Source of the DNA: Myxococcales bacterium
GTDB lineage: Bacteria; Myxococcota_A; Polyangia; Nannocystales; Nannocystaceae
Direction of reading: 5' to 3'
Assembly (NCBI GenBank): GCA_020633315.1
Contig: JACKDV010000004.1
Coordinates: forward strand, 320,071-384,070
Length of the DNA: 64,000 nt
A program made the position numbers and the translations under genes. The notes below the pieces were generated by a model. It searched no databases and was not told the DNA's origin. It saw only the letters and a program-made list of their open reading frames with translations. Below are positions 1 to 64,000 of the stretch, one piece after another (position 1 is the stretch's first letter; each line of letters starts with the position of its first letter).

Positions 1-3000
1 CAGGGCGGAGACAGTAACGCCACAGCGGGAGCCCGGTGGGGCCTATCTCGCTTCAATGGGGCCGCCCTGCGAGCAGGGCGGAGACCGGGGGTGCCGGGAA
101 CCGGGGTCACGGCGTTGATGGTGCTTCAATGGGGCCGCCCTGCGAGCAGGGCGGAGACCGGTGAACGTGAGGGCGTGCGGCGAGCCTGCGTGAGCTTCAA
201 TGGGGCCGCCCTGCGAGCAGGGGCGGAGACCTCTCGTTCGCGGCCATCGAGAGAGCGAGGTTCACGCTTCAATGGGGCCGCCCTGCGAGCAGGGCGGAGA
301 CCTCGATTGACTTGAAAGTCAATCAGGTTTTCAACAGTGCTTCAATGGGGCCGCCCTGCGAGCAGGGCGAGACAGCTGGTGGCGACCTCGCACTGCTCCT
401 CTCGGCGGAGCTTCACGGCCCGCCCTGCGAGCAGGGCGGAGACTGGAGCTGATCAAGCGCTCCAAGGCCCGGGGTGGGCTTCAATGGGGCCGCCCTGCGA
501 GCAGGGCGGAGACGGATGACCGTCACCGCGGCGCCCACGGCCGAGGCGGCTTCAATGGGGCCGCCCTGCGAGCAGGGCGGAGACAACGTGGAGCGCGTCG
601 AAGAGAGGAAGAACGATGAAGCTTCAATGGGGCCGCCCTGCGAGCAGGGCGAGACACCCCGCAAGGGAAGGCGCTCACGACTGTGGGCCGCTTCAATGGG
701 GCCGCCCTGCGAGCAGGGCGGAGACCCCACCGCATGAAGAACCGTGCGCAGAACATCCGCAAGCTTCAATGGGGCCGCCCTGCGAGCAGGGCGGAGAACT
801 CCCTCGCGCCGCACGATGTCGCCATACGATTCCATGCTTCAATGGGGCCGCCCGCCCTGCGAGCAGGGCGGAACACGCCATGTGATAGCCTCCGCCGTGG
901 CTATCTCACGCTTCAATGGGGCCGCCCTGCGAGCAGGGCGGAGACCGGCCCGCTCGACGTGACCCCGACGCTGCTGATCTGGCTTCAATGGGGCCGCCCT
1001 GCGAGCAGGGCGGAGACCTGGACAAGCGAGGCGCCCACGACCTCGCCGGAAGGCTTCAATGGGGCCGCCCTGCGAGCAGGGCGGAGACGTGACCACAGGG
1101 TACCTGAGTCCGACGGCGAGTGCGGCTTCAATGGGGCCGCCCTGCGAGCAGGGGCGGAGACCGAGGAGAAGAGCACCGACCGCCCCACCCGGGGAAGCTT
1201 CAATGGGGCCGCCCTGCGAGCAGGGCGGAGACCGGGCTCTTCGTTCAGGTTGCGCTGCGTCTGTCGTCGTGTGCTTCAATGGGGCCGCCCTGCGAGCAGG
1301 GCGGAGACGCCATGGCGGGCATGTCCGGCGGGTTCGTGGGCCAGCTTCAATGGGGCCGCCCTGCGAGCAGGGCGGAGACGAGGTGCTCGACCGCGAACGA
1401 CCTTGGCCGACGAGCGCTTCAATGACGCCGCCCTGCGAGCAGGGCGGAGACGCGGCGAAGCTTCATGGCTGGCGTGTCGATGGAGCTTCAATGGGGCCGC
1501 CCTGCGAGCAGGGCGGAGACGCCCTTGGGCGGCGGCCGGATCGGGTGCGGATCACGCTTCAATGGGGCCGCCCTGCGAGCAGGGCGGAGACAACGGCGTC
1601 AGGCTGCGCAAGCGGAGCGTCAGGCGGCGCTTCAATGGGGCCCGCCCTGCGAGCAGGGCGGAGACGGATGTCTGAGCGTGTCGGCTTGGTCGCGGCACCC
1701 CGCTTCAATGGGGCCGCCCTGCGAGCAGGGCGGAGACGGGTCGCCGGGAGCGTGGTCGGCGGCACGGGATCGGGGCTTCAATGGGGCCGCCCTGCGAGCA
1801 GGGCGGAGACACACCTTTCCTCGCCGACGTCCAGCTCGACCACGACCTGCTTCAATGGGGCCGCCCTGCGGAGCAGGGCGGAGACCTCCGGTCCCCAGTC
1901 GTCCGGGATGTCCGTGTCGGCTTCAATGGGGCCGCCCTGCGAGCAGGGCGGAGACGCGCCAGGAGCCCACACCCACGCACCCCGGAGGCTTCAATGGGGC
2001 CGCCCTGCGAGCAGGGCGGAGACGAGCCGGGCGAGGTGGTGCTCGACATCATCGAGGCGCTTCAATGGGGCCGCCCTGCGAGCAGGGCGGAGACAGGGTC
2101 GGGCCTTTGCGGTGTGAGCACTCCAAGCGTGGAAGCTTCAATGGGGCCGCCCTGCGAGCAGGGCGGAGACGCGAGCAGGTGGCACGCGATGATTCTGGGC
2201 GAGGTGCTTCAATGGGGCCGCCCTGCGAGCAGGGCGGAGACAGCTCGGCGAGCGAGCCGGGTCCACCCGTCGACCGTGCTTCAATGGGGCCGCCCTGCGA
2301 GCAGGGCGGAGACCTTGAGAACACGACGCCATGCCCAATCGCTACCGCGTGCTGCTTCAATGGGGCCGCCCTGCGAGCAGGGCGGAGACGATCCCGCTTC
2401 CGCGGCCTCGGTCGCCGTCACGCGGCTTCAATGGGGCCGCCCTGCGAGCAGGGCGGAGACACACGAGCTTTCGTTGCCCTCCAGGCATACTGCGAGGCTT
2501 CAATGGGGCCGCCCTGCGAGCAGGGCGGAGACTCGGTCAGACTCCAAACACGGCGCGATCGGCCTCGAGCTTCAATGGGGCCGCCCTGCGAGCAGCAGGG
2601 CGGAGACTTGCGTAGCTGGTACAGCAGCTACGCACAGCACGACAGCTTCAATGGGGCCGCCCTGCGAGCAGGGCGGAGACGCGCGGCAAGCGTCTGGAGA
2701 TGCGCCCCGTTGAGTACGCTTCAATGGGGCCGCCCTGCGAGCAGGGCGGAGACGGGCCTCTTGCCGCGGCGCGGCCAGCATTCAGGTCGGCTTCAATGGG
2801 GCCGCCCTGCGAGCAGGGCGGAGACGTGGTAGCTCTGTACGAGCTGCTCCCGCAGGTGGAGGCTTCAATGGGGCCGCCCTGCGAGCAGGGCGGAGACATC
2901 TCATGCACGGCCTCTGGCTCCTCGGGGTACCCATAGCTTCAATGGGGCCGCCCTGCGAGCAGGGCGGAGACTCAGCGGATCCCGACCTGGACCCCATCGA

Positions 3001-3831
3001 CCGCTGCTTCAATGGGGCCGCCCTGCGAGCAGGGCGGAGACGCCGATGTCGATCACCCACCGGCCGAGGTACTCGCGCACGCTTCAATGGGGCCGCCCTG
3101 CGAGCAGGGCGGAGACATCCTGGCCCGTCCCGAGTGGGGCCCCATCATCGGGCTTCAATGGGGCCGCCCTGCGAGCAGGGGCGGAGACCCGCACAGGCAT
3201 GGTCGAGGGTATGGATCAGGGGCTTCAATGGGGCCGCCCTGCGAGCAGGGCGGAGACACACCATGACCCGGCAGCTCTGGGGCCTGACCCTGCGGCTTCA
3301 TGGGGCCGCCCTGCGAGCAGGGCGGAGACCGCAGGCGATCCATCGAGTCGACCGGATGCTCCGCCCTGCCCCGCCTGCGAGCAGGGCGGAGACCGAGGCA
3401 TCGAGCGAGCGGTGCGGGACCGGGCTTCAATGGGGCGGCTGCGACAGGGCGGAGACCGAGGCGTTCCCGCGCGCAGGCGACCATGGGCTTCACGGGGCCG
3501 CCTGCGAGCAGGGCGGAGACAGGGAGCGGACCCTGACGGTGCGCAGCCCTGCGAGCAGGGCGGAGACGAAAATCCTCGACCGGACCCGTGGGCGGCCCTT
3601 CAATGGGCAGCCGCCCTGCGAGCAGGGCGGAGACGACCGATCCCGCGCATCAATCCCCGCGGCCGCCTGCGGGGACGAACACGGCCACTTCAATGCGGGC
3701 ATGAGCCCGCCCTGCGAGCAGGGCGCGGGCGAGCACGGGCGGAGACGAGGCCGATCCCTTGCCGCAGGTCGACCAATGGGAGCCGCCCTGCGCTTCGGAG
3801 AATGGGGCCGCCCTGCGAGCAGGGCGGAGAC
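1..3831 (-). CRISPR. CRISPR array of about 54 repeat units. It runs off the window at position 1. The 36-bp repeat on the + strand is GCTTCAATGGGGCCGCCCTGCGAGCAGGGCGGAGAC (reverse complement GTCTCCGCCCTGCTCGCAGGGCGGCCCCATTGAAGC). Spacers are 35-38 bp. The last ~9 units (3296-3831) are progressively degenerate.
   Basis: Read directly: the repeat recurs more than 45 times with a 72-74 bp period. The six-frame track shows its recurring translations (LQWGRPASRAET, FNGAALRAGRR, SMGPPCEQGGD). The strand call rests on the reverse-complement repeat ending ATTGAAGC, which resembles the ATTGAAA(C/G) 3' handle of I-C and I-G repeats, plus an 8-bp stem CCGCCCTG/CAGGGCGG. Polarity is not certain; see findings. 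Confidence 0.95.
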
Positions 3832-4421
3832 TGCCGGTCCGCAACAGCTTACCATCATTGCCATTCTCGACCACCAATTCACGCGACCACCAAAACCGAC
3901 ATATCCCCGGTCCCGTGTTCAACACCTATGCAGTTCCCAGACATCATCGTAGCCCCCCTTGGCACTCGGAATTCTCCACTTTGCACGCAAGACCGGGGTT
4001 TCGCACGGCGAGATGCCGCGTGATTTCCAGTCACCCTATCACACCCACCGACCCCCCCACCATACCGGAGATCCCGCGGCCATGCCCGCGCCAATGCCTC
4101 GCAGCACCTCCCCGGACCTCCCGCTCGCCGATTCCACAGGCCATCGAGACCTCCCGGAACATCCCCAACCCCATTGCACTGCGCCCCGTGACCTCCCGGG
4201 ACATCTCCAACCCCACCGCACGGCCCGTCGAGACCTCCTGGGCATCCCCAACCCCATTGCACTGCGCCCCGCGACCTCCCCGGGTCTCTCCAATCCCCCA
4301 TGCACAGCCCCGCCGGATCTCCCGGGACCTCGCGCCCCTGACCCCTTCGAGCCAATCGCACTTTTTCGTCGACCCGCAGTGATCGAATCCCGTCCTCGCG
4401 CCACGTTACCTCCACACCGTC
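3832..4421. promoter_or_regulatory. Non-coding flank between the array and cas4-cas1. It is AT-richer next to the last repeat and has a C-rich top strand. It would be the leader if the array is transcribed from the minus strand.
   Basis: No credible ORF. The two + strand ORFs (3759..4382, 3959..4525) are proline-rich, low-complexity translations of C-rich DNA. Composition shifts immediately after the last repeat. Confidence 0.4.
4140..4312. repeat. Two tandem imperfect direct repeats of about 83 bp (about 80 % identical). The core is CGAGACCTCC..ATCCCCAACCCCATTGCACTGCGCCCCG(T/C)GACCTCCCGGG.
   Basis: Seen by eye: copy A starts near 4145 and copy B near 4228, each with the shared core ATCCCCAACCCCATTGCACTGCGCCCCG. 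Confidence 0.7.
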
Positions 4422-6272
4422 ATGCCCGAGCGCATCCGCCATTCACCGCCCAGCGAGTCTGCCGATCTCGTCCCCGTACGAATGTGCAACGAGCTGGTCT
4501 ACTGCGAGCGTTTGTTCTACCTTGAGCACGTCCAGGGCTACTTCGTCGACTCCTCCGACACGGTGCACGGCCGCTCCCAGCACGAGCGCGCCGCGACCAA
4601 GGGCCGCACCACCACCGTCACCCCTCCCACGGCCGAGCCCGACCCCGACGACCCCACCCTCTCCGAGCTGCTCGAGGCTCCCCGCCGCTGCGTCACCCTG
4701 GAGTCCGCCAGCCTCGGCGTGCGTGGCCAGGTCGACCTCGTCGAGCTGCACGACGACGAGGCGGTGATCATCGAGGCCAAGCACGGTGCATCGCCGTCCC
4801 ACGACGACCACCGCTGGTACGACCATCCCCTGCCCTACCGCGCCTGGCCGGCCGACGTGGCCCAGCTCGGCCTCTACATGGCGCTGCTGCGCGAGTCGGG
4901 CGTGCCCTGCCACCGCGCCCAGCTGCTGTACCGCAAGGACCGTCACCGCACCGAGATCCCCTGGTCCGCGGAGCTCGAGCGCTTCGTCCACGCAGTGGTC
5001 CGGCGCGCCCGCGAGGTGGCAGCGCTGCCCAAGCCCCCGGCCCCGCTCGAGCTCAGCCCCAAGTGCCCGCGCTGCTCGCTGCACACCATCTGCCTCCCCG
5101 ACGAGCACCTCGCCCTCGCCCGCGAGGCGGCCGGACAGACCGTGCCGCCGCTGCGCCGCATCGTGCCCGGCGCGGACGACCGCGCGGTGCTCCACGTGCT
5201 CACTCCCGGCAGCGCCCTGCGCAAGGACGGCCAGGGCATTCGCCTCAGCGTGCGTGGGATCCCCGATCCGCAGCGGATCCTCGTCAAGGATCTGGCCCAG
5301 GTCGCCCTGTACGGGCCCAGCCAGATCACCGCGCAGTGCATGACGATGCTGCTGCTCGAGGACGTCCCCGTGGCCCACCACACGGGCTCCGGCCGCCTGC
5401 TGGGCATGACGATGCCGCTGGCCACCCGCAACGTCACCCTGCGTCGCGCCCAGTTCCGCACCGCCGACGATCCCGAGCGCTGCCTCGTCGCCGCCCGAGC
5501 CCTGGTCGTGGCCAAGATCCGCAACCAGCGAACCGTGCTCCGCCGCTACCGCACGGGTCACACCGCCGACGATCCCCTCGACGAGCGGCTCCCGGCCTGG
5601 GCCGATCCCACCGCCGACGATCCCGAGACCCAGGCCGCCGTGGAGCAGCGCGCCACCACCATCGGCGAGGCGCTCGCCCGCATGCGCAACGCCTGGCGCG
5701 GCGCCCAGCGAGCCACGGACATCGACGCCCTACGCGGCCACGAGGGCGACGCCGCCGCGACCTACTTCGGCGCCCTGCCCTCGATCCTGCCCGCCCCGTG
5801 GCCCGACGAGCTGCGCGGACGCTCGCGTCGCCCGCCTCGCGATCGCGTCAACGCCATGCTCGGCTTCGGCTACGCCATGCTCACCCGCGACGCCACCGCG
5901 GCCCTCGGTCGCGTGGGCCTCGATCCCATGGTCGGCCTGTTCCACACCACCATCCCCGGCCGCCCGGCCCTGGCCCTCGATCTGCTCGAGCCCTTCCGCC
6001 CCGCCTGGGTCGATGCCTCCATCCTGCGCCTGCTCGCCACGGGTGGGATCACCCCGGAGTGCTTCATCCGCTCCGGCGACGGTGTGTTCCTCACCGATCC
6101 CGGCCGCCGCGCCCTGGTGGCCGCCTACGAGCGCCGCGCCGACGAGCGGATCACCCACCCTCGCTTCGGCTACCGCATGAGCTACCGCCGCATGCTCGAG
6201 CTCGAGGCCCGCGTGCTCGCCAAGTGGATGGCCGGCGAGATCGACGAATTCTCTCCCCTGCTCACCCGCTAG
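4422..6272 (+). CDS. cas4/cas1: Cas4-Cas1 fusion protein (616 aa)
   Basis: The N-terminal part is Cas4-like (RecB-family nuclease) with an N-terminal Cys and a C-terminal Cys cluster (KCPRCSLHTIC) that fits a 4Fe-4S site. The C-terminal 330 aa are Cas1-like. It lies immediately upstream of cas2. A Cas4/Cas1 fusion is typical of type I-G (I-U). Confidence 0.85.
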   Translation: MPERIRHSPPSESADLVPVRMCNELVYCERLFYLEHVQGYFVDSSDTVHGRSQHERAATKGRTTTVTPPTAEPDPDDPTLSELLEAPRRCVTLESASLGVRGQVDLVELHDDEAVIIEAKHGASPSHDDHRWYDHPLPYRAWPADVAQLGLYMALLRESGVPCHRAQLLYRKDRHRTEIPWSAELERFVHAVVRRAREVAALPKPPAPLELSPKCPRCSLHTICLPDEHLALAREAAGQTVPPLRRIVPGADDRAVLHVLTPGSALRKDGQGIRLSVRGIPDPQRILVKDLAQVALYGPSQITAQCMTMLLLEDVPVAHHTGSGRLLGMTMPLATRNVTLRRAQFRTADDPERCLVAARALVVAKIRNQRTVLRRYRTGHTADDPLDERLPAWADPTADDPETQAAVEQRATTIGEALARMRNAWRGAQRATDIDALRGHEGDAAATYFGALPSILPAPWPDELRGRSRRPPRDRVNAMLGFGYAMLTRDATAALGRVGLDPMVGLFHTTIPGRPALALDLLEPFRPAWVDASILRLLATGGITPECFIRSGDGVFLTDPGRRALVAAYERRADERITHPRFGYRMSYRRMLELEARVLAKWMAGEIDEFSPLLTR

Positions 6273-6276
6273 CCCG

Positions 6277-6573
6277 ATGCGCCATCACTTCATCGTGGCC
6301 TATGACATCAGCGATCCCCAGCGCCTCCGCCAGGTCCACAAGACCGTGCGTGACTTCGGCACGCCGCTCCAGCTCTCCGTGTTCGCCTGTACCCTCTCTT
6401 CCCTCGACCGCGCCACCTTGCAGGCACGCCTGCTGACGATCATCGACACCACCGCCGACCAGGTGATGTTCGTGCGCCTCGCCCCGGTCCACCCCGGTGA
6501 CACCCGCCCCCCCGGCTGCGAGACCCTCGGCCGGCCCCTGCGAGCTCGGATCGACAGCGCCATCGTGACCTGA
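6277..6573 (+). CDS. cas2: Cas2 (98 aa)
   Basis: The N-terminus HFIVAYDISDPQRLRQVHKTVRDFGTPLQLSVFAC matches the Cas2 pattern (V.YDI...R..v.k.L..yG.r.Q.SVFeC). It starts 4 bp after cas4/cas1. Confidence 0.9.
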   Translation: MRHHFIVAYDISDPQRLRQVHKTVRDFGTPLQLSVFACTLSSLDRATLQARLLTIIDTTADQVMFVRLAPVHPGDTRPPGCETLGRPLRARIDSAIVT

Positions 6574-7104
6574 TCACCTCGGCCCACTTCGGGGCTCGCC
6601 GAACCCGAGACCCCTCTGCTCTACTCCGGTGCCCCGATATGCCAACCTGATCGACCGTCTTTAGTCACTCATCTCCCAGTCATGAACCCAGACGGATGAC
6701 CTGACTTCAACAGCGACGGCAATAGAGCCCCCTGGTACGAGATTCAGCTGATGACTGTCTCTCGCGCCGCGAAGACGCTCGATTTCTGTTGACAGAGTAG
6801 GTAGGTGGGGTTCACCCTCCGAGCATGGCAGGGTCAAAGTACTACGGAGGCGTCCGGCCCGTAAAGAGAATTTTCAGGAACCTCATCGAGGTACTGGCCT
6901 GGCTGCTCTTCCCCAACCCAGAACCTCCCCAACAGCCACCAAAACCTCCGCCTCAGAAGCCGCCTATCGGCTTCTAGAAAGTCCAACAACTTCCTCATGG
7001 ACACGGGGCGGCCCCATTGAAGTCGGGCCGGTCGTCTGCGGAGTACACCAGCCAACACCAATTTCCGCCCCGGTCCGCCTAGCCGACCACAGGTCCCCCC
7101 CGTC
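6574..7104 (+). promoter_or_regulatory. AT-rich intergenic region after cas2, about 530 bp. It is leader-like, contains a TTGACA hexamer near 6790, and is probably the promoter region of the cas7-cas5/6-cas3-cas8 operon.
   Basis: GC is markedly lower than the flanking genes and there is no credible ORF. The minus-strand ORF 6834..7214 is an artefact that reads through the repeat remnant. Confidence 0.5.
7001..7023 (+). repeat. Solitary degenerate CRISPR repeat remnant in the opposite orientation to the main array. A 17-nt stretch, GGGCGGCCCCATTGAAG, matches the reverse-complement repeat exactly.
   Basis: Read directly: ACACGGGGCGGCCCCATTGAAGTC versus repeat reverse complement ..CGCAGGGCGGCCCCATTGAAGC. 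The minus-strand ORF translation here contains LQWGRP, the peptide signature of the repeat. Confidence 0.75.
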
Positions 7105-8295
7105 ATGACCGCTCCCACGCCCACCGTCGATTCCCTCCACGCCGCCGTCACCGGTGACGTGGTGGCCTTCCGCCTCCGCGCCCGTCTCCAGCCCGCCGGA
7201 GGCCCCGGGGACAAGGTGTTCCCGCCGACCTACGCCACGGGCCAGGATGACCGCGACCACGAGACCAAGTACGCCACCGAGGAGCGCATGATCGACGGCC
7301 GTCGCGTGCCCTCGGTGCTGCTCGACTCGGTCGCCTCGCAGGCCAACCGCATGGAGCTGGCCCTGCTCCGGGCCCGTGAGCGCGACGGCCTGAGCCTGCC
7401 CCTGATCGCGGTGGACTTCGGGCCCACCCTGCCCGAGCTCGGCCGGATCAGCGCGCTCGAGGCCCCCCACCGCGTCTACGATGCGATCCTGCGCGATGCC
7501 ACCCTCGACGGCACGGCCTTCCGCGCCTCGGAGCTCGGCCGCCGCCTCACCGATGCCAGCCCGTCCGACGCCCGAGCGATGCTCGAGCACTGCCCCACCG
7601 CCCTGCTCTTCGGCGCCTGGGACTCCACCGGCCCCCGCGGCGGCCGAGGTCACAAGTTCCAGCGCGCGCTGGTCAGCGAGGTGGTCGGCATCGACTTCGC
7701 GACGGGCACCAAGGTGGGCAGTCGCATCGACCCGCTGCAGATCTCGGCCAGCGTGCGCCTGAGCATCCCCAAGGAAGACTCCGACGCATGGACCGTGGAC
7801 GCCACCGGCAAGTCCAAGCAGCGCCCGTCCGAGGTCAACCACTCCAACATCGCCCCCACCCGCGACGGGGAGGCCGGCGGGGTCACCCTCGACCACGCGC
7901 TGCACACCGCAGTGCTGTCCCTGCCCGCCCTGCGACGGCTTCGCTTCGGCAACTGGGACGACGCCCGCAGCGACGCCGCCCGCACCCTGCTGGCCGCGCT
8001 GGGCCTGCTCGCCCTCGTGCTGCAGCGCCGGGTCGGCTACGACTTCCGCAGCCGCTGCACCCTGGTGCCCGAGGGCCCCGTGGCGCTCGAGCAGGTGGGC
8101 GCCGACGGCAGCCGCGACCCCCTGCCCCTGTCGGTCGCCGAGGCCCGTGCCCTCTTCGATGCCGCGCTCGCCCGCGCCCGCGAGCAGGGCGTGCCCTGGG
8201 CCGAGGACGAGGTGGTGCTTCGGCCCATGCCCAAGCTGGTGCAGCTGGTCGAGGCGAGCCAGCAGCTCATGGCCGCGGGTGGCCCGGCGGACTGA
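7105..8295 (+). CDS. cas7: Cas7 of type I-G (Csb1 / GSU0053-like), 396 aa
   Basis: Its size and its position immediately upstream of the Csb2 homologue match the csb1-csb2 pair of I-G/I-U systems. I could not verify the family match by hand. Confidence 0.55.
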   Translation: MTAPTPTVDSLHAAVTGDVVAFRLRARLQPAGGPGDKVFPPTYATGQDDRDHETKYATEERMIDGRRVPSVLLDSVASQANRMELALLRARERDGLSLPLIAVDFGPTLPELGRISALEAPHRVYDAILRDATLDGTAFRASELGRRLTDASPSDARAMLEHCPTALLFGAWDSTGPRGGRGHKFQRALVSEVVGIDFATGTKVGSRIDPLQISASVRLSIPKEDSDAWTVDATGKSKQRPSEVNHSNIAPTRDGEAGGVTLDHALHTAVLSLPALRRLRFGNWDDARSDAARTLLAALGLLALVLQRRVGYDFRSRCTLVPEGPVALEQVGADGSRDPLPLSVAEARALFDAALARAREQGVPWAEDEVVLRPMPKLVQLVEASQQLMAAGGPAD

Positions 8296-9898
8296 GATGC
8301 TCTGCCTGCGCCTGGAGCTGCTCACGGGTCGCTATGTGGCCTGTGCGTTCAACGATCGCGATCGCGTGGAGTGGCCCCCCCACCCCGCGCGCGTGTTCTC
8401 GGCCCTGGTCGCCGCGCTGCACGACGGCGAGCCCCTCGAGGCGGAGCGGGCGGCCCTGCGCTGGCTCGAGTCGCTGCCGCCCCCCGCCCTGCACCACTCC
8501 CCCGCCTCGGTGCGTGACGCCAAGGTCTTCTACGTGCCCGTCAACGACAAGGCCCTCACCGACAAGGCCACCGTGAGCAACGCCTGGGCCCGCGTCCTCG
8601 ATCCTGCGCTGCCCCCCAAGGCGCGGGCCAAGGCCGAGGCACGCCTGGCCGACGCCTACGAAAAGGCCGGCGCCACCGAGGCCACGCGGCCCAAGAAGGT
8701 GCGCGAGATCGTCGACCACCTGCTGCCGCACAGCCGCACCAAGCAGCCCCGAGCCTTCCCCTCGGCGACCCCACACGACCCCGCGGTGTGGCTGTGCTGG
8801 GACGCCGAGCCCGAGCCCTCCGTCCGCGCCGGGCTGGAGGCGCTGCTGCGCCGGCTCGTCCGCCTCGGCCACAGCAGCTCCATGGTCGCGGCCCGCCTGG
8901 TCGACGATGCCCCGGCCCCGGCCTTGCGGCCCGACCCCGAGGGGCCCGAGCGGCTGCGCTGGGTGGGCCCGGGACAGCTGGCCGCCCTCGAGGCGCTCCA
9001 CGCCGCCGCCCCCTACTCCGAGCAGCGGGTGATGCCCTACGTGGTGGCCCGCTACCGCCACGCCGAGGCACGCACCGAGCCCGCGCGCTCGAGCTTTGCG
9101 GCCGACTTCCTCGTGCTGCGCCGGGTGGATGGACCGCGGCTGCCCGTGCTGGCCACCGAGCGCGTGGCCGATGCGGTGCGCCGGGCCCTGATGGCCCACG
9201 CCGAGGATCCCCGCGCACCGCTGCTGTCGGGCCACGCCCCCGACGGCGCGCCCCTGCAGGACGACCACCTGGCCGTGGTCCCGCTGCCCTTCGTCGGGGC
9301 TCGCCACGCCACCGGTGATCTGCTCGGCGTGGCGCTGGTGCCCCCCGCCGGGCTCTCGCGCGGCCAGCTGCGCCCGCTCCATGCCGCTCTGGCCCGCTGG
9401 GAGGCCGCGGGTGGCGAGCCCAGGGGGCAAGACCCGCGCTGCGTGCTCAACCTGGGTCGGCTCGGCCGGTGGACGCTCGAGCGCAGCCTCGAGCCCTCGC
9501 CGCTCCACAACCTGCGCGAGCCCGCCTGGACCCGCCTCGATCGCCGCTGGGTGAGCGTCACCCCGGTGCTGCTCGATCGCCACCCGGGCTCGCTCGGCGA
9601 CCCCAAGCCCTCGGCCCGGCGCCGGGCCGTGCGACGAGCCGACGAGATCATCTCCGCCGCCTGCGAGCGCATCGGGCTGCCGGCGCCCGAGCGCATCGAG
9701 CTCTCGCTCGATCCTCCGCTGCGCGGCACCGAGCCCGCCCCTCGCTTCGAGGCATGCCGTCGCGACCCCGCCGACCGCCGCCCGCTGCTGCACCTTCGGC
9801 TCACCTTCCCCCGGCCGGTCGGCGGCCCCGTGCTGCTGGGAGCCGGCCGCTACCGCGGCCTGGGCCTGCTGCGTCCCATGGGAGGCGAAGCCCCGTGA
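8285..9898 (+). CDS. csb2: Cas5/Cas6 fusion of type I-G (Csb2 / GSU0054-like), about 537 aa
   Basis: The N-terminus MLCLRLELLTGRYVACAFNDRDRVEWPPHPARVFSALVAAL matches the Csb2 signature (GRYHA...VEWPPSPwRLfrALVA). Start is taken at the internal Met, so the gene overlaps the end of cas7 by 11 bp. Confidence 0.8.
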   Translation, partial: RRTEMLCLRLELLTGRYVACAFNDRDRVEWPPHPARVFSALVAALHDGEPLEAERAALRWLESLPPPALHHSPASVRDAKVFYVPVNDKALTDKATVSNAWARVLDPALPPKARAKAEARLADAYEKAGATEATRPKKVREIVDHLLPHSRTKQPRAFPSATPHDPAVWLCWDAEPEPSVRAGLEALLRRLVRLGHSSSMVAARLVDDAPAPALRPDPEGPERLRWVGPGQLAALEALHAAAPYSEQRVMPYVVARYRHAEARTEPARSSFAADFLVLRRVDGPRLPVLATERVADAVRRALMAHAEDPRAPLLSGHAPDGAPLQDDHLAVVPLPFVGARHATGDLLGVALVPPAGLSRGQLRPLHAALARWEAAGGEPRGQDPRCVLNLGRLGRWTLERSLEPSPLHNLREPAWTRLDRRWVSVTPVLLDRHPGSLGDPKPSARRRAVRRADEIISAACERIGLPAPERIELSLDPPLRGTEPAPRFEACRRDPADRRPLLHLRLTFPRPVGGPVLLGAGRYRGLGLLRPMGGEAP

Positions 9899-12726
9899 GC
9901 GCTCCCCCGGCCACGCTCTCGGCCGACGACTTCGCCGCCTTCGTTCGCGAGGTGACGGGCCACGATCCCTTCCCCTGGCAGCGGCGATTGCTCCGTACCG
10001 TGCTCGACGACGGCTGGCCCGACCTGCTCGACCTCCCCACCGGGACCGGCAAGACCACCGCCATCCTCGTGGCCCTGTTCGCGCTCGCCCTGCACCCCCA
10101 GCGCTTCCCTCGGCGGATCGCCCTGGTGGTGGACCGGCGGATCATCGTCGATCAGGTCGACGGCTACGCCCGTCGGATCCGCACCGCCCTCGACGACGAC
10201 GCGCGCCCCACTGGCCGCCGCGTGGCCCAGCACCTGCGCGCGCTGGCCTCGGCCCCCGATGTCGACCCCGTCCGCGTGGTGCACCTGCGCGGTGGCATCC
10301 TCCGCGACGACGCCTGGCTGGGCACGCCCGACCAGCCCACCATCCTCGCCTCCACCGTCGACCAGGTGGGCTCGCGGCTGCTGTTTCGCGGCTACGGCGT
10401 GTCGGAGAGCATGCGCCCGGTCCACGCCGGCGTGCTGGCCCGCGACACCCTCTACCTGCTCGACGAGGTCCACCTCGCCACCGCCTTCGAGGAGACCCTC
10501 TCGCGGCTCCAGGGCACCTACGCCGCGTGGGCCGAGCGCCGCACCGGGCGACCGCTGACCGTCGTCCGCATGAGCGCCACCGCCCGCACCACGGGCCCGC
10601 CGGCGCGGACGAGCTTCGGCCTGGACGACGACGACCGCCGGCACCCCGTGCTCGCGCGGCGGCTCGGCGTGTCGCGCCTGGCCACGCTCGAGTGGGTGCC
10701 CACCCGCGCGGGCACCGACGCGAGCAGCCAGGCCCGCAACCGGGAGCTGCTGGCCCAGATCGCGATCGAGCGCGTCGAGCAGGCCCTCGCCGAGGGGGCC
10801 AGCTCGGTGGGCGTGGTGCTCAACCGCGTGGACACGGCCCGCCGCGCCGCGGCCCGGCTCGAGGGACGCGACGAGCTCGAGCTCGAGCTGCTCACCGGGC
10901 GCATGCGAGCCTGGGAGAAGACCGCCACGCAGGCGCGGGTGCAGCAGCGGGTGGGCGCCGGCGTGCCTCGCCCGAAGGGAGCGCGCCCGGTGGTGGTCGT
11001 GGCCACGAGCTGCATCGAGGCCGGCGCCGACCTGGACTTCGATGCGCTCGTCACCGAGGCCGCCAGCCTCGATGCCCTGCGGCAGCGCTTCGGCCGTCTG
11101 AACCGCCTGGGCGAGCACGGCCGTAGCTGGGCGTGGATCCTCGGGCGCAAGGATCAGCTCGGCGCCCGGGCCGAGCCCGACCCGATCTACGGCGAGGCCC
11201 TGCGCAACACCTGGGCCTACCTCGAACAGCTCGCCGACGACGGCCGCGTCGACTTCGGCCTCGAGGCCCTGCCCCTGCCGCCGCCCGACCGGGGCGCCAG
11301 CCTGCTGCCTCCGAGCCCGGAGGCGCCCGTGCTGTTCCCCAGCGTGCTCGACATGTGGGCCGAGACCCGGCCCGCGCCGCACCCCGACCCGGATCCCTCG
11401 CTGTGGCTGCACGGCAAGGGACGGCCGGCCGAGCGCGACGTACAGCTGGTGTTCCGGGCCGACCTGCCCCCAGCCACCGATGACGAGGCCGTGCGCTCGC
11501 GTGCAGCCGAGGCCCTCGAGCGCCTGCCGCCGGTGAGTGACGAGGCCGTCGACGTCCGCCTCGGCCGGGAGCTACGGGACGTGCTCGGCTCGGGTCCCGT
11601 GTGGCGCTGGACCGCCGCGGGGCTCGAGGCGGTCGGCCCCGATGCGCTGCGTCCCGGCGATACCGTGATCATGGACGCTCGCGCCGGCGGCCTGCGCCGG
11701 GGCACCTGGGATCCCGCCGCCGACCGGCCCGTGTCCGATCTGGCCGAGCGAGCGCTGTGGGCCACGCGGGGCCTGGCTCGGCTGCGGCTGTCGAAGGCCA
11801 CGCTGCCCGAGCCGCTCCACGCTGGTCTGCCGGCCCCGCCGAGCGCCGACGATCCCGAGGGCCTCGAGCCCACGCGAGCCGAGCACGAGGCATGGCTCGA
11901 CGGCCTGGCCGCTCGCCTCGATGGCGTCGATGCCAGCTGGCATCCGCTGCTGCGCGCCATCGCCGGGGCCGGTCGACACCGCCGGCTGCTCCTGGGCATC
12001 GACGGCGCGGGCCAGCCCATGGCGTGGGTCCTCGTAGCACCTCCCCGGCGTGCGGCCGAAGCCACCACCGAGGATGCGGTCTCCGCCTTCAGCGGGCTCG
12101 AGGTCGCGCTGCACGATCACCTCGCCGACGTGGAGGCATGGGCCGAAGCCTTCGCCACCGGGGCGGGGCTCGGGCCCGAGCTCGCGGCCGACCTCGCCCT
12201 CGCCGGCCTGCTGCACGACCTGGGTAAGGCCGACCCTCGCTTCCAGGCCCTGCTGCGCGGCGGCGATCCCATCGCGGCCGTCGGCGGCCCGCCCCTGGCC
12301 AAGTCGCGGCAGCTCGGCTCGGTGCAGACCCGGGCCCGTGCCGAGCAGCGCAGCGGCTGGCCCCCCGGGCTGCGCCACGAGCTGGTCTCGCTCGCCCTGC
12401 TCGACGCCAGCGAGGCCCTCCGCGCCCGCGCCCACGACCTCGAGCTGGTGCGCCACCTCGTCGCCAGCCACCACGGCTGGTGTCGCCCCTGGGTCCCCGC
12501 GATGCTCGACCCCGAGCCCACCGTGGTGCGGGTGCAGATCGCCGGCATCGCGGCCGAGGTCCGCACCGACGCGCTCGACGACGCCTTCGGGGCCCGGTGT
12601 GCCGCTCGCTTCCATCGCCTGTGTCGTCGCTACGGCTGGCACGGGCTCGCCTACCTCGAGGCCCTGCTGCGGCTGGGAGATCATCGCGCCAGCGCCACGC
12701 CGGGCGCCCGACCGGAGGCATCGTGA
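9895..12726 (+). CDS. cas3: Cas3 helicase with C-terminal HD nuclease domain (about 943 aa)
   Basis: It has Walker A DLPTGTGKT and a DEVH box (LLDEVHL). A C-terminal HD motif (LLHDLGKADPRFQ) is present. A C-terminal HD domain is characteristic of type I-G Cas3. The GTG start overlaps the csb2 stop (GTGA). Confidence 0.85.
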   Translation: MSAPPATLSADDFAAFVREVTGHDPFPWQRRLLRTVLDDGWPDLLDLPTGTGKTTAILVALFALALHPQRFPRRIALVVDRRIIVDQVDGYARRIRTALDDDARPTGRRVAQHLRALASAPDVDPVRVVHLRGGILRDDAWLGTPDQPTILASTVDQVGSRLLFRGYGVSESMRPVHAGVLARDTLYLLDEVHLATAFEETLSRLQGTYAAWAERRTGRPLTVVRMSATARTTGPPARTSFGLDDDDRRHPVLARRLGVSRLATLEWVPTRAGTDASSQARNRELLAQIAIERVEQALAEGASSVGVVLNRVDTARRAAARLEGRDELELELLTGRMRAWEKTATQARVQQRVGAGVPRPKGARPVVVVATSCIEAGADLDFDALVTEAASLDALRQRFGRLNRLGEHGRSWAWILGRKDQLGARAEPDPIYGEALRNTWAYLEQLADDGRVDFGLEALPLPPPDRGASLLPPSPEAPVLFPSVLDMWAETRPAPHPDPDPSLWLHGKGRPAERDVQLVFRADLPPATDDEAVRSRAAEALERLPPVSDEAVDVRLGRELRDVLGSGPVWRWTAAGLEAVGPDALRPGDTVIMDARAGGLRRGTWDPAADRPVSDLAERALWATRGLARLRLSKATLPEPLHAGLPAPPSADDPEGLEPTRAEHEAWLDGLAARLDGVDASWHPLLRAIAGAGRHRRLLLGIDGAGQPMAWVLVAPPRRAAEATTEDAVSAFSGLEVALHDHLADVEAWAEAFATGAGLGPELAADLALAGLLHDLGKADPRFQALLRGGDPIAAVGGPPLAKSRQLGSVQTRARAEQRSGWPPGLRHELVSLALLDASEALRARAHDLELVRHLVASHHGWCRPWVPAMLDPEPTVVRVQIAGIAAEVRTDALDDAFGARCAARFHRLCRRYGWHGLAYLEALLRLGDHRASATPGARPEAS

Positions 12727-13739
12727 CCCACGACGCACATCCCCTGCCCCTGCCTGGCCTGGACGGCCTCGATCCGCTGGGCTTCCTCGCGGCGCTGGGC
12801 TGCCTGGTGGCCACCACCGAGCACAGTCGGGCCGAGGGAGCGCGCGAGCCCTCGATGAGCTGGCAGCTGGGCGGACGACCGATCCCCGTGCTGCACGGAC
12901 CGTGGGGCCATGGGGACGCGTTGGTCGAGGTCCTCCACGACGACCTCCGCCGGCTGGCCGGGCGCGGGTCCGACGAAGAGTCGAGAGCTCCGAGGGATCC
13001 GTTCCTCGAGCTGTCGTATCCCGATGCCGACGGCAAGCCCGTGCACGATCTCAAGCCACCGCCCTCGGTGCTGCGGGAGCTCGCGCAGGGGCTGGTGGAT
13101 CAGGCCACGCCGGAGCGACGGCGGACGGTCGACTGGCTGTCCGCCGTGCTGACCGACGTGGCCGTGGATGGCAGCGGCGCGGCCAAGCCCTTTGCCCTGC
13201 ACTTCACCGCGGGCCAGCAGCGCTTCGGCGTGGTGGCGCTCGAGCTGCTCGACGGCAAGGCCGGGGCCAAGCCCGGCTCAGCGGGGCGGCCGGTCGACGC
13301 CGAGGACCTGCGGATCGCCCTGCACGGGCCGTGGCCCGACGATCGCACGCTCAAGGTGTTCGGCTGGAGCCCCACGCAGGATCGTGCCTATGCGCTGCGA
13401 GCCGTCGACCCCTCGGGCGACACCAAGCTCGGCACCCCCGGCGCCGACTGGCTGGCGCTGCGGGGGATCGGGCTGCTGAGCAGCGCGCCCGTGCGGGATC
13501 GGATCGCCACCAGCGGCGTGCACGGGAGCTGGAAGCGCGGCACCTGGAGCTACCCGCTGTGGCCGATGCCGCTGACGGCCGAGGTGGCACGATCGCTGCT
13601 GCGACATCCATCGGTGGCCCCGCCCGACGAGCGGCGAGGCAGCAGCACCCTGCCGCTCGGGGTGGAGGTGCTCACCTGCCGGATCACGCGCTCCGAGCAG
13701 GGTGGCTACGGAGCGCTGTCGCGACCCTCTCGGGGATGA
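12723..13739 (+). CDS. cas8u2: Cas8u2/Csx17-like large-subunit candidate. It is short, about 338 aa, and possibly truncated.
   Basis: The N-terminus ..LPGLDGLDPLGFLAALGCLVATTEH resembles the Csx17 N-terminal motif. It is the last gene of the cas operon and its GTG start overlaps the cas3 stop. Length is about half of typical Csx17 proteins. Confidence 0.45.
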   Translation: MTHDAHPLPLPGLDGLDPLGFLAALGCLVATTEHSRAEGAREPSMSWQLGGRPIPVLHGPWGHGDALVEVLHDDLRRLAGRGSDEESRAPRDPFLELSYPDADGKPVHDLKPPPSVLRELAQGLVDQATPERRRTVDWLSAVLTDVAVDGSGAAKPFALHFTAGQQRFGVVALELLDGKAGAKPGSAGRPVDAEDLRIALHGPWPDDRTLKVFGWSPTQDRAYALRAVDPSGDTKLGTPGADWLALRGIGLLSSAPVRDRIATSGVHGSWKRGTWSYPLWPMPLTAEVARSLLRHPSVAPPDERRGSSTLPLGVEVLTCRITRSEQGGYGALSRPSRG

Positions 13740-13898
13740 GCCGGCACGCCCCCACCCATTGGACCGGAACCTATGATCTCAGTCGCACGGTCGGGCACTT
13801 CATCGATCGCTGGCGACACTGCCCGACGTACCGGTCGAGCTGGTGCTCGCGGTGGACGAGCCGTCTCGCGTCGACATCCGACCCGATGGAGAATACTC

Positions 13899-14081
13899 AT
13901 GACAGCGAATTCGATATCCGACGCACCACTGCCCGATCGCCTCCGCCGGCTGCGAGACCTGCGGCTGGACGGCCTGGTGGAGCGTGACATCGCCGTACGC
14001 CTGGCCCTGCTGGCGATGCTGGCTGGCGAGCACCTACTGCTCATCGGGCCGCCTGGGACCGCCAAGAGCCTGATCTTCTAG
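13899..14081 (+). pseudogene. N-terminal fragment (60 aa) of a RavA/MoxR-type AAA+ ATPase gene, ending in a premature stop
   Basis: LPDRLRRLRDLRLDGLVERDIAVRLALLAMLAGEHLLLIGPPGTAKSLIF* aligns with the E. coli RavA N-terminus (..[38 protein letters not shown]) but stops inside the Walker A region. It is embedded in AT-rich non-coding DNA (13740-14275). Confidence 0.6.
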
Positions 14082-14274
14082 CGGAGGGCAAGCCCTCCAG
14101 TGGCTAGATTCACCCAGGTCTAGCGGCATGCGGCGATGATGGCGCGAGCTCACGGCGACGAGCAGCTCCTCCGAGCGATCCACATCGGGCACGGCGACGA
14201 TCGACGCGGATCCGTCACCACGATGTGACTTGCTGCATCGATGCATCGCTGGATAGCGTCGGCTCCGAGGTGAG

Positions 14275-16770
14275 GTGACCACGCGAGCGCGATCGATGGT
14301 GGAGGCGCTCCCCTCGGCGCCGCTGAATCTCGGTCGATATCGCCTACTCGGCGAGATCGGGCGAGGAGGCATGGCCGAGGTGTGGCTCGCCAGCACCACC
14401 GGCCCCACCGGTGTGCACAAGCTGCTGGTGATCAAGCGGCTCAAGCGAGGCCACGAGGACGAGCCCGAGCTCGTGACGATGTTCCTCGACGAGGCCCGCA
14501 TCGCGGTGCGCCTGGCCCACCCCAACGTGGTGCAGACCTACGAGGTCGACACCGACGACGGCCTGCCGTTCATCGCGATGGAGTACCTCGACGGTCAGCC
14601 GCTGCACCGGGTGCTCCGGCGCTTCGCGAGGCGAGGCGGCCTCTCCCGCGATCTTCGGCTGTGGATGCTGGCCGAGCTGCTGCAGGGCCTCCACCATGCT
14701 CACGAGCTGCGCGACTACGACGGGACCCCGCTGCGCGTCGTCCACCGCGACGTCAACCCGCAGAACGTCTTGGTCACCTTCCACGGCGAGATCAAGCTGA
14801 TGGACTTCGGCATCGCGAAGGCGATGGACTCGGTGGCGCACACCGACGTGGGCATGTTCAAGGGCAAGCTGGCCTACATGGCGCCCGAGCAGGCCCGCGG
14901 CGGCACCGAGCTCGACCGACGCGTCGACCTCTTCGCGGTGGGCGTGATGATGTGGGAGGCGCTGACCGAGGAGCGCATGTGGGGCGGACGCACCGACATC
15001 GAGATCGCCACCGCGCTCTGTGAGGGCTGGGTGCCGCCGCTGCCCGAGTCGGCGTCGATTCCCGATCCGCTCCGCGAGATCTGCACCAAGGCGATCGCCG
15101 TGGATCCCGACGCTCGATGGCCGGACGCCGCCTCGATGCACGAGGCGCTGCGAGACTGGCTCGACGAGCACGGCGGCGCCCCGAGCCCCGCGGCCCTCGG
15201 CCGGTCGATGGCCGAGTGCTTCACCGATGAACGCGCCCGCCGAGAGGTCCTGATCCAGCGCCACGCCCGTGATCCCACGGGAGCCGCCCCCGACCGCGGG
15301 TGGGATCCGCCTGTCTCCTCACCCGAGGACGAGACGCGCCGGATCACGCCGCCGCTCCCCACGACCCGCCCCGTCCCGATGGTGTCCGAGCCTCCCCCGT
15401 CCTCGACCCGGCCCCGCCGGTGGTGGGCGGCCGCGGCCCTGGTCGGAGCAGCCAGTCTCGCCGCCGTCGCGACGGCGCTCGTGCACGACTCGCCGGACGA
15501 CGCCGAGCCGACGGTGGCCTCCGATCCGAGGGAGGATCCCGAGGCGAGCACGAGGGCGTCCCCCACCGCCGAGCCCTCCTCGACGGGGACCCGCTGCACC
15601 ACCGAGGGTCCTCCCGTCGAGCTGACCGGTGAGCTGGAGGCCGACGCGACCCTCGGCTGCGATCGCCGATACCTGCTGCGCTACACCGTCCGCGTCCCGC
15701 GTGGAGTCACCCTCACCATCGAGCCCGGCACCACGATCCTCGGAGATCCGGTGACCAAGGGCACCCTGGTGGTCCAGCCCGGAGGGCGGCTGGTGGCCGA
15801 GGGGCGGGCCGACGCGCCCATCGTGCTCACGAGCGCCCTGCCCGAGGGACGACGGGCTCCGGGGGACTGGGGTGGAGTGCTGGTGCTGGGGCACGCTCCG
15901 ATCAACCTCCGCGACCACGCTGGCCAGCCGATCCTCGGCCGGGTGGAGGGCCTGACCGAGGGCGGGACCTTCGGCGGTGACGACCCGGACGACGACAGCG
16001 GGGTCCTCCGCTACCTCCGCATCGAGTACAGCGGAGTGGAGCTGGCCCCCAACAACGAGGTCAACGGCTTGACCCTCGCCGGGGTGGGCCGCGGGACCCG
16101 GCTCGACCACGTCCAGGTGCGACACACCGCCGACGATTGCTTCGAGTTCTTTGGCGGCACCGTCTCGGGCTCGCACCTGCTGTGCGACGACCCGGGGGAC
16201 GACGGCTTCGACTGGGATCTCGGCTACCAGGGAGAGCTGCGCTTCCTCGTCGTGCGGGCCCTAGACCCCGGGCGTGGGCAGCACGGGATCGAGGGAGACG
16301 GCGACCCCCGGGGTGAGCGGGCAGAGCCCCGCAGTCGCCCGCACGTCTCCAACGCGACCGTCTGCGGCACGACGAGCCGCGGGGCTCCGCGCTTCGGCAT
16401 GCTGCTGCGTCGGGGCACCGACGCCCGCGTCGAGCGCTCGGTGGTGCTGGGCTTCGACGCCACGATCGAGCTGCGCGATCGCTTCACCACCCTGACCCTC
16501 GAGGACTCGGTGCTCGGGCTCCCGCTGGTGGACCCGGCCGGCGCCGCCGAGCGACCGTTCGACCTCGAGGCGATGCTCCGCGCCCCCGAGCGTCTCCACG
16601 CGATCGGGGCACCGGCGGACCTCGACTGCGCGAGCCCGTCGATCGACGCCCTGCGACCGGAGCGACCCCTGCGAGCCGAGGATCCCGACGGCCAGACGAG
16701 CTACCGGGGGGCCTTCCGCGACCGCGACGATCGCTGGGACGAGGGCTGGGCGGTGTGGAGCGACGATTGA
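14275..16770 (+). CDS. Ser/Thr protein kinase (Hanks-type) with a C-terminal beta-helix-like domain, 831 aa
   Basis: Kinase motifs GEIGRGGMAEVW, HRDVNPQNVLV, DFGIAKA and YMAPEQ are present. The C-terminal 400 aa are Gly-rich repeats resembling a parallel beta-helix. Confidence 0.85.
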   Translation: MTTRARSMVEALPSAPLNLGRYRLLGEIGRGGMAEVWLASTTGPTGVHKLLVIKRLKRGHEDEPELVTMFLDEARIAVRLAHPNVVQTYEVDTDDGLPFIAMEYLDGQPLHRVLRRFARRGGLSRDLRLWMLAELLQGLHHAHELRDYDGTPLRVVHRDVNPQNVLVTFHGEIKLMDFGIAKAMDSVAHTDVGMFKGKLAYMAPEQARGGTELDRRVDLFAVGVMMWEALTEERMWGGRTDIEIATALCEGWVPPLPESASIPDPLREICTKAIAVDPDARWPDAASMHEALRDWLDEHGGAPSPAALGRSMAECFTDERARREVLIQRHARDPTGAAPDRGWDPPVSSPEDETRRITPPLPTTRPVPMVSEPPPSSTRPRRWWAAAALVGAASLAAVATALVHDSPDDAEPTVASDPREDPEASTRASPTAEPSSTGTRCTTEGPPVELTGELEADATLGCDRRYLLRYTVRVPRGVTLTIEPGTTILGDPVTKGTLVVQPGGRLVAEGRADAPIVLTSALPEGRRAPGDWGGVLVLGHAPINLRDHAGQPILGRVEGLTEGGTFGGDDPDDDSGVLRYLRIEYSGVELAPNNEVNGLTLAGVGRGTRLDHVQVRHTADDCFEFFGGTVSGSHLLCDDPGDDGFDWDLGYQGELRFLVVRALDPGRGQHGIEGDGDPRGERAEPRSRPHVSNATVCGTTSRGAPRFGMLLRRGTDARVERSVVLGFDATIELRDRFTTLTLEDSVLGLPLVDPAGAAERPFDLEAMLRAPERLHAIGAPADLDCASPSIDALRPERPLRAEDPDGQTSYRGAFRDRDDRWDEGWAVWSDD

Positions 16771-17058
16771 GCGGCGGAGGCTGAGCGCCGGTCGTCAGCC
16801 CTCGGGGTACGAGGTCCAGCCGTCGGTCCAGGGCACGGTGCCGGGCGCGAAGGCTCCGGCGTAGGCCGCTTGCTCGTCGAAGCGCGGGGCCTCCGGCATG
16901 CTCCCTGCCCCGAGCACCACGTTGCCCTGGAGCACCCGGCCCGGAGCCGATGGGACCCGCCACCATGGACAGCAGTCCATGGTGGCGGGCCCAATCCCGA
17001 GCAAGCCCGCGAGCTCGTGTCGTGGACCGGTGGCACCGGATCTGCAGGGTGGGCGAGC

Positions 17059-17538
17059 ATGCGAAAGCCCCTGTTCGCGACCATCCTCGTCCCCTTCTTC
17101 ATCAGCATCGCCTCGCCCGCCCGCGCCGCCTCGGATGTCGCCACGCTCCCCGCCTCGAGCAATCCAGGCGCGGACGATCTGCAAGAGTGGAGAGAGGCGT
17201 GGCAGAGCCTGAGCGCCGAGGATCGAAAGACCCTGAAGGACGCGTGGTCGACGGCCGCCGACACGCTGCAGAGCCTCACGCCCGAGCAACGCAGGGAGCT
17301 GCGTGCGGCCACGCGACAGCTGCTCAAGCGCCTGTCGGCCAAGGTTCGCGACCTCGACGAGGCCAAGCTGCAGGCGCTGCAGGAGGCCTTCCAGCGCTGG
17401 GTGGAGGCCTACCGAGCGCTCGATGCCGCGGACAAGCAAGCCGCGCTCGAGAAGCTTGCGGCTGGGATTGGCTCGCTTGAATCCGCCTCGACCGAGGCCA
17501 AGGCCAAGCTGCAGGCGCTGGCCGATGCGCTGCGGTAG
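17059..17538 (+). CDS. Periplasmic LTXXQ-motif protein (Spy/CpxP/ZraP family), 159 aa with signal peptide
   Basis: Signal peptide MRKPLFATILVPFFISIASPARAAS and an LTPEQRREL (LTXXQ) motif in a helical Ala/Gln/Leu-rich sequence. Confidence 0.7.
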   Translation: MRKPLFATILVPFFISIASPARAASDVATLPASSNPGADDLQEWREAWQSLSAEDRKTLKDAWSTAADTLQSLTPEQRRELRAATRQLLKRLSAKVRDLDEAKLQALQEAFQRWVEAYRALDAADKQAALEKLAAGIGSLESASTEAKAKLQALADALR

Positions 17539-17673
17539 GCGGGCGCGGCTCGCCCTCGATCCAAACGGAGAGGTCGTCGGTGGCCTCGCCCCGACGTCCC
17601 ACGACCGCGACGTCGGGGTCGGCAAGCACGCGCCTCGACCCACCAGCGACGCGAGCGATGGAGACTGTTCTCG

Positions 17674-18723
17674 ATGGTTTGGCTAGACTCCACTCTACCC
17701 GTGGGACGGACGCTCTCGACGAAGCTCCTGGTCGCGGTCTTGGCCACGGCATGCACCACGACCCACGGCGACGCAGGCGACGTCACGGAGGGCTCCGGCG
17801 AGGGCGACGGCGACAGCTCGGGCGCGGGCCTCCCGGACCTGGGCGACGACGATGGCGACGGCCCGGAGCCCGGCGCCTCATGGGAGGTCCTCGACTCGGG
17901 AGTCGACGTCGACCTCGACGCGGTCTGGGCCGCCGACGAGCGCGTACTGGTCGCCGGGGTCGGGGGCGCGATACTGGAATCGATCGACGCGGGTCGGACC
18001 TGGGAGGCGCTCGCCAGCGGGACTACGGCCGACATCCACGGAGTCTGGGTGACCGGGACCCACATCTATGCCGTCGGGGATGCGGGGACCATCGTCCACT
18101 CCGACGACGACGGCGAGACCTTCGTGACGGAGCTCAGCAACACCGAGCTCGATCTCTACTGCGTGTGGGCATCCGATCCGAGCAACGTGTTCGTGTCGGG
18201 TGAATCGGGCTTCACTCGGCGCTCGACCGATCTCGGGCTCAGCTGGGACTCGGTCAGCGGCCCCGCGCTCGGCGACGTCGTCGGCCTGTGGGGCGTGGAC
18301 GCCAGCCACGTCTTCGCCGCGAGCCAGACCGGGGTCTTGTTCTCGAGCGACGCCGGCGACAGCTGGGACCTCCGGGTCATCGGCAACTCCCACAACGATC
18401 TGTGGTCCGGGGACGGCGACCATCTCGTGGTCGTCAACGATGCGGGCCGGGTCACGACCTACAGCATCGCCGACGACGTCGCGACCAAGCACGTTCCGAC
18501 GGCCGCCCACCCGCTCCGCGCCGTCTGGGGTCGCGACCTCGCCACGATCGTCGCCGTCGGCGAGGGGGGCACGATCTTCGTCCCGAGCGATGGCGAGGGC
18601 GGAGACTGGGTCACCCAGACCTCGCCGGTCAGCGCCGACTTCCGGGATGTGTTCGGGACGACGCAGCGGATCTACGCCGTCGGCGAGGGCGGCACGATGA
18701 TCGTCCGCAGCGACGCTCCCTGA
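17674..18723 (+). CDS. Lipoprotein with BNR/Asp-box (Ycf48-like) beta-propeller repeats, 349 aa
   Basis: Lipobox LATAC. Repeated S/T-x-D-x-G-x-T-W/F modules (SIDAGRTWEAL, SDDDGETFV, STDLGLSWD, SSDAGDSWD). Confidence 0.7.
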   Translation: MVWLDSTLPVGRTLSTKLLVAVLATACTTTHGDAGDVTEGSGEGDGDSSGAGLPDLGDDDGDGPEPGASWEVLDSGVDVDLDAVWAADERVLVAGVGGAILESIDAGRTWEALASGTTADIHGVWVTGTHIYAVGDAGTIVHSDDDGETFVTELSNTELDLYCVWASDPSNVFVSGESGFTRRSTDLGLSWDSVSGPALGDVVGLWGVDASHVFAASQTGVLFSSDAGDSWDLRVIGNSHNDLWSGDGDHLVVVNDAGRVTTYSIADDVATKHVPTAAHPLRAVWGRDLATIVAVGEGGTIFVPSDGEGGDWVTQTSPVSADFRDVFGTTQRIYAVGEGGTMIVRSDAP

Positions 18724-19135
18724 GCCCGGGCCATCCACGCCCGTCGTCTCCACTCACCGTCGCCCCCGGCCGCCCCCCGGGGGCTGGAAGAACCAGGAAG
18801 CTCTCGATCGAGTCTTCACATCTTCACGAACCAAGGGAAGCGGTCGAAGAACGCGAGTCTGAGCTACCACGGCGACACGACATCTCTACTTTACCTTGAC
18901 ATCGACATCCGAGCTTTGGCAGTTTCGAGTGGACTCCATCGCCCCCGATGACGGAAGCCCGACCCACCCCAAGAGGCTTGCCAGACACCATGACGTTCCG
19001 CACCATCGATCCGGCTCGCACGGCGGTTTCCGTGCGCCGGCGCGCTCTCACGGGGAGGTGGCGTCGAGAGCGGCCCGGCCGCGGATGGCTACGAAACTAC
19101 CCGTGAGAGGCACGCCACCACAGGACGACTTCGCC

Positions 19136-20686
19136 ATGACAGCCCCCGTACTCAAGCTCCAAGTCTCGACGAGCACCCGTCCCCTCCACGACGACGTGCG
19201 AGAGTTCTTCCAGCAGCGACAGGCGTCGTTCGGCGCGATGAACCTGCTGTCACGACACCTGCCGGAGCAAGAGCGGGTGCACGAGCTGGTGAGGAACGTG
19301 ATGACGGTCGACTACGCGATCGGTCGAGCGTTCGACCTGCCGCTCTACACCGACCACATCCGGGGCTTCGCGGAGTATTGGGGACGGTCCGCCTCGCCCG
19401 TCACGCTGCTCGACAGCAAGCGAACCAACTACCTGGAGCACTTCGAGAAGCTCTCGACACTGAGCGATCGAGAGCTCGCGGCTGCGTTCGGCACAGCAGT
19501 GGGCGACTCGATGGACACGTTCAACCTGTTCACGCCCAAGCAGTGCAATCTGGCGTGTCGCGGCTGCTATGCGGCGTCCGTGGCCGTCGACAAGAAGCCG
19601 TACGACGACGAGCAAGTCAGCAGCTACTTCGAAGGGGCCAAGCGCATCATCGCCCAGGCGCGCGCCCTCGGTGCGAAGACGGTGTACACCTCCGGAGACG
19701 GGGAGCCGACGATCTTCCCCAAGTTCTTCGACTTGCTCGAGCACATCTCCGGGCTCGGCATGAAGTGGCTGTTCTTCACCGCCGGGCTGAGCTTCTCGAG
19801 CGAGAGCAACGCGGTCCTCACCTGGGAGCAGATTCGGCCCTACACCGCAGAGCACATCGTGCGGCGGATCGCCGCCGACATCGAAGCCAACGAGCAGCGC
19901 GGCGAGGCGAAGCCGGTCGCCAAGGCGCTGCTGCTCGAGTTGGCGCGCTACCGCGACTCGATCGAGATCTATCACTCGATGTGGAGCACCGACGCGCAGA
20001 CCAACACGAGCTGGCGTAGGCCGCGTCTGGGCGACTACGACTATGTCACGGTGGAGGTTCGCGGGCGGCCGATCAGCGTGCCCTCGAGCTTGCTCGACAT
20101 GATGGACGTGGTCTTCCCGGGCGAGCACCGGGCGAACCTCGGCATCGAGATGCCGGTGAGCCACGTGTCCGTCTCGGAGATGAGCGACATTGCCGCCTAC
20201 GTGGTCGACAACGGGCTCAAGAGCTACTTCGAGCCGGCCATCTCCACCGGGCACAACAAGGCCGAGAGCCTCGCTCGGGTCTCCGAGCAGGAGCGCTCCA
20301 TCCTCGCTCCCCTCATGGTCCGCTCGCTGTGCTCGTTCCGCAATCTGCACCAGCCGACCGTGAAGCTGTGGCACACGGGTACGCACAGCACGTTCCGGGT
20401 CAGCCCGGGAATGGGGGTCGACGTGCGCGATCTCGACAAGGCCGGCGTGCTCGATGCGATGCTGGTCGGCGAGGGCGACGGAGGGTTCTTCGCGGCCGCC
20501 CACGGCCCGCTCATCGTCCACACGAACTATGCGTTCGTGACCGGCTGCAAGTGCAACGAATTCTCGAAGCGCTTCGTGAGCGACCGAGAGAACCTCGGAC
20601 GTGAGTGGCGCGAGATCGCGGGGATCGTGGACTCTGCCCGGCTGACCCCCGCCAATGTCGAGCAGGCCCTCTTGGCCAAGGCCTGA
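19136..20686 (+). CDS. Radical SAM domain protein, about 516 aa. The start is uncertain; in-frame alternatives are at 18896 and 19085.
   Basis: CxxxCxxC motif CNLACRGC followed by a Gly-rich SAM-binding motif (YTSGDGEPT). A ~135-aa extension precedes the motif and there is no Cys-rich SPASM-like tail. GC is lower than in neighbouring genes. Confidence 0.7.
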   Translation: MTAPVLKLQVSTSTRPLHDDVREFFQQRQASFGAMNLLSRHLPEQERVHELVRNVMTVDYAIGRAFDLPLYTDHIRGFAEYWGRSASPVTLLDSKRTNYLEHFEKLSTLSDRELAAAFGTAVGDSMDTFNLFTPKQCNLACRGCYAASVAVDKKPYDDEQVSSYFEGAKRIIAQARALGAKTVYTSGDGEPTIFPKFFDLLEHISGLGMKWLFFTAGLSFSSESNAVLTWEQIRPYTAEHIVRRIAADIEANEQRGEAKPVAKALLLELARYRDSIEIYHSMWSTDAQTNTSWRRPRLGDYDYVTVEVRGRPISVPSSLLDMMDVVFPGEHRANLGIEMPVSHVSVSEMSDIAAYVVDNGLKSYFEPAISTGHNKAESLARVSEQERSILAPLMVRSLCSFRNLHQPTVKLWHTGTHSTFRVSPGMGVDVRDLDKAGVLDAMLVGEGDGGFFAAAHGPLIVHTNYAFVTGCKCNEFSKRFVSDRENLGREWREIAGIVDSARLTPANVEQALLAKA

Positions 20687-20696
20687 GGCGCGCCCG

Positions 20697-21386
20697 ATGA
20701 CCGTCGAAGCGCCCAGCTCTCCCCCTCCGTTCGACGTCGGAACGCTCGATTGCTACAACGGACGGTGGCTCGAGCAGTTCGACCGGGCCGAGGGAACCGA
20801 TCTCCGGCTGCAGGAGGAGGAGAAGCAAGCCTTCGACCAGCTCGTGACCGCGGCCGCCGCTGGGCCTCGCTCGTGGGGAGAGCTCCGCTACCTCGATGTC
20901 GGCACCTGCACGGGGCGCTATCTCGCATGGGCCGTCGACAAGGGGATCGCCGCGGTACACGGGCTCGATTGCTCGCGGCAGGCGGTCGCGTTCACCCGGC
21001 GCCGCTTCGGCACCCGCGTGCACGTCGTGGAGGGGGACATTCGAGTCGAGGGCATCGGCGGCCGCTTGGCGCTGGGGGACATGGATCTCGTGTCGATCAT
21101 GTTCGGCACGTTCAACCACTTCTCGAGCGCGCAGCAGCTCGTCGTGCTGAGCAACCTCCGCGACTGTCTGCGGATCGGCGGGAGCCTCGTGGTCTCGTCC
21201 TGGCAGCCGGGGCGTTGTGACTTCTCCATCTACGACACCAGGCAGCGGGAGCTGCTCGCATCGCGGGGGTTGTCTCCGGTACAATTGAGCGAGCTTGCCG
21301 CCGGCTGCGGGCTCGAAGTGGCCGAATGGATTCACACGAGCTCGAAGTTGGTGGCTCGCATTCGACGGGCAGCCCGTCGGACGTGA
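20697..21386 (+). CDS. Class I SAM-dependent methyltransferase, about 229 aa
   Basis: Motif I YLDVGTCTGRY (v.D.GcGtG). Start codon lies 8 bp after the radical SAM gene stop. Confidence 0.7.
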   Translation: MTVEAPSSPPPFDVGTLDCYNGRWLEQFDRAEGTDLRLQEEEKQAFDQLVTAAAAGPRSWGELRYLDVGTCTGRYLAWAVDKGIAAVHGLDCSRQAVAFTRRRFGTRVHVVEGDIRVEGIGGRLALGDMDLVSIMFGTFNHFSSAQQLVVLSNLRDCLRIGGSLVVSSWQPGRCDFSIYDTRQRELLASRGLSPVQLSELAAGCGLEVAEWIHTSSKLVARIRRAARRT

Positions 21387-21449
21387 CCGGGCTCGCGGGT
21401 CCCTTCGACCGAGCTCCTCGGGGGCGCTCGGTCTTCGCGAGGGGGTCGC

Positions 21450-23396
21450 GTGGAGTACCGTAGAGACATCGATGGTCTGCGAGCGATCGCGGTGATCCCG
21501 GTCGTGCTGTTCCACGCGGGCGTCGCGTGGATGCGCGGCGGATTCGTGGGCGTCGACGTGTTCTTCGTGATCAGCGGGTACTTGATCACCACGTTGATCG
21601 TGCGAGAGCGCGCCAGCGGCAGCTTCTCGTTCGCACACTTCTACGAGCGCCGCGCGCGGCGGATCCTGCCCGCGCTGTTCGTCGTGGTGGTCGCGTGCGT
21701 GCCCTTGGCGTGGGTGACGATGAGCCCCAGCCAGTGGGGGAGCTTCAGCCGCAGCGTCGGGGCGGTCTCCGTGTTCTCCGCCAACGTCGTGTTCATCTTC
21801 CAGACGACGGGATACTTCGGAGTCGAGGCAGAGATCCAGCCCCTGCTCCACACGTGGAGCCTCGCGGTCGAAGAGAAGTTCTACCTCGGGTACCCCTTGA
21901 TCGTGGCTCTGGCGTGGAAGCTCGGACGGCACCGAGTCGCGGTCGTCCTGTGGGTGCTCGCTGTGCTCAGCTTCGGGCTGTGCCTGGTGGGCTACCGAAT
22001 CGACGCGAACGTGACCTTCTTCCTCGCTCCCCCTCGAGCCTGGGAGCTCCTCGCCGGCGCGCTGGCGGCCCTGCACCTCGAGCGCCACCCCGGCCCGTCC
22101 AACGCCGTGCTGCGTCGTGGCGGCCTCGTCGGCTTGCTGTGCATCCTCGTGGCCGTGGTCGTCTTCGACGACCAGACGCCGTCTCCCAGCCCCTACACCT
22201 TGCTGCCCGTGCTGGGGACGGTGCTCGTCATCCTCGACAGCGATCGCGGCTCCGCGTCCTCGAGGGTGCTCTCGAGGCCCTGGCTCGTCGGCATCGGGCT
22301 CGTCAGCTACAGCTTCTACCTGTGGCATCAGCCGCTCTTCGCGTTCGCACGCCTGCACCTCGGGGACCCGGGCGCGGGCGTCTACGCCGGCCTCGCCGTG
22401 GTTGCGCTCGGGCTGGGCTGGGCGAGCTGGAGGCTCGTCGAGCGGCCGTTCCGCGACCGGAGCAACTTCACTCGCCGTCGAGTGTTCGCGATGGCGCTGG
22501 CGGGCAGCCTCGCGCTCGCCGCGTTCGGCTGGCTCGGTCACCGGGGGGTGCTGACGAGGGAGCCCGGGGAGCAGTTCGACCACCTGATGCGCTCGGCGGT
22601 CCACAGCCCGCGGCGGGCGTCCTGTCACACGGGCGGCTTCTTCTATCTCGAGCCTCGATCCGCGTGTGAGTACGAGACGGGGAGTCTGAGCTGGGCTGCC
22701 ATCGGGGACAGCCACACGGTCGAGATCGCCTACTCGCTGGCCTCGAAGCTGTCTGCGCGCGACCAGAGCCTGCTGCACCTCAGCTTCAGCGCGTGCAAGC
22801 CGTCCTACGGCGTCGACGACGACGAGCCGTGCACGACGTGGACCCACCAAGCGGTCGACGAGATCCTGGGCCGGGAGTCCGTACGGAACGTGCTGGTGGT
22901 CTATCGGCTGGCGGATTGGCTCGACCCCGCTCGCGACGAGCCCGAGCGCCGCGCCGCGTGGAATTCGTACGTGGCGATGATCCGTCGGCTCGCCGAGACG
23001 CGGACCGTGTACGTCGTCTTGCCGGTACCCGAGCTGCCACGAACGATGGAGCTCATGGCGCTCGAGCACGAGTTTCCCCCGGGGCAGCCGCTCGAGTCAC
23101 TGGTCGTGCCGGGCCGGGAGCTCGCGGACCTTCCGGCCCATGTCGAGTCGATCCGCGAACGCATTCGAGCCGAAGACTTCGGCGATGACGTCGTCTTCGT
23201 CGACCCTCGCGACTCGCTGTGTGACGCTCGACGGTGCTACGCGGCTCGAGGCGGGCTCGCGCTGTACTTCGACTCTCACCACGTCTCGGTCTCGGGGGCG
23301 AGCTCGATCGCCGAGGACATCATTCGGATCCATGACGACCGCCAGCGGAAGGTCGGTGGGCACGCCGGACGCGGCGCAGAGTCGGACGAGCGCTGA
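21450..23396 (+). CDS. Acyltransferase family 3 (OafA/YrhL-type O-acyltransferase) with a C-terminal SGNH-like domain, 648 aa
   Basis: The N-terminus RRDIDGLRAIAVIPVVLFHAG...VDVFFVISGYLIT is the acyltransferase_3 signature. It has about 10 predicted TM helices followed by a ~300-aa soluble domain. Confidence 0.8.
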   Translation: MEYRRDIDGLRAIAVIPVVLFHAGVAWMRGGFVGVDVFFVISGYLITTLIVRERASGSFSFAHFYERRARRILPALFVVVVACVPLAWVTMSPSQWGSFSRSVGAVSVFSANVVFIFQTTGYFGVEAEIQPLLHTWSLAVEEKFYLGYPLIVALAWKLGRHRVAVVLWVLAVLSFGLCLVGYRIDANVTFFLAPPRAWELLAGALAALHLERHPGPSNAVLRRGGLVGLLCILVAVVVFDDQTPSPSPYTLLPVLGTVLVILDSDRGSASSRVLSRPWLVGIGLVSYSFYLWHQPLFAFARLHLGDPGAGVYAGLAVVALGLGWASWRLVERPFRDRSNFTRRRVFAMALAGSLALAAFGWLGHRGVLTREPGEQFDHLMRSAVHSPRRASCHTGGFFYLEPRSACEYETGSLSWAAIGDSHTVEIAYSLASKLSARDQSLLHLSFSACKPSYGVDDDEPCTTWTHQAVDEILGRESVRNVLVVYRLADWLDPARDEPERRAAWNSYVAMIRRLAETRTVYVVLPVPELPRTMELMALEHEFPPGQPLESLVVPGRELADLPAHVESIRERIRAEDFGDDVVFVDPRDSLCDARRCYAARGGLALYFDSHHVSVSGASSIAEDIIRIHDDRQRKVGGHAGRGAESDER

Positions 23397-23752
23397 TCGT
23401 CGGGACGGCGCCGGTCCCAGGTGGACTTCCTCCGAGAACGTGGACGCCCGACTTGGGCCACTTCAGCTCTCTGCAGGGTCTCGTAGTGACGACCTCGGTG
23501 CTGCGACTCGAGGGCGCGCATTCGCTCGTGCTCGGAATCGAGACACCGGTCATCGGGGTGTCACGAGTCGGCGTCGTGATCGTCACATGGTGCCGATCCT
23601 CGACCCTGCGCCTACATGGACCGAACGTGCCGCTCACTTCCAAGGTATCCGCCCCCTTCTTTCCGCGGCAGGGGCAGCAGTATACCGAGACCATGCTCGG
23701 TCTCCCCCACTCCCCCACTCTCCCCGTTGCCAAGCGAGCACCGCATTGGTCG

Positions 23753-24967
23753 ATGCTCGGCATCTGCATCGCGCTGGCCTCCTGCGCGGCCGACTCGTTG
23801 CCCACCGGACCGGGGAGCTCCTCGTTCCGCACGCTGTCCACCACCAACCTGACGACGTCGCAAGAGGGCGACATTCCGATCCTCATCACCGTTCCCCACG
23901 GAGGCGACCAGACGCCGGCGGACGTCGACGAGCGCATGATCAGCTACAGCGGGCTCGTGAAGTCCCGGGAGTTGTACCTGCGCGACATCGCCGTGGGGGT
24001 CGCCACGCGGCTGGAGAACGTCCACGGCATCACTCCCTACGTCGTGATCGGCGAGTCGCACCGCAAGTACATCGACTACAACCGCGACGACACCATCGCG
24101 GTGACCGGGGGCCCGCCGGAGAACGAGGCCTACGAGGACACCGACGCCGAGACCTACTACGACGAGTACCACGACCAGATCGACGCGTTCGTGAGCGACA
24201 TCGACAGCACCTACGGCGGCGGGCTGCTCATCGACCTCCACGGGACCACCTCGGTCTCCGACAAGATCCTCCGCGGCACCCGCAACGGCGACGCGATCTG
24301 GGGGCTGCTCTCGGGCTACGCCGTGAGCTCCATCTCGGCCAGCGAGGAGTACGCGGGGCAGACCGCGGTCATGGCCCACGACGGCGACCTCGGCACGCAG
24401 TGGAAGTCCTTCGGCACCAGCGAGTGGATCGAATTCGATCTGGGCTCGAGCGTGAGCATCGGCAGCGTGGAGATCGCCATCCCCGACGGCGCCACCCGGA
24501 CGTACGACTTCGAGATCGAGGTGTGGAACGGATCGTCCTGGGTGGTCGCCTACGACGGCACCAACACCCAGAGCACGAGCGACTTCGAGATCTACGAGTT
24601 CTCGTCCCCGATCACGGGCAGCAAGGTGCGGGTGTCCTGCCACGGCAGCAGCTACAGCAACGCCAACTACATCAAGGAGATCCGCATCCAGGAGCTCGGC
24701 TGGGATCCGATCGTGGGCCCCAACAGCGTGTGGGGCGAGCTGGCCGACGCCGGCTACTCGCTCGAGCCCACCAACTCCGAGTATGGCACCGGGGCGGAGA
24801 CGACCCTGATCGGCGGCTTCACGGTGGATCACCACGGCAGCGAGAACGGGGGCCTCGACGCGTTCCAGATGGAGATCGGCCTCGACTACCGCGACACCCA
24901 GGCGGAACGGGACGACCTCATCGTGGACCTCGCCGACGCGATCGACACCTACCACGACAACTACTGA
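23753..24967 (+). CDS. Lipoprotein: N-formylglutamate amidohydrolase-like (zinc-hydrolase fold) protein with an inserted F5/8 type C (discoidin) domain, about 404 aa
   Basis: Signal and lipobox MLGICIALASC. PILITVPHGG...IDLHG hydrolase motifs. A discoidin-like segment (GQTAVMAHDGDLGTQWKS..EWIEFDLG). The start could be the Met at 23693. Confidence 0.6.
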   Translation: MLGICIALASCAADSLPTGPGSSSFRTLSTTNLTTSQEGDIPILITVPHGGDQTPADVDERMISYSGLVKSRELYLRDIAVGVATRLENVHGITPYVVIGESHRKYIDYNRDDTIAVTGGPPENEAYEDTDAETYYDEYHDQIDAFVSDIDSTYGGGLLIDLHGTTSVSDKILRGTRNGDAIWGLLSGYAVSSISASEEYAGQTAVMAHDGDLGTQWKSFGTSEWIEFDLGSSVSIGSVEIAIPDGATRTYDFEIEVWNGSSWVVAYDGTNTQSTSDFEIYEFSSPITGSKVRVSCHGSSYSNANYIKEIRIQELGWDPIVGPNSVWGELADAGYSLEPTNSEYGTGAETTLIGGFTVDHHGSENGGLDAFQMEIGLDYRDTQAERDDLIVDLADAIDTYHDNY

Positions 24968-25082
24968 CCACGGCCGTGAGGGCCCGTCTCCACCGCGAGC
25001 CGGGCCCCATCCGCTTCGGGACCGATCGGGGGACCCTCGGGCCGCCCCCGCCCAGGCAGGCGGGAGCCGGCCGCGGCTCGGC

Positions 25083-25460
25083 TCAGAGCGTGGAGATCCA
25101 GGCCCGTGCTTCCTCGCGCTCGGCGACGGGCCAGGCTCGGACCTCGCCGGAGATCAGCGGTCCGAAGAGGCGGACCGCCCCCAAGAAGACCGGGTGATCG
25201 GTCACGACGGCGATGCGCTCGAAGTCTCGGAGGTGCTCCCCCCCGACGCGCGCGTCGTCCCACAGCGCGTGCGCGGTGTATCCCTCGAACCCCTCGCCGA
25301 GCTCGTAGTAGAAGCGCACCTTGTGTCCGGAAGCCCTCGCGGCCTCGAGCCCCGCCTCCAGGGCCGGGACCAGGGTCTTCGTGTAGTCGTCGTGAGTCAC
25401 GTGGCCCGACGCACGCAGGGCCACGACTCGATCCGTGCCGATGTCGATGTTCTCGATCAT
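25083..25460 (-). CDS. STAS/SpoIIAA-like (DUF3478-like) small protein, about 125 aa
   Basis: MIENIDIGTDRVVALRASGHVTHDDY..KVRFYYELGEGFEG..FERIAVVTDHPVF pattern typical of SpoIIAA-like or STAS/SEC14-like small proteins. Confidence 0.5.
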   Translation of the reverse strand: MIENIDIGTDRVVALRASGHVTHDDYTKTLVPALEAGLEAARASGHKVRFYYELGEGFEGYTAHALWDDARVGGEHLRDFERIAVVTDHPVFLGAVRLFGPLISGEVRAWPVAEREEARAWISTL

Positions 25461-25743
25461 GATGCCTCGAGTGATCTTCGATCGGCACCGAGGGAGATTC
25501 AACCCATCCTCGAGGAGGCGCTCGACCGCCACGTCCCATGGGCACCGCTCTCGGTGAGCTCGACCCAGAGCACGCGATCGTCATCGAGCGTGATGAGGCC
25601 CGCACGCGCGAAGCGACTCGCTTCGATGTCGAGACTCGGATGAACGGCGGGCGACGAGGTCGATTTCCTGGGCTCGGACGGCTCCAGCCCGGGGATGGCC
25701 TCGAGCACCCTCTCGTCGGCGCGATCGACTACCATCGACGACG

Positions 25744-26889
25744 ATGACGAGAGAGATCGGCAGACGGTGGATCGGGGTCGCATTGCTCCCGCTGGGCCTG
25801 GGCCTGGCGTGCCGCGGAACCACGCCTTCACCCGCCGACGGCGGCGAGACGCCGTCGCCGCTGGCGCTCGGTCCCGAGGCTCCGGCCGCCGAATCGTCCG
25901 CAGCATCGCCGGATGTCGGGACCCCGCCCGGTGCGGACGCCGACGGCCCGGAGCCCGCCGCGGCCGGTCTCGTGCCCGGCGAGTCGGATGACGAGGGGGA
26001 GGAGGACGATCCCCGCGGCTTCACGCCGGTCGACATCGACAGCGTGGCCCATGTCGAGGAGGTCACTCTTCCCGCGACGGGCCGGGCCGCGCTGGGCATC
26101 GACACGCTGGGGCTCGACGACGTGTACTGGGCCGAGCGACGCGACGACCGGCTGGTCATCGACACCATGTACTTCGACGAGGCCGAGCTCGAGGCGATGG
26201 TGGAGCCGGTCGCGGCGGCGGAGCGTGACGACCGGCCCCCTCCGCCACCGCAGGCTCGTCCGCCCGGCCTCGTGACCTTCCGCCCTGGTGAGAGCATGCA
26301 AGTGATCGCGCCGGGCGAGCGGGTGACCTGGGCGCTGCGGGCGTTCTCGGTCGAGCTGGGCGCCTCGAACGGCTACCTGCTGGCGTACTTCGGCAAGGAG
26401 AGCCGGCGCGTGCCCGAGGCGCTGGTGCTGCGCACGAAGGAGGCCCATCCCGGCGCGGTGCTCCGGGCTCCCCGTACCACCCCGGCCGACGCCGCGCTGC
26501 TGGCCGTCGTGCGTGGCTGGGTCGGGGCCGATCCGGTCGCGACGCGCCTGGACGCCTCCCAGGTGCGCCGGGCTCCAATCGGGGCCCCCGGCGGCGAGGG
26601 CCAGCTCGTCGCGGTCTCGGTGCTGCTGGACGTCGAGAACCCCGAGGACGACTACCCCGGCCACTGGTCGGCCCTGGTGGTGCTGGACCCCGAGGGCGGG
26701 ACGTACCCGGTGGTCCGACCGCAGCGGCGCGGGCACGAGCTGCAGCCGGCCTACCTGGTCGACCTAGACGGAGATGGCATCGACGCGATCGTGTTCCGCA
26801 GCGACGACGTGCACTCCGGCTACACGTACCTGGCGGTCTGGGATGGAAGTGCGTATCGCAACCTGCGGCTGACCGGCTCGGGAGGGTAG
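25744..26889 (+). CDS. Hypothetical lipoprotein with an acidic Pro/Ala-rich linker, 381 aa
   Basis: Signal and lipobox LPLGLGLAC. No recognisable catalytic motifs. Confidence 0.55.
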   Translation: MTREIGRRWIGVALLPLGLGLACRGTTPSPADGGETPSPLALGPEAPAAESSAASPDVGTPPGADADGPEPAAAGLVPGESDDEGEEDDPRGFTPVDIDSVAHVEEVTLPATGRAALGIDTLGLDDVYWAERRDDRLVIDTMYFDEAELEAMVEPVAAAERDDRPPPPPQARPPGLVTFRPGESMQVIAPGERVTWALRAFSVELGASNGYLLAYFGKESRRVPEALVLRTKEAHPGAVLRAPRTTPADAALLAVVRGWVGADPVATRLDASQVRRAPIGAPGGEGQLVAVSVLLDVENPEDDYPGHWSALVVLDPEGGTYPVVRPQRRGHELQPAYLVDLDGDGIDAIVFRSDDVHSGYTYLAVWDGSAYRNLRLTGSGG

Positions 26890-27080
26890 GCATCTGCGGC
26901 CGCGATACCGCACGCCTCCTTCGGACCCGCCATCGCCCCCTCATCGAGATCGGCGACGTGTGTGGATTCGCCGACGGCACCCCTGCTCCCGCCGTCGGCG
27001 GGCGACCGCGCGAGCTCCCACCAGCCGCGGCGTCGACGGTGGCGACGCCTTCGTGTAGGCTCGTTCGAGGAGTCCCGACC

Positions 27081-27335
27081 ATGGCGATGCAAGGCGTACG
27101 CAAGGTGTTCTTCGTGGGTCCGGACCGCAACGACCCCACGTGCAAGGTGGCGACGATGGAGCTGACCTGCGGATGCAAGGTGACCCAGTCGATCAAGGGC
27201 TCGTGGCTGCGGGAGCTGAGCGAGGCGGGCTATGTGGTCGACGGCGAGGTCGCCTGCCCCAAGGGGCACGAGCTGCCGGCATCGCTCAAGACCAAGTCCA
27301 CCCTCATCGATCGCGCGCTCGGCCGGCGCCGCTGA
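27081..27335 (+). CDS. Small Cys-rich hypothetical protein (84 aa)
   Basis: GAGGAG ribosome-binding site 9 bp upstream of the ATG. Cys pattern C..x..CGC..CPKGH suggests a zinc-binding module. Confidence 0.45.
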   Translation: MAMQGVRKVFFVGPDRNDPTCKVATMELTCGCKVTQSIKGSWLRELSEAGYVVDGEVACPKGHELPASLKTKSTLIDRALGRRR

Positions 27336-27491
27336 GCACCCGAGTCGGGCTCCAGGCCGTCGAGCATCAGGGCGGCGAGCTCGGCTGCGCCAGCCACCGC
27401 TCCACCTCGTCGCAGCGGCCAACGCCCCGTCGTTGCACCGAGCTCGCGACCCCCTCGGATCGGGCGCTCGCCTGCTCCCCTCGGGATGAGC

Positions 27492-28259
27492 TCACAGCGG
27501 CTCGAGCTCGGGCGGCAGCTCGTCCTCCATCAGCCATGCATCCACGGTCGCCGAGAACAGCTCCGGCCGCTCTCCCGACCAGGCATGGTGACACCCAGGG
27601 GCGAGCCTCGCCTCGGCGTGGGGCAGCCGCTGCTCGAGCACCCGCTGCGACTCGATGGTCAGCGCCTGCTCCTCGGCGCCCGCGAGCAACAAGGTGGGCG
27701 CCTCGATCCGCCCCAGTCCCGGCGGCAGGAAGTCCCCGAGCAGCTGGTCGTTGATCCGAAAGAACGACCGCCGGTCCAGCGCCAGCCCGGCCTCGTGGAA
27801 CCCCTCGCGCGCCTCGGCCGGCAGCTTCAGCGCCCGAGCCACCAGCCCCTCGGCTCCCGGCAGCTGGGTCAGCGCCCCGACGGCCAGGCTCGCCCACGTC
27901 ATCCACCGCGACAGCGGCCGCGCGAGGGCCCCGGTGAGCACCGCCCTCCCCACCCGCTCGGGCGCCGACGCCAGCAGGTGCAGCCCGGTGATCGCTCCGA
28001 GCGACATCCCCACGACGTGAGCCCGCTGGTCGATCCCCAGCTCGTCGAGCACCGCCACCAATTCCATCGCCGTGTCATCGAACGAGATCCACTCGATCCC
28101 GTGGCTGCCACCGTGCCCAGGGAGGTCGACGACCACCGACCGGTAGTCGGGCAGGGCCTCGAGCTGCGGATGCCACATCCAGCCCGAGACGAGCGCGCCG
28201 TGGATCCACAGCACGGGCTCGCCCTCGGGATCTCCGTAGACGCGATGCTCCAGGGTCAC
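27492..28259 (-). CDS. Alpha/beta-hydrolase fold protein, about 255 aa (GTG start inferred)
   Basis: HGALVSGWMW (oxyanion region) and nucleophile elbow HVVGMSLGA (GxSxG). The upstream part of the 368-aa ORF is low-complexity read-through. Confidence 0.65.
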   Translation of the reverse strand: MTLEHRVYGDPEGEPVLWIHGALVSGWMWHPQLEALPDYRSVVVDLPGHGGSHGIEWISFDDTAMELVAVLDELGIDQRAHVVGMSLGAITGLHLLASAPERVGRAVLTGALARPLSRWMTWASLAVGALTQLPGAEGLVARALKLPAEAREGFHEAGLALDRRSFFRINDQLLGDFLPPGLGRIEAPTLLLAGAEEQALTIESQRVLEQRLPHAEARLAPGCHHAWSGERPELFSATVDAWLMEDELPPELEPL

Positions 28260-28670
28260 CTCGCGGAGCGTGCCACGGATCCTCCGCCCCTCGTGCCGAC
28301 CGCGGGCGCAGTTCTTGCCGCTCGGCCGGCCGTGGCCAGCCGAAGCGAGCGCCGTAGATACCGTCACCTCGAGCCAAGGCTCCCCGGGCTCGCGATCGGC
28401 GGCTCGCTTGGTTGTGACCTCCCTGTTGCGCAGCGTGGGATCGAGCGGGGTCACCGGGACGGTCGCCCGACTCCCGACTTCCCCGTGGAGCCGCGTGCCC
28501 TCGCTGGGCTCCGGGGCATCGCCCGCCCCGCCGTCTGCTGGGATGGATCGGCCAGCTCCACGAGCTGGTGTGACACGGCCGCGCTCGAGCGCAATCATTT
28601 CGGAGGCGACGATGCATGGCCCTGCGCGCGGCTGCTAGGGTCCGAGTCACCAGTGCATCTTCGTGGACGC

Positions 28671-29798
28671 ATGATCTCGATCGTCGCGGCGCTCGGCCTC
28701 CTCGGGCCGATTCCAGGCTGCGGGCAGCTCATCATCGATCTCGTGCTCCGGCCCAGGGTCGACTTCGAGGCGCAGCCGCTGAGCCCTCGGCCGAGCTACG
28801 AGCAGACCGAGGCGTGGTTGGCCCACCCCAGCGTGGACGACCCGAGCGATCGGCTGCCCGAGGGGATCGAGCCGGTCCCCGACGCCGAGCGCCCCGCGGC
28901 TCTGTTCTTCGTCGCCCCCACCACCTGGTTCGGCAAGCAGGCATGGAATGACCCCCTCGACGACGACAAGACCCAGACCTTGACCCGCACCATGCTCGCC
29001 GGCGAGGCCTCGCCGTTCTCTGCGGCCGCGAGGATCTACGCTCCTCGCTACCGTCAGGCCACCGCGTACGCATTCACCGTGAGCAACGACGACGCCATCG
29101 CGGCCCGCGAGCTGGCGTATGGCGACGTGCTCGCCGCCTTCGACTACTTCGTGGAGCAGCTCGAGCCGGGACGCCCGTTCCTGCTCGCGAGCCACAGCCA
29201 GGGGACGGCGCACGCCATGCGCCTGATCGAGGAGCGCATCGCTGGCACTCCGCTCGCCGAGCGCTTCGTTGCGGGCTACCTGCTGGGCTACCGACTTCCC
29301 ACCGACGTCTTCTCGCGCACGATGCCGGGCATCGAGCCCTGCACCCGCCCCGGGCAGACCCGCTGCGTCGTCGCGTGGGATACGGTGGCCGAGGGTGCCG
29401 ACATGGCCCCTTCCGTGGGGCACCCGTACGCGGGGTCGTGGGAGCCGGAAGACGGCAAGGCGCCGACCTGCATCAACCCGCTGTCGTGGCGTGACGACAG
29501 CGCTCGGGTCGACGCCACCGAGCACGCAGGGGCCGTCCCAATCGACATGCGAGCGTTCTGGAAGGCGCTCCGCAAGAAGCGGCCTCGACTCGAGGTCCCC
29601 GATCCCCTGCCGGCCGTGCTGCCCCAGCGCATCAGCGCCCAGTGTCACGAGGGGCTGCTGTGGGTCTCGGACCCGGACGATCGGAGGTTCAAGCAGGTGG
29701 CCAAGAGCTACCACTCCTCGGACTTCTTGCTGTTCTGGCTGGACCTACGCCTCGACAGCACCGAGCGGGTGGAAGCCTGGCTCGGACGCGTCCCATGA
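28671..29798 (+). CDS. DUF3089-like alpha/beta-hydrolase (lipase-like) protein, 375 aa
   Basis: LASHSQGT nucleophile-elbow motif. The upstream part of the 770-aa ORF is a non-ATG start artefact. Confidence 0.6.
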   Translation: MISIVAALGLLGPIPGCGQLIIDLVLRPRVDFEAQPLSPRPSYEQTEAWLAHPSVDDPSDRLPEGIEPVPDAERPAALFFVAPTTWFGKQAWNDPLDDDKTQTLTRTMLAGEASPFSAAARIYAPRYRQATAYAFTVSNDDAIAARELAYGDVLAAFDYFVEQLEPGRPFLLASHSQGTAHAMRLIEERIAGTPLAERFVAGYLLGYRLPTDVFSRTMPGIEPCTRPGQTRCVVAWDTVAEGADMAPSVGHPYAGSWEPEDGKAPTCINPLSWRDDSARVDATEHAGAVPIDMRAFWKALRKKRPRLEVPDPLPAVLPQRISAQCHEGLLWVSDPDDRRFKQVAKSYHSSDFLLFWLDLRLDSTERVEAWLGRVP

Positions 29799-29834
29799 CC
29801 GCCTTGCCGCGGCCCGCTGCCACCCGCGCCGCGG

Positions 29835-31004
29835 CTAGCCGAAGCGAACGCTGTAGATCGGCGGCAGGTTGTTGGCCACCGTCTGCCAGTGCTCGCCGCG
29901 GTCCTCGCTGATGTAGAGGTTGCCCGTGGTGCTGCCGAAGGCGAGGCGATCGCCGTCGCACGCGAGCGCGTGCCGGTACACCACGTCGTAGGCGTTCTGC
30001 TGGGGCAGCCCCTGGCGCTGCGCCTGCCAGCTGCGACCACCGTCGGTGGTGCGGGCCACGAACAGGCCGCCGTCGATCGCCATGCGCTGGGCGTCGGCCT
30101 TGCCGGGCACGACCCACGCGGTCCGGCCTTCGCGGGGGTCGACCGCCACCGGGAAGCCGAAGTGCACGCCCTGCTCGGGCTGGCTGACCTTGGACCAGGT
30201 GGCCGCGCCGTCGGAGCTGTAGAACACGCCACAGTGGTTCTGCTGCCACATGTGGTCGGGGTCGCCGGCGCACAGCTCCACGTAGTGCGGGTCGTGACCC
30301 CACTCGGCGTCGGGATCGGGCAGGTAGTCCATCATCAGCCCCTTGTTGCGGCTGCGCCAGCTCTGGCCGCCGTCGGTGCTCTCGAGCACGCCCGCGGTGG
30401 AGATGGCCACCAGGATGCGCTCGGGTCGACGCGGATCGACCACGATCGAGTGGATCCCCGGGGCGAACTCGCCTCCCTCGGACGCGGGCGTGCCGAACCA
30501 CGCGGTGCGACCGCTGCCGTCGCCCGCGAACAGATCGCCGCCCCGCGACTCGTGGTTCCACAGCGGGAGGTTGAGCTCGAAGCTCTCGCCGCCGTCGCGG
30601 CTGACGAACAGGCCCCCGGGGATCGTGCCCACGTAGATCCGCCCGTCCCCACCGAAGGCGAGGATCCACAGCTTGAGCACGGTGGCGTCCAGGTAGCGCA
30701 CCCGGGTGTCGTCCTCGATGGTGGGATCGGGAGGCGCGATGTAGCGGGCCCCCTCGGGGTACTTGATCTGAGCGGCGTCCTCCCAGGTGGCACCATCGTC
30801 GGTCGAGCGCGACAGCTTGGCCCCCCAGTGGCCGTGGCCCAGCGCCGCCCACAGCGTGCCCGTGTTGGGATCGCGGGCGACGAAGTTGGAGCCCGCCCCC
30901 GCGTGGCCGCTGAGCTGGGGGACCCATCGGTCCTCGGACCGACGCACGATGAAGGTTCCCTTGCGGGTTCCCAGGAGGATCGATGTGGTCTGCACGATGC
31001 TCAA
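29835..31004 (-). CDS. BNR/Asp-box repeat beta-propeller protein (sialidase/Ycf48-like), 389 aa
   Basis: Repeated Asp-box-like motifs (STDDGATWED, SRDGGESFE, STDGGQSWRS, SSDGAATWSK, TTDGGRSWQA, SEDRGEHWQT). Confidence 0.75.
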   Translation of the reverse strand: MSIVQTTSILLGTRKGTFIVRRSEDRWVPQLSGHAGAGSNFVARDPNTGTLWAALGHGHWGAKLSRSTDDGATWEDAAQIKYPEGARYIAPPDPTIEDDTRVRYLDATVLKLWILAFGGDGRIYVGTIPGGLFVSRDGGESFELNLPLWNHESRGGDLFAGDGSGRTAWFGTPASEGGEFAPGIHSIVVDPRRPERILVAISTAGVLESTDGGQSWRSRNKGLMMDYLPDPDAEWGHDPHYVELCAGDPDHMWQQNHCGVFYSSDGAATWSKVSQPEQGVHFGFPVAVDPREGRTAWVVPGKADAQRMAIDGGLFVARTTDGGRSWQAQRQGLPQQNAYDVVYRHALACDGDRLAFGSTTGNLYISEDRGEHWQTVANNLPPIYSVRFG

Positions 31005-31279
31005 CCTCCACTGAGGGCCTGCGCGATGAACACGCGCGAGTCGGGGCCCACCGGATCGCTCAGCCGGCGACGATCCGCGATCATCTCGTCGCCGACGAAG
31101 ACGTTGACGTGCCGGCGCAGCCGGCCTCGCTCGTCACACACGTAGAAGGCAAAGCCCGGCGCCATGGCCTCGAGCCGGTCGATCACCTCGGCCACCGTGC
31201 TCGCCTCCACGAGCAGCTCCCGCCCGGCGAGGACGGGGAAGAAGGCATGCAGGTGGGTGGTGAGCTCGACCTTGGTCAT
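31001..31279 (-). CDS. MoaD/ThiS-family ubiquitin-like beta-grasp protein ending in Gly-Gly, 92 aa
   Basis: MTKVELTTHLHAFFP...RRHVNVFVGDEMIADRRRLSDPVGPDSRVFIAQALSGG* has a MoaD/ThiS-like length and topology with a C-terminal GG. The stop overlaps the start of the downstream BNR gene (ATGA). Confidence 0.6.
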   Translation of the reverse strand: MTKVELTTHLHAFFPVLAGRELLVEASTVAEVIDRLEAMAPGFAFYVCDERGRLRRHVNVFVGDEMIADRRRLSDPVGPDSRVFIAQALSGG

Positions 31280-31404
31280 CGCAGAGCGCGCGGCGCGGGG
31301 ACGCCCGCTGATTGGACCACCCTCGCGGGCGGAATTCATCGGTCGGGGGCCCTAGGAATTTCGAGAAAAGAGGCCCGCGAGCGGCGGACGATGCGCTACC
31401 CCGC

Positions 31405-32229
31405 TCAGGCGGGCAGGGGCTCGACCCCGGTGATGTCGCAGCTCAGCTCGTAGAACCGGCGGCACAGGGTCTCGTCGGAGGCCGCGGGGCTGCGCGGCGC
31501 GACCTTGGAGTGGGAGAAGTACTGGCCGGTGACCCCCTCCACCTCGGGGCTCAGGGCGAGGAACACCGAGGTCTCGGAGGCCTTGGCCGGGCTGTCGTGG
31601 CCCTCCATCTGGAAGCCCTGGGTGAGCAGCTTGGTGGAGACCACCCCGGGGTGGAGCGCATTGACGGTGATCCCCACCCCCAGGCGCGCGGCGAGCTCGA
31701 CGGTGAACAGCACGTTGGCCAGCTTCGACGCCGCGTAGGCCCCGTAGTGGGTGAAGCCGTGGGTGAGCTGGATGTCCTCGAGGTCGATGGTGCCGCGGGT
31801 GTGGGCGATGGAGCTGACGTTGACGATGCGAGCCCCGCCCGCCCGCTGGAGCGCCGGCAGCAGGCGGTGGGTGAGCAGGAAGGGGGCGAAGTGGTTGACC
31901 GCCATCGTCAGCTCGAGCAGGTCCTCGCTGAGCTTGCGCTCGCGCGCGTAGATCCCCGCGTTGTTGAGCAGCACCTGCAGCGGCTCGTCCCGCGCCAGCA
32001 GCTCGTCGGCCATGCCCCGCACCGAGTCGAGCGAGGCGAGGTCGGCCACCACCGGCGCGGGCTGGGGCCGCCCGCCCAGCGCCTGCAGCTCGTCGTGGGC
32101 CTCGGCCGCCTTGGTCGCGCTGCGTCCGTGCACGATCACCCGCGCGCCTCGCCGCACGAGCTGGCGCGCGGTCTCACGGCCGATGCCGTCGGTGGATCCG
32201 GTGACGAGGACGAGCGGAGAGTCGGTCAT
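31405..32229 (-). CDS. Short-chain dehydrogenase/reductase (SDR) family oxidoreductase, 274 aa
   Basis: TGSTDGIGRETARQL (TGxxxGIG cofactor motif); NAG motif; YAASK catalytic motif. Confidence 0.85.
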   Translation of the reverse strand: MTDSPLVLVTGSTDGIGRETARQLVRRGARVIVHGRSATKAAEAHDELQALGGRPQPAPVVADLASLDSVRGMADELLARDEPLQVLLNNAGIYARERKLSEDLLELTMAVNHFAPFLLTHRLLPALQRAGGARIVNVSSIAHTRGTIDLEDIQLTHGFTHYGAYAASKLANVLFTVELAARLGVGITVNALHPGVVSTKLLTQGFQMEGHDSPAKASETSVFLALSPEVEGVTGQYFSHSKVAPRSPAASDETLCRRFYELSCDITGVEPLPA

Positions 32230-32600
32230 GGTGCCGGCGATGATGCCAGTCCCACGCACGAAGGAGGCCCGCGACCCGGAGACCATCGCTGGTCGTCATC
32301 GGGAAGCGGGCCCGGGGGCCGAGCGGCTCGGCCGAGGAATTGGAAGCGCACGCGATCGGAAGGAGCAGCGGAGCGGCAGGATCGCAGAGCAGAGCGGGGA
32401 GCCGGGCAGCGTGCGCGACCGTCACCTTGTCACCGCCGCCGCCCGCCGGTCAAGGAAGCGGCGAATCGCCGAGGGTCCACCGCCCGCGAACGTGGGCCAG
32501 CCCAACCTCCATGCACGAAGGGGTCGCGCTCCAAGGAGCCGCGCTCCCCAGCGCTTGATCTTCTCGGGATCCTCGATTCGAGCCACTCGAGCGGTCGGGA

Positions 32601-34367
32601 TCAGGGCTCGTCGCTCGGCGAGGGCTCCGTGCCGCCGGGCTCGTTGGCCGCGACGGCCTCGTTGGCCGCGACGGCCTCGTTGGCCGCCGTCGCCTCGTTG
32701 GCGGCGCCGGCCTCCTCGACCTCGGCCGCCATCCCGATGCCCTCGCGAGGCTCGGTCTCGCTCGCGCTCGCATCGGCGACCGCCTCCGCGGCCTCGCCGT
32801 CGTCCGCCTCGTCCGAGCCACCGTCGTCCGAGCCACCGTCGTCCGCCTCGCCGTCCGAGCCGTCGTCGTCGGGCTCGGGATCCGGCTCGAGCTCGGCCTC
32901 GAGCGCGCGGGCGCGGGGCTCGGCCCCTCGCTCCTGCCGACAGCGATCGCACATGCGATCGAGCGGCAGCGGATCGGAGGGGCTCGGCTCCACGGCCACC
33001 AGCCCCTCTCGATAGAACCACACGCCGTCGCACAGCGGCACCACGCAGGGCATCACCTCCATGCCCGCGACCGACTCCACGTCGACCAGCAGCGCGCCGC
33101 CCTTGCTGCACTCGTCGCACAGCCGGATCGGATCCTGGCGTCGCCCCGCGAGGAAGTCCTGGAGCTGGGCGCCCGTCTTGTAGGTCCAGGTTCGCTCGCA
33201 GCCCGGGCGCCCGCACGCGACCTCGCGATCGGGGTGCGAGCGGCAGAACTCCCGGCAGGTGTCGCACATGCGCCGGGGCAGCGACGGCTCGGCGTCGAGA
33301 TCCTCGGTGTGCAGCAGGGCCCACGCCCGCAGCTGCACCTCGCGATCGAGGGTGACCGTGCGGGTGCAGCCGTGCACCTTGCAGGGAGCCTCGCGGGGCT
33401 CGAGCCGAGCGAGCTTGTCCTGACACGGCCCGCACAGCCGCGGCGGCGGCTCGTGGATGTCGGGACGCCGACGCCGGCGATTCCGACGACCTCGCCGCTT
33501 GCCGCCCCCGCGGCCAGAGGCTGGCTCGGCCGCGTCTTCCTCGGCTTGACGACGCGCCCACACGCGGTGCTTGAGCTGCGCATCGCGGGTCCAGGTCCAG
33601 TGACGGCCGCAGCCCTCGAGCCGACACGGCACCTCGCGGTCGGCGAGGTCCTTCTCCTCGGCGATGCAGTGCGGGCAGACCTTGCGCGGCGGCTCGACCG
33701 TGCCCCCCGTGCGCTGCATCGCCTTGCGCTGCATCGCCGTGGTCCAGGTCCAGGTGTGCTCACAGCCCGGGTTGGCGCAGGGCAGCTCGCGATCCTCGAT
33801 CGACGAGAGCGCGGCCCGGTGCTCGTTGCACATGCGCTTGGGCGGCGGCTGGCCGAACGCCTGCATCTGCTCCTGGGCCGTCCACGACCAGGTGTTGGGG
33901 CAGCCGTCGATCATGCACGGCACCTGGCGCTCGTCGAGGTGGCTGAACAGCCCGGCCGCGAGGGCCTGCCACGGCGCGGCCGCATCGTTGGGCGCAGCCT
34001 CGGGGGCTGGTCCCTCGGAGGTCGGTGCCACCTCGGCCGCGGGCGAGCCCTCGCCGGCGCGCGCCTCGGGGCCGCTGCCCTTGCGGCGTCCGCGTCGGCG
34101 CCTCCGCTTGCGCCGCGGGCCCTCCGAGGCATCACCGCCATCGGCGCCACCACGGGGCTCGGCCTCTTGCTCGTTGTTCCGCTCGCCTTCCACGCGCTGC
34201 TCTCTTCGACGGCCAAGCACACGGACCGCGAGCCCGACGACCGGCGAGGCAGTATCCCCCCACGATTTCGCGGCGTAAAGGGGTTCGATCCGGCCTGCGG
34301 CGCCCCGCCGACGTCGGCGAGCCACGCCCGCGGCGAAAAACGCCACGGGCGCCCACCGTGACCCCAC
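32601..34367 (-). CDS. Zinc-ribbon repeat protein, 588 aa. It has six ~60-aa modules of the form PC..GC...WTW....Q...C..C, an Arg-rich N-terminus and an acidic, repetitive C-terminal tail.
   Basis: Repeated modules (PCMIDGCPNTWSWTAQEQ, PCANPGCEHTWTWTTAMQ, PCRLEGCGRHWTWTRDAQ, PCKVHGCTRTVTLDREVQ, ACGRPGCERTWTYKTGAQ, ...). An 18-bp DNA tandem repeat (GCCGCGACGGCCTCGTTG) near 32640-32710 encodes EAVAAN repeats. Confidence 0.6.
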   Translation of the reverse strand: MGSRWAPVAFFAAGVARRRRRGAAGRIEPLYAAKSWGDTASPVVGLAVRVLGRRREQRVEGERNNEQEAEPRGGADGGDASEGPRRKRRRRRGRRKGSGPEARAGEGSPAAEVAPTSEGPAPEAAPNDAAAPWQALAAGLFSHLDERQVPCMIDGCPNTWSWTAQEQMQAFGQPPPKRMCNEHRAALSSIEDRELPCANPGCEHTWTWTTAMQRKAMQRTGGTVEPPRKVCPHCIAEEKDLADREVPCRLEGCGRHWTWTRDAQLKHRVWARRQAEEDAAEPASGRGGGKRRGRRNRRRRRPDIHEPPPRLCGPCQDKLARLEPREAPCKVHGCTRTVTLDREVQLRAWALLHTEDLDAEPSLPRRMCDTCREFCRSHPDREVACGRPGCERTWTYKTGAQLQDFLAGRRQDPIRLCDECSKGGALLVDVESVAGMEVMPCVVPLCDGVWFYREGLVAVEPSPSDPLPLDRMCDRCRQERGAEPRARALEAELEPDPEPDDDGSDGEADDGGSDDGGSDEADDGEAAEAVADASASETEPREGIGMAAEVEEAGAANEATAANEAVAANEAVAANEPGGTEPSPSDEP

Positions 34368-34385
34368 CCTATACTGGGCGCGCCC

Positions 34386-34640
34386 ATGATCGAGATCCTC
34401 GTCGGAGCCCTCGTCGCCGGCGGCACCTACCTTGCCGCCAAGAAGAAGAAGGCCTCCACCGGCAAGTCCGTGGCCGCAGCCGCAGCCACCGGCGTGGCCT
34501 CGGGCGCAGCCACCGCGGCGACGCTGTTCGTGCTCTCGGCGATGTGGCCCCTGCTGCTCATCGGCGGCGTGGCCGGGGGCGCGTACTACCTGGGCAAGAA
34601 GAAATCGCTCAAGGCCCTGCCGCCCTCGTCCAGCGGCTGA
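34386..34640 (+). CDS. Small membrane protein (84 aa, two TM segments, Lys-rich loops)
   Basis: Hydrophobic segments IEILVGALVAGGTYLAA and LFVLSAMWPLLLIGGVAGGAYYL. TATACT-like -10 element upstream. Confidence 0.45.
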   Translation: MIEILVGALVAGGTYLAAKKKKASTGKSVAAAAATGVASGAATAATLFVLSAMWPLLLIGGVAGGAYYLGKKKSLKALPPSSSG

Positions 34641-34669
34641 GTGGCGCGGCCTCCTCGGACCCGCGGCCT

Positions 34670-35491
34670 TCAGGCAATCCAGCCGAGGTACACGTAGACG
34701 ACGGGCGCCACGTAGACCATCGCGTCGATGCGGTCGAGCATGCCGCCGTGTCCGGGCAGCAGGTTGCTCGAGTCCTTGACCCCGAAGGTCCGCTTGATCA
34801 TCGACTCCACCAGATCACCGGCCTGGCCGCAGACGTTGGCCACCAGCCCCAGCCCCAGCGCATGGGCGATGGGCAGCTCGGGAGCCAGCCACAGCGAGCC
34901 CAGGCCCACCGTGGCGAGCAGCGAGCCCAGCACGCCGCCGAACGCCCCCTGGATGGTCTTCTTGGGGCTGACCGCCTCGTAGAGCTTGTGCTTGCCGAAC
35001 GCACGCCCGAAGAAGTAGGCGACGGTGTCGGAGAAGAACGCGATCGCCAGGGTGATCACGATCCAGTGCGGCTTGCCCATCTGCTTGAGCAGCGGCACCA
35101 CGCTCATCAGCAGCGGCACGTAGACCAGGCCCGAGAGGCACACGCCGAAGTGGCGGCCCGCGTCGGGGAGCTGGGCGGGGCGGGCCAGCGCCGAGAAGCC
35201 GACGGCGATGGCCGAGAGCATCAGCAGCGGCGCCAGCACCCGCCCGGGGTCGAAGGCCACCGGCAGCACCACCATCGCCACCGCGAGCAGCCCGGTCACC
35301 ACGCGCAGCAGGCCGCCCCGATCCGCGTCGGTCACGGGCAGGGCCATGCGCAGGTACTCGTCCATGCTCACCCACGCCACCGCGGCCGCGAACACCGTGA
35401 CCGCCCACGGGGTGGGATCGAGGTAGATCGCGGCCAGCACCACCGGCACCAGCACCGCGGCCGTGGCCACCCGCTTGGCGAGGTTACCCAC
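34670..35491 (-). CDS. cdsA: Phosphatidate cytidylyltransferase (CDP-diglyceride synthetase)
   Basis: C-terminal signature SPKKTIQGAFGGVLGS...GHGGMLDRIDAMVYVAPVVY. GTG start inferred 2 bp after the uppS stop. Confidence 0.75.
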   Translation of the reverse strand: MGNLAKRVATAAVLVPVVLAAIYLDPTPWAVTVFAAAVAWVSMDEYLRMALPVTDADRGGLLRVVTGLLAVAMVVLPVAFDPGRVLAPLLMLSAIAVGFSALARPAQLPDAGRHFGVCLSGLVYVPLLMSVVPLLKQMGKPHWIVITLAIAFFSDTVAYFFGRAFGKHKLYEAVSPKKTIQGAFGGVLGSLLATVGLGSLWLAPELPIAHALGLGLVANVCGQAGDLVESMIKRTFGVKDSSNLLPGHGGMLDRIDAMVYVAPVVYVYLGWIA

Positions 35492-35493
35492 GG

Positions 35494-36297
35494 CTACCCA
35501 CTGCTGGAGGCCGCCGAGGTGCCCTCTTCGTCCCCCGCCGCGGGGCGGGCGGGCAACCGGGCGATCTGATCCGAGGTGAGGCCGAAGCGGCGCTCCCGGC
35601 TCCCGAAGTCCCGCAGGGCCGCCTCGAGGTCGGCGCGCTCGAACTCGGGCCAGAGCTTCTCGGTGAAGTGCAGCTCCGCGTACGCGATCTCCCACAGGAA
35701 GAAGTTGGAGATCCGGTGCTCGCCGCTGGTGCGGATGAGCAGGTCCATCGGCGGCAGGAGGTTGGAGGACTCGAGGTAGGAGCCGAACACCTCGGGGTCG
35801 ACGGTGGCCGGGTCGAGCTTGCCCGCCACCGCGGCCCGGCACATGGCCGCCGCCGCCTTGGCGATCATCTCGCGGCCGCCGTAGCTCAGCGCGAGGCACA
35901 GCACCATGTCGTCGTTGTCCGCCGAGGCGCTCATCAGCTCCACCAGCGGCGAGCGGACGTAGTCGGGCAGGCGCTGGGTGTCTCCCACCGTGGTGAGGCG
36001 GATGCCGTTGTCGAGGATCTCCGACCGCTCCTGGATCAGGTAGCGGCGCAGCAGCTGCATGAGGTGGAAGACCTCCTCGGGCGGCCGATCCCAGTTCTGG
36101 CTGGAGAACGCGAACAGGGTCAGCGCCTGCACCCCGATCTTGCGCGCGGCTCGCACCACCGTGCGCACCGAGTCGGCCCCCCGAGCATGGCCCTCCTCGC
36201 GAGGCAGCCCGCGAGAGCGAGCCCAGCGGCCGTTCCCGTCCATGATGATGCCGACATGACGGGGCAGCGGGCCCGGGATGGACTCGAGGTCGGACAT
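35494..36297 (-). CDS. uppS: Undecaprenyl-diphosphate synthase (cis-isoprenyl transferase)
   Basis: HVGIIMDGNGRWA and LTLFAFSSQNWDRP motifs. Classic uppS-cdsA gene order. Confidence 0.9.
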   Translation of the reverse strand: MSDLESIPGPLPRHVGIIMDGNGRWARSRGLPREEGHARGADSVRTVVRAARKIGVQALTLFAFSSQNWDRPPEEVFHLMQLLRRYLIQERSEILDNGIRLTTVGDTQRLPDYVRSPLVELMSASADNDDMVLCLALSYGGREMIAKAAAAMCRAAVAGKLDPATVDPEVFGSYLESSNLLPPMDLLIRTSGEHRISNFFLWEIAYAELHFTEKLWPEFERADLEAALRDFGSRERRFGLTSDQIARLPARPAAGDEEGTSAASSSG

Positions 36298-36598
36298 GCT
36301 AGTGCGGCGAGATACCACGGGGCCCGACCCCGGAAAAGCCCTACTCCGGCACGGATGCCGTGGACGGCCCGCTCGTGGGAGCGGACGGACCGGACGGGGG
36401 CTCGAGCGGCGACCGACCGAAGGGCCGAGCGCGAGAGATCACACCCGGAATGTGCGCTCCTGGATCGGGGTTGGGGGCCCGTCTCGCGCGATCCCTCGCT
36501 TGCCGCGCTTCTTCGCCCTGGCTTAACCTGCGGGCCCCGCGGCGAGACGCCTCGCCTCCTGCACTCCAACCGGGACCATCCTGGGGAAAGCGACCAGC

Positions 36599-37033
36599 AT
36601 GAGCAGCGTCGAAGACCTCGATTCCTTCTTCATTCAGACCGGTCTTCAGTACGAGCAGATCGGCAAGAGCACCTGGGTCATCACCCCCGACAGCGCGCAT
36701 CCGGCACAGATCGGCGTCAGCGCCGACCCTCCCGTGGTCGTGTTCTCGATCGTGATGTTCACCCTCGGCGGGCAAGAGGAGGACCACGAGGGTCTGTTCC
36801 GCTGCCTGCTCGAGCTCAACGCCGAGCTGCTCCACTCCTCGTACTCCCTACAGGGTGATAGAGTCGTTCTGTCCGGGGCGCAGCAGCTGGAGAACCTCGA
36901 CTTCAACGAGTTCCAGGCCATGATCGACGACATGTGCATGGCGCTGGACAACCACTGGGACAAGCTCGCAACCTGGGGCCGACCCGCGAGCCAGAGCCAG
37001 GACACCGGCGCGGCCGCCGAGGGGAGCGCGTAG
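36599..37033 (+). CDS. YbjN-like putative chaperone or sensory-transduction regulator, 144 aa
   Basis: YbjN-family fold pattern and the conserved position immediately upstream of pspA. Confidence 0.45.
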   Translation: MSSVEDLDSFFIQTGLQYEQIGKSTWVITPDSAHPAQIGVSADPPVVVFSIVMFTLGGQEEDHEGLFRCLLELNAELLHSSYSLQGDRVVLSGAQQLENLDFNEFQAMIDDMCMALDNHWDKLATWGRPASQSQDTGAAAEGSA

Positions 37034-37034
37034 C

Positions 37035-37871
37035 ATGGGACTGTTTTCACGGCTGGGCACGCTGATCCGCTCGAACATCAACGAGCTGATCAACAAGGCC
37101 GAGGACCCCGAGAAGATGCTCAATCAGGTCCTCGTCGACATGAAGTCGCAGTTGATCGAGGCCAAGAAGCAGGTCGCGGTCGCGATCGCCGACGAGAAGC
37201 GCCTCAAGAAGCAGTACCAGCAGGAGGCCGCCAAGGCGGCGGAGTGGGAGCGCAAGGCGATGCTGGCCATCAAGGCCGGCGACGACAACCTCGCCAAGGC
37301 CGCGCTGGCGCGCAAGGGCGAGCACGACGAGGTCGCCGAGACCCTCAAGCAGCAGTGGGAGGCGCAAAAGCAGTCGGTCGAGCAGCTCAAGCTCGCCCTG
37401 CGCGGCCTCGACACCAAGATCGAGGAAGCCAAGCGCAAGCGCAACATCCTGGTCTCGCGGCAGAAGCGGGCCGAGGCGCAGCGCACGATCAACGAGACCC
37501 TCTCCAACATCAACTCCACCTCGGCGTTCGACACCTTCGAGCGCATGTCCGATCGCGTCACCCAGCTCGAGGCCGAGGCCGAGGCCACGGCCGAGATCGG
37601 CGGTGCCCTGCCCGAGGCCTCGCTCGAGTCGCAGTTCAAGGCGCTCGAGGCCAGCACCGGGGTGGACGACGAGCTCGCCCGCCTCAAGAACAAGATGGCC
37701 CTGCAGGCGGCCGAGGAGGAGCGCAAGGCGATCGGCGGCAGGGTGGACGAGCCTGCTCCCAGCGCCAGCACGGCCGACGTCGCGAGCGACGAGGAGGTCG
37801 AGAGCGCCTCCAAGGCGGCCGAGATCGACGCGCAGCTCGAGGAGCTCAAGCGCAAGCTCGCCGACGCGTAG
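37035..37871 (+). CDS. pspA: PspA/IM30 family (phage-shock protein A-like) protein, 278 aa
   Basis: The N-terminus MGLFSRLGTLIRSNINELINKAEDPEKMLNQVLVDMKSQL is the canonical PspA/Vipp1 start, followed by long coiled-coil heptads. Confidence 0.9.
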   Translation: MGLFSRLGTLIRSNINELINKAEDPEKMLNQVLVDMKSQLIEAKKQVAVAIADEKRLKKQYQQEAAKAAEWERKAMLAIKAGDDNLAKAALARKGEHDEVAETLKQQWEAQKQSVEQLKLALRGLDTKIEEAKRKRNILVSRQKRAEAQRTINETLSNINSTSAFDTFERMSDRVTQLEAEAEATAEIGGALPEASLESQFKALEASTGVDDELARLKNKMALQAAEEERKAIGGRVDEPAPSASTADVASDEEVESASKAAEIDAQLEELKRKLADA

Positions 37872-37879
37872 CGACGTCC

Positions 37880-38095
37880 ATGCCCCCCGCGGTCAGCGGG
37901 GGCGGACGGTGCACCACGCTTCCCCCCGCAAGCGGGGGGATCTCGTCGCCTTCGGAGGGACGAGCGCGGCTCGGCGGTCGTCCCTTCCGCGTCCACGAAC
38001 CCTCGAGCTTTGGTGAGCGGAAGGCCCGGTGTGAGGAGCAGGCCATCGGAGGGGACGAGCGCGGCTCGGCGGTCGTCCCTTCCGCGTCCACGGTG
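37880..38095. repeat. Intergenic repeat and hairpin element downstream of pspA. It has two GC-rich hairpins (CCCCCGC-ggtca-GCGGGGG and CCCCCCGCaaGCGGGGGG) followed by a 44-bp direct repeat (GGAGGG(G)ACGAGCGCGGCTCGGCGGTCGTCCCTTCCGCGTCCACG), each copy containing its own inverted repeat.
   Basis: Read directly: copies near 37954-37997 and 38048-38092. Likely a terminator plus a REP-like element. Confidence 0.7.
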
Positions 38096-38170
38096 TCGCG
38101 CTCACGCCCGGCGGGTCGCGGGAGGCAAGGACGGCAGGAAACGATCGGAGGGCTCGGGGGTGGGCATCGC

Positions 38171-38725
38171 ATGTCCCGTAGGGTGACGTTCCATGCCGGG
38201 GTCTGGCCGGGCCTGCTGATTCCCCTCGTGCTCGGGGGCTGCCCGCACAGCGACGTGGGCAGCCCCTGCAACCATGGGGCGGCCTTCGTGCCGCAGAGCC
38301 AGACCATCACCTTTCCCGCGCTCGCCTGCGACCAGCTGCTGTGCGTGTATGCGGAGGACACCGAGCCCCCGCAGGAGGGCTGCGAGTCCAACGAGGAGTG
38401 CGGCTCGGCGGGAGGTGACGACCGCTTCGTGTGCGTGGAGGGGCACTGCGAGCTCGACCAGCGCCACGTGATGGCCCGCTCGATGTGCTCGCAGCAGTGC
38501 GACGCCGATGCGGACTGCGAGGGCGGCGACCCCGACTCGGCGTGCAGCAGCGGCTTCGCCTGCGCGCGGATCCAGGGGCTAGGGGATCACTGCTGCGAGA
38601 AGCTGTGCGTCTGCCGGGACGACCTCGACGTGGCCGCCGCCGCGGCGCTCGAGCGCGAGTGCAGCGCGGACGCGGCCATGGGCTGCTGCGATCGCGAGCC
38701 GCACCCCGAGGCCTGCGGGAGCTGA
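38171..38725 (+). CDS. Cys-rich secreted lipoprotein (about 184 aa, about 24 Cys)
   Basis: Signal and lipobox LVLGGC. Many CxxC/CC pairs (CESNEECGS, HCCEKLCVC). Confidence 0.55.
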   Translation: MSRRVTFHAGVWPGLLIPLVLGGCPHSDVGSPCNHGAAFVPQSQTITFPALACDQLLCVYAEDTEPPQEGCESNEECGSAGGDDRFVCVEGHCELDQRHVMARSMCSQQCDADADCEGGDPDSACSSGFACARIQGLGDHCCEKLCVCRDDLDVAAAAALERECSADAAMGCCDREPHPEACGS

Positions 38726-38779
38726 GCCCGGGGCGGGGCGGCCCGAGCCTCGCCCGTGCCGCCCCACACGTCGCGCGCC

Positions 38780-39316
38780 TCAGCCCTTCTTGGCCGCGCC
38801 CTTGCCCTCCCCGCCTTGCTTGGCCTTGGCCTTCTTGCCCTCGGCCTTGCCTCGCTTGCCCTTGGCGCCGCGCAGCAGCCCGCGGAAGCCGTGGCGCTCG
38901 ACCGCCTGCGCCATCTGGGCTCGTTGCTCGGGGGTGAGCAGCGCATGCACCTCCATCATCGCGTCGAAGGCCCGGGCGCGCAGCTCGTGCTCGTGGGTCT
39001 CGATGGCAGCGAGCGTGGCCTGCATCGCCTTCTCGTCGGGCTTGGCCTTGGCCAGCTCGGCCGCGAGCTTGGCCTGCAGCCGCTCGATCGCCTCGCGGTC
39101 GGCCTTGGTGTCGGCGCGCAGCTCGGTCATGACCGCCTGCAGCTCCTGCTTCTGTTGATCGCTGCACTCGAGGCGCTCGCACAGGCCTCCGTGGGATCGC
39201 TCGGCACGGGCGTCCGCGCCATCGGGCTTGGCCACGGCCACGCTGCCCAGGCCCAGCAGGGCCAGGCCGCCGATGGCCGGAAGGAGGATGCGGGTCTTGG
39301 GGCTCCACAGCTTCAT
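38780..39316 (-). CDS. Periplasmic LTXXQ-motif protein (Spy/CpxP family), 178 aa, with a Lys/Gly-rich C-terminal tail
   Basis: Signal peptide MKLWSPKTRILLPAIGGLALLGLGSVAVA. LTPEQRAQM motif. GAGGAG ribosome-binding site before the ATG. Confidence 0.7.
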   Translation of the reverse strand: MKLWSPKTRILLPAIGGLALLGLGSVAVAKPDGADARAERSHGGLCERLECSDQQKQELQAVMTELRADTKADREAIERLQAKLAAELAKAKPDEKAMQATLAAIETHEHELRARAFDAMMEVHALLTPEQRAQMAQAVERHGFRGLLRGAKGKRGKAEGKKAKAKQGGEGKGAAKKG

Positions 39317-39591
39317 GGTCGATCTCCTCGGTGGTCGATCGGTCGGACGACGGGCCTCGTGGGATGGTGTGGGCCCGGCGATCCTCCGCGCTCGTCTGCC
39401 CAGCATGCCCGGCGGGGCGCCCTGCGGCCGTCCACCTGCGGTAAACGCGAGGTAAACCGGAACGCCCCTCCGCGCCCGTCGGCGGCCTCCCGCGGGGGGC
39501 CGTCCTTGCGAAGCCAGCGGCGGCGGGCACACTGGGGGCGGACGCGTCCGTTGCCCCCCGCTTGGCAGAATGTGATATCAGGCGCAAACGG

Positions 39592-39810
39592 ATGAGTAAG
39601 GAAGACTCAATCGAGTTCGAGGGCAAGGTCGTCGAGGTCCTCAGTGGGGGAACCTTCAAGGTCGAGGTCGGCGACGATCACTACGTCATCGCCAAGCTGG
39701 CCGGCAAGATGCGGCGCTATCGGATCCGCGTGGTGCTGGGCGACAAGGTCACCGTCGCCGTGTCGCCCTACGATCCCACGCGGGGCCGCATCACGTACCG
39801 GCCTCGCTAG
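39592..39810 (+). CDS. infA: Translation initiation factor IF-1
   Basis: MSKEDSIEFEGKVVEVLSGGTFKVEV...AKLAGKMRRYRIRVVLGDKVTVAVSPYDPTRGRITYR is near-identical to the IF-1 consensus (72 aa). Confidence 0.95.
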   Translation: MSKEDSIEFEGKVVEVLSGGTFKVEVGDDHYVIAKLAGKMRRYRIRVVLGDKVTVAVSPYDPTRGRITYRPR

Positions 39811-39888
39811 CGGGAGGGTCGTGACGCAGGGCTCCGTAGGGACCGGCACTGCGTACGGACCGTCCCCCGCTCGACACGGGAGCCGCCC

Positions 39889-42800
39889 GTGACGAGCTCG
39901 CGCCCCACCGATCCCTCCTCTCCCGAGAGCCAGGCCTGGCTCCGTCAGGTCCGCGCCAACGTCAAGGCTCAGCTCTTCGGGCCCCCGCTGTCGAGCGATC
40001 CGCCCAGCGTCCCCAGCCAGGAGCGGACCGAGCTCGGCGAGGGCGAGCAGGCGAGCCGCGAGGAAGTGGCCGAGCCCACCCGCATCGGCCGCTTCGTCGT
40101 CATCAAGCGCATCGGCGAGGGCGGCATGGGCATGGTCTACGCCGCCTACGACGACACCCTCGATCGCAAGGTGGCCGTCAAGCTGCTGCACCCGCGCGGC
40201 TCCGAGGCCAGCCCCGACGCCCAGGCCCGCCTGATCCGCGAGGCCCAGGCCCTCGCCCGCCTCTCGCACCCCTCGGTCATCCACGTCTACGAGGTCGGCA
40301 CCTGGCAGGACCAGGTCTACGTGGCGATGGAGTTCGTCGACGGCACCACCCTGGCCCACTGGCAGCGGCAGGAGGGGCGCACCTGGAGGGAGGTGCTCGA
40401 GGCCTACGTGGCGGCGGGGCGCGGGCTCGCGGCCGCCCACGCGGCGGGCATCGTGCACCGCGACTTCAAGGCGGCCAACGTGCTCGTGCGCACCGACGGC
40501 GCCGTGCGGGTCGTGGACTTCGGGCTCGCGCGACAGGAGATGGAGCTGAGCTCGCGCCCGGCCGAGCTCTCCGAGGAGACGCCCAGCCTCTCGCTGCCCT
40601 CCGGCGAGAGCATGACCTCCCCCGACGCGCCACTCACCCGCACCGGCGTCATCATGGGCACGCCGGCCTACATGGCGCCCGAGCAGCACCTGGGCCAGCG
40701 CGCCGACCTGCGCAGCGATCAGTTCTCCTACTGCGTGTCGCTGTACGAGGCGCTCTACGGCTTTCGGCCGTTCCCCGGCGAGACCCTGCCCAAGCTGCGC
40801 CGCAACGTGCTCGCGGGGCGCTTCGAGCAGCCGCCGCGCTACACCGACATCCCGCCCCGGATCTTCCGCGTGCTCGAGCGCGGCCTGCAGGTGCACCCCG
40901 ACGATCGCTACCCGTCGATGGAGCCCCTGCTCGACGAGCTCACCCACGATCCCCGGGTCGCGCTGCAGCGCGTGGCCTGGGGCCTGCTGGTGGTGGCGCT
41001 GGTGGGCGCGGTGGGCCTGCTGTGGTGGTCCGAGCGCGAGGAGCGGGAGGCCCGGTCCGAGGGCGAGCGCCTGCGCGCCCAGTTCGAGCGCGCGCGGGTG
41101 CTCAACGCCGAGGACGAGCTGCGCCGCGCCCAGTCCCGCTCGGTCTCGGAGAAGTACGACGACCTGCTGCTCGCCTACGCCCGCGAGGTGATCGACGACG
41201 ATCCCACCGCGGCCCTCGCCACGCTCAAGCACCTCACCCCCACCAACGACGGCTGGCTGCCCGCGGCCCGCACCATCGCCGCCGACGCGATCCAGCGCGG
41301 GGTGATCCACCGGACCCTCGAGCCCGGCCTGGGCCGGCTGGCCCGAATCGCCTTCGCCGAGGACGGCTCGCTGGTGATGGCGGGCAAGGGCCTCGCGCGG
41401 TGGGACTCGACCACCGGCGAGCTGCAGTACCTCGAGACCCCCGTCGCGCCGCTGCGCGACCTGGCGATCACTCCCGAGGCCACCCGCATCGCCGCGGTCG
41501 GCCGCGACGACGCGCTCTACCTGTGGACCCGCGGCCAGGGCACCTCCGATCCCGGCACCATGCGCCGCATCCCCGACGCCGACGGGCCCCTGGTGGCGGT
41601 GGCCCTGTCCCGCGACGGCCAGCGCATCGCCACCGGGGCCGAGGACGGCACGGTGCGCCTGCTCGACTGGGACGGCCGCAGCACCCGGGCCATGCGAGAT
41701 CACAAGGGGGCGATCCGCTCGCTCGACTTCTCGGCCGACGGCAGCATGCTGGCCAGCGCCAGCGACGACGGCACCATCCGGCAGTGGTTCCTCGAGCGCG
41801 AGACCCACTGGAGCCTCGAGCACGGCCCCGGGGTGAGGGACGCCCGCTTCGACGGCCAGGGCATCGCGATCTGGTCGGTGTCGGAGGACGGCGAGGTGCG
41901 GCGCTGGTCCACGGCCAAGGGCAAGCCGCTGCCGGTCTCCGGCTACGACGGCGTGACCCTGCTGCAGCGCAGCCCCTCGGGCGAGCACACCCTGGTCTGC
42001 CGGGGCGATCGCGAGCTGATGCTGCTCGGCGACGGCGACCCCCAGCCGCTGCGCGGCGTGCATGCCATCGTCAACGCGATCGCGGTCTCCGACGACGGCG
42101 CGTGGGCGGCCGCGGCCACCGGCGAGCAGGTCCGGCTGTGGCGCCTGACCGGGATCGGCGACCTCGGCACCCAGCCCGACGGCTCGCGCATCACCCCCAC
42201 CGCGGGACCCCTCACCGCGCTGGCCTTCTCGCGGGCGGGAGGGCTGCTGGCCTCGGCCACCCGCCAGGGCCTGGTGCAGCTGTGGTCCGAGCAGGGCGAC
42301 CCCCGCGGCGACCTCGGCCAGCACAGCCGCACCGTGATCGACCTGGGCTTCTCGCCGCAGGGCCACGAGCTGGCCGCCATCGACGAGGACGGAGGCATCA
42401 TCGTGTGGTCGGTGGCCGATCGCGACCAGCCGCCGGTGCAGCTACGGCGCGAGGGCTCCCGGCGCTCGGCCGCCTGGGCGTGGTCACCCGACGGCGAGAC
42501 GATCGCCGCGCCGCGCTGCGACGGCATGGAGCACTGCGAGGTCGCGCTCTACCCGATCACCGGCGAGGAGCCGCAGGCCCTCGCCGTCACCGACTCGCCC
42601 GCGATCACGCTGCGCTACTCGCCCTCGGGGCTCACCCTGCTCAGCGATCATCCCACCGACGCCTGGCTGTGGGCCCTGCCCGAGGGGCGCGGCCGTCCGC
42701 TCGAGTGGCCCGACGGGGTCCCGGCTGGCGAGCGCCTCGCCTTCGCCTACGTGCACGGGGGCCTGCGCATGGCGACGGCCGAGGTGCTGCGCGACGAGGA

Positions 42801-43299
42801 GGCCCGCATGCTCTCCACCACGCTGCGGGTGTGGCACATCGGCCAGGAGAGCGGCGACGTGCACCTGCTGTTCGAGGAGCCCGAGCTGCGCACCCTGCTG
42901 GTCGACACCGAGCGACGCACCCTGCTGCTGCGCACCCACGACGACAACGATCTGCTGTGGCGGCTGGCTGGCGATCACTTCCGCCTGCTGCCGTCGGTGG
43001 GCACCGGGCACGAGCGCCTCATCGTCTCTCCCGACGCCCGCGTGCTGCTGCTGCGCCCCCGCTACGAGCGCGGGCGGGCTCCCGACAGCCTGTGGGTCGA
43101 CGTGGAGTCGGGGCAGACCCGACGCTTCTCTCGACGCAACGACCCCATGGCCTGGTCGGCGCGGGGCACCGTGGCCGACGTCTACGGCCGCCGCGGGCTG
43201 CGGACCTGGAGCGACCCCACCCCCGACGAGATCGGCCTGTTCCTGCGCTGGCTCGACGATGCCACCGACGCCAAGGTGGACCCCACCCTCATCCGCTGA
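39889..43299 (+). CDS. Ser/Thr protein kinase fused to a WD40 beta-propeller region, 1136 aa
   Basis: Kinase motifs IGEGGMGMVY, HRDFKAANVLV, DFGLAR, YMAPEQ. A TM segment (LLVVALVGAVGLLWW). Multiple WD40-like units (GAIRSLDFSADGSMLASASDDGTIRQW ...). Confidence 0.85.
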   Translation: MTSSRPTDPSSPESQAWLRQVRANVKAQLFGPPLSSDPPSVPSQERTELGEGEQASREEVAEPTRIGRFVVIKRIGEGGMGMVYAAYDDTLDRKVAVKLLHPRGSEASPDAQARLIREAQALARLSHPSVIHVYEVGTWQDQVYVAMEFVDGTTLAHWQRQEGRTWREVLEAYVAAGRGLAAAHAAGIVHRDFKAANVLVRTDGAVRVVDFGLARQEMELSSRPAELSEETPSLSLPSGESMTSPDAPLTRTGVIMGTPAYMAPEQHLGQRADLRSDQFSYCVSLYEALYGFRPFPGETLPKLRRNVLAGRFEQPPRYTDIPPRIFRVLERGLQVHPDDRYPSMEPLLDELTHDPRVALQRVAWGLLVVALVGAVGLLWWSEREEREARSEGERLRAQFERARVLNAEDELRRAQSRSVSEKYDDLLLAYAREVIDDDPTAALATLKHLTPTNDGWLPAARTIAADAIQRGVIHRTLEPGLGRLARIAFAEDGSLVMAGKGLARWDSTTGELQYLETPVAPLRDLAITPEATRIAAVGRDDALYLWTRGQGTSDPGTMRRIPDADGPLVAVALSRDGQRIATGAEDGTVRLLDWDGRSTRAMRDHKGAIRSLDFSADGSMLASASDDGTIRQWFLERETHWSLEHGPGVRDARFDGQGIAIWSVSEDGEVRRWSTAKGKPLPVSGYDGVTLLQRSPSGEHTLVCRGDRELMLLGDGDPQPLRGVHAIVNAIAVSDDGAWAAAATGEQVRLWRLTGIGDLGTQPDGSRITPTAGPLTALAFSRAGGLLASATRQGLVQLWSEQGDPRGDLGQHSRTVIDLGFSPQGHELAAIDEDGGIIVWSVADRDQPPVQLRREGSRRSAAWAWSPDGETIAAPRCDGMEHCEVALYPITGEEPQALAVTDSPAITLRYSPSGLTLLSDHPTDAWLWALPEGRGRPLEWPDGVPAGERLAFAYVHGGLRMATAEVLRDEEARMLSTTLRVWHIGQESGDVHLLFEEPELRTLLVDTERRTLLLRTHDDNDLLWRLAGDHFRLLPSVGTGHERLIVSPDARVLLLRPRYERGRAPDSLWVDVESGQTRRFSRRNDPMAWSARGTVADVYGRRGLRTWSDPTPDEIGLFLRWLDDATDAKVDPTLIR

Positions 43300-43532
43300 G
43301 CCTACCGCCAAGAACACTGTTCTTGACCCAACCCGGGGCGTTTCCGCGATCGTCGTGAACCTCACGAATCGGTCGGGCATCCACCTGCACGGACCTGCAA
43401 CCGGGGGCGGGGCGACCCGTCTTGTCGGTGTCGGACGAGACACCCGAGTCGAGCCTGGGCCCCGCCCTCGCCCCTCGCCTGGTGTCCGCCCGCCGGTCGT
43501 GTCGTGACCGGATGCGCTGGAGAGCTTGACCC

Positions 43533-44573
43533 ATGGCTGCCGAGTACATCGAGAAGATCCAGGAGCTCGCGGGGCGCTTCCGCGACGACGAGCGCAACCT
43601 GACCCTGTACTTCCCCGACCTCGAGACCGCCCCGGCGGGCGACAGCTACAACCGCGTGTTCGGCCCGCCGGTGGGGCTCACCGACGATCGCTGGCCCACC
43701 TTCCCCGAGCTGGGCGAGCTGATGCAGCAGGCCAACTGCATCAAGCACTGGGATCCCCGCGACCAGCGGATGGAGCACGTGTTCACGATCGACCTGCGAG
43801 GCATCCGCCTGCTGGGCGCCCCCGAGCACGCCGCCGCGATGATGCTCTTCCTGAGCAACGCGAGCTTCCACCGCGCGTGCGCCGACGGCAACCGCCACAC
43901 CGAGGTGCTGTTCCTCGACCACGAGGAGGCCGAGCGCGGCCTGTACCGCGGCCGCCTGCCCGAGCGCTCGCTGTACCGCTGGAGCCGTCGCTTCAGCCTG
44001 GTGCCCATCGAGGTGCCCGGCGAGGTGTTCGACGTGCCCGAGCTCGACCTGCTGCCCGACGATCTGCTGGTGGAGCTGTTCGAGGCCATCCGCGAGGCAC
44101 CGGCCCGCCTGGGCGGCTGCCCGATCTCGATGGACGACGGCCCCGAGCTCCGCGGTGGCTGGAGCGAGAGCACCCCCACCCTGCCGTGGAGCGAGCCGCA
44201 GCGCAGCAGCCTCACCGTGCCCTACGCCGGTCGCTCCAAGCCGCGGCTCGCCGACAGCAGCCTCACCATCCCCTACGCTCCCTCCACGCCGACGATCGAC
44301 GAGAGCAGCCGGACCATCCCCTACGATCTGCGCTCGCTCGACCGTCGCCCCACCGTGGTGGAGGGCAGCGGGCTGCTCGACGGCGGTCGCTTCGACTCCT
44401 ATGCCGATCGCGATCCCGCCAGCGCCCTGACCTTCGGGCACCGCACGACCCCCCGCGCGTCCAACCGCAGCACCTTCCTCATGCAGTTCCAGCGCCGCTT
44501 CGCCGACGTGAACCTGGGACGGCCCGGGGTGATGTACGTGTCGCGCCGCAGCGCATACGTCCCCACCCACTGA
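43533..44573 (+). CDS. Hypothetical protein, 346 aa, with C-terminal short repeats (SSLTVPYA / SSLTIPYA / SSRTIPYD)
   Basis: Long ORF with normal amino-acid composition. No motif recognised. Confidence 0.5.
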   Translation: MAAEYIEKIQELAGRFRDDERNLTLYFPDLETAPAGDSYNRVFGPPVGLTDDRWPTFPELGELMQQANCIKHWDPRDQRMEHVFTIDLRGIRLLGAPEHAAAMMLFLSNASFHRACADGNRHTEVLFLDHEEAERGLYRGRLPERSLYRWSRRFSLVPIEVPGEVFDVPELDLLPDDLLVELFEAIREAPARLGGCPISMDDGPELRGGWSESTPTLPWSEPQRSSLTVPYAGRSKPRLADSSLTIPYAPSTPTIDESSRTIPYDLRSLDRRPTVVEGSGLLDGGRFDSYADRDPASALTFGHRTTPRASNRSTFLMQFQRRFADVNLGRPGVMYVSRRSAYVPTH

Positions 44574-44745
44574 GCCGGGCCCGGCGCGGACGAGCGACGA
44601 TTTCTCGTCGCTCGGGGCCCCTGCCGGGGACCGGGGACCGTAGCTGCGCGAATGGCACGAAAGTACCAAGACGCTCGATTCCGCACATTAGCCGCGGGGC
44701 CGGTGCGAATGGAAGTTCTTGGTACCGTTTGCGCGGCCGGCTCCC

Positions 44746-45360
44746 ATGCTCACTCCGGAGATCATCGCGCGGATGCTCGACGCATCCGAACGGGAGCGTC
44801 GGGAGCTGCACCAACAGGTCGTCGAGGCCGTCCATCGGACCACCCACTTCACGCTGCTCGCGTGTCAGGGACCCCCGTCCATGGTGGAGGACCTGGTCCA
44901 CGAGATCCTCGCATACCTGTTCCGCCGCAATGGCGCGGTGCTCCGCAGCTGGGATCCCCAACGGGCCAGCTTCCGCGGCTACCTCGGGATGATCGCCAGC
45001 CGCTTCGTGCGGCGTCGGCTCGGCAACCGGCTGGTGATCATCTCGCTGGGCGACATCGGGCTCGCCGAGGTCGACGACGCCGACATCGACGATCTGCTGG
45101 CCTACCGCGCCGCGCTCGAGGAGATCCTCGCCTGGCTCGACGCCCGCAACGGCGACCACGATCGCGAGCGCTTCAACGCCCTGTTCATCGACGGGCGCTC
45201 TGCTGCCGACATCGCCGCTGGTGAAGGCGTCACGGCCGATGCCATCTACACATGGAAGTCACGACTGCGCGGGCGCATCGCCAAGGCGTTCCCCCACGTG
45301 GTCGAGCTCCTTCGCAGTGGCGCTCGCAGCGGTAAACGGCACGGAGGGGACGAGTCATGA
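44746..45360 (+). CDS. ECF-type RNA polymerase sigma-70 family factor, about 204 aa
   Basis: Region-2-like segment (FRGYLGMIASRFVRRR) and a region-4 HTH (ADIAAGEGVTADAIYTWKSRLR). Confidence 0.7.
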   Translation: MLTPEIIARMLDASERERRELHQQVVEAVHRTTHFTLLACQGPPSMVEDLVHEILAYLFRRNGAVLRSWDPQRASFRGYLGMIASRFVRRRLGNRLVIISLGDIGLAEVDDADIDDLLAYRAALEEILAWLDARNGDHDRERFNALFIDGRSAADIAAGEGVTADAIYTWKSRLRGRIAKAFPHVVELLRSGARSGKRHGGDES

Positions 45361-45412
45361 CACACTGCGTGGTGTCAGCGTTCGGTGAGCACTCTCCTAG
45401 GGGGGTACGGGC

Positions 45413-46264
45413 ATGAACGGCTTCCCACCCGACGGCCCCGATGCCGACGAGCCGGCACCGGAGTCGATCCTGGAGGACCTCGGACGCCTGGCTCGAGCCA
45501 AGCGTGATCGCGGGGACCAGGCGCCCGCGAGCTACGAGCCGCCCAGCCCCGCCAAGGTCCAGGCATTCCTCGACGAGCTGTTGGGCACCAGCGATCCCGA
45601 GGTGGCCGACGAGCGACCGAAGCCGCCCAAGCCTCGGCGTGTCGTGGGCAAGGATCGCCCGACCCGTGCGAGCTCGACCAAGAACGGCGAGAGCCCCTCG
45701 CACTGGCTCGGGTACCTGGTCACCGCGATCGCCACCGCGGCCGCGATCGTCCTCGTGGTTCGCAGCGTGCCCGAGCCCTCGCCCACCCCCGAGGAGCCAC
45801 CGGTGCCGACGGCGAGGGTGGAGGAGGCGAGCCCCCCTCCCTTCGGCTCCTGGCGCATCGACGGCGGCAGCCCTCCGCCCGACCACCAGGGCCCCGCCAA
45901 GCGGATGCAGGTGTGCTCCGATCGTCCCATGCGGCTCACGGTGGCCGTGGCCAGCGACGCGACGATCGACCCCGAGGCGCCGCTGCAGCTCGTGCTCGTG
46001 GCCACGCCCGCGGAGGGCCCCAGCCATCGCTTGCTCTTCGACATCGACGGCGACCAGCGCTTCGCGTGGGAGGATGGCGGCCGCGCGCTCGTGCTGCACG
46101 GGACCCTGGGCTCGCTGGCCCCGCTGACTCCGGGGACCTGGGTGCTCGAGCCCCGCATCGGCAGCCCGGGCGCATGTGCCACGCACGACGACTCCCGCCG
46201 CTGCACCTTCCTGCCCGCGATGGCGATCGAGGTGGACGGAGATGACTGTGCCGGGGCCGAGTAG
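45413..46264 (+). CDS. Putative anti-sigma factor, 283 aa, with a single TM helix
   Basis: It lies directly downstream of the ECF sigma gene. It has a cytoplasmic N-terminal domain, then a TM segment (WLGYLVTAIATAAAIVLVV), then a periplasmic domain. Confidence 0.55.
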   Translation: MNGFPPDGPDADEPAPESILEDLGRLARAKRDRGDQAPASYEPPSPAKVQAFLDELLGTSDPEVADERPKPPKPRRVVGKDRPTRASSTKNGESPSHWLGYLVTAIATAAAIVLVVRSVPEPSPTPEEPPVPTARVEEASPPPFGSWRIDGGSPPPDHQGPAKRMQVCSDRPMRLTVAVASDATIDPEAPLQLVLVATPAEGPSHRLLFDIDGDQRFAWEDGGRALVLHGTLGSLAPLTPGTWVLEPRIGSPGACATHDDSRRCTFLPAMAIEVDGDDCAGAE

Positions 46265-49172
46265 GGCCCTGTTCCGGCCGGTACTGAGCATCTCGCTCGC
46301 CATCGCGTTGTCGTGGATCGCCGGTGACCTCGGCCCGAGGCAGACAGCCTCCGATGACCTCGCCCCCGTGACCGAGCTCGAGCCCGAGGCGGGCGACCTC
46401 GCCCCCAAGCCGCCCGGGCTCGAGGTGCTGTGGGGCGGCTGCAAGGAGCTCGAGCTGCCCCCCACCCCCGACGAGCCCACGACCTGCGTCATGCTCGTCA
46501 AGCCCGTCCCCGCCGCGCGGCCGGGGCTGCTGCGGCTGTGGCTGCCCTCCGCGGTCTCGAGCCCGCGGCTCACCCTCGCCGGGCATCCGCTGGTGGCAGA
46601 GGAGGAGGAGGTCGACAGCGGCACCAGCCTCGCGGTCCGCCTGCCCCACTCGGGACGCCTGGTGCTCACCGGCACGATCGCCGGCCGAGCCACGGAGCTC
46701 CTGGTCCTCGACGTGGAGCAGCGACCGCTGGTCACCCATCGCCTCAAGCAGCGCCTCGACGACGCGGTGGGCAAGCCCGAGCTCCAGCAGGCGCTGGAGC
46801 AGGAGTGGAGGGAGGCGCTCGCCGGGGAGACGCGCCTCCGCGAGCGCCTGGTGCTCACCCGCTACCTGCAGTTCGTGACCTTCGACCAGGGCCGCTGGCT
46901 GGACTCGGCCCGACTGGCCGAGGAGGCGGCCCGCATGGCCCACACCCTCGGCCTGGCCCGGCAGGAGTGCGACAGCGCGTGGGCGGCCGTGTTCAACTAC
47001 AGCCAGGAGCTGGGGCTCCACGCCGAGGCCGATCGGGTCCTCGCGACGAGCTGCCGCTACGAGCATCGCGTGCCCGACCTGGTGATGGTGGGCACCTACT
47101 TCCGCAGCATCGTCGACCTCAACCGCGGCAACCTGGCCGGGGTGCGGCGCACGGTGGAGCAGGGGATCGACATCGCCCGCCGGCTCCGCTGGGCCAAGTG
47201 GGAGCGGATCGCCCTCTATCCCCTGGTGCAGGCCCTGTCGGGTCAGGGGCGCTTCACCTGGGCCCGACGGCTGATGGATCGCTCGGCCGAGCTCGCCTCC
47301 CGGGTCGAGCCCGCCAGCGAGGTGGAGGCGTGCGAGGGCGAGCTGGGCGAGCTGCTGCTCCGCGGCCAGATCGAGCTCCGCGAGGCGCGGATGCTGGGCC
47401 GTCGCCCCTCGGCCGCGCGCGCGCCATTCGAGCGCGCCGTGGCCCTCGCCGCCGACGAGCACCGCTGTCCCGCCCACGACAACATCCGGGGGATCGCGGC
47501 GGGGATCCAGCTCGAGCTGGCCTGGGTCGAGCTCGAGGAGGGCGATCTCGACGCGGCCCGGCAGCACCTCGATGCGGTCGCCCTCGGCGTGCTCGACCCC
47601 GAGAAGCGACGCAGCCACCACCTGCTGCACACCGAGCTCGCCCTCGGCCGCGGTGAGCTCGCGGCGGCCCGGCGCTGGCTCGACCAGCTTGAGGCGCTCG
47701 TCGCGAAGGGCGAGGGAGACGACGCCGAGCCCCCGCGGGATCGCTGGCATCGCCTGGTGCTCAGCGCCCGCCTGCACCGGGCCCAGGGGCACCGCCGACG
47801 CGCGATCGAGACGCTCACCCTGGCCCAGGAGGAGCTGGGTCGCAGCGCTCGTGCGGTGGGCAGGGGAGTGGATGCCGACCGCTACGTGGCCATGCGCCGC
47901 GACAGCGGCGAGCTGCTGGTGCGGCTGCTGCTCGAGGAGGGGCTCGTGGAGCCCGCCCTGTGTGCCGCCCGGATGACCCGCATCCTCGGGCTGCTCGGAC
48001 CCACCACCACGGAGACCGAGGCCCCGCCCGCCGCCGCCGATACGCCTGCCACCACTGCCGGCGCCACCGCGGATCCCCGCGATCGACTCGAGCGCTACTC
48101 CTGGTACCTCCCAAGCGACATCCCGGTCGACGAGCGGATCGCGGTCGAGGCAGGGCTCGACGAGCTGATGTCGGCTCGCCCCGCCACCACCACGGTGCAC
48201 TGCGAGGATCTCCCCTCGCCGGCGCCCGGCGAGGTCTCGCTGCTGCCCTTCCGGGACGCGGAGCGCTGGGTGGTCTTCGCCTGGGATGGGAGCGGCTCGG
48301 TGATCGCCCACCCGCTGCCGCCCGGTCCCCTGCCTCACGATGCGGCCGGGCTCGGCGAGCGACTCGTCGACCCGGTCGCGCCCCTGCTCGCCGACGCCCG
48401 ACGCCTGCGCGTCGTCGCTCCGCCCGAGCTGGCCGAGCTGAGCCCCGCGAGCCTGCAGTGGAACGGAGCGCCCATCGGTGACGCGATGACGGTGGTGACG
48501 GCGGTCGACCTGCCGGTGGAGCCACGCGAGGCCCCGAGCGAGGCCTCGGTCGCCCTGGTGTACTCCGACCCCCAGCGGCTCCTGCTCGAGCACTACGACG
48601 CGATCGAGGGACGCTTCGGACGCTGGGCCACCCAGCTCGGCACCGGCGGCATGAGCATCGCGATGCTCCACCGACCGTCGCAGGGCCACGTCTCGCTCCG
48701 CGAGGTGCTCGAGGGCAGCGAGGACACCGAGCTGACCGTGCTCTACGGCTTCTCGTCCGCACATCCCTCCCGCTACTCGATGCTCGTCGAGCCGGGCGAG
48801 CACGACATCGATCGGACCACCTTCAACCTCGGCGCGACCGGCCTGCTGCGCGCCGACATCCTCGCTCAGCAAGGGCACGCGCCGCTGCACGTGATCCTGG
48901 CGCACTGCCACTCGGCGACGATCGATCCCTATGGGATCTCGGGCGCGGTGGGCCTGGCCCAGAGCTACGTGCAGGCCGGCTCCGAGTGGGCCGTGGGCAC
49001 GACGAGCGAGCTGCACCCCACCACGGTGGTGCGGCTCGTCGATGCGCTGCTCGATGCCTACCCCGAGGACGCGAGCGTGGAGAGCATGGCTCGCGTGCTG
49101 CAGCGAGTGGAGCACCGCCTCGTCACCGAGGGGTCGCTCGACGCCGGCAAGCTCCGCCTGTGGGTGCGCTGA
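46242..49172 (+). CDS. TPR-repeat protein with a C-terminal CHAT (caspase-like, clan CD) protease domain, about 976 aa
   Basis: N-terminal signal or TM segment, then about 600 aa of TPR-like helical repeats. The C-terminal CHAT signature includes the catalytic Cys context HVILAHCHSA..GLAQSYVQAGSEWAVGT and an upstream His (FSSAHP). It overlaps the anti-sigma stop by 23 bp. Confidence 0.7.
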   Translation: MTVPGPSRALFRPVLSISLAIALSWIAGDLGPRQTASDDLAPVTELEPEAGDLAPKPPGLEVLWGGCKELELPPTPDEPTTCVMLVKPVPAARPGLLRLWLPSAVSSPRLTLAGHPLVAEEEEVDSGTSLAVRLPHSGRLVLTGTIAGRATELLVLDVEQRPLVTHRLKQRLDDAVGKPELQQALEQEWREALAGETRLRERLVLTRYLQFVTFDQGRWLDSARLAEEAARMAHTLGLARQECDSAWAAVFNYSQELGLHAEADRVLATSCRYEHRVPDLVMVGTYFRSIVDLNRGNLAGVRRTVEQGIDIARRLRWAKWERIALYPLVQALSGQGRFTWARRLMDRSAELASRVEPASEVEACEGELGELLLRGQIELREARMLGRRPSAARAPFERAVALAADEHRCPAHDNIRGIAAGIQLELAWVELEEGDLDAARQHLDAVALGVLDPEKRRSHHLLHTELALGRGELAAARRWLDQLEALVAKGEGDDAEPPRDRWHRLVLSARLHRAQGHRRRAIETLTLAQEELGRSARAVGRGVDADRYVAMRRDSGELLVRLLLEEGLVEPALCAARMTRILGLLGPTTTETEAPPAAADTPATTAGATADPRDRLERYSWYLPSDIPVDERIAVEAGLDELMSARPATTTVHCEDLPSPAPGEVSLLPFRDAERWVVFAWDGSGSVIAHPLPPGPLPHDAAGLGERLVDPVAPLLADARRLRVVAPPELAELSPASLQWNGAPIGDAMTVVTAVDLPVEPREAPSEASVALVYSDPQRLLLEHYDAIEGRFGRWATQLGTGGMSIAMLHRPSQGHVSLREVLEGSEDTELTVLYGFSSAHPSRYSMLVEPGEHDIDRTTFNLGATGLLRADILAQQGHAPLHVILAHCHSATIDPYGISGAVGLAQSYVQAGSEWAVGTTSELHPTTVVRLVDALLDAYPEDASVESMARVLQRVEHRLVTEGSLDAGKLRLWVR

Positions 49173-49321
49173 GGATCGAGGCACGACGCCTCGACGATCT
49201 ACATCTCTAGCTCTCGTCGCGATCGATTTCGGGCAGAAACGATCGACTGGGAACACTACTCGTGCAGACGCGGCCGACACTTGGGTCGGTCGCGGGCTCC
49301 CACCACGAAGAGAGGTATGCA

Positions 49322-49645
49322 ATGCCCCAGTGCCCGCAATGTCGCGGGGACCTGATCGAAGACACGGGTAACGACGTGTGGATCGTGGTCTTCTCGACTC
49401 TCACCACCACCGCCGCCGGTCTCGACACCGACTCGTTCGAGATCCACGTAGTCCTTTCCGACTCCACCACGGTCGACAAGGGGCTCCCGGACAACTCGGG
49501 TGTCGTCAGCGGCGATCGGACCGTCTACACCTGGACCTTCGCCTCGCCCGGGACCCCGGTCTCCGGGACCATCGAGGTGGAGCACTCCTCCCTCGGCCTG
49601 CTGGTCCAGGCGCTGGACGTGTCCGAGATGGGCGCGGCGGCCTAG
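49322..49645 (+). CDS. Small hypothetical protein with an N-terminal zinc-ribbon (CPQC), 107 aa
   Basis: GAAGAGAGG ribosome-binding site upstream of the ATG. Normal composition. Confidence 0.45.
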   Translation: MPQCPQCRGDLIEDTGNDVWIVVFSTLTTTAAGLDTDSFEIHVVLSDSTTVDKGLPDNSGVVSGDRTVYTWTFASPGTPVSGTIEVEHSSLGLLVQALDVSEMGAAA

Positions 49646-49718
49646 CCGTCTCCCCACTGACGGTCCTGGCCTCGCTCCCGGGGCCAGGGCCGTCACCTTC
49701 GTCGACGCCAGCGAGCGG

Positions 49719-51320
49719 CTACAGATCGACCCAGGTCCCCGTCACCGCGGGTGCCGGATCGAGCTCGTAGCGACGCCGTGCCGTGAGCCGGGGCTCGGTG
49801 GTACCCGCGATCGGCTCGAGATCGAAGCCGGTCAGCTCGCGCCGCAGGTCGCCCGACTCGAGATCGAAGTCGAGCTCCCCGCTCACCCCGTGCAGGTCCA
49901 CGTCGCCGCCCGCGGCGAGAGTCTGCTGCACCGTGGTGATGAACGACAGCCCCTCGCCGAACGACACCTGGGTGCCCGACTCGTTGCTCAGGCGCGCCAT
50001 CGCCTCGGCGATCTGGGAGCCCGTGCCCTCGCCCCCCGACAGGGAGCTCAGCGCGAGCAGGGTGACCATGGTGGCGTCGTAGGCCAGCCCCGCGTCGAGC
50101 CCCGCCTCGGAATCGGGGAAGCGGATCTCGTAGCGGATGGCGAAGGGGCCGTAGTCGTCGGGGTCGCGGTTGGTGTGGGCGATCCCCTCCATCCGCGCCA
50201 TCAGGGTGGTGCGGAAGCCCTCGCTCACGCCCTCGACGATCGTCTCCGCCACGGACACGCCCTCGCTGCTGAGCATGAAGGTGGGCAGGGGCGGCCGCGG
50301 ATCGGCGCTCGACCAGGCGTCGAGGTAGAAGAGGATCAGCTCCCGCGCCTCCACGCTGCCGAGCACCACGATCACGTCGGGATCGAGCTCGAAGGTGTCG
50401 GCCACCCGAGCCCCGTACTCCGACAGCAGGGACTGCGAGTCGGGGAAGGTGTCGATCGGGGAGTAGAGCAGCGTGCCCAGGCCGTTGGCCGGCAGCACGC
50501 CCTGCAGCCGCGGGGCCAGATCCTCGAGCAGGCCCTGGCCGTAGCGATCGTTCTTGACCAGGGCCACCACCCGCTCGGGCGGGGGATCGAGGGCTGCGAT
50601 CCGATCGGCGATGCCCGCGGCCTGGACCGCATCGTTGCCGGCGGTGCGCCACACCAGGTCGAGGTCGACGAGCTGGCCCAGCAGCCGCGCCGAGGCGGTG
50701 GGGCTGATGAGGAACACCCCGGCCGGCGCGGTCACGTTGGCGACGCCCACCGTCTCCTCGGAGAGCGCGGGGCCCACGATGGCCTGGATGCCCGCGGCCG
50801 CGAGCTCCTCGGCGGCCGCGGCCGCGTCGCTGGCCCGCCCGCGGGAATCGCAGGCCACCCAGCCCACCCGCTTGCCCCCGGGCAGCGTGGTGGTGCCGTC
50901 GAAGTCCTCGATCGCGAGCTGCATCGCGTTCTCGAGCGGGATGCCCATCGAGGCGTAGGTCCCCGTGTGCGGCAGGATCGAGCCGAGGTACACGATCTGA
51001 TCGGGCATCACGCCCTCGGGGCGGACCCGCAGCGCGCAGTGCTCCGTCTCGAGCGGGGCACACACGCCCGCGGAGCCGCACACCACCGACTGGTCGAACA
51101 CCGCGAAGCAGTCGGAGTCCGCGCTGCAGTCGACCGAGGAGGGAGGCGTGGGCGCGACGCACTCGTGGTCGCGGCACACCAGCTCCAGGTCCTGGGCGTT
51201 GGTACAGTCGAGATCCGAGACGCACTCGGGGAGGTCGACGATCAGCGAGCAGCTCGAGCCGGCACCAAGACCGAGCCCCGCTGCGAGGAAGGCGATGCAC
51301 CGTGCTCGTCGCATGCTCAT
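49719..51320 (-). CDS. Lipoprotein: periplasmic substrate-binding protein (LivK / Peripla_BP_6-like) with an N-terminal Cys-rich extension, 533 aa
   Basis: Lipobox LGLGAGSSC. The central region is typical of branched-chain amino-acid-type binding proteins. Confidence 0.6.
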   Translation of the reverse strand: MSMRRARCIAFLAAGLGLGAGSSCSLIVDLPECVSDLDCTNAQDLELVCRDHECVAPTPPSSVDCSADSDCFAVFDQSVVCGSAGVCAPLETEHCALRVRPEGVMPDQIVYLGSILPHTGTYASMGIPLENAMQLAIEDFDGTTTLPGGKRVGWVACDSRGRASDAAAAAEELAAAGIQAIVGPALSEETVGVANVTAPAGVFLISPTASARLLGQLVDLDLVWRTAGNDAVQAAGIADRIAALDPPPERVVALVKNDRYGQGLLEDLAPRLQGVLPANGLGTLLYSPIDTFPDSQSLLSEYGARVADTFELDPDVIVVLGSVEARELILFYLDAWSSADPRPPLPTFMLSSEGVSVAETIVEGVSEGFRTTLMARMEGIAHTNRDPDDYGPFAIRYEIRFPDSEAGLDAGLAYDATMVTLLALSSLSGGEGTGSQIAEAMARLSNESGTQVSFGEGLSFITTVQQTLAAGGDVDLHGVSGELDFDLESGDLRRELTGFDLEPIAGTTEPRLTARRRYELDPAPAVTGTWVDL

Positions 51321-51333
51321 CGGGTCCTTCGGG

Positions 51334-52179
51334 TCAAAAGCGCAGCGTGGCCGCGATCCCGGCGCCTCGTCGCGAGGCCCAGGGCGACAGTCGGGCGCGA
51401 CCGGCCACGCCCTCGGCGGGCTTGCGCTTGACGGAGACGATCACCAGCACCAGGCCCGTCACCGCCATCGCCCCGCCCACGCCGAACAGCACGTCGGCGC
51501 CGAGGGCCAGGCCGCGGCCCTTGTCCACGGTGTCGCTGCGCTCCTCGTAGGTGTGCTGGTCGGCGAGGGCATTGCTGCGCGACAGGGCCAGGCCCCCCAG
51601 CGCGCCTGCGGCCCCCAGCGCCGCGCCGCCCGTACCGAGCAGCACGTAGCCGGCGATCCGCATCGGCGGGGTGCGCTTGCGTGGCTCGGGCTCGGGCTCC
51701 GGCTCCGGCTCGCTCACCGGCTCCGGCTCGGGCTCGGGCTCCGGCTCGCTCACCGGCTCGGGCTCGGGCTCCGGCTCCTTGACCGCGGTCTCCTCGAGGA
51801 TCGCTCGCAGCACCCGCAGGCGCTCGAGCCCCTTCTCGCGGGCCTCCAGCGGCACGCCGGGCTCCTTGACGAAGCGCTCGTAGTACTCGACCGCGCTCTC
51901 GAGGTTGCCCTGCTCCTCGCGGATCCGGCCGATGTTGAACAGGTAGTTGGGCTCGGGCTGCAGCGCGTAGGCCTGCTCGAACAGCTCGACCGCCTCGTCG
52001 TACTCCTTGGCCTGGAACTTCTCCACCGCCTCGGAGTTGAGCGCGTCCACCTGCTCCTGCACGGAGGGGCCGGCCCAGGCCACGGAGGGGACGGCCGCGA
52101 GGCCCAGGGCGAGCGCGACCGTGCCCGCGACGACCGACCGCAGGGTGCGGCCGGGATGGCTGTGAGAGCGCTGGTTCAC
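51334..52179 (-). CDS. TPR-repeat membrane protein with signal peptide, a (PEPEPEPVSE)n linker and a C-terminal TM segment, about 281 aa
   Basis: GTG start overlaps the TGA stop of the upstream kinase (GTGA). Signal peptide VAGTVALALGLAAVPSVAWA. A 48-bp DNA tandem repeat at about 51660-51790. Confidence 0.5.
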   Translation of the reverse strand: MNQRSHSHPGRTLRSVVAGTVALALGLAAVPSVAWAGPSVQEQVDALNSEAVEKFQAKEYDEAVELFEQAYALQPEPNYLFNIGRIREEQGNLESAVEYYERFVKEPGVPLEAREKGLERLRVLRAILEETAVKEPEPEPEPVSEPEPEPEPEPVSEPEPEPEPEPRKRTPPMRIAGYVLLGTGGAALGAAGALGGLALSRSNALADQHTYEERSDTVDKGRGLALGADVLFGVGGAMAVTGLVLVIVSVKRKPAEGVAGRARLSPWASRRGAGIAATLRF

Positions 52180-54917
52180 TTGCCTCCGACGGGCAGGAAG
52201 ATACCGTCGTCCTTGCCCTGCTTCGAGTCCATGAAGACCTCGGGCTTGGGCTTGGGCTTGGGCTCGGTCTTCGCAAAGGGATCGGGCGTGGCCGAGGTCT
52301 TGGGCTCGGTCGAGGTCTTGGGCTCGTCGGTCCGGGGCTTGGTGCGCTTGCTGCCCTTGCCCTTGGTGTCGCCGGGAGCCGGCGTGGGCTCGCTCGGAGA
52401 CGACTCGGCCGGCACCAGCTCGGCGGTCACGGCACCATTGGCTCCGGGTCGGACGTCGATGGTGGTCTGCCAGGCCACGTGGCCCTCGGCGGTCACGCGC
52501 ACCCGATGCGCCCCCAACGGCAGCTCGAGGTGGACGGGGGCCTCGCCTCGATCCTCGCCGTCGACCTCCACCCGCGCCCCTTCGATCGCGCGGACCTCCA
52601 CGGTGCCCACGTCGGCGGCGGGCTCCTCGTCGCCCGGCGCCGCCGCGACCGCACCGTCCTTGGGCGACTCGCCGGGCACCGGCGCCGCGACCTGGGCCGG
52701 AGGATCGCGCGGCGCTTCCTCGCCGCCATTGAGGATGAGGTAGGCGAACAGCCCGCCCAGGGTGAGCGCGGCCAGGCCGGCCACCGCGACGATCACCCCG
52801 AGCCTCATGCCCCCATCGGAGGCCGCGGGCGGCATGCCCACGAAGGTGGCCGGCTGCCCCAGGGCATCGGAGGCAAAGGGCACCGTGGGCGAGGCCGTCT
52901 CGGGTGAGGTGCCGACCGAGCCGGTGTCCTCGTTGAGGCCGACGACGTCGTCGTCCTCTTCCTCCTCCACGGAGATCGACAGGGCGTCGGAGACCTCGGC
53001 GTCGAGCAGCGGCGGGATGGTGGTGCGCCGGGCGGTGTTGCGCTCGTCGTCGAGCTCGAGCTCGAGGCGCTCCACCGCTTCCTTGGCGTCGGCCTTGGTC
53101 ACCCGCACGGTGGCGGCCCCCGGGCGATTGCCCGACTTGATCGGGGCCCGGGTCACCGGGGCATCGGAGATCGGAGCGCCCACCGGCGGGCTGGTGGTCA
53201 GCGGCTCGGGACCCGACTCCACCCGCGGCAGCGGCCGCGCCGCAGAGCCCAGCCGCGGCATGGGTCGCGCACCCGAGCCCGACTTGGGCAGCGACCGCAT
53301 ACCAGAGCCCGGCGTGGGCGGCGTGGGCGGCAGCGGTCGCACGCCGGAGCCCGGCGTGGGCGGCGTGGGCGGCAGCGGTCGCATACCAGAGCCCGGCGTG
53401 GGCGGCGTGGGCGGCAGCGGTCGCATCCCGGAGCCAGACCTCGGCCGCGGCTGCGCCCCCGAGTCCGGCGTGGGCGGCAGCGGTCGCGCCCCAGAGCCAG
53501 GCTTCGGCAGCGGCACCGCCCCAGAGCCCGCGTCGCTCGGCAGCGGTCGCACCCCAGAGCCCGTCCTCGGCAGCGGCACCGCCCCAGAGCCCGCGTCGCT
53601 CGGCAGCGGTCGCGCGCCCGAGCCCGGCTTGGGCCGAGGCATCAGCCCCGAGCCCGTGGGCGAGCGCAGACGGGAGCCTCCCGGCGGAGGTGGTGGTGGA
53701 GGCGGAGGCGGCATCGCCCGCGCCCCCGAGCCCGGCGTGGCCACTCGCGGCCGTGGCCTCACCCCCGAGCCCGTCGGAGATCTCTTGCGCCTCGGCAGCT
53801 CCTGCTGGGCCTTCTCCTTGAGCGCGGCGATCTCCTCCTCGGCCAGCTTGAGCGGGGCCTCGCCCGTCCGCGCCGCCTTGCGCAGCAGCGGTCGGGTCCA
53901 CTCCGCGCTGTCGGAGGTGTCCGACTTGAGCGCGGCGATGTTCGCCGCGCCCGAGCTCATGCGCGCCGCCCAGTAGGTCTCGGCCGCCACCCGGCTCTTG
54001 GCGGTGGCCTCGGGCAGCTCGAACAACGGCGCCGGCACGATCTCGAACAGCGCCTCCGCCATCGCGGTGGCGTCGACCGGTCGATCGTCGGGCTCCTTGG
54101 CCAGGCAGCTCTCGATCAGCTCGACGAGCTTGGGGGGGATGCGGTGGTTGGTGGGCAGGCGCTCGACGAGGCGCTTGGGCTTGCCGTGCACGTGGTTGAC
54201 GAGCACCGCCGCGTCGTTGTCCCCCGAGATCGGGGTCTCCCCCGTGAGCATCAAGAAGAACAGCACCCCGAGCGCGTACACGTCGACGCGGACGTCGATC
54301 TTCTCGCCACGGATCTGCTCGGGGGACATGTACGCCGCCGTGCCGATCACGTGGGCCTTGGTGACGTCGTCCTCCTCGTCCTCCTCGATCAGCCGGGCGA
54401 GGCCGAAGTCGAGCATCTTGACGTGGTTGGCCTTGCCCCCGTGCTCGCACAGCATGATGTTGGGCGGCTTGATGTCGCGCATCATGATGCCGCGCTCGTG
54501 CACGTAGCCGACCCCCATGAGGATCTGCGAGACGATGGGGACGAACTCCTCGAGCGGCAGGCGCTTGCGGCGATTGAGGTAGCGCCGCAGCGGCTCGCCG
54601 CGGATGAACTCCATCACGATGTACGTGCGGCCCTCGAAGTGGCCGTGGTCGTACATCTTCACCACGTTAGGGTGATCGAGCTCGGCCATCCGCTTGGCCT
54701 CGCGGTCGAAGCGGACCACCGCGTCGCGGTCCTCGGCCCAGTGCGGCGCGAGCACCTTGACCACCACCTCACGATCGCCGTCCTGCGTGTCGGTGGAGAG
54801 GTAGACCAGCCCCACCCCGCCCCGACCGATGAGCCGCTGGATCACATAGCGATCACCGACCGTCTTCCCGAGGAGAGGGTCATGGGAGAGCGAGTTGGTG
54901 GCCGACTGCGTCACCAT
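52176..54917 (-). CDS. Ser/Thr protein kinase with Pro-rich SGxRPLP repeats, a TM segment and a C-terminal PEGA domain, 913 aa
   Basis: Kinase motifs IGRGGVGLVY, MRDIKPPNIML, DFGLAR, YMSPEQ. Repeats coded by about 60-bp DNA tandem repeats (53240-53600). PEGA-like VEVDGEDRGEAPVHLELPLGAHRVRV. Confidence 0.85.
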   Translation of the reverse strand: MVTQSATNSLSHDPLLGKTVGDRYVIQRLIGRGGVGLVYLSTDTQDGDREVVVKVLAPHWAEDRDAVVRFDREAKRMAELDHPNVVKMYDHGHFEGRTYIVMEFIRGEPLRRYLNRRKRLPLEEFVPIVSQILMGVGYVHERGIMMRDIKPPNIMLCEHGGKANHVKMLDFGLARLIEEDEEDDVTKAHVIGTAAYMSPEQIRGEKIDVRVDVYALGVLFFLMLTGETPISGDNDAAVLVNHVHGKPKRLVERLPTNHRIPPKLVELIESCLAKEPDDRPVDATAMAEALFEIVPAPLFELPEATAKSRVAAETYWAARMSSGAANIAALKSDTSDSAEWTRPLLRKAARTGEAPLKLAEEEIAALKEKAQQELPRRKRSPTGSGVRPRPRVATPGSGARAMPPPPPPPPPPGGSRLRSPTGSGLMPRPKPGSGARPLPSDAGSGAVPLPRTGSGVRPLPSDAGSGAVPLPKPGSGARPLPPTPDSGAQPRPRSGSGMRPLPPTPPTPGSGMRPLPPTPPTPGSGVRPLPPTPPTPGSGMRSLPKSGSGARPMPRLGSAARPLPRVESGPEPLTTSPPVGAPISDAPVTRAPIKSGNRPGAATVRVTKADAKEAVERLELELDDERNTARRTTIPPLLDAEVSDALSISVEEEEDDDVVGLNEDTGSVGTSPETASPTVPFASDALGQPATFVGMPPAASDGGMRLGVIVAVAGLAALTLGGLFAYLILNGGEEAPRDPPAQVAAPVPGESPKDGAVAAAPGDEEPAADVGTVEVRAIEGARVEVDGEDRGEAPVHLELPLGAHRVRVTAEGHVAWQTTIDVRPGANGAVTAELVPAESSPSEPTPAPGDTKGKGSKRTKPRTDEPKTSTEPKTSATPDPFAKTEPKPKPKPEVFMDSKQGKDDGIFLPVGGK

Positions 54918-55240
54918 TGGTCGAACGGATGAGCGCCAAGGCTCGGCGAGCGGCGAGCACGAGGGAGCGCAGGAACGAGCTACGCATTTCGTGGTCCGCC
55001 GGGCGCATTTTCCAACATTTATGTGCCCAACGTCGCGGTTTCAGCGACTAGGTGGTAGCTTTCGTGACAATGTAGAACCTGAACCTACGCAGCAAAACGT
55101 TGTTATCCGCCGAAAGCTTGGAAATCGGAGAAACCGACCGACCGACCGATGATCCATCCTCGGAAGTCACGATTCGATCGGCCAAGGCCAGGCGCGGTCA
55201 ACGCCCGGGCTGTCGGTCGACGATGCACTAGCATCCACTC

Positions 55241-56077
55241 GTGTCGCCTTCCGACACCGTCGTCGCTCCCCGCTTCGCGGGCACCGGCACCGTCGTGGCT
55301 CCCACGCCGGACGAGCCCCTGTTCGAGCTGCGAGGGATCCACAAGGCCTTCGGCGAGCTCGTGCTCTTCGAGGACACCTCGCTCACCGTGCGGCGAGGCG
55401 AGACCTTGTCGATCATCGGTGAGAGCGGCTGCGGCAAGAGCGTGTGGCTCAAGATGATGATCGGCCTGGTGCCGATCGACGCGGGGGAGATCTACTTCCG
55501 CGGCGACAACGTGCTGCTGATGGGCAACGAGGGCCTGGCCCGCCTGCGCCGCAGCGTGGGCTACCTGTTCCAGAACGGCGCGCTGTTCGACTCGATGACC
55601 GTGCTCGACAACGTGGGCTACGCCCTGCGCGAGCACACCACGATGGGCGACGAGCAGATCCGCGAGCGCGTGATCACCTGCCTGGAGAAGGTCAACCTCA
55701 GCCGCCGCATCCTCGATCAGTGGCCGGCCGAGCTCAGCGGCGGCATGCGCAAGCGCGTGGCGCTGGCCCGCGCCATCGCCATCGAGCCCGAGGTGGTGCT
55801 CTACGACGAGCCCACCCAGGGCCTCGATCCGCAGAGCATCACCATCATCGCCGAGCTCATCAGCGAGCTGCAGCGCGACCTCGACATCACCAGCGTGCTG
55901 GTCACCCACGACATGCGCTGTGCCTTCAGCGTCAGCGACCGCATCGCGATGGTGCACGAGCGCGGCTTCCCCTACGTGGGCACGCCCACGCAGCTCGGCG
56001 AGAGCACGGCCCCTGCGGTGCAGGAGTACATCTCCGAGGCCCTCGAGGAGCTGCAGAGCGCCACCCCCCCCGAGTGA
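55241..56077 (+). CDS. ABC transporter ATP-binding protein (MlaF/Ttg2A-like), 278 aa
   Basis: Walker A GESGCGKS, signature LSGGMRKRVALARA, Walker B VVLYDEPTQGLD. Confidence 0.85.
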   Translation: MSPSDTVVAPRFAGTGTVVAPTPDEPLFELRGIHKAFGELVLFEDTSLTVRRGETLSIIGESGCGKSVWLKMMIGLVPIDAGEIYFRGDNVLLMGNEGLARLRRSVGYLFQNGALFDSMTVLDNVGYALREHTTMGDEQIRERVITCLEKVNLSRRILDQWPAELSGGMRKRVALARAIAIEPEVVLYDEPTQGLDPQSITIIAELISELQRDLDITSVLVTHDMRCAFSVSDRIAMVHERGFPYVGTPTQLGESTAPAVQEYISEALEELQSATPPE

Positions 56078-56211
56078 GGGGGCCTCGGCCGACCACGGCC
56101 CGCCGCTCGCGGAGCGGCGTCTCGCGACCGCAGGCGGCTCCCGGAATTTCGGCCGATTTCGCGGCCCGAGGCGGCCGTACGCCGCGACCCGCGTGTTATT
56201 AGTGGTAGACG

Positions 56212-58176
56212 ATGGCAGAGCCCAACGAGTTCGTGTTCAACGGCGTCGATGGCTCGACCGGCGGTCCCCTCACCCGGCCCATGACCCCCGAGGAGGTCGC
56301 GGCCCTGGCCCTGGGCAAGGGTCGCGACGAGATCGACGACGACGCGACCGAGCACCACGAGAACGTCGAGAACTACCTGCCCCGCGCCGACGTGGACCCG
56401 CAGGATCTGGCGCAGGCGGGCTGGGGCATGATCTTCGCCCACGGGGCCGACCCCAAGATCCGCGAGGCCCTGCAGCCGCTGCTCGACTACCGTCGCGAGC
56501 AGGCGAGCCGGATCGACGAGCGCCGCTTCCGGCTCGTCGACGAGACCATGGGCTACCGCCCCGACGAGGGCAAGAAGAAGCTCCTGCGGCGCCTCAAGGC
56601 GCCCACCTCCGGCCCGGTCGAGCCCGATCGGCTGCCCTACTACCTGCTGCTGGTGGCGAGCCCGGCCGAGATCCCCACCGAGCTGCAGGCCCAGCTCGCG
56701 CTCCAGTACGCGGTGGGCCGCCTGTGCTTCCAGACCCCCGACGGCAAGACCGACTACGACGCCTACGACAGCTACGCCCGCAGCGTGATCGCCAGCGACC
56801 GGGGCGAGGTGGCGGTGGCGCGACGCTTCGGCCTGTTCGGGGTCAAGCACGATCGCGCCACCACCCTCAGCGCCGAGGGGCTGGTCGCCAACGTCCACCG
56901 CTACCTGGGCGAGCACTTCCCCGACTGGACCGTGGACCAGCGGCTGGAGGCGGAGGCGACCAAGGCCCAGCTCGGCACGATGCTCGGGGGCGACCAGACC
57001 CCGGCCGTGCTGTTCACGGCCAGCCACGGCATGGGCTTCCCCATGGGCGACTCCCGCCAGCTCGCGCACCAGGGCGCGCTGCTGTGCCAGGACTGGGACA
57101 AGAAGCCGGGGCGGGTGAGCGAGAGCTCGTACTTCGCCGGTGACGACGTGTCGGCCTCGGCCAAGCTCGCCGGCCTCATCGCGTTCTTCTTCGCCTGCTA
57201 CGGCGGCGGCACGCCGCAGCTCGACGCGTTCTTCCACCGCGCCGGCAAGGCCAGCGCGATCGCTCCGCGCCCCTTCTTCGCCCAGCTCCCCACCCGCCTG
57301 CTCGGCCACCCCCAGGGCGGCGCGCTCGCGGTGGTGGGGCACATCGAGCGGGCCTGGGGCTGCTCGTTCTTCGACGCCAAGTCCGGCTACCAGACCGCGG
57401 TGTTCGAGAGCTTCCTCTACGAGCTGCTCAGCGGCAAGCGCATCGGCAACGCCATGGAGCGCTTCGGCCAGCGCTACGGCGAGCTGTCGGCCGGGCTCGT
57501 CGACAAGCTCGAGGATCTCAAGTACGGCAGCAAGGAGGTCTCCGAGACCGAGGTCGCCAACGACTGGACCGAGAACAACGACGCGCGCAACTACCTGCTG
57601 CTGGGCGATCCCGCGGTCCGTGTGCCCGTGGTCGACGACGCCGAGGTGGCCCCGCGCCCCACCATCGAGGCCCGCAGCACCCCCGTGACCCAGTCGTCCT
57701 CGGGCGTGGCCCAGGCGCCCCCCGAGGGAGCCGGCGACGGCGTGAGCTACGGGTGGTTCTCCCGCGACAAGGACGAGGGGGCCGAGGCCGTCGCCGCCGA
57801 GGAGGGCGCCCCCCCGGAGGCCGCCGCCTCGGGCGGCGCGCTGGATTCCCTGCGGGGCTTCGTCGCCAAGCTCGGCGAGCGGATCTCCAGCGCCCTCGAC
57901 GACATGGCCCACCTCGAGATCAAGACCTACGTGACCAGCGAGATGGACCGCATCCAGGTGCGGGGCGACGACGTGGAGGGCGCCCAGCTGCGCGCCTACA
58001 CCCGCATCGCCCTCGACGGCGACATGGTGGTGTGCCTGCCCGAGCGCGACGGAGAGATCGACCGGGCCATCCTCGAGATCCACCAGCGCATGGTCCAGCA
58101 GGCGCAGACCACCCGCACCGAGCTGATGAAGACCATCGTGCAGGCCGCGGCCAGCCTGATGGGGCCCACCAAGTGA
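56212..58176 (+). CDS. Caspase/gingipain-like (clan CD, C25-like) cysteine peptidase homologue with N- and C-terminal extensions, 654 aa
   Basis: His-Gly after a hydrophobic strand (AVLFTASHGMG). About 60 aa later, Ala-Cys after a hydrophobic strand (LIAFFFACYGGG). A downstream YLLLGDPA motif. This is the His...Cys dyad arrangement of clan CD peptidases. Assignment is by motif only. Confidence 0.45.
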   Translation: MAEPNEFVFNGVDGSTGGPLTRPMTPEEVAALALGKGRDEIDDDATEHHENVENYLPRADVDPQDLAQAGWGMIFAHGADPKIREALQPLLDYRREQASRIDERRFRLVDETMGYRPDEGKKKLLRRLKAPTSGPVEPDRLPYYLLLVASPAEIPTELQAQLALQYAVGRLCFQTPDGKTDYDAYDSYARSVIASDRGEVAVARRFGLFGVKHDRATTLSAEGLVANVHRYLGEHFPDWTVDQRLEAEATKAQLGTMLGGDQTPAVLFTASHGMGFPMGDSRQLAHQGALLCQDWDKKPGRVSESSYFAGDDVSASAKLAGLIAFFFACYGGGTPQLDAFFHRAGKASAIAPRPFFAQLPTRLLGHPQGGALAVVGHIERAWGCSFFDAKSGYQTAVFESFLYELLSGKRIGNAMERFGQRYGELSAGLVDKLEDLKYGSKEVSETEVANDWTENNDARNYLLLGDPAVRVPVVDDAEVAPRPTIEARSTPVTQSSSGVAQAPPEGAGDGVSYGWFSRDKDEGAEAVAAEEGAPPEAAASGGALDSLRGFVAKLGERISSALDDMAHLEIKTYVTSEMDRIQVRGDDVEGAQLRAYTRIALDGDMVVCLPERDGEIDRAILEIHQRMVQQAQTTRTELMKTIVQAAASLMGPTK

Positions 58177-58769
58177 GCGCCCACGCCACCGCGCTCGCCG
58201 AGCTCGACCAGCACCTCGACGCCCGCCTCGACTCGCTGCGGCGTCGCGCCGAGGCCGGAGACGCGCTGTCCTTCGCCGCCCCGGGGACCGCCGAGGACGA
58301 CGAGCTGTGGGAGCTGGTGCGGATCGCCAACGGCGACGACACCGAGTCGCTGAGCTTTGCCGCGGGCGAGGAGGGCCGGCTGGCCCGCGCCCGACGGGAG
58401 CTGCAGGAGCTGCTCGAGCGGGCCGTGGACTCGGTCACCCAGCTCGCCGTCACCGACTCCCGCGCCGGGAGCTCGCGCGCCCACACCCGCGTGGGCTGGA
58501 CCGGGACCATCACCACCCACGTCGACGGCGGGGCCCCGGCCGCCCTGCTGCGGGCCCACGCGGCCGCGGTGGAGGGCGCGGTGTCCCGGAGCCTGCTGCG
58601 CCTGGAGCTGCTCACCCGCATCGCCGTCGCGGCGGGACGGATCGCCCGGCTGCTCACCAACCCGGGCTCGGCCGTGATGGCGCTGCCCATCGCCTACCGC
58701 TGCGTGCGCGACCTCTACGATCGGCTCCGGGGCGACGCCACCCCCGACGACGGCTCGCCCTGGCCGTAG
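58173..58769 (+). CDS. Hypothetical Ala/Arg-rich protein, about 198 aa, translationally coupled to the upstream peptidase-like gene
   Basis: GTG start overlapping the upstream TGA (GTGA). Coherent helical composition. Confidence 0.4.
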   Translation: MSAHATALAELDQHLDARLDSLRRRAEAGDALSFAAPGTAEDDELWELVRIANGDDTESLSFAAGEEGRLARARRELQELLERAVDSVTQLAVTDSRAGSSRAHTRVGWTGTITTHVDGGAPAALLRAHAAAVEGAVSRSLLRLELLTRIAVAAGRIARLLTNPGSAVMALPIAYRCVRDLYDRLRGDATPDDGSPWP

Positions 58770-58782
58770 CCGTCGGTGTGGC

Positions 58783-59442
58783 TCAGCCCGGCGCGGATGC
58801 GATCACGTGCAGCTCGATGCGACGGTTGACCAGGTTGGCCTCGCGATCGCGAGGGGGCACCAGCGGCCGCTCGCCCTCGAAGCCCACCGACTGCAGCCGC
58901 GTCCGCTCCACGCCGCGCTCGACGAGCTCATGGAGCACCGCGTCCGCGCGACGCTGGGTGATCTTGCGGGCATACTGCCCGTCGCGCGGGGTGGCGTTCT
59001 TGTGCCCCTCGATGCGCAGCTCCAGCGAGGGGTAGCGCAGCAGCAGCTCCGCGAGCTGGTCGATCATGGGCAGGCTCGCCGGCTTGACGTCCTCGTGATC
59101 GGGCGGGAACTCGATGCGCGGGGTGAGGATGCGGCTGCGATCGGCGAGCAGGCACGGCGCCGACGGTCGATGCCGCTCGTCGATGCCCTCGGCGCACAGA
59201 TCCTCGGGGCGGATCACCAGCTCGGCCGGGGTGGCCGGCGCCTCGGGCTCCGAGGCCTCGGGCTCCGGCGCCTCGGGCTCCCGCTCGGCTGTCTCCGCCT
59301 CCGTCGGAGTCTCCACGACGGACGACGGAGCCTCGACCGGCGTCGTCGAGGTGGGGGAGCCCTCGCCCCTGAGGCAGCCCCCCGTGCTCGCGAGGAGCAC
59401 CACGAGCCCCACAAGACCCGCGCGACGACGAGAGCCGATCAT
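58783..59442 (-). CDS. OmpA-family peptidoglycan-binding lipoprotein, 219 aa
   Basis: Lipobox LASTGGC. An acidic Pro/Glu linker. OmpA C-terminal motifs (LRIEGHKNAT..YARKITQRRADAV..NRRIELHV). Confidence 0.75.
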   Translation of the reverse strand: MIGSRRRAGLVGLVVLLASTGGCLRGEGSPTSTTPVEAPSSVVETPTEAETAEREPEAPEPEASEPEAPATPAELVIRPEDLCAEGIDERHRPSAPCLLADRSRILTPRIEFPPDHEDVKPASLPMIDQLAELLLRYPSLELRIEGHKNATPRDGQYARKITQRRADAVLHELVERGVERTRLQSVGFEGERPLVPPRDREANLVNRRIELHVIASAPG

Positions 59443-59727
59443 CGTCGTCGATCATAGCGCGAGCACGGAGCGCGACCGCTCCTCGAGCGCCATGGAGCCC
59501 CACGGCCGATGCAGAGACCATACGGCGCCCGAGCTCCGCGCTCCGCCGACGTACGAGCCCCGGGTGCCCGGCCGACCCGCGCGCCCGGGGAGCGTCTTCG
59601 AAGGTCGCGTCGGGTGAGCCGTCCCTCCTGCCCCGGGGGACTCGTCGACGAACGGTCGCCGATCGGTGACCCCGGCGTGACGCCGACATGGCCCACTCCC
59701 CCTCGTGCCGATCGATCGTGGTCCCGC

Positions 59728-60603
59728 ATGAGCGCACGACCCCCCTGGCTCGCCCGACTCGCGCAGCAGGAAGACCTCAACTTCCTGCTCACCAACCGGA
59801 TCCCACGGCGCCAGCTCACGCTGTTGATGGGATGGTTCAGCCGGCTCGAGCACCCCTGGGTCCGCGATCTCTCGCTGTGGGCGTGGCGTCGCCTCGCCCC
59901 GGACCTCGACCTCTCCGACGCCCGCAAGTCCCGCTTCCGTAGCCTGCACGACTGCTTCACCCGCGAGCTCCGCCCGGGAGCGCGGCCGATCGACCTCGAT
60001 CCCGAGGTGATCGTCTCTCCCTGCGATGGCCTCGTCGGAGCCCACGGGCGGGTCGAAGGCACTCGCCTCTACCAGGTCAAGGGCTTCCCATACTCGCTGG
60101 ACGATCTTCTGCCCGACCCCGAGCTCGTCGCGCACCATGCCGACGGCTGGTACGTCACGCTCCGGCTGCGCTCGACCTTCTACCATCGCTTCCACGCCCC
60201 AGTGGCCGGGAGGGTGCGGGAGGTCCAGTACGTCTCGGGCGACACCTGGAACGTCAACCCCATCGCCCTGCGACGAGTGGAGCGGCTGTTCTGCAAGAAC
60301 GAGCGCGCGGTGATCCCCATCGAGCCCGCGCGCCCGGGCGTTCGGCTCACGCTGGTCCCGGTGGCTGCGATCTGCGTGGCCAGCCTGCGCCTGCACTTCC
60401 TCGCGCGCACCCTGGATCTTCGTCATCGAGGTCCCAATCGCTTCGTTTGCGACGTGAGCGTGGCCAAGGGTGACGAGCTCGGCTACTTCCAGCACGGCTC
60501 CACCATCCTCGTGTTCGCGCGAGGAAACGTGGAATTCGCCCCGCAGATCCGCGAGGGCCAGCTCGTCCGCGTGGGCCAGCCCCTGTTTCGCCGACGACGG
60601 TAG
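59728..60603 (+). CDS. psd: Phosphatidylserine decarboxylase proenzyme-like protein
   Basis: A C-terminal FQHGSTIL motif (the GST self-cleavage site of pyruvoyl-dependent Psd). Overall Psd-like length. Confidence 0.65.
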   Translation: MSARPPWLARLAQQEDLNFLLTNRIPRRQLTLLMGWFSRLEHPWVRDLSLWAWRRLAPDLDLSDARKSRFRSLHDCFTRELRPGARPIDLDPEVIVSPCDGLVGAHGRVEGTRLYQVKGFPYSLDDLLPDPELVAHHADGWYVTLRLRSTFYHRFHAPVAGRVREVQYVSGDTWNVNPIALRRVERLFCKNERAVIPIEPARPGVRLTLVPVAAICVASLRLHFLARTLDLRHRGPNRFVCDVSVAKGDELGYFQHGSTILVFARGNVEFAPQIREGQLVRVGQPLFRRRR

Positions 60604-60747
60604 CGGGAGCCGCTGCGCTCCGTCGCCCGCGGCGACCCGGCAGTCACACGGGCGAGGCCATCGCGTCACTCGACCGTCCCGCCTCCGAATCTGCCGGTGG
60701 CCGGGCCCCCGCGACAGCTGCTATCAAGCAGCCGAGTCGACGCTCGC

Positions 60748-61263
60748 ATGGAGGACCCGGCCCGAAGGCATCGCTTGGTCGCCGCGATCCCGTCCATCCT
60801 CGTGCTCGCGGCCTTCATCGATCATGCGCTCTACCTCCATCCCGTCTTGGAGGTGAGCAAGTGGAAGGGCGGTGGGATGGGCGTCTACTGCACGACCTAC
60901 GAGAAGCGCATGGTCACCTGGGTGCGGATCGGCGGGCGCTCGTTCCTCGTCAAGTCGACACTCCATCCCCACTACAAGATCTACACCAGCTGGCACACTT
61001 TCGTGCCCTACGAGACCGACGAGCTGCTGCGAGACTACGCGCGACAGCAGCTCGCGCACGAGTACCTGCCCATCGAGGCGCCGGCCGGCGACCCCCTCCC
61101 TCGTCGTGCCCTGCGTCGCGAGGAGCTCGACCCCGGAGCCGATCCCACCCAGGCCACGCGGGCCGACGCGGTCCTCGTGCAGATCTGGCGCTACGAGTAC
61201 CGATCGCCCACCGAGGGGCAGTGGAGGCTCGCCAAGACCATCGAGGAGTCGCCCCGTGGGTGA
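60748..61263 (+). CDS. Hypothetical protein with an N-terminal TM helix, about 171 aa
   Basis: ORF with TM segment LVAAIPSILVLAAFIDHALY. Confidence 0.4.
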   Translation: MEDPARRHRLVAAIPSILVLAAFIDHALYLHPVLEVSKWKGGGMGVYCTTYEKRMVTWVRIGGRSFLVKSTLHPHYKIYTSWHTFVPYETDELLRDYARQQLAHEYLPIEAPAGDPLPRRALRREELDPGADPTQATRADAVLVQIWRYEYRSPTEGQWRLAKTIEESPRG

Positions 61264-62209
61264 GCGGGCCGAGGCGTGGGCATCCTCGGCGAAGGTCCAG
61301 CTCGGCCTGATGGCGGTGCTGCACGTCAACCTCGGGCTGTGGTCGCTGTTCATCGAGGCCGAGGGCGCTCGCCCCGAGATGACCCTGCGCAACCTCGTCT
61401 TCGTGCTGGGCGCTGCCTTCACCGCGTGGGTGCTCGTCCGCCACCACCGGCTGCTGCGCCGAGCCACCTGGGTCGCCTACCTCGCGTTCTCCTCGTTCTG
61501 CCTGCTGTCGACCCTGCCGTACTCGAGCAACCTCTACTTCTTGTGGGTGTTCATCGACGTCTTCATGGTCGCGCTGTTCTCCGCGGTGTCGAGCCCCCCA
61601 CGCCGGCAGCAGGTGATGGCCGGGGCCTTTCGCGGCCTCATCGTCACCATCTTCACCGTCGCCCTGCTGCAGAAGCTGATCACCCCGACCTTCATGGACG
61701 GCAGCTTCTACTACCAGGCGTTCTCCTCCGGCTTCTTCGGGTTCCAGCTCGGCCCCTTCGCCGAGCGCTGGCTGCTCCAGGAGGGCCTCGCAGAGCACGC
61801 GCTCAGGAGCGCGACCGAGGAGCTCGTGGCCATCGGCCCCCACGCGGCGGTGGGCGACACCGTGCCCGTCTCCATCCTCCAGTCCCCGTTCCTGCTGCAG
61901 GTGGCGCGCTCGATGGTGTGGTCTACGATCGTCGTGGAGGGCACCTGCTTGCTGCTGTTCGCCTTCAATCGCCGCGAGGAGCTCGAGCACCTCAACCACC
62001 TCGCCTTCCTCGCCTTCCTGGCGGGCACCTACTCGATCGTCCCCATCATCTATGACTGGGGCCTGACCTTCGCGATGCTGGGCCTGGCGACCGCGAGCCG
62101 CAGATGGAAGCCCTACTACCTCCTGGCCGCCCTCGCCCTCCTCGCCAACGCGCTCTTGTTCGCCGGGGCCACGGCCGAGCTGTTCCGACGCTACGAGAGC
62201 ATCCTGTGA
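61256..62209 (+). CDS. Polytopic integral membrane protein, about 317 aa (the start could instead be the ATG at 61310)
   Basis: Multiple hydrophobic helices. GTG start overlapping the upstream gene end. Confidence 0.45.
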   Translation: MGERAEAWASSAKVQLGLMAVLHVNLGLWSLFIEAEGARPEMTLRNLVFVLGAAFTAWVLVRHHRLLRRATWVAYLAFSSFCLLSTLPYSSNLYFLWVFIDVFMVALFSAVSSPPRRQQVMAGAFRGLIVTIFTVALLQKLITPTFMDGSFYYQAFSSGFFGFQLGPFAERWLLQEGLAEHALRSATEELVAIGPHAAVGDTVPVSILQSPFLLQVARSMVWSTIVVEGTCLLLFAFNRREELEHLNHLAFLAFLAGTYSIVPIIYDWGLTFAMLGLATASRRWKPYYLLAALALLANALLFAGATAELFRRYESIL

Positions 62210-62433
62210 TCTCGGCGTCACCCTCCTGCTGCGCACCGCCCCGAGTCGCTCGCGTGTTCCTTGGATGTCGCACGAGGTCGCGCAAGGTCTCCGTACTCGT
62301 GACCCGACGGTCACCCTAGGCTCCGACGAACCGTCTACAACCTCGGCGTACGGCGGTGTCGCCGTACCTCGGTGATCCAAGCCCTCATGCCATCGGATGA
62401 GGGATTCCGTCGGGTGATCGCAGAGGTGTCCAC

Positions 62434-63606
62434 ATGATGATCGCGATCGCGAGTGATGCCTGGGAGCCCCAGATCAACGGTGTCGTGCGCACGTGGCAGG
62501 CCATTCGAGCGGAGCTGCGGGCCCTCGGACACGAGGTAGCGGTGCTGAGCCCCTCGCGCTTCAGCACCGTGCCCGCCCCTCGCTACCCGGAGATCCGGAT
62601 CGCGCTGATGCCGGGGCGCAAGCTCCCCCGCATCATCGACGAGCTCCGGCCCGACGTCATCCACATCGCCACCGAGGGCCCCGTGGGACAGGCCACGTGG
62701 CGTCACTGTCGAAGGCACGGGATCCCGTTCACGACCAGCTTCCACACCCACTGGGCCCAGTACAACCGCCAGTACTTCGGGATCCCCGAGCGCTTCACCT
62801 GGCGCCTGCTCCAGGGCTTCCACGGCCACGCGGCCACCTGCCTCGTTCCCACCGAGCGCATCAAGCAGGAGCTGATCCGGCGGGGCCTCGACAACGCCGA
62901 GGTGATCTACCGCGGCGTGGACACCAGCATCCACTATCCGCTACGGGACGACGAGCCCGACCCCCTGGAGCACCTGCCCCGCCCGGTGCTGACCTACGTG
63001 GGTCGCATCGCGATGGAGAAGAACATCCACGCGTTCCTCGACCTCGATCTCCCGGGGACGAAGGTCGTGGTGGGGGACGGTCCCCTGCGCGAGTCCCTGG
63101 CCGCCCGCTACCCGCAGGTGTGGTGGGCAGGGTACAAGACCGGGCGCGAGCTCGGGCGCCACTACGCGGGCTCCGACGTGGTGGTGCTGCCCAGCCGCAC
63201 CGAGACCTTCGGCCTCGTGGCCCTGGAATCCGCGGCCTGCGGGACTCCGGTGGCCGCCTACCCCGTCGGCGGACCCGGTGACGTGGTGGTGGACGGCGTG
63301 ACGGGAGCCCTCGACGTCGACCTCCGCAAGGCCGTCGAGCGCGCGCTCGAGCTGCCACGCGAGCGATGCTCCGCGCACGCCCAGCAGTTCACGTGGCGGC
63401 GCTGCGCCGAGGTGCTCCTGCGTCACCTCCGGCCCGCCAACGTGCTCGAGCGCTCCCGGGTGCGCCGCGACGCGATGACCCGCGTCGTCGGCTTGGCCCA
63501 CAGCAGCATCGCGGTCACGAGCCTGGCGACCTACGGCGAGACGATCCGCCGCCGCGTCCTCCCGCCCCGCGACCACTACCTCGACGGCCACCTCGCGGCG
63601 GAGTGA
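62434..63606 (+). CDS. Glycosyltransferase family 4 (GT4, GT-B fold), 390 aa
   Basis: A C-terminal E-x7-E motif region (TETFGLVALESAACGTPVAAYPVGG). Typical GT4 layout. Confidence 0.8.
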   Translation: MMIAIASDAWEPQINGVVRTWQAIRAELRALGHEVAVLSPSRFSTVPAPRYPEIRIALMPGRKLPRIIDELRPDVIHIATEGPVGQATWRHCRRHGIPFTTSFHTHWAQYNRQYFGIPERFTWRLLQGFHGHAATCLVPTERIKQELIRRGLDNAEVIYRGVDTSIHYPLRDDEPDPLEHLPRPVLTYVGRIAMEKNIHAFLDLDLPGTKVVVGDGPLRESLAARYPQVWWAGYKTGRELGRHYAGSDVVVLPSRTETFGLVALESAACGTPVAAYPVGGPGDVVVDGVTGALDVDLRKAVERALELPRERCSAHAQQFTWRRCAEVLLRHLRPANVLERSRVRRDAMTRVVGLAHSSIAVTSLATYGETIRRRVLPPRDHYLDGHLAAE

Positions 63607-63667
63607 GCGACATCGCGTCCGCGGGCGTCCCCCGCCCTCGGCCGCTCCGTGACGGCACAGTGCGACC

Positions 63668-64000
63668 ATGTTCCCCGGCTGGACCAGCACCACCCTCTAC
63701 GTCCTCGCGATCATCGCGACCGTGCTCGCGGCGGCTCGCATCCTTCGCCGGCTGCAGCTCTCGCTGGCCAAGCACCCCTCGCTGCGCGGGCACGCCAAGC
63801 TGTCGCGTCGCATCGCGCGGATGCTCCCGTTCTTCGAGTACGGGCCCGACGAGATCTTCCGGGTCGACGGCGCGCCGCCCGAGGTCGAGGCCCAGCGGCG
63901 CGAGGCCTTCGAGCGGCTGGGCACGCAGCTCCGCGAGCGGGCCCCCGAGACCCTGGCGGCCAGCGCCGAGCTGCGGGGCCACATCTCCGACGTGGGGTTC
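63668..64000 (+). CDS. 5' part of a gene continuing beyond the window. It encodes a hypothetical protein with an N-terminal TM helix.
   Basis: ATG at about 63668 followed by an open frame to the window end (MFPGWTSTTLYVLAIIATVLAAARIL...). Confidence 0.35.
   Translation, partial: MFPGWTSTTLYVLAIIATVLAAARILRRLQLSLAKHPSLRGHAKLSRRIARMLPFFEYGPDEIFRVDGAPPEVEAQRREAFERLGTQLRERAPETLAASAELRGHISDVGF

Follow-up and report, generated by a model that had tools for sequence, protein, structure and literature searches.

The DNA analysed here is a stretch of 64 kb (the window). Near its 3' end it contains two overlapping genes on the forward strand, which we call A and B. Gene A (56212..58176, +) encodes a 654-aa C25-like (gingipain-like) clan-CD cysteine peptidase, which is predicted to be cytoplasmic and carries a C-terminal domain of the type found in its partner. 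Gene B (58173..58769, +) encodes the 198-aa partner protein. The start of B overlaps the stop of A as GTGA, and B is translationally coupled to A. We also scanned 54.8-59.6 kb for promoters and terminators. Neither a promoter-like site nor a terminator was detected between the two genes or behind the upstream ATPase gene, and the scan was uninformative.

The upstream gene (55241..56077, +) encodes an ABC-type ATPase matching Pfam ABC_tran. The earlier note had called it a MlaF-like ATPase without a permease. No membrane or MCE gene (MlaE, MlaD) adjoins it, and its score against NCBIfam MlaF (195.7 bits) did not reach the equivalog cut-off of 441. PADLOC gave only generic ABC-type matches for this protein. 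The ATPase, A and B lie next to each other on the same strand, and an ATPase that lacks a permease partner could form one unit with the protease and B, for instance for ATP-driven export or processing. However, an ABC ATPase was found beside A in none of about 90 related loci. It was also absent from locus L091, where another gene lies upstream although the downstream OmpA-like gene is 98.8% identical. In addition, there is a gap of 134 bp between the ATPase gene and A but none between A and B, which overlap. The comparative context already largely refutes a single unit, to which we give almost no credence. On the same context we excluded the ATPase from the module, and judged from the related loci it is an unrelated neighbour.

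Gene A encodes a predicted gingipain-type cysteine protease

The product of A had been read as a clan-CD peptidase homologue with a His/Cys dyad, a GDPA motif behind the core and large extensions on both sides, to be checked by comparison with gingipain and caspase folds and by the conservation of the dyad. The observation was confirmed, and this interpretation of it was supported. The C25 profile PF01364 matched A with 25.6 bits (gathering score 23), although the match was limited to residues 362-471 (profile positions 288-374). A precomputed PF01364 hit is present in most A homologues. Foldseek with the A model found gingipain K at E=5.5e-8, and the first two structural neighbours were the gingipains RgpB (298 residues aligned) and Kgp (313 residues). 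PDB sequence searches with the single A protein and with a 40-sequence profile gave chance-level matches only, so the gingipain kinship was seen through Pfam and fold comparison alone.

The predicted fold of A is the caspase-type alpha/beta/alpha sandwich of clan CD. Enzymes of this clan have a His and then a Cys, each on a loop after consecutive central strands (PMC4357240). The dyad residues of A are placed in the same way in the predicted structure. His272 (codon 57025..57027, +; within S-H-G) directly follows strand 266-270, and Cys329 (codon 57196..57198, +; within F-A-C-Y-G) directly follows strand 323-327. Both residues were kept in 40/40 aligned sequences.

Residues 1 to ~470 (56212..57621, +) comprise a conserved N-terminal segment, with the motif FNG.DG..G in the alignment, followed by a two-sub-domain gingipain-type catalytic domain. 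This domain is closed by the GDPA motif (57604-57615, +), which is invariant in the alignment. Behind it lie a predicted disordered linker (residues 489-542; 57676..57837, +; pLDDT <50), whose length and sequence vary among homologues, and a C-terminal alpha/beta domain (residues 543-654; 57838..58173, +).

Another reading is that A is secreted, as a degradative or sorting peptidase similar to gingipains or PorU, and acts on proteins outside the cell or on its surface. By sequence inspection, the N-terminus of A lacks a hydrophobic signal segment. Pfam and NCBIfam found no T9SS C-terminal sorting domain in A, and its C-terminus is an alpha/beta domain other than that sorting domain. We regard a secreted enzyme as highly improbable. 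From the profile match and the structural model, A is very likely a caspase/gingipain-type cysteine protease of the cytoplasm, with proteolysis itself, for which clan-CD enzymes have a strict P1 specificity, as a predicted activity.

Gene B encodes a small protein with a conserved hydrophobic hairpin

The earlier note had listed the 198-aa ORF that starts inside the stop of A. This ORF proved to be a genuine partner gene, because a B homologue lies directly 3' of A in 48/56 loci with a full-length A. Where A is short and ends without the C-terminal domain, B was present in only 2/18 loci. The B family comprises 911 clusters at 50% identity, and the best 150 matches are all small proteins of 156-311 aa. 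Searches of B against Pfam, NCBIfam and PADLOC gave zero matches to any known family. NCBIfam likewise returned no family for A, and with hits allowed up to E=1 the PADLOC-DB v2 models matched neither protein.

B consists of N-terminal helices, a core described below, and a C-terminal hydrophobic helical hairpin (residues ~141-186, containing AAGRIARLLTNPGSAVMALPIAY; 58593..58730, +) with helices predicted at 123-160 and 164-186. No other part of B is as well conserved as the hairpin. Across the family the maximum Kyte-Doolittle value in a 19-residue window has a median of 1.71 and is at least 1.6 in 73% of members, and this maximum is located about 44 residues from the C-terminus. The hydrophobic segment of the B in the window reaches 1.08, the weakest value in the family, and contains three Arg.

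Word-indexed searches for B gave only 9-11 relatives, and the B structure was therefore predicted from a shallow 14-sequence alignment (pLDDT 79.4 for the best model, 63-72 for the others). Foldseek of this model against the PDB found nothing significant, pore formers included. The best match was YbaB (1pug; E=0.58, probability 0.63), on which we did not rely. YbaB and B have the helix, three strands, helix order in common.

A, B and C share an alpha/beta domain

Many related loci contain a third gene, C, which was found downstream in 43/56 loci with a long A. C is a stand-alone protein of roughly 110 aa, and the C-terminal domain of A is about 110 residues long, with a predicted order of helix, four strands and long helix. 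Profile comparison with hhalign linked the A domain to C (probability 98.9%, E=2.6e-17) and to B (79.9%, E=1.4e-5), and B to C (94.4%, E=9.3e-8). BLASTP of the A domain against C proteins gave E=5e-8. In B, hhalign and the predicted structure place the shared domain at the core, residues ~69-140 (58377..58592, +), where His129 is invariant across 46 sequences. By these comparisons the C-terminal domain of A is a paralogue of both the B core and the whole of C.

The shared domain has no Pfam match. At E up to 0.01, 0/46 B and 0/34 C members matched a relevant family in a Pfam copy not confirmed to hold the EACC1 and Pepco models. The sole Pfam match among these members was that of one B member to Longin_2 (E=0.0078).

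A short motif recurs in the flexible parts of A and B

The linker of A contains the sequence VSYG (residues 511-514; 57742..57753, +), a copy of the short motif [V/L]-[S/D]-[F/Y]-[G/A] and a candidate (auto)cleavage or docking site. We counted the form [VLIA]-[SDE]-[FY]-[GAS] in the linkers of A homologues, with the expectation taken from shuffled linkers. It was present in 73/115 homologues versus 7.7 expected, an enrichment of about 9-fold, and at a constant distance of ~129 residues from the C-terminus. B has two copies of the motif, both LSFA. The first (residues 32-35; 58266..58277, +) lies in a low-confidence loop with pLDDT <50 at 33-35, and the second (residues 60-63; 58350..58361, +) in the loop preceding the shared domain, with pLDDT <50 at 59-63. 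The two copies thus fall exactly in the two low-pLDDT loops of B. Across the B family at least one copy was found in 129/153 members (~22 expected), and at least two copies in 72/153 (~1.6 expected).

The motif was also found at conserved positions (VSFD; VSFG in 14/15; IDFD) of a GHSFG hydrolase-like protein in cyanobacteria. This unrelated protein is the conserved neighbour of the short A proteins. In CHAT-SIR2 proteins the motif was tested and was not conserved. The variable loop of C has x-D-F-D in about half of the sequences, which was too weak for use.

We infer that these motifs are candidate cleavage sites. Clan-CD enzymes with a hydrophobic P1 specificity are known, such as MARTX-CPD with Leu (PMC4357240). 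The motif could instead be a docking motif rather than the scissile site, or it could be cut by the neighbouring CHAT protease and not by A.

The module is widespread and often lies beside STAND and CHAT genes

A single-sequence scan of genome contigs gave no relatives, and an alignment-based scan was required. At 90% identity the A family falls into over 5,400 protease clusters. A and B homologues occur in Myxococcota, Chloroflexota, Cyanobacteria and Acidobacteriota and on plasmids of Alphaproteobacteria; none was found in a phage genome collection. One MAG has three paralogous A genes (P0003, P0013 and P0017). The source names returned for A and B were 'hypothetical protein', and only the plasmid homologues were named 'C25 family cysteine peptidase'.

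Other Myxococcota loci contain C, a VanY-like gene, a divergent A paralogue and STAND or CHAT genes. Genes for nSTAND1-WD40 NTPases and for CHAT (often CHAT-SIR2) proteins adjoin the module in Chloroflexota, in Cyanobacteria, in Myxococcota other than ours and on two plasmids. At the family level the sensor link covers four phyla plus two plasmids. Such a gene was within 8 kb of A in 31/47 loci with full flanks, which makes the STAND association frequent, not universal. By its gene content, this neighbourhood is that of a bacterial conflict system, for immunity or programmed death. The idea of a possible uncharacterised protease-based module, for which the earlier note had proposed a gene-neighbourhood analysis, was supported by the conserved A+B pairing and the conflict-gene neighbours at other loci.

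The window holds a reduced copy of the module

The window contains A and B alone, with no sensor. No stand-alone C gene was detected in the 64 kb, where only the C-terminal domain of A matches. VanY and the divergent A paralogue were also missing, and tblastn with STAND and CHAT queries found only an unrelated WD40 ORF at ~41.3-42.8 kb. Since C, VanY, the A paralogue and STAND/CHAT of other Myxococcota loci are all missing, the copy could be an orphan, a remnant of an A-B-C-VanY plus CHAT-nSTAND1-WD40 system without function in this genome. The B hairpin, the least hydrophobic in its family, would fit such decay. On the other side, the A and B ORFs are intact and retain all family-invariant residues and the start-stop overlap. 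The same A+B arrangement recurs on an independent metagenomic contig, where B is 99% identical and residues 262-654 of A are 100% identical. Seven of the sampled loci have B without C, and the source contig is 588 kb long, so sensors could be encoded elsewhere in the genome. A functionless remnant is thus improbable in our view. The best reading of these comparisons is that the A+B pair of the window represents a reduced copy of a widespread, undescribed A-B-C protease-effector conflict module.

Proposed mechanism and significance

A and B may form a new protease-triggered defence or cell-death module. In our model, A, B and, at loci that have it, C would be kept together as a complex by the shared domain. 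Activated A would cut the motifs in its own linker (VSYG, 511-514) and in the loops of B (LSFA, 32-35 and 60-63). Once cut, B would release its domain and hairpin as an active part, the most plausible target of which is the membrane. We give an even chance to this reading of A+B as a minimal copy of a protease-effector conflict module, with the complex, the motif cleavage, the membrane effect and the defence role as its inferred parts. Several results speak against it: the window lacks C, VanY, the A paralogue and STAND or CHAT genes, its B has the weakest hydrophobic segment of the family, B matches no pore former significantly in structure, PADLOC has models for neither protein, and the phage genome collection contained no homologue.

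B may also not be a substrate. A would then be the same peptidase, B its regulator or adaptor (a membrane anchor, inhibitor or chaperone), which binds A via the shared domain and keeps it inactive or localised, and the substrates other proteins of the cell or of an invader. Translational coupling and near-obligate co-occurrence would be expected of a substrate but equally of a partner bound in stoichiometric amounts, and the shared domain implies binding. B has no likeness to known toxins, and some bacterial caspase-like defence proteases work without a dedicated effector (10.1101/2025.11.14.688446). However, the motif occurs in exposed loops of B, in the linker of A and in the unrelated hydrolase-like partner. 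Sites in substrates are more often distributed in this way than the interface of an inhibitor, and the strong conservation of the hydrophobic hairpin also speaks against a regulator. We consider a regulatory B unlikely, but worth keeping in mind beside the effector model.

A more specific form of the effector model is that the module represents an undescribed class of death effectors. Here A would act downstream of nSTAND1-WD40 and cut after the aromatic residue of the motif, in its own linker and in its partners; the co-assembling paralogous domains would be freed, the hairpin of B would breach the membrane, and in cyanobacteria the peptidase would instead license an alpha/beta-hydrolase zymogen at the same site. 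Within this scheme A is possibly the second step of a CHAT-to-C25 protease cascade. We put the death-effector scheme forward tentatively and rather doubt it in its full form.

The gating of effectors by proteases is coming into view as a main principle of immunity in bacteria and parallels caspase-gasdermin signalling in animals. If the model is true, a gingipain-type protease joins the defence repertoire, together with a new small effector fold common to the enzyme and its partners and a simple cleavage motif by which substrates could be predicted genome-wide. With two genes and no giant sensor proteins, the stripped-down A+B pair of the window would lend itself well to tests of cleavage and toxicity.

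Comparison with known systems

The gingipains RgpB and Kgp belong to MEROPS family C25 of clan CD, and A is C25-like, but its sequence identity to them is only 12-13%. Gingipains are secreted, are built as pro-enzymes with a signal peptide, an N-terminal prodomain, an Ig-like domain and a T9SS C-terminal domain, and act in a virulence setting, whereas A is predicted to be cytoplasmic, has no detected signal peptide or secretion domain and lies in a conflict-system setting. What A has instead of the secretion parts of gingipains is a novel domain at the C-terminus, the disordered linker before it and the conserved segment at the N-terminus. Gingipains cut at Arg or Lys, while the candidate sites of A have an aromatic residue beside a small residue.

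Steens et al. 2024 reportedly described a proteolytic cascade from SAVED-CHAT to PCaspase in type III CRISPR systems. PDB 8tl0, which was among the structural hits, is presumably from this cascade. In both cases two clan-CD proteases are encoded together. For CHAT and A this hints that two proteases may act one after the other behind the sensor. The sensor of SAVED-CHAT is the cyclic-oligoadenylate sensor SAVED, whereas that of the A module is STAND, and A is C25-like. Cutting of A by CHAT is conjectural, and the motif is not conserved in CHAT-SIR2.

In nSTAND1-centred conflict systems (PMC8195603), as in most loci related to ours, nSTAND1 forms a fusion with WD40 beta-propellers and has CHAT or CHAT-SIR2 as its partner; the window differs from these in having no nSTAND1 gene. 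In the parts of Kaur et al. 2021 (PMC8195603) available to us, from text and supplements, neither C25 nor gingipain is mentioned, so the A-B-C genes were apparently not named in those parts.

Known protease-effector modules include the EACC1-caspase, Pepco-protease, alpha/beta-hydrolase-caspase, MBL-protease and gasdermin-protease pairs (PMC7159879; 10.1101/2025.11.14.688446). Cleavage at specific sites licenses modules of a protease and a small effector, two of which are pore formers (10.1101/2025.11.14.688446). That study lists ten module families, and A-B corresponds to none. Its protease is C25-like, whereas those of the known modules are caspase/CHAT-like or serine proteases. In A-B the protease gene comes first and the protease carries a paralogue of its partner's domain. 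Often C is present as a further paralogue and, at Myxococcota loci, so is a VanY-like gene. EACC1 lies 5' of its protease, whereas B lies 3' of A, and B is longer than EACC1 or Pepco (198-270 aa versus about 110-120). Like the EACC1- and Pepco-type modules, A-B tightly pairs a protease with a small non-enzymatic alpha+beta protein. B also has the conserved hydrophobic helix rich in small residues that the known modules have, and both groups recombine with STAND sensors and are enriched in multicellular or filamentous bacteria. A-B would also follow the same logic, in which a latent effector is licensed by site-specific cleavage.

Layout of the A-B locus

The window has a G+C content of about 70%, and its plus strand carries an ABC-type ATPase ORF (55241-56077), the ORF of the gingipain-like peptidase A (654 aa, 56212-58176) and the ORF of its small partner B (198 aa, 58173-58769). 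All three ORFs described in the earlier note were confirmed, and the three peptide strings that it quoted from A were present, with their codons verified. The GTG start of B indeed overlaps the TGA stop of A (aaGTGAgc), and the gap between ATPase and A is 134 bp. The A protein is 100% identical to hypothetical protein P0001 from a Myxococcales MAG. The flanking genes, both on the minus strand, encode an OmpA-family lipoprotein (58783-59442) and, at 52176-54917, a Ser/Thr kinase. The kinase bears a PEGA domain at its C-terminus, and its long Pro/Gly/Ser-rich near-repeats (GSG.RPLP...PPTPPTPGSG...) look like a tandemly repeated linker.

A is very probably a C25-like peptidase

Pfam Peptidase_C25 matched A at 25.6 bits (gathering score 23) over residues 362-471 only, and PDB sequence searches were negative, including one with a 40-sequence profile. 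The structure of A was modelled with AlphaFold2 (mean pLDDT 83.6, pTM 0.74; 40 homologues in the alignment). The best Foldseek match of the model was gingipain K (6i9a_A, E=5.5e-8, probability 1.0), with TPR-CHAT and SAVED-CHAT proteins next. In the model, His272 (S-H-G) directly follows strand 266-270 and Cys329 (F-A-C-Y-G) directly follows strand 323-327. This is the dyad placement of clan CD, on loops behind two consecutive strands (PMC4357240). His272, Cys329 and G-D-P-A (465-468) were invariant across 40 homologues with 45-61% identity. The clan-CD His...Cys dyad proposed from the sequence was therefore borne out by both strand position and conservation.

The earlier note had also described large extensions on both sides of the core. 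This holds at the C-terminus, where a linker and an extra domain follow. About 300 residues of A align structurally with gingipains, so most of what precedes the dyad corresponds to the N-terminal alpha/beta sub-domain of a catalytic unit of this type and is no foreign extension. Sequence inspection revealed no signal-like hydrophobic segment at the N-terminus, so A is presumably cytoplasmic. The RefSeq pipeline calls plasmid-borne homologues 'C25 family cysteine peptidase'. The reading of A as a secreted gingipain- or PorU-like enzyme is contradicted by the architecture and the genomic context. We conclude that A is very probably a C25-like peptidase of clan CD, cytoplasmic and with both dyad residues intact.

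A and B are a conserved gene pair

A matched more than 5,469 clusters (90% identity) at E<=1e-3, a lower bound counted among 8,000 scored candidates. The best 120 clusters were mostly full-length matches, and Myxococcota and Chloroflexota supplied most of the named ones. A pattern-based scan covering a single genome per species detected 537 A loci; the 80 retrieved extended the family to Cyanobacteria, Acidobacteriota and others. The gene immediately 3' of A in other genomes encodes a B homologue, with 46% identity in a Myxococcota copy and about 20-25% in Chloroflexota copies, and C, a protein of about 110 aa, is encoded by the third gene in most loci. Among loci with more than 1.5 kb downstream of A, B accompanied 48 of 56 long A genes (those with the C-terminal domain) and C 43 of 56. 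For short A, which lacks this domain and is mostly cyanobacterial, the counts were 2/18 and 1/18. A B profile collected 911 clusters (50% identity) among 1.8 billion representatives, and the best 150 of them were all 156-311 aa long. None of 46 B and 34 C sequences matched a relevant Pfam family, the sole Pfam match being one B member to Longin_2 (E=0.0078). PADLOC had no match for A or B, and NCBIfam none for B.

Two further genes were seen in other Myxococcota. One is a divergently transcribed A paralogue of 545-596 aa (L002:6139-7893(-), L085:5030-6781(-), L087:5208-6842(-), L005:8170-9960(-)), which keeps SHG and FACYG, has a coiled-coil-like N-terminal insertion and lacks the shared C-terminal domain. 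This paralogue may represent another protease, or one half of a heterodimer. The other belongs to the VanY family (PF02557, D-Ala-D-Ala carboxypeptidase-like; L085:9936-10595, L087:9974-10582, L002:11031-11711, L092:1457-2086). It comes fourth in the A-B-C cluster, except in L092, where it lies just before B, and hints at a cell-wall-directed component.

In the window the module consists of A and B alone; C (by tblastn), VanY, A paralogue, STAND and CHAT genes are absent from the 64 kb. A WD40-repeat ORF at about 41260-42780 (+) was the only match to STAND-WD40 queries; its NTPase part was unmatched, so this ORF, 14 kb from the pair, is probably unrelated to it. A and B could be read as an orphan remnant. 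However, both ORFs retain all family-invariant residues, and we therefore do not think that they are decaying.

A related metagenomic locus, L091 (Logan contig SRR14234040_48656), has the same A, B and OmpA-like arrangement as window positions 56212-59037. Its OmpA-like gene is 98.8% and its B 99% identical to the window copies, and the upstream gene is different. Its A is 100% identical from residue 262 to the end and only about 35-40% over residues 1-261, which points either to a mosaic allele that recombined immediately ahead of the catalytic His or to a chimeric assembly between paralogues.

The ABC ATPase, which the earlier note had pointed out upstream of A, was a conserved neighbour of A at no related locus. 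With the different upstream gene in L091, its membership in the A-B unit is largely refuted. It is likely that A and B are a conserved functional pair with a novel common domain, and that the ATPase is unrelated to it.

A, B and C share a domain

When C proteins were searched against the window with tblastn, the only match was at the 3' end of A, which led to recognition of the homology between C and the A C-terminus (BLASTP E=5e-8; hhalign 98.9%, E=2.6e-17). This part of A (residues 543-654, about 110 residues) is modelled as a helix, four strands and a long helix. The B core also aligned with C (hhalign 94.4%, E=9.3e-8) and more weakly with the A C-terminus (79.9%, E=1.4e-5). Each protein has an invariant His (H624 of A, H129 of B and H85 of C). 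Since B and C genes accompany long A and hardly ever short A, the shared domain would fit as their putative interaction module.

The AlphaFold2 model of B (best pLDDT 79.4, from an alignment of 14 sequences only) contains three N-terminal helices, three short strands and a long helical hairpin (123-160 and 164-186), and had no significant structural match in the PDB. Within the B family, conservation and hydrophobicity both peak in a stretch of this hairpin (...AAGKIA.LL..PGGAV[L/M]ALP.A[Y/W]). The 19-residue Kyte-Doolittle maximum has a median of 1.71, reaches at least 1.6 in 73% of members, and lies about 44 residues from the C-terminus. The window B has the weakest hydrophobic segment of the family (1.08, with three Arg inside).

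A short motif recurs in proteins linked to A

The linker of A (residues 489-542) is predicted to be disordered (pLDDT <50) and holds a conserved [VLIA]-[SDE]-[FY]-[GAS] motif, VSYG (511-514) in the window copy. The motif was present in the linkers of 73 of 115 homologues (7.7 expected from shuffled linkers), always about 129 residues from the C-terminus. At least one copy was found in 129 of 153 B proteins and at least two in 72 (about 22 and 1.6 expected from shuffles). The window B contains LSFA at 32-35 and 60-63, both coinciding exactly with the two low-confidence loops of its model. Independent support comes from a third context, a conserved neighbour of short, cyanobacterial-type A. This protein is about 455 aa long, has a GHSFG nucleophile-elbow motif and weakly matches an alpha/beta-hydrolase family of Pfam (Abhydrolase_8). 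It carries VSFD, VSFG (14/15 sequences) and IDFD at conserved, indel-rich positions. Its gene (cluster 'c3') lies just upstream of short A in L056:8474-9844, L015:11996-13363 and 13 other loci. The protein could be a protease-licensed hydrolase zymogen, similar in this to the alpha/beta-hydrolase module of Evans et al. 2025.

Because three unrelated sequence contexts, all genomically tied to the A peptidase, share the motif, we infer that its copies are candidate sites for recognition or cleavage, in which the aromatic residue is possibly P1 and the small residue P1'. Alternatively, the motif may be a docking site, or may be cut by the neighbouring CHAT protease. It was not conserved in CHAT-SIR2 proteins, and its presence in a loop of C was erratic.

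If the motifs are cleavage sites, A would cut its own linker and B, and a fragment of B comprising the domain and hairpin would be freed to attack the membrane. This model draws on the analogy with EACC1, Pepco and gasdermins, and we regard it as tentative and somewhat less likely than not; alternatively, B would not be an effector but an adaptor, anchor or inhibitor.

Genomic context in other bacteria

In Chloroflexota the usual gene order is (C39-like peptidase with SH3 domains), CHAT-SIR2, nSTAND1-WD40, A, B, C. The first of these (cluster 'c6', L018:2499-4004 and seven other loci), a protein of about 500 aa with Peptidase_C39-like and bacterial SH3 domains, often precedes CHAT-SIR2. The cyanobacterial order is (subtilase or lipoxygenase), hydrolase-like protein, short A and an nSTAND1-WD40 protein of about 1,600 aa. 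Other Myxococcota have the divergent A paralogue, A, B, C and the VanY-family gene, with a CHAT-nSTAND1-WD40 gene alongside. On plasmids (a Sinorhizobium megaplasmid and a Planktothrix plasmid), the A homologue is found amid CHAT, a 1,595-aa ATP-binding protein and WD40 genes. Within 8 kb of A, STAND or CHAT genes occurred in 31 of the 47 loci whose flanks exceeded 5 kb on both sides. nSTAND1 is a STAND clade defined from counter-invader conflict systems (PMC8195603). Taken at family level, the A-B-C module more probably than otherwise belongs to the STAND/CHAT-type conflict systems.

In the Myxococcota MAG GCA_039194325.1, three contigs each encode an A paralogue (P0003, P0013, P0017). Two of these loci were inspected: beside A, L085 contains B, C, VanY and a CHAT-nSTAND1-WD40 gene, and in L088 A is followed by small ORFs only, with STAND genes absent. 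Conflict systems typically show such expansion within a genome.

Comparison with known systems

The A-B family is large and widespread. It yields sharp predictions that could be tested at low cost, for which the window copy with its two genes is well suited. Its weight is limited in that the logic is conceptually not new, the function of A-B is inferred and the window locus has no sensor. The literature search found no paper on the A-B-C family, and C25 or gingipain is not mentioned in the text and supplementary files of PMC8195603 that were searched.

[quoted passage not shown] The A-B-C module is not among the ten module families listed in that work. In conclusion, systems that pair a protease with a small latent effector and are linked to STAND sensors are already known, and what is new relative to the libraries and papers searched is the family of the C25-like protease, the common domain of A, B and C, and the motif.
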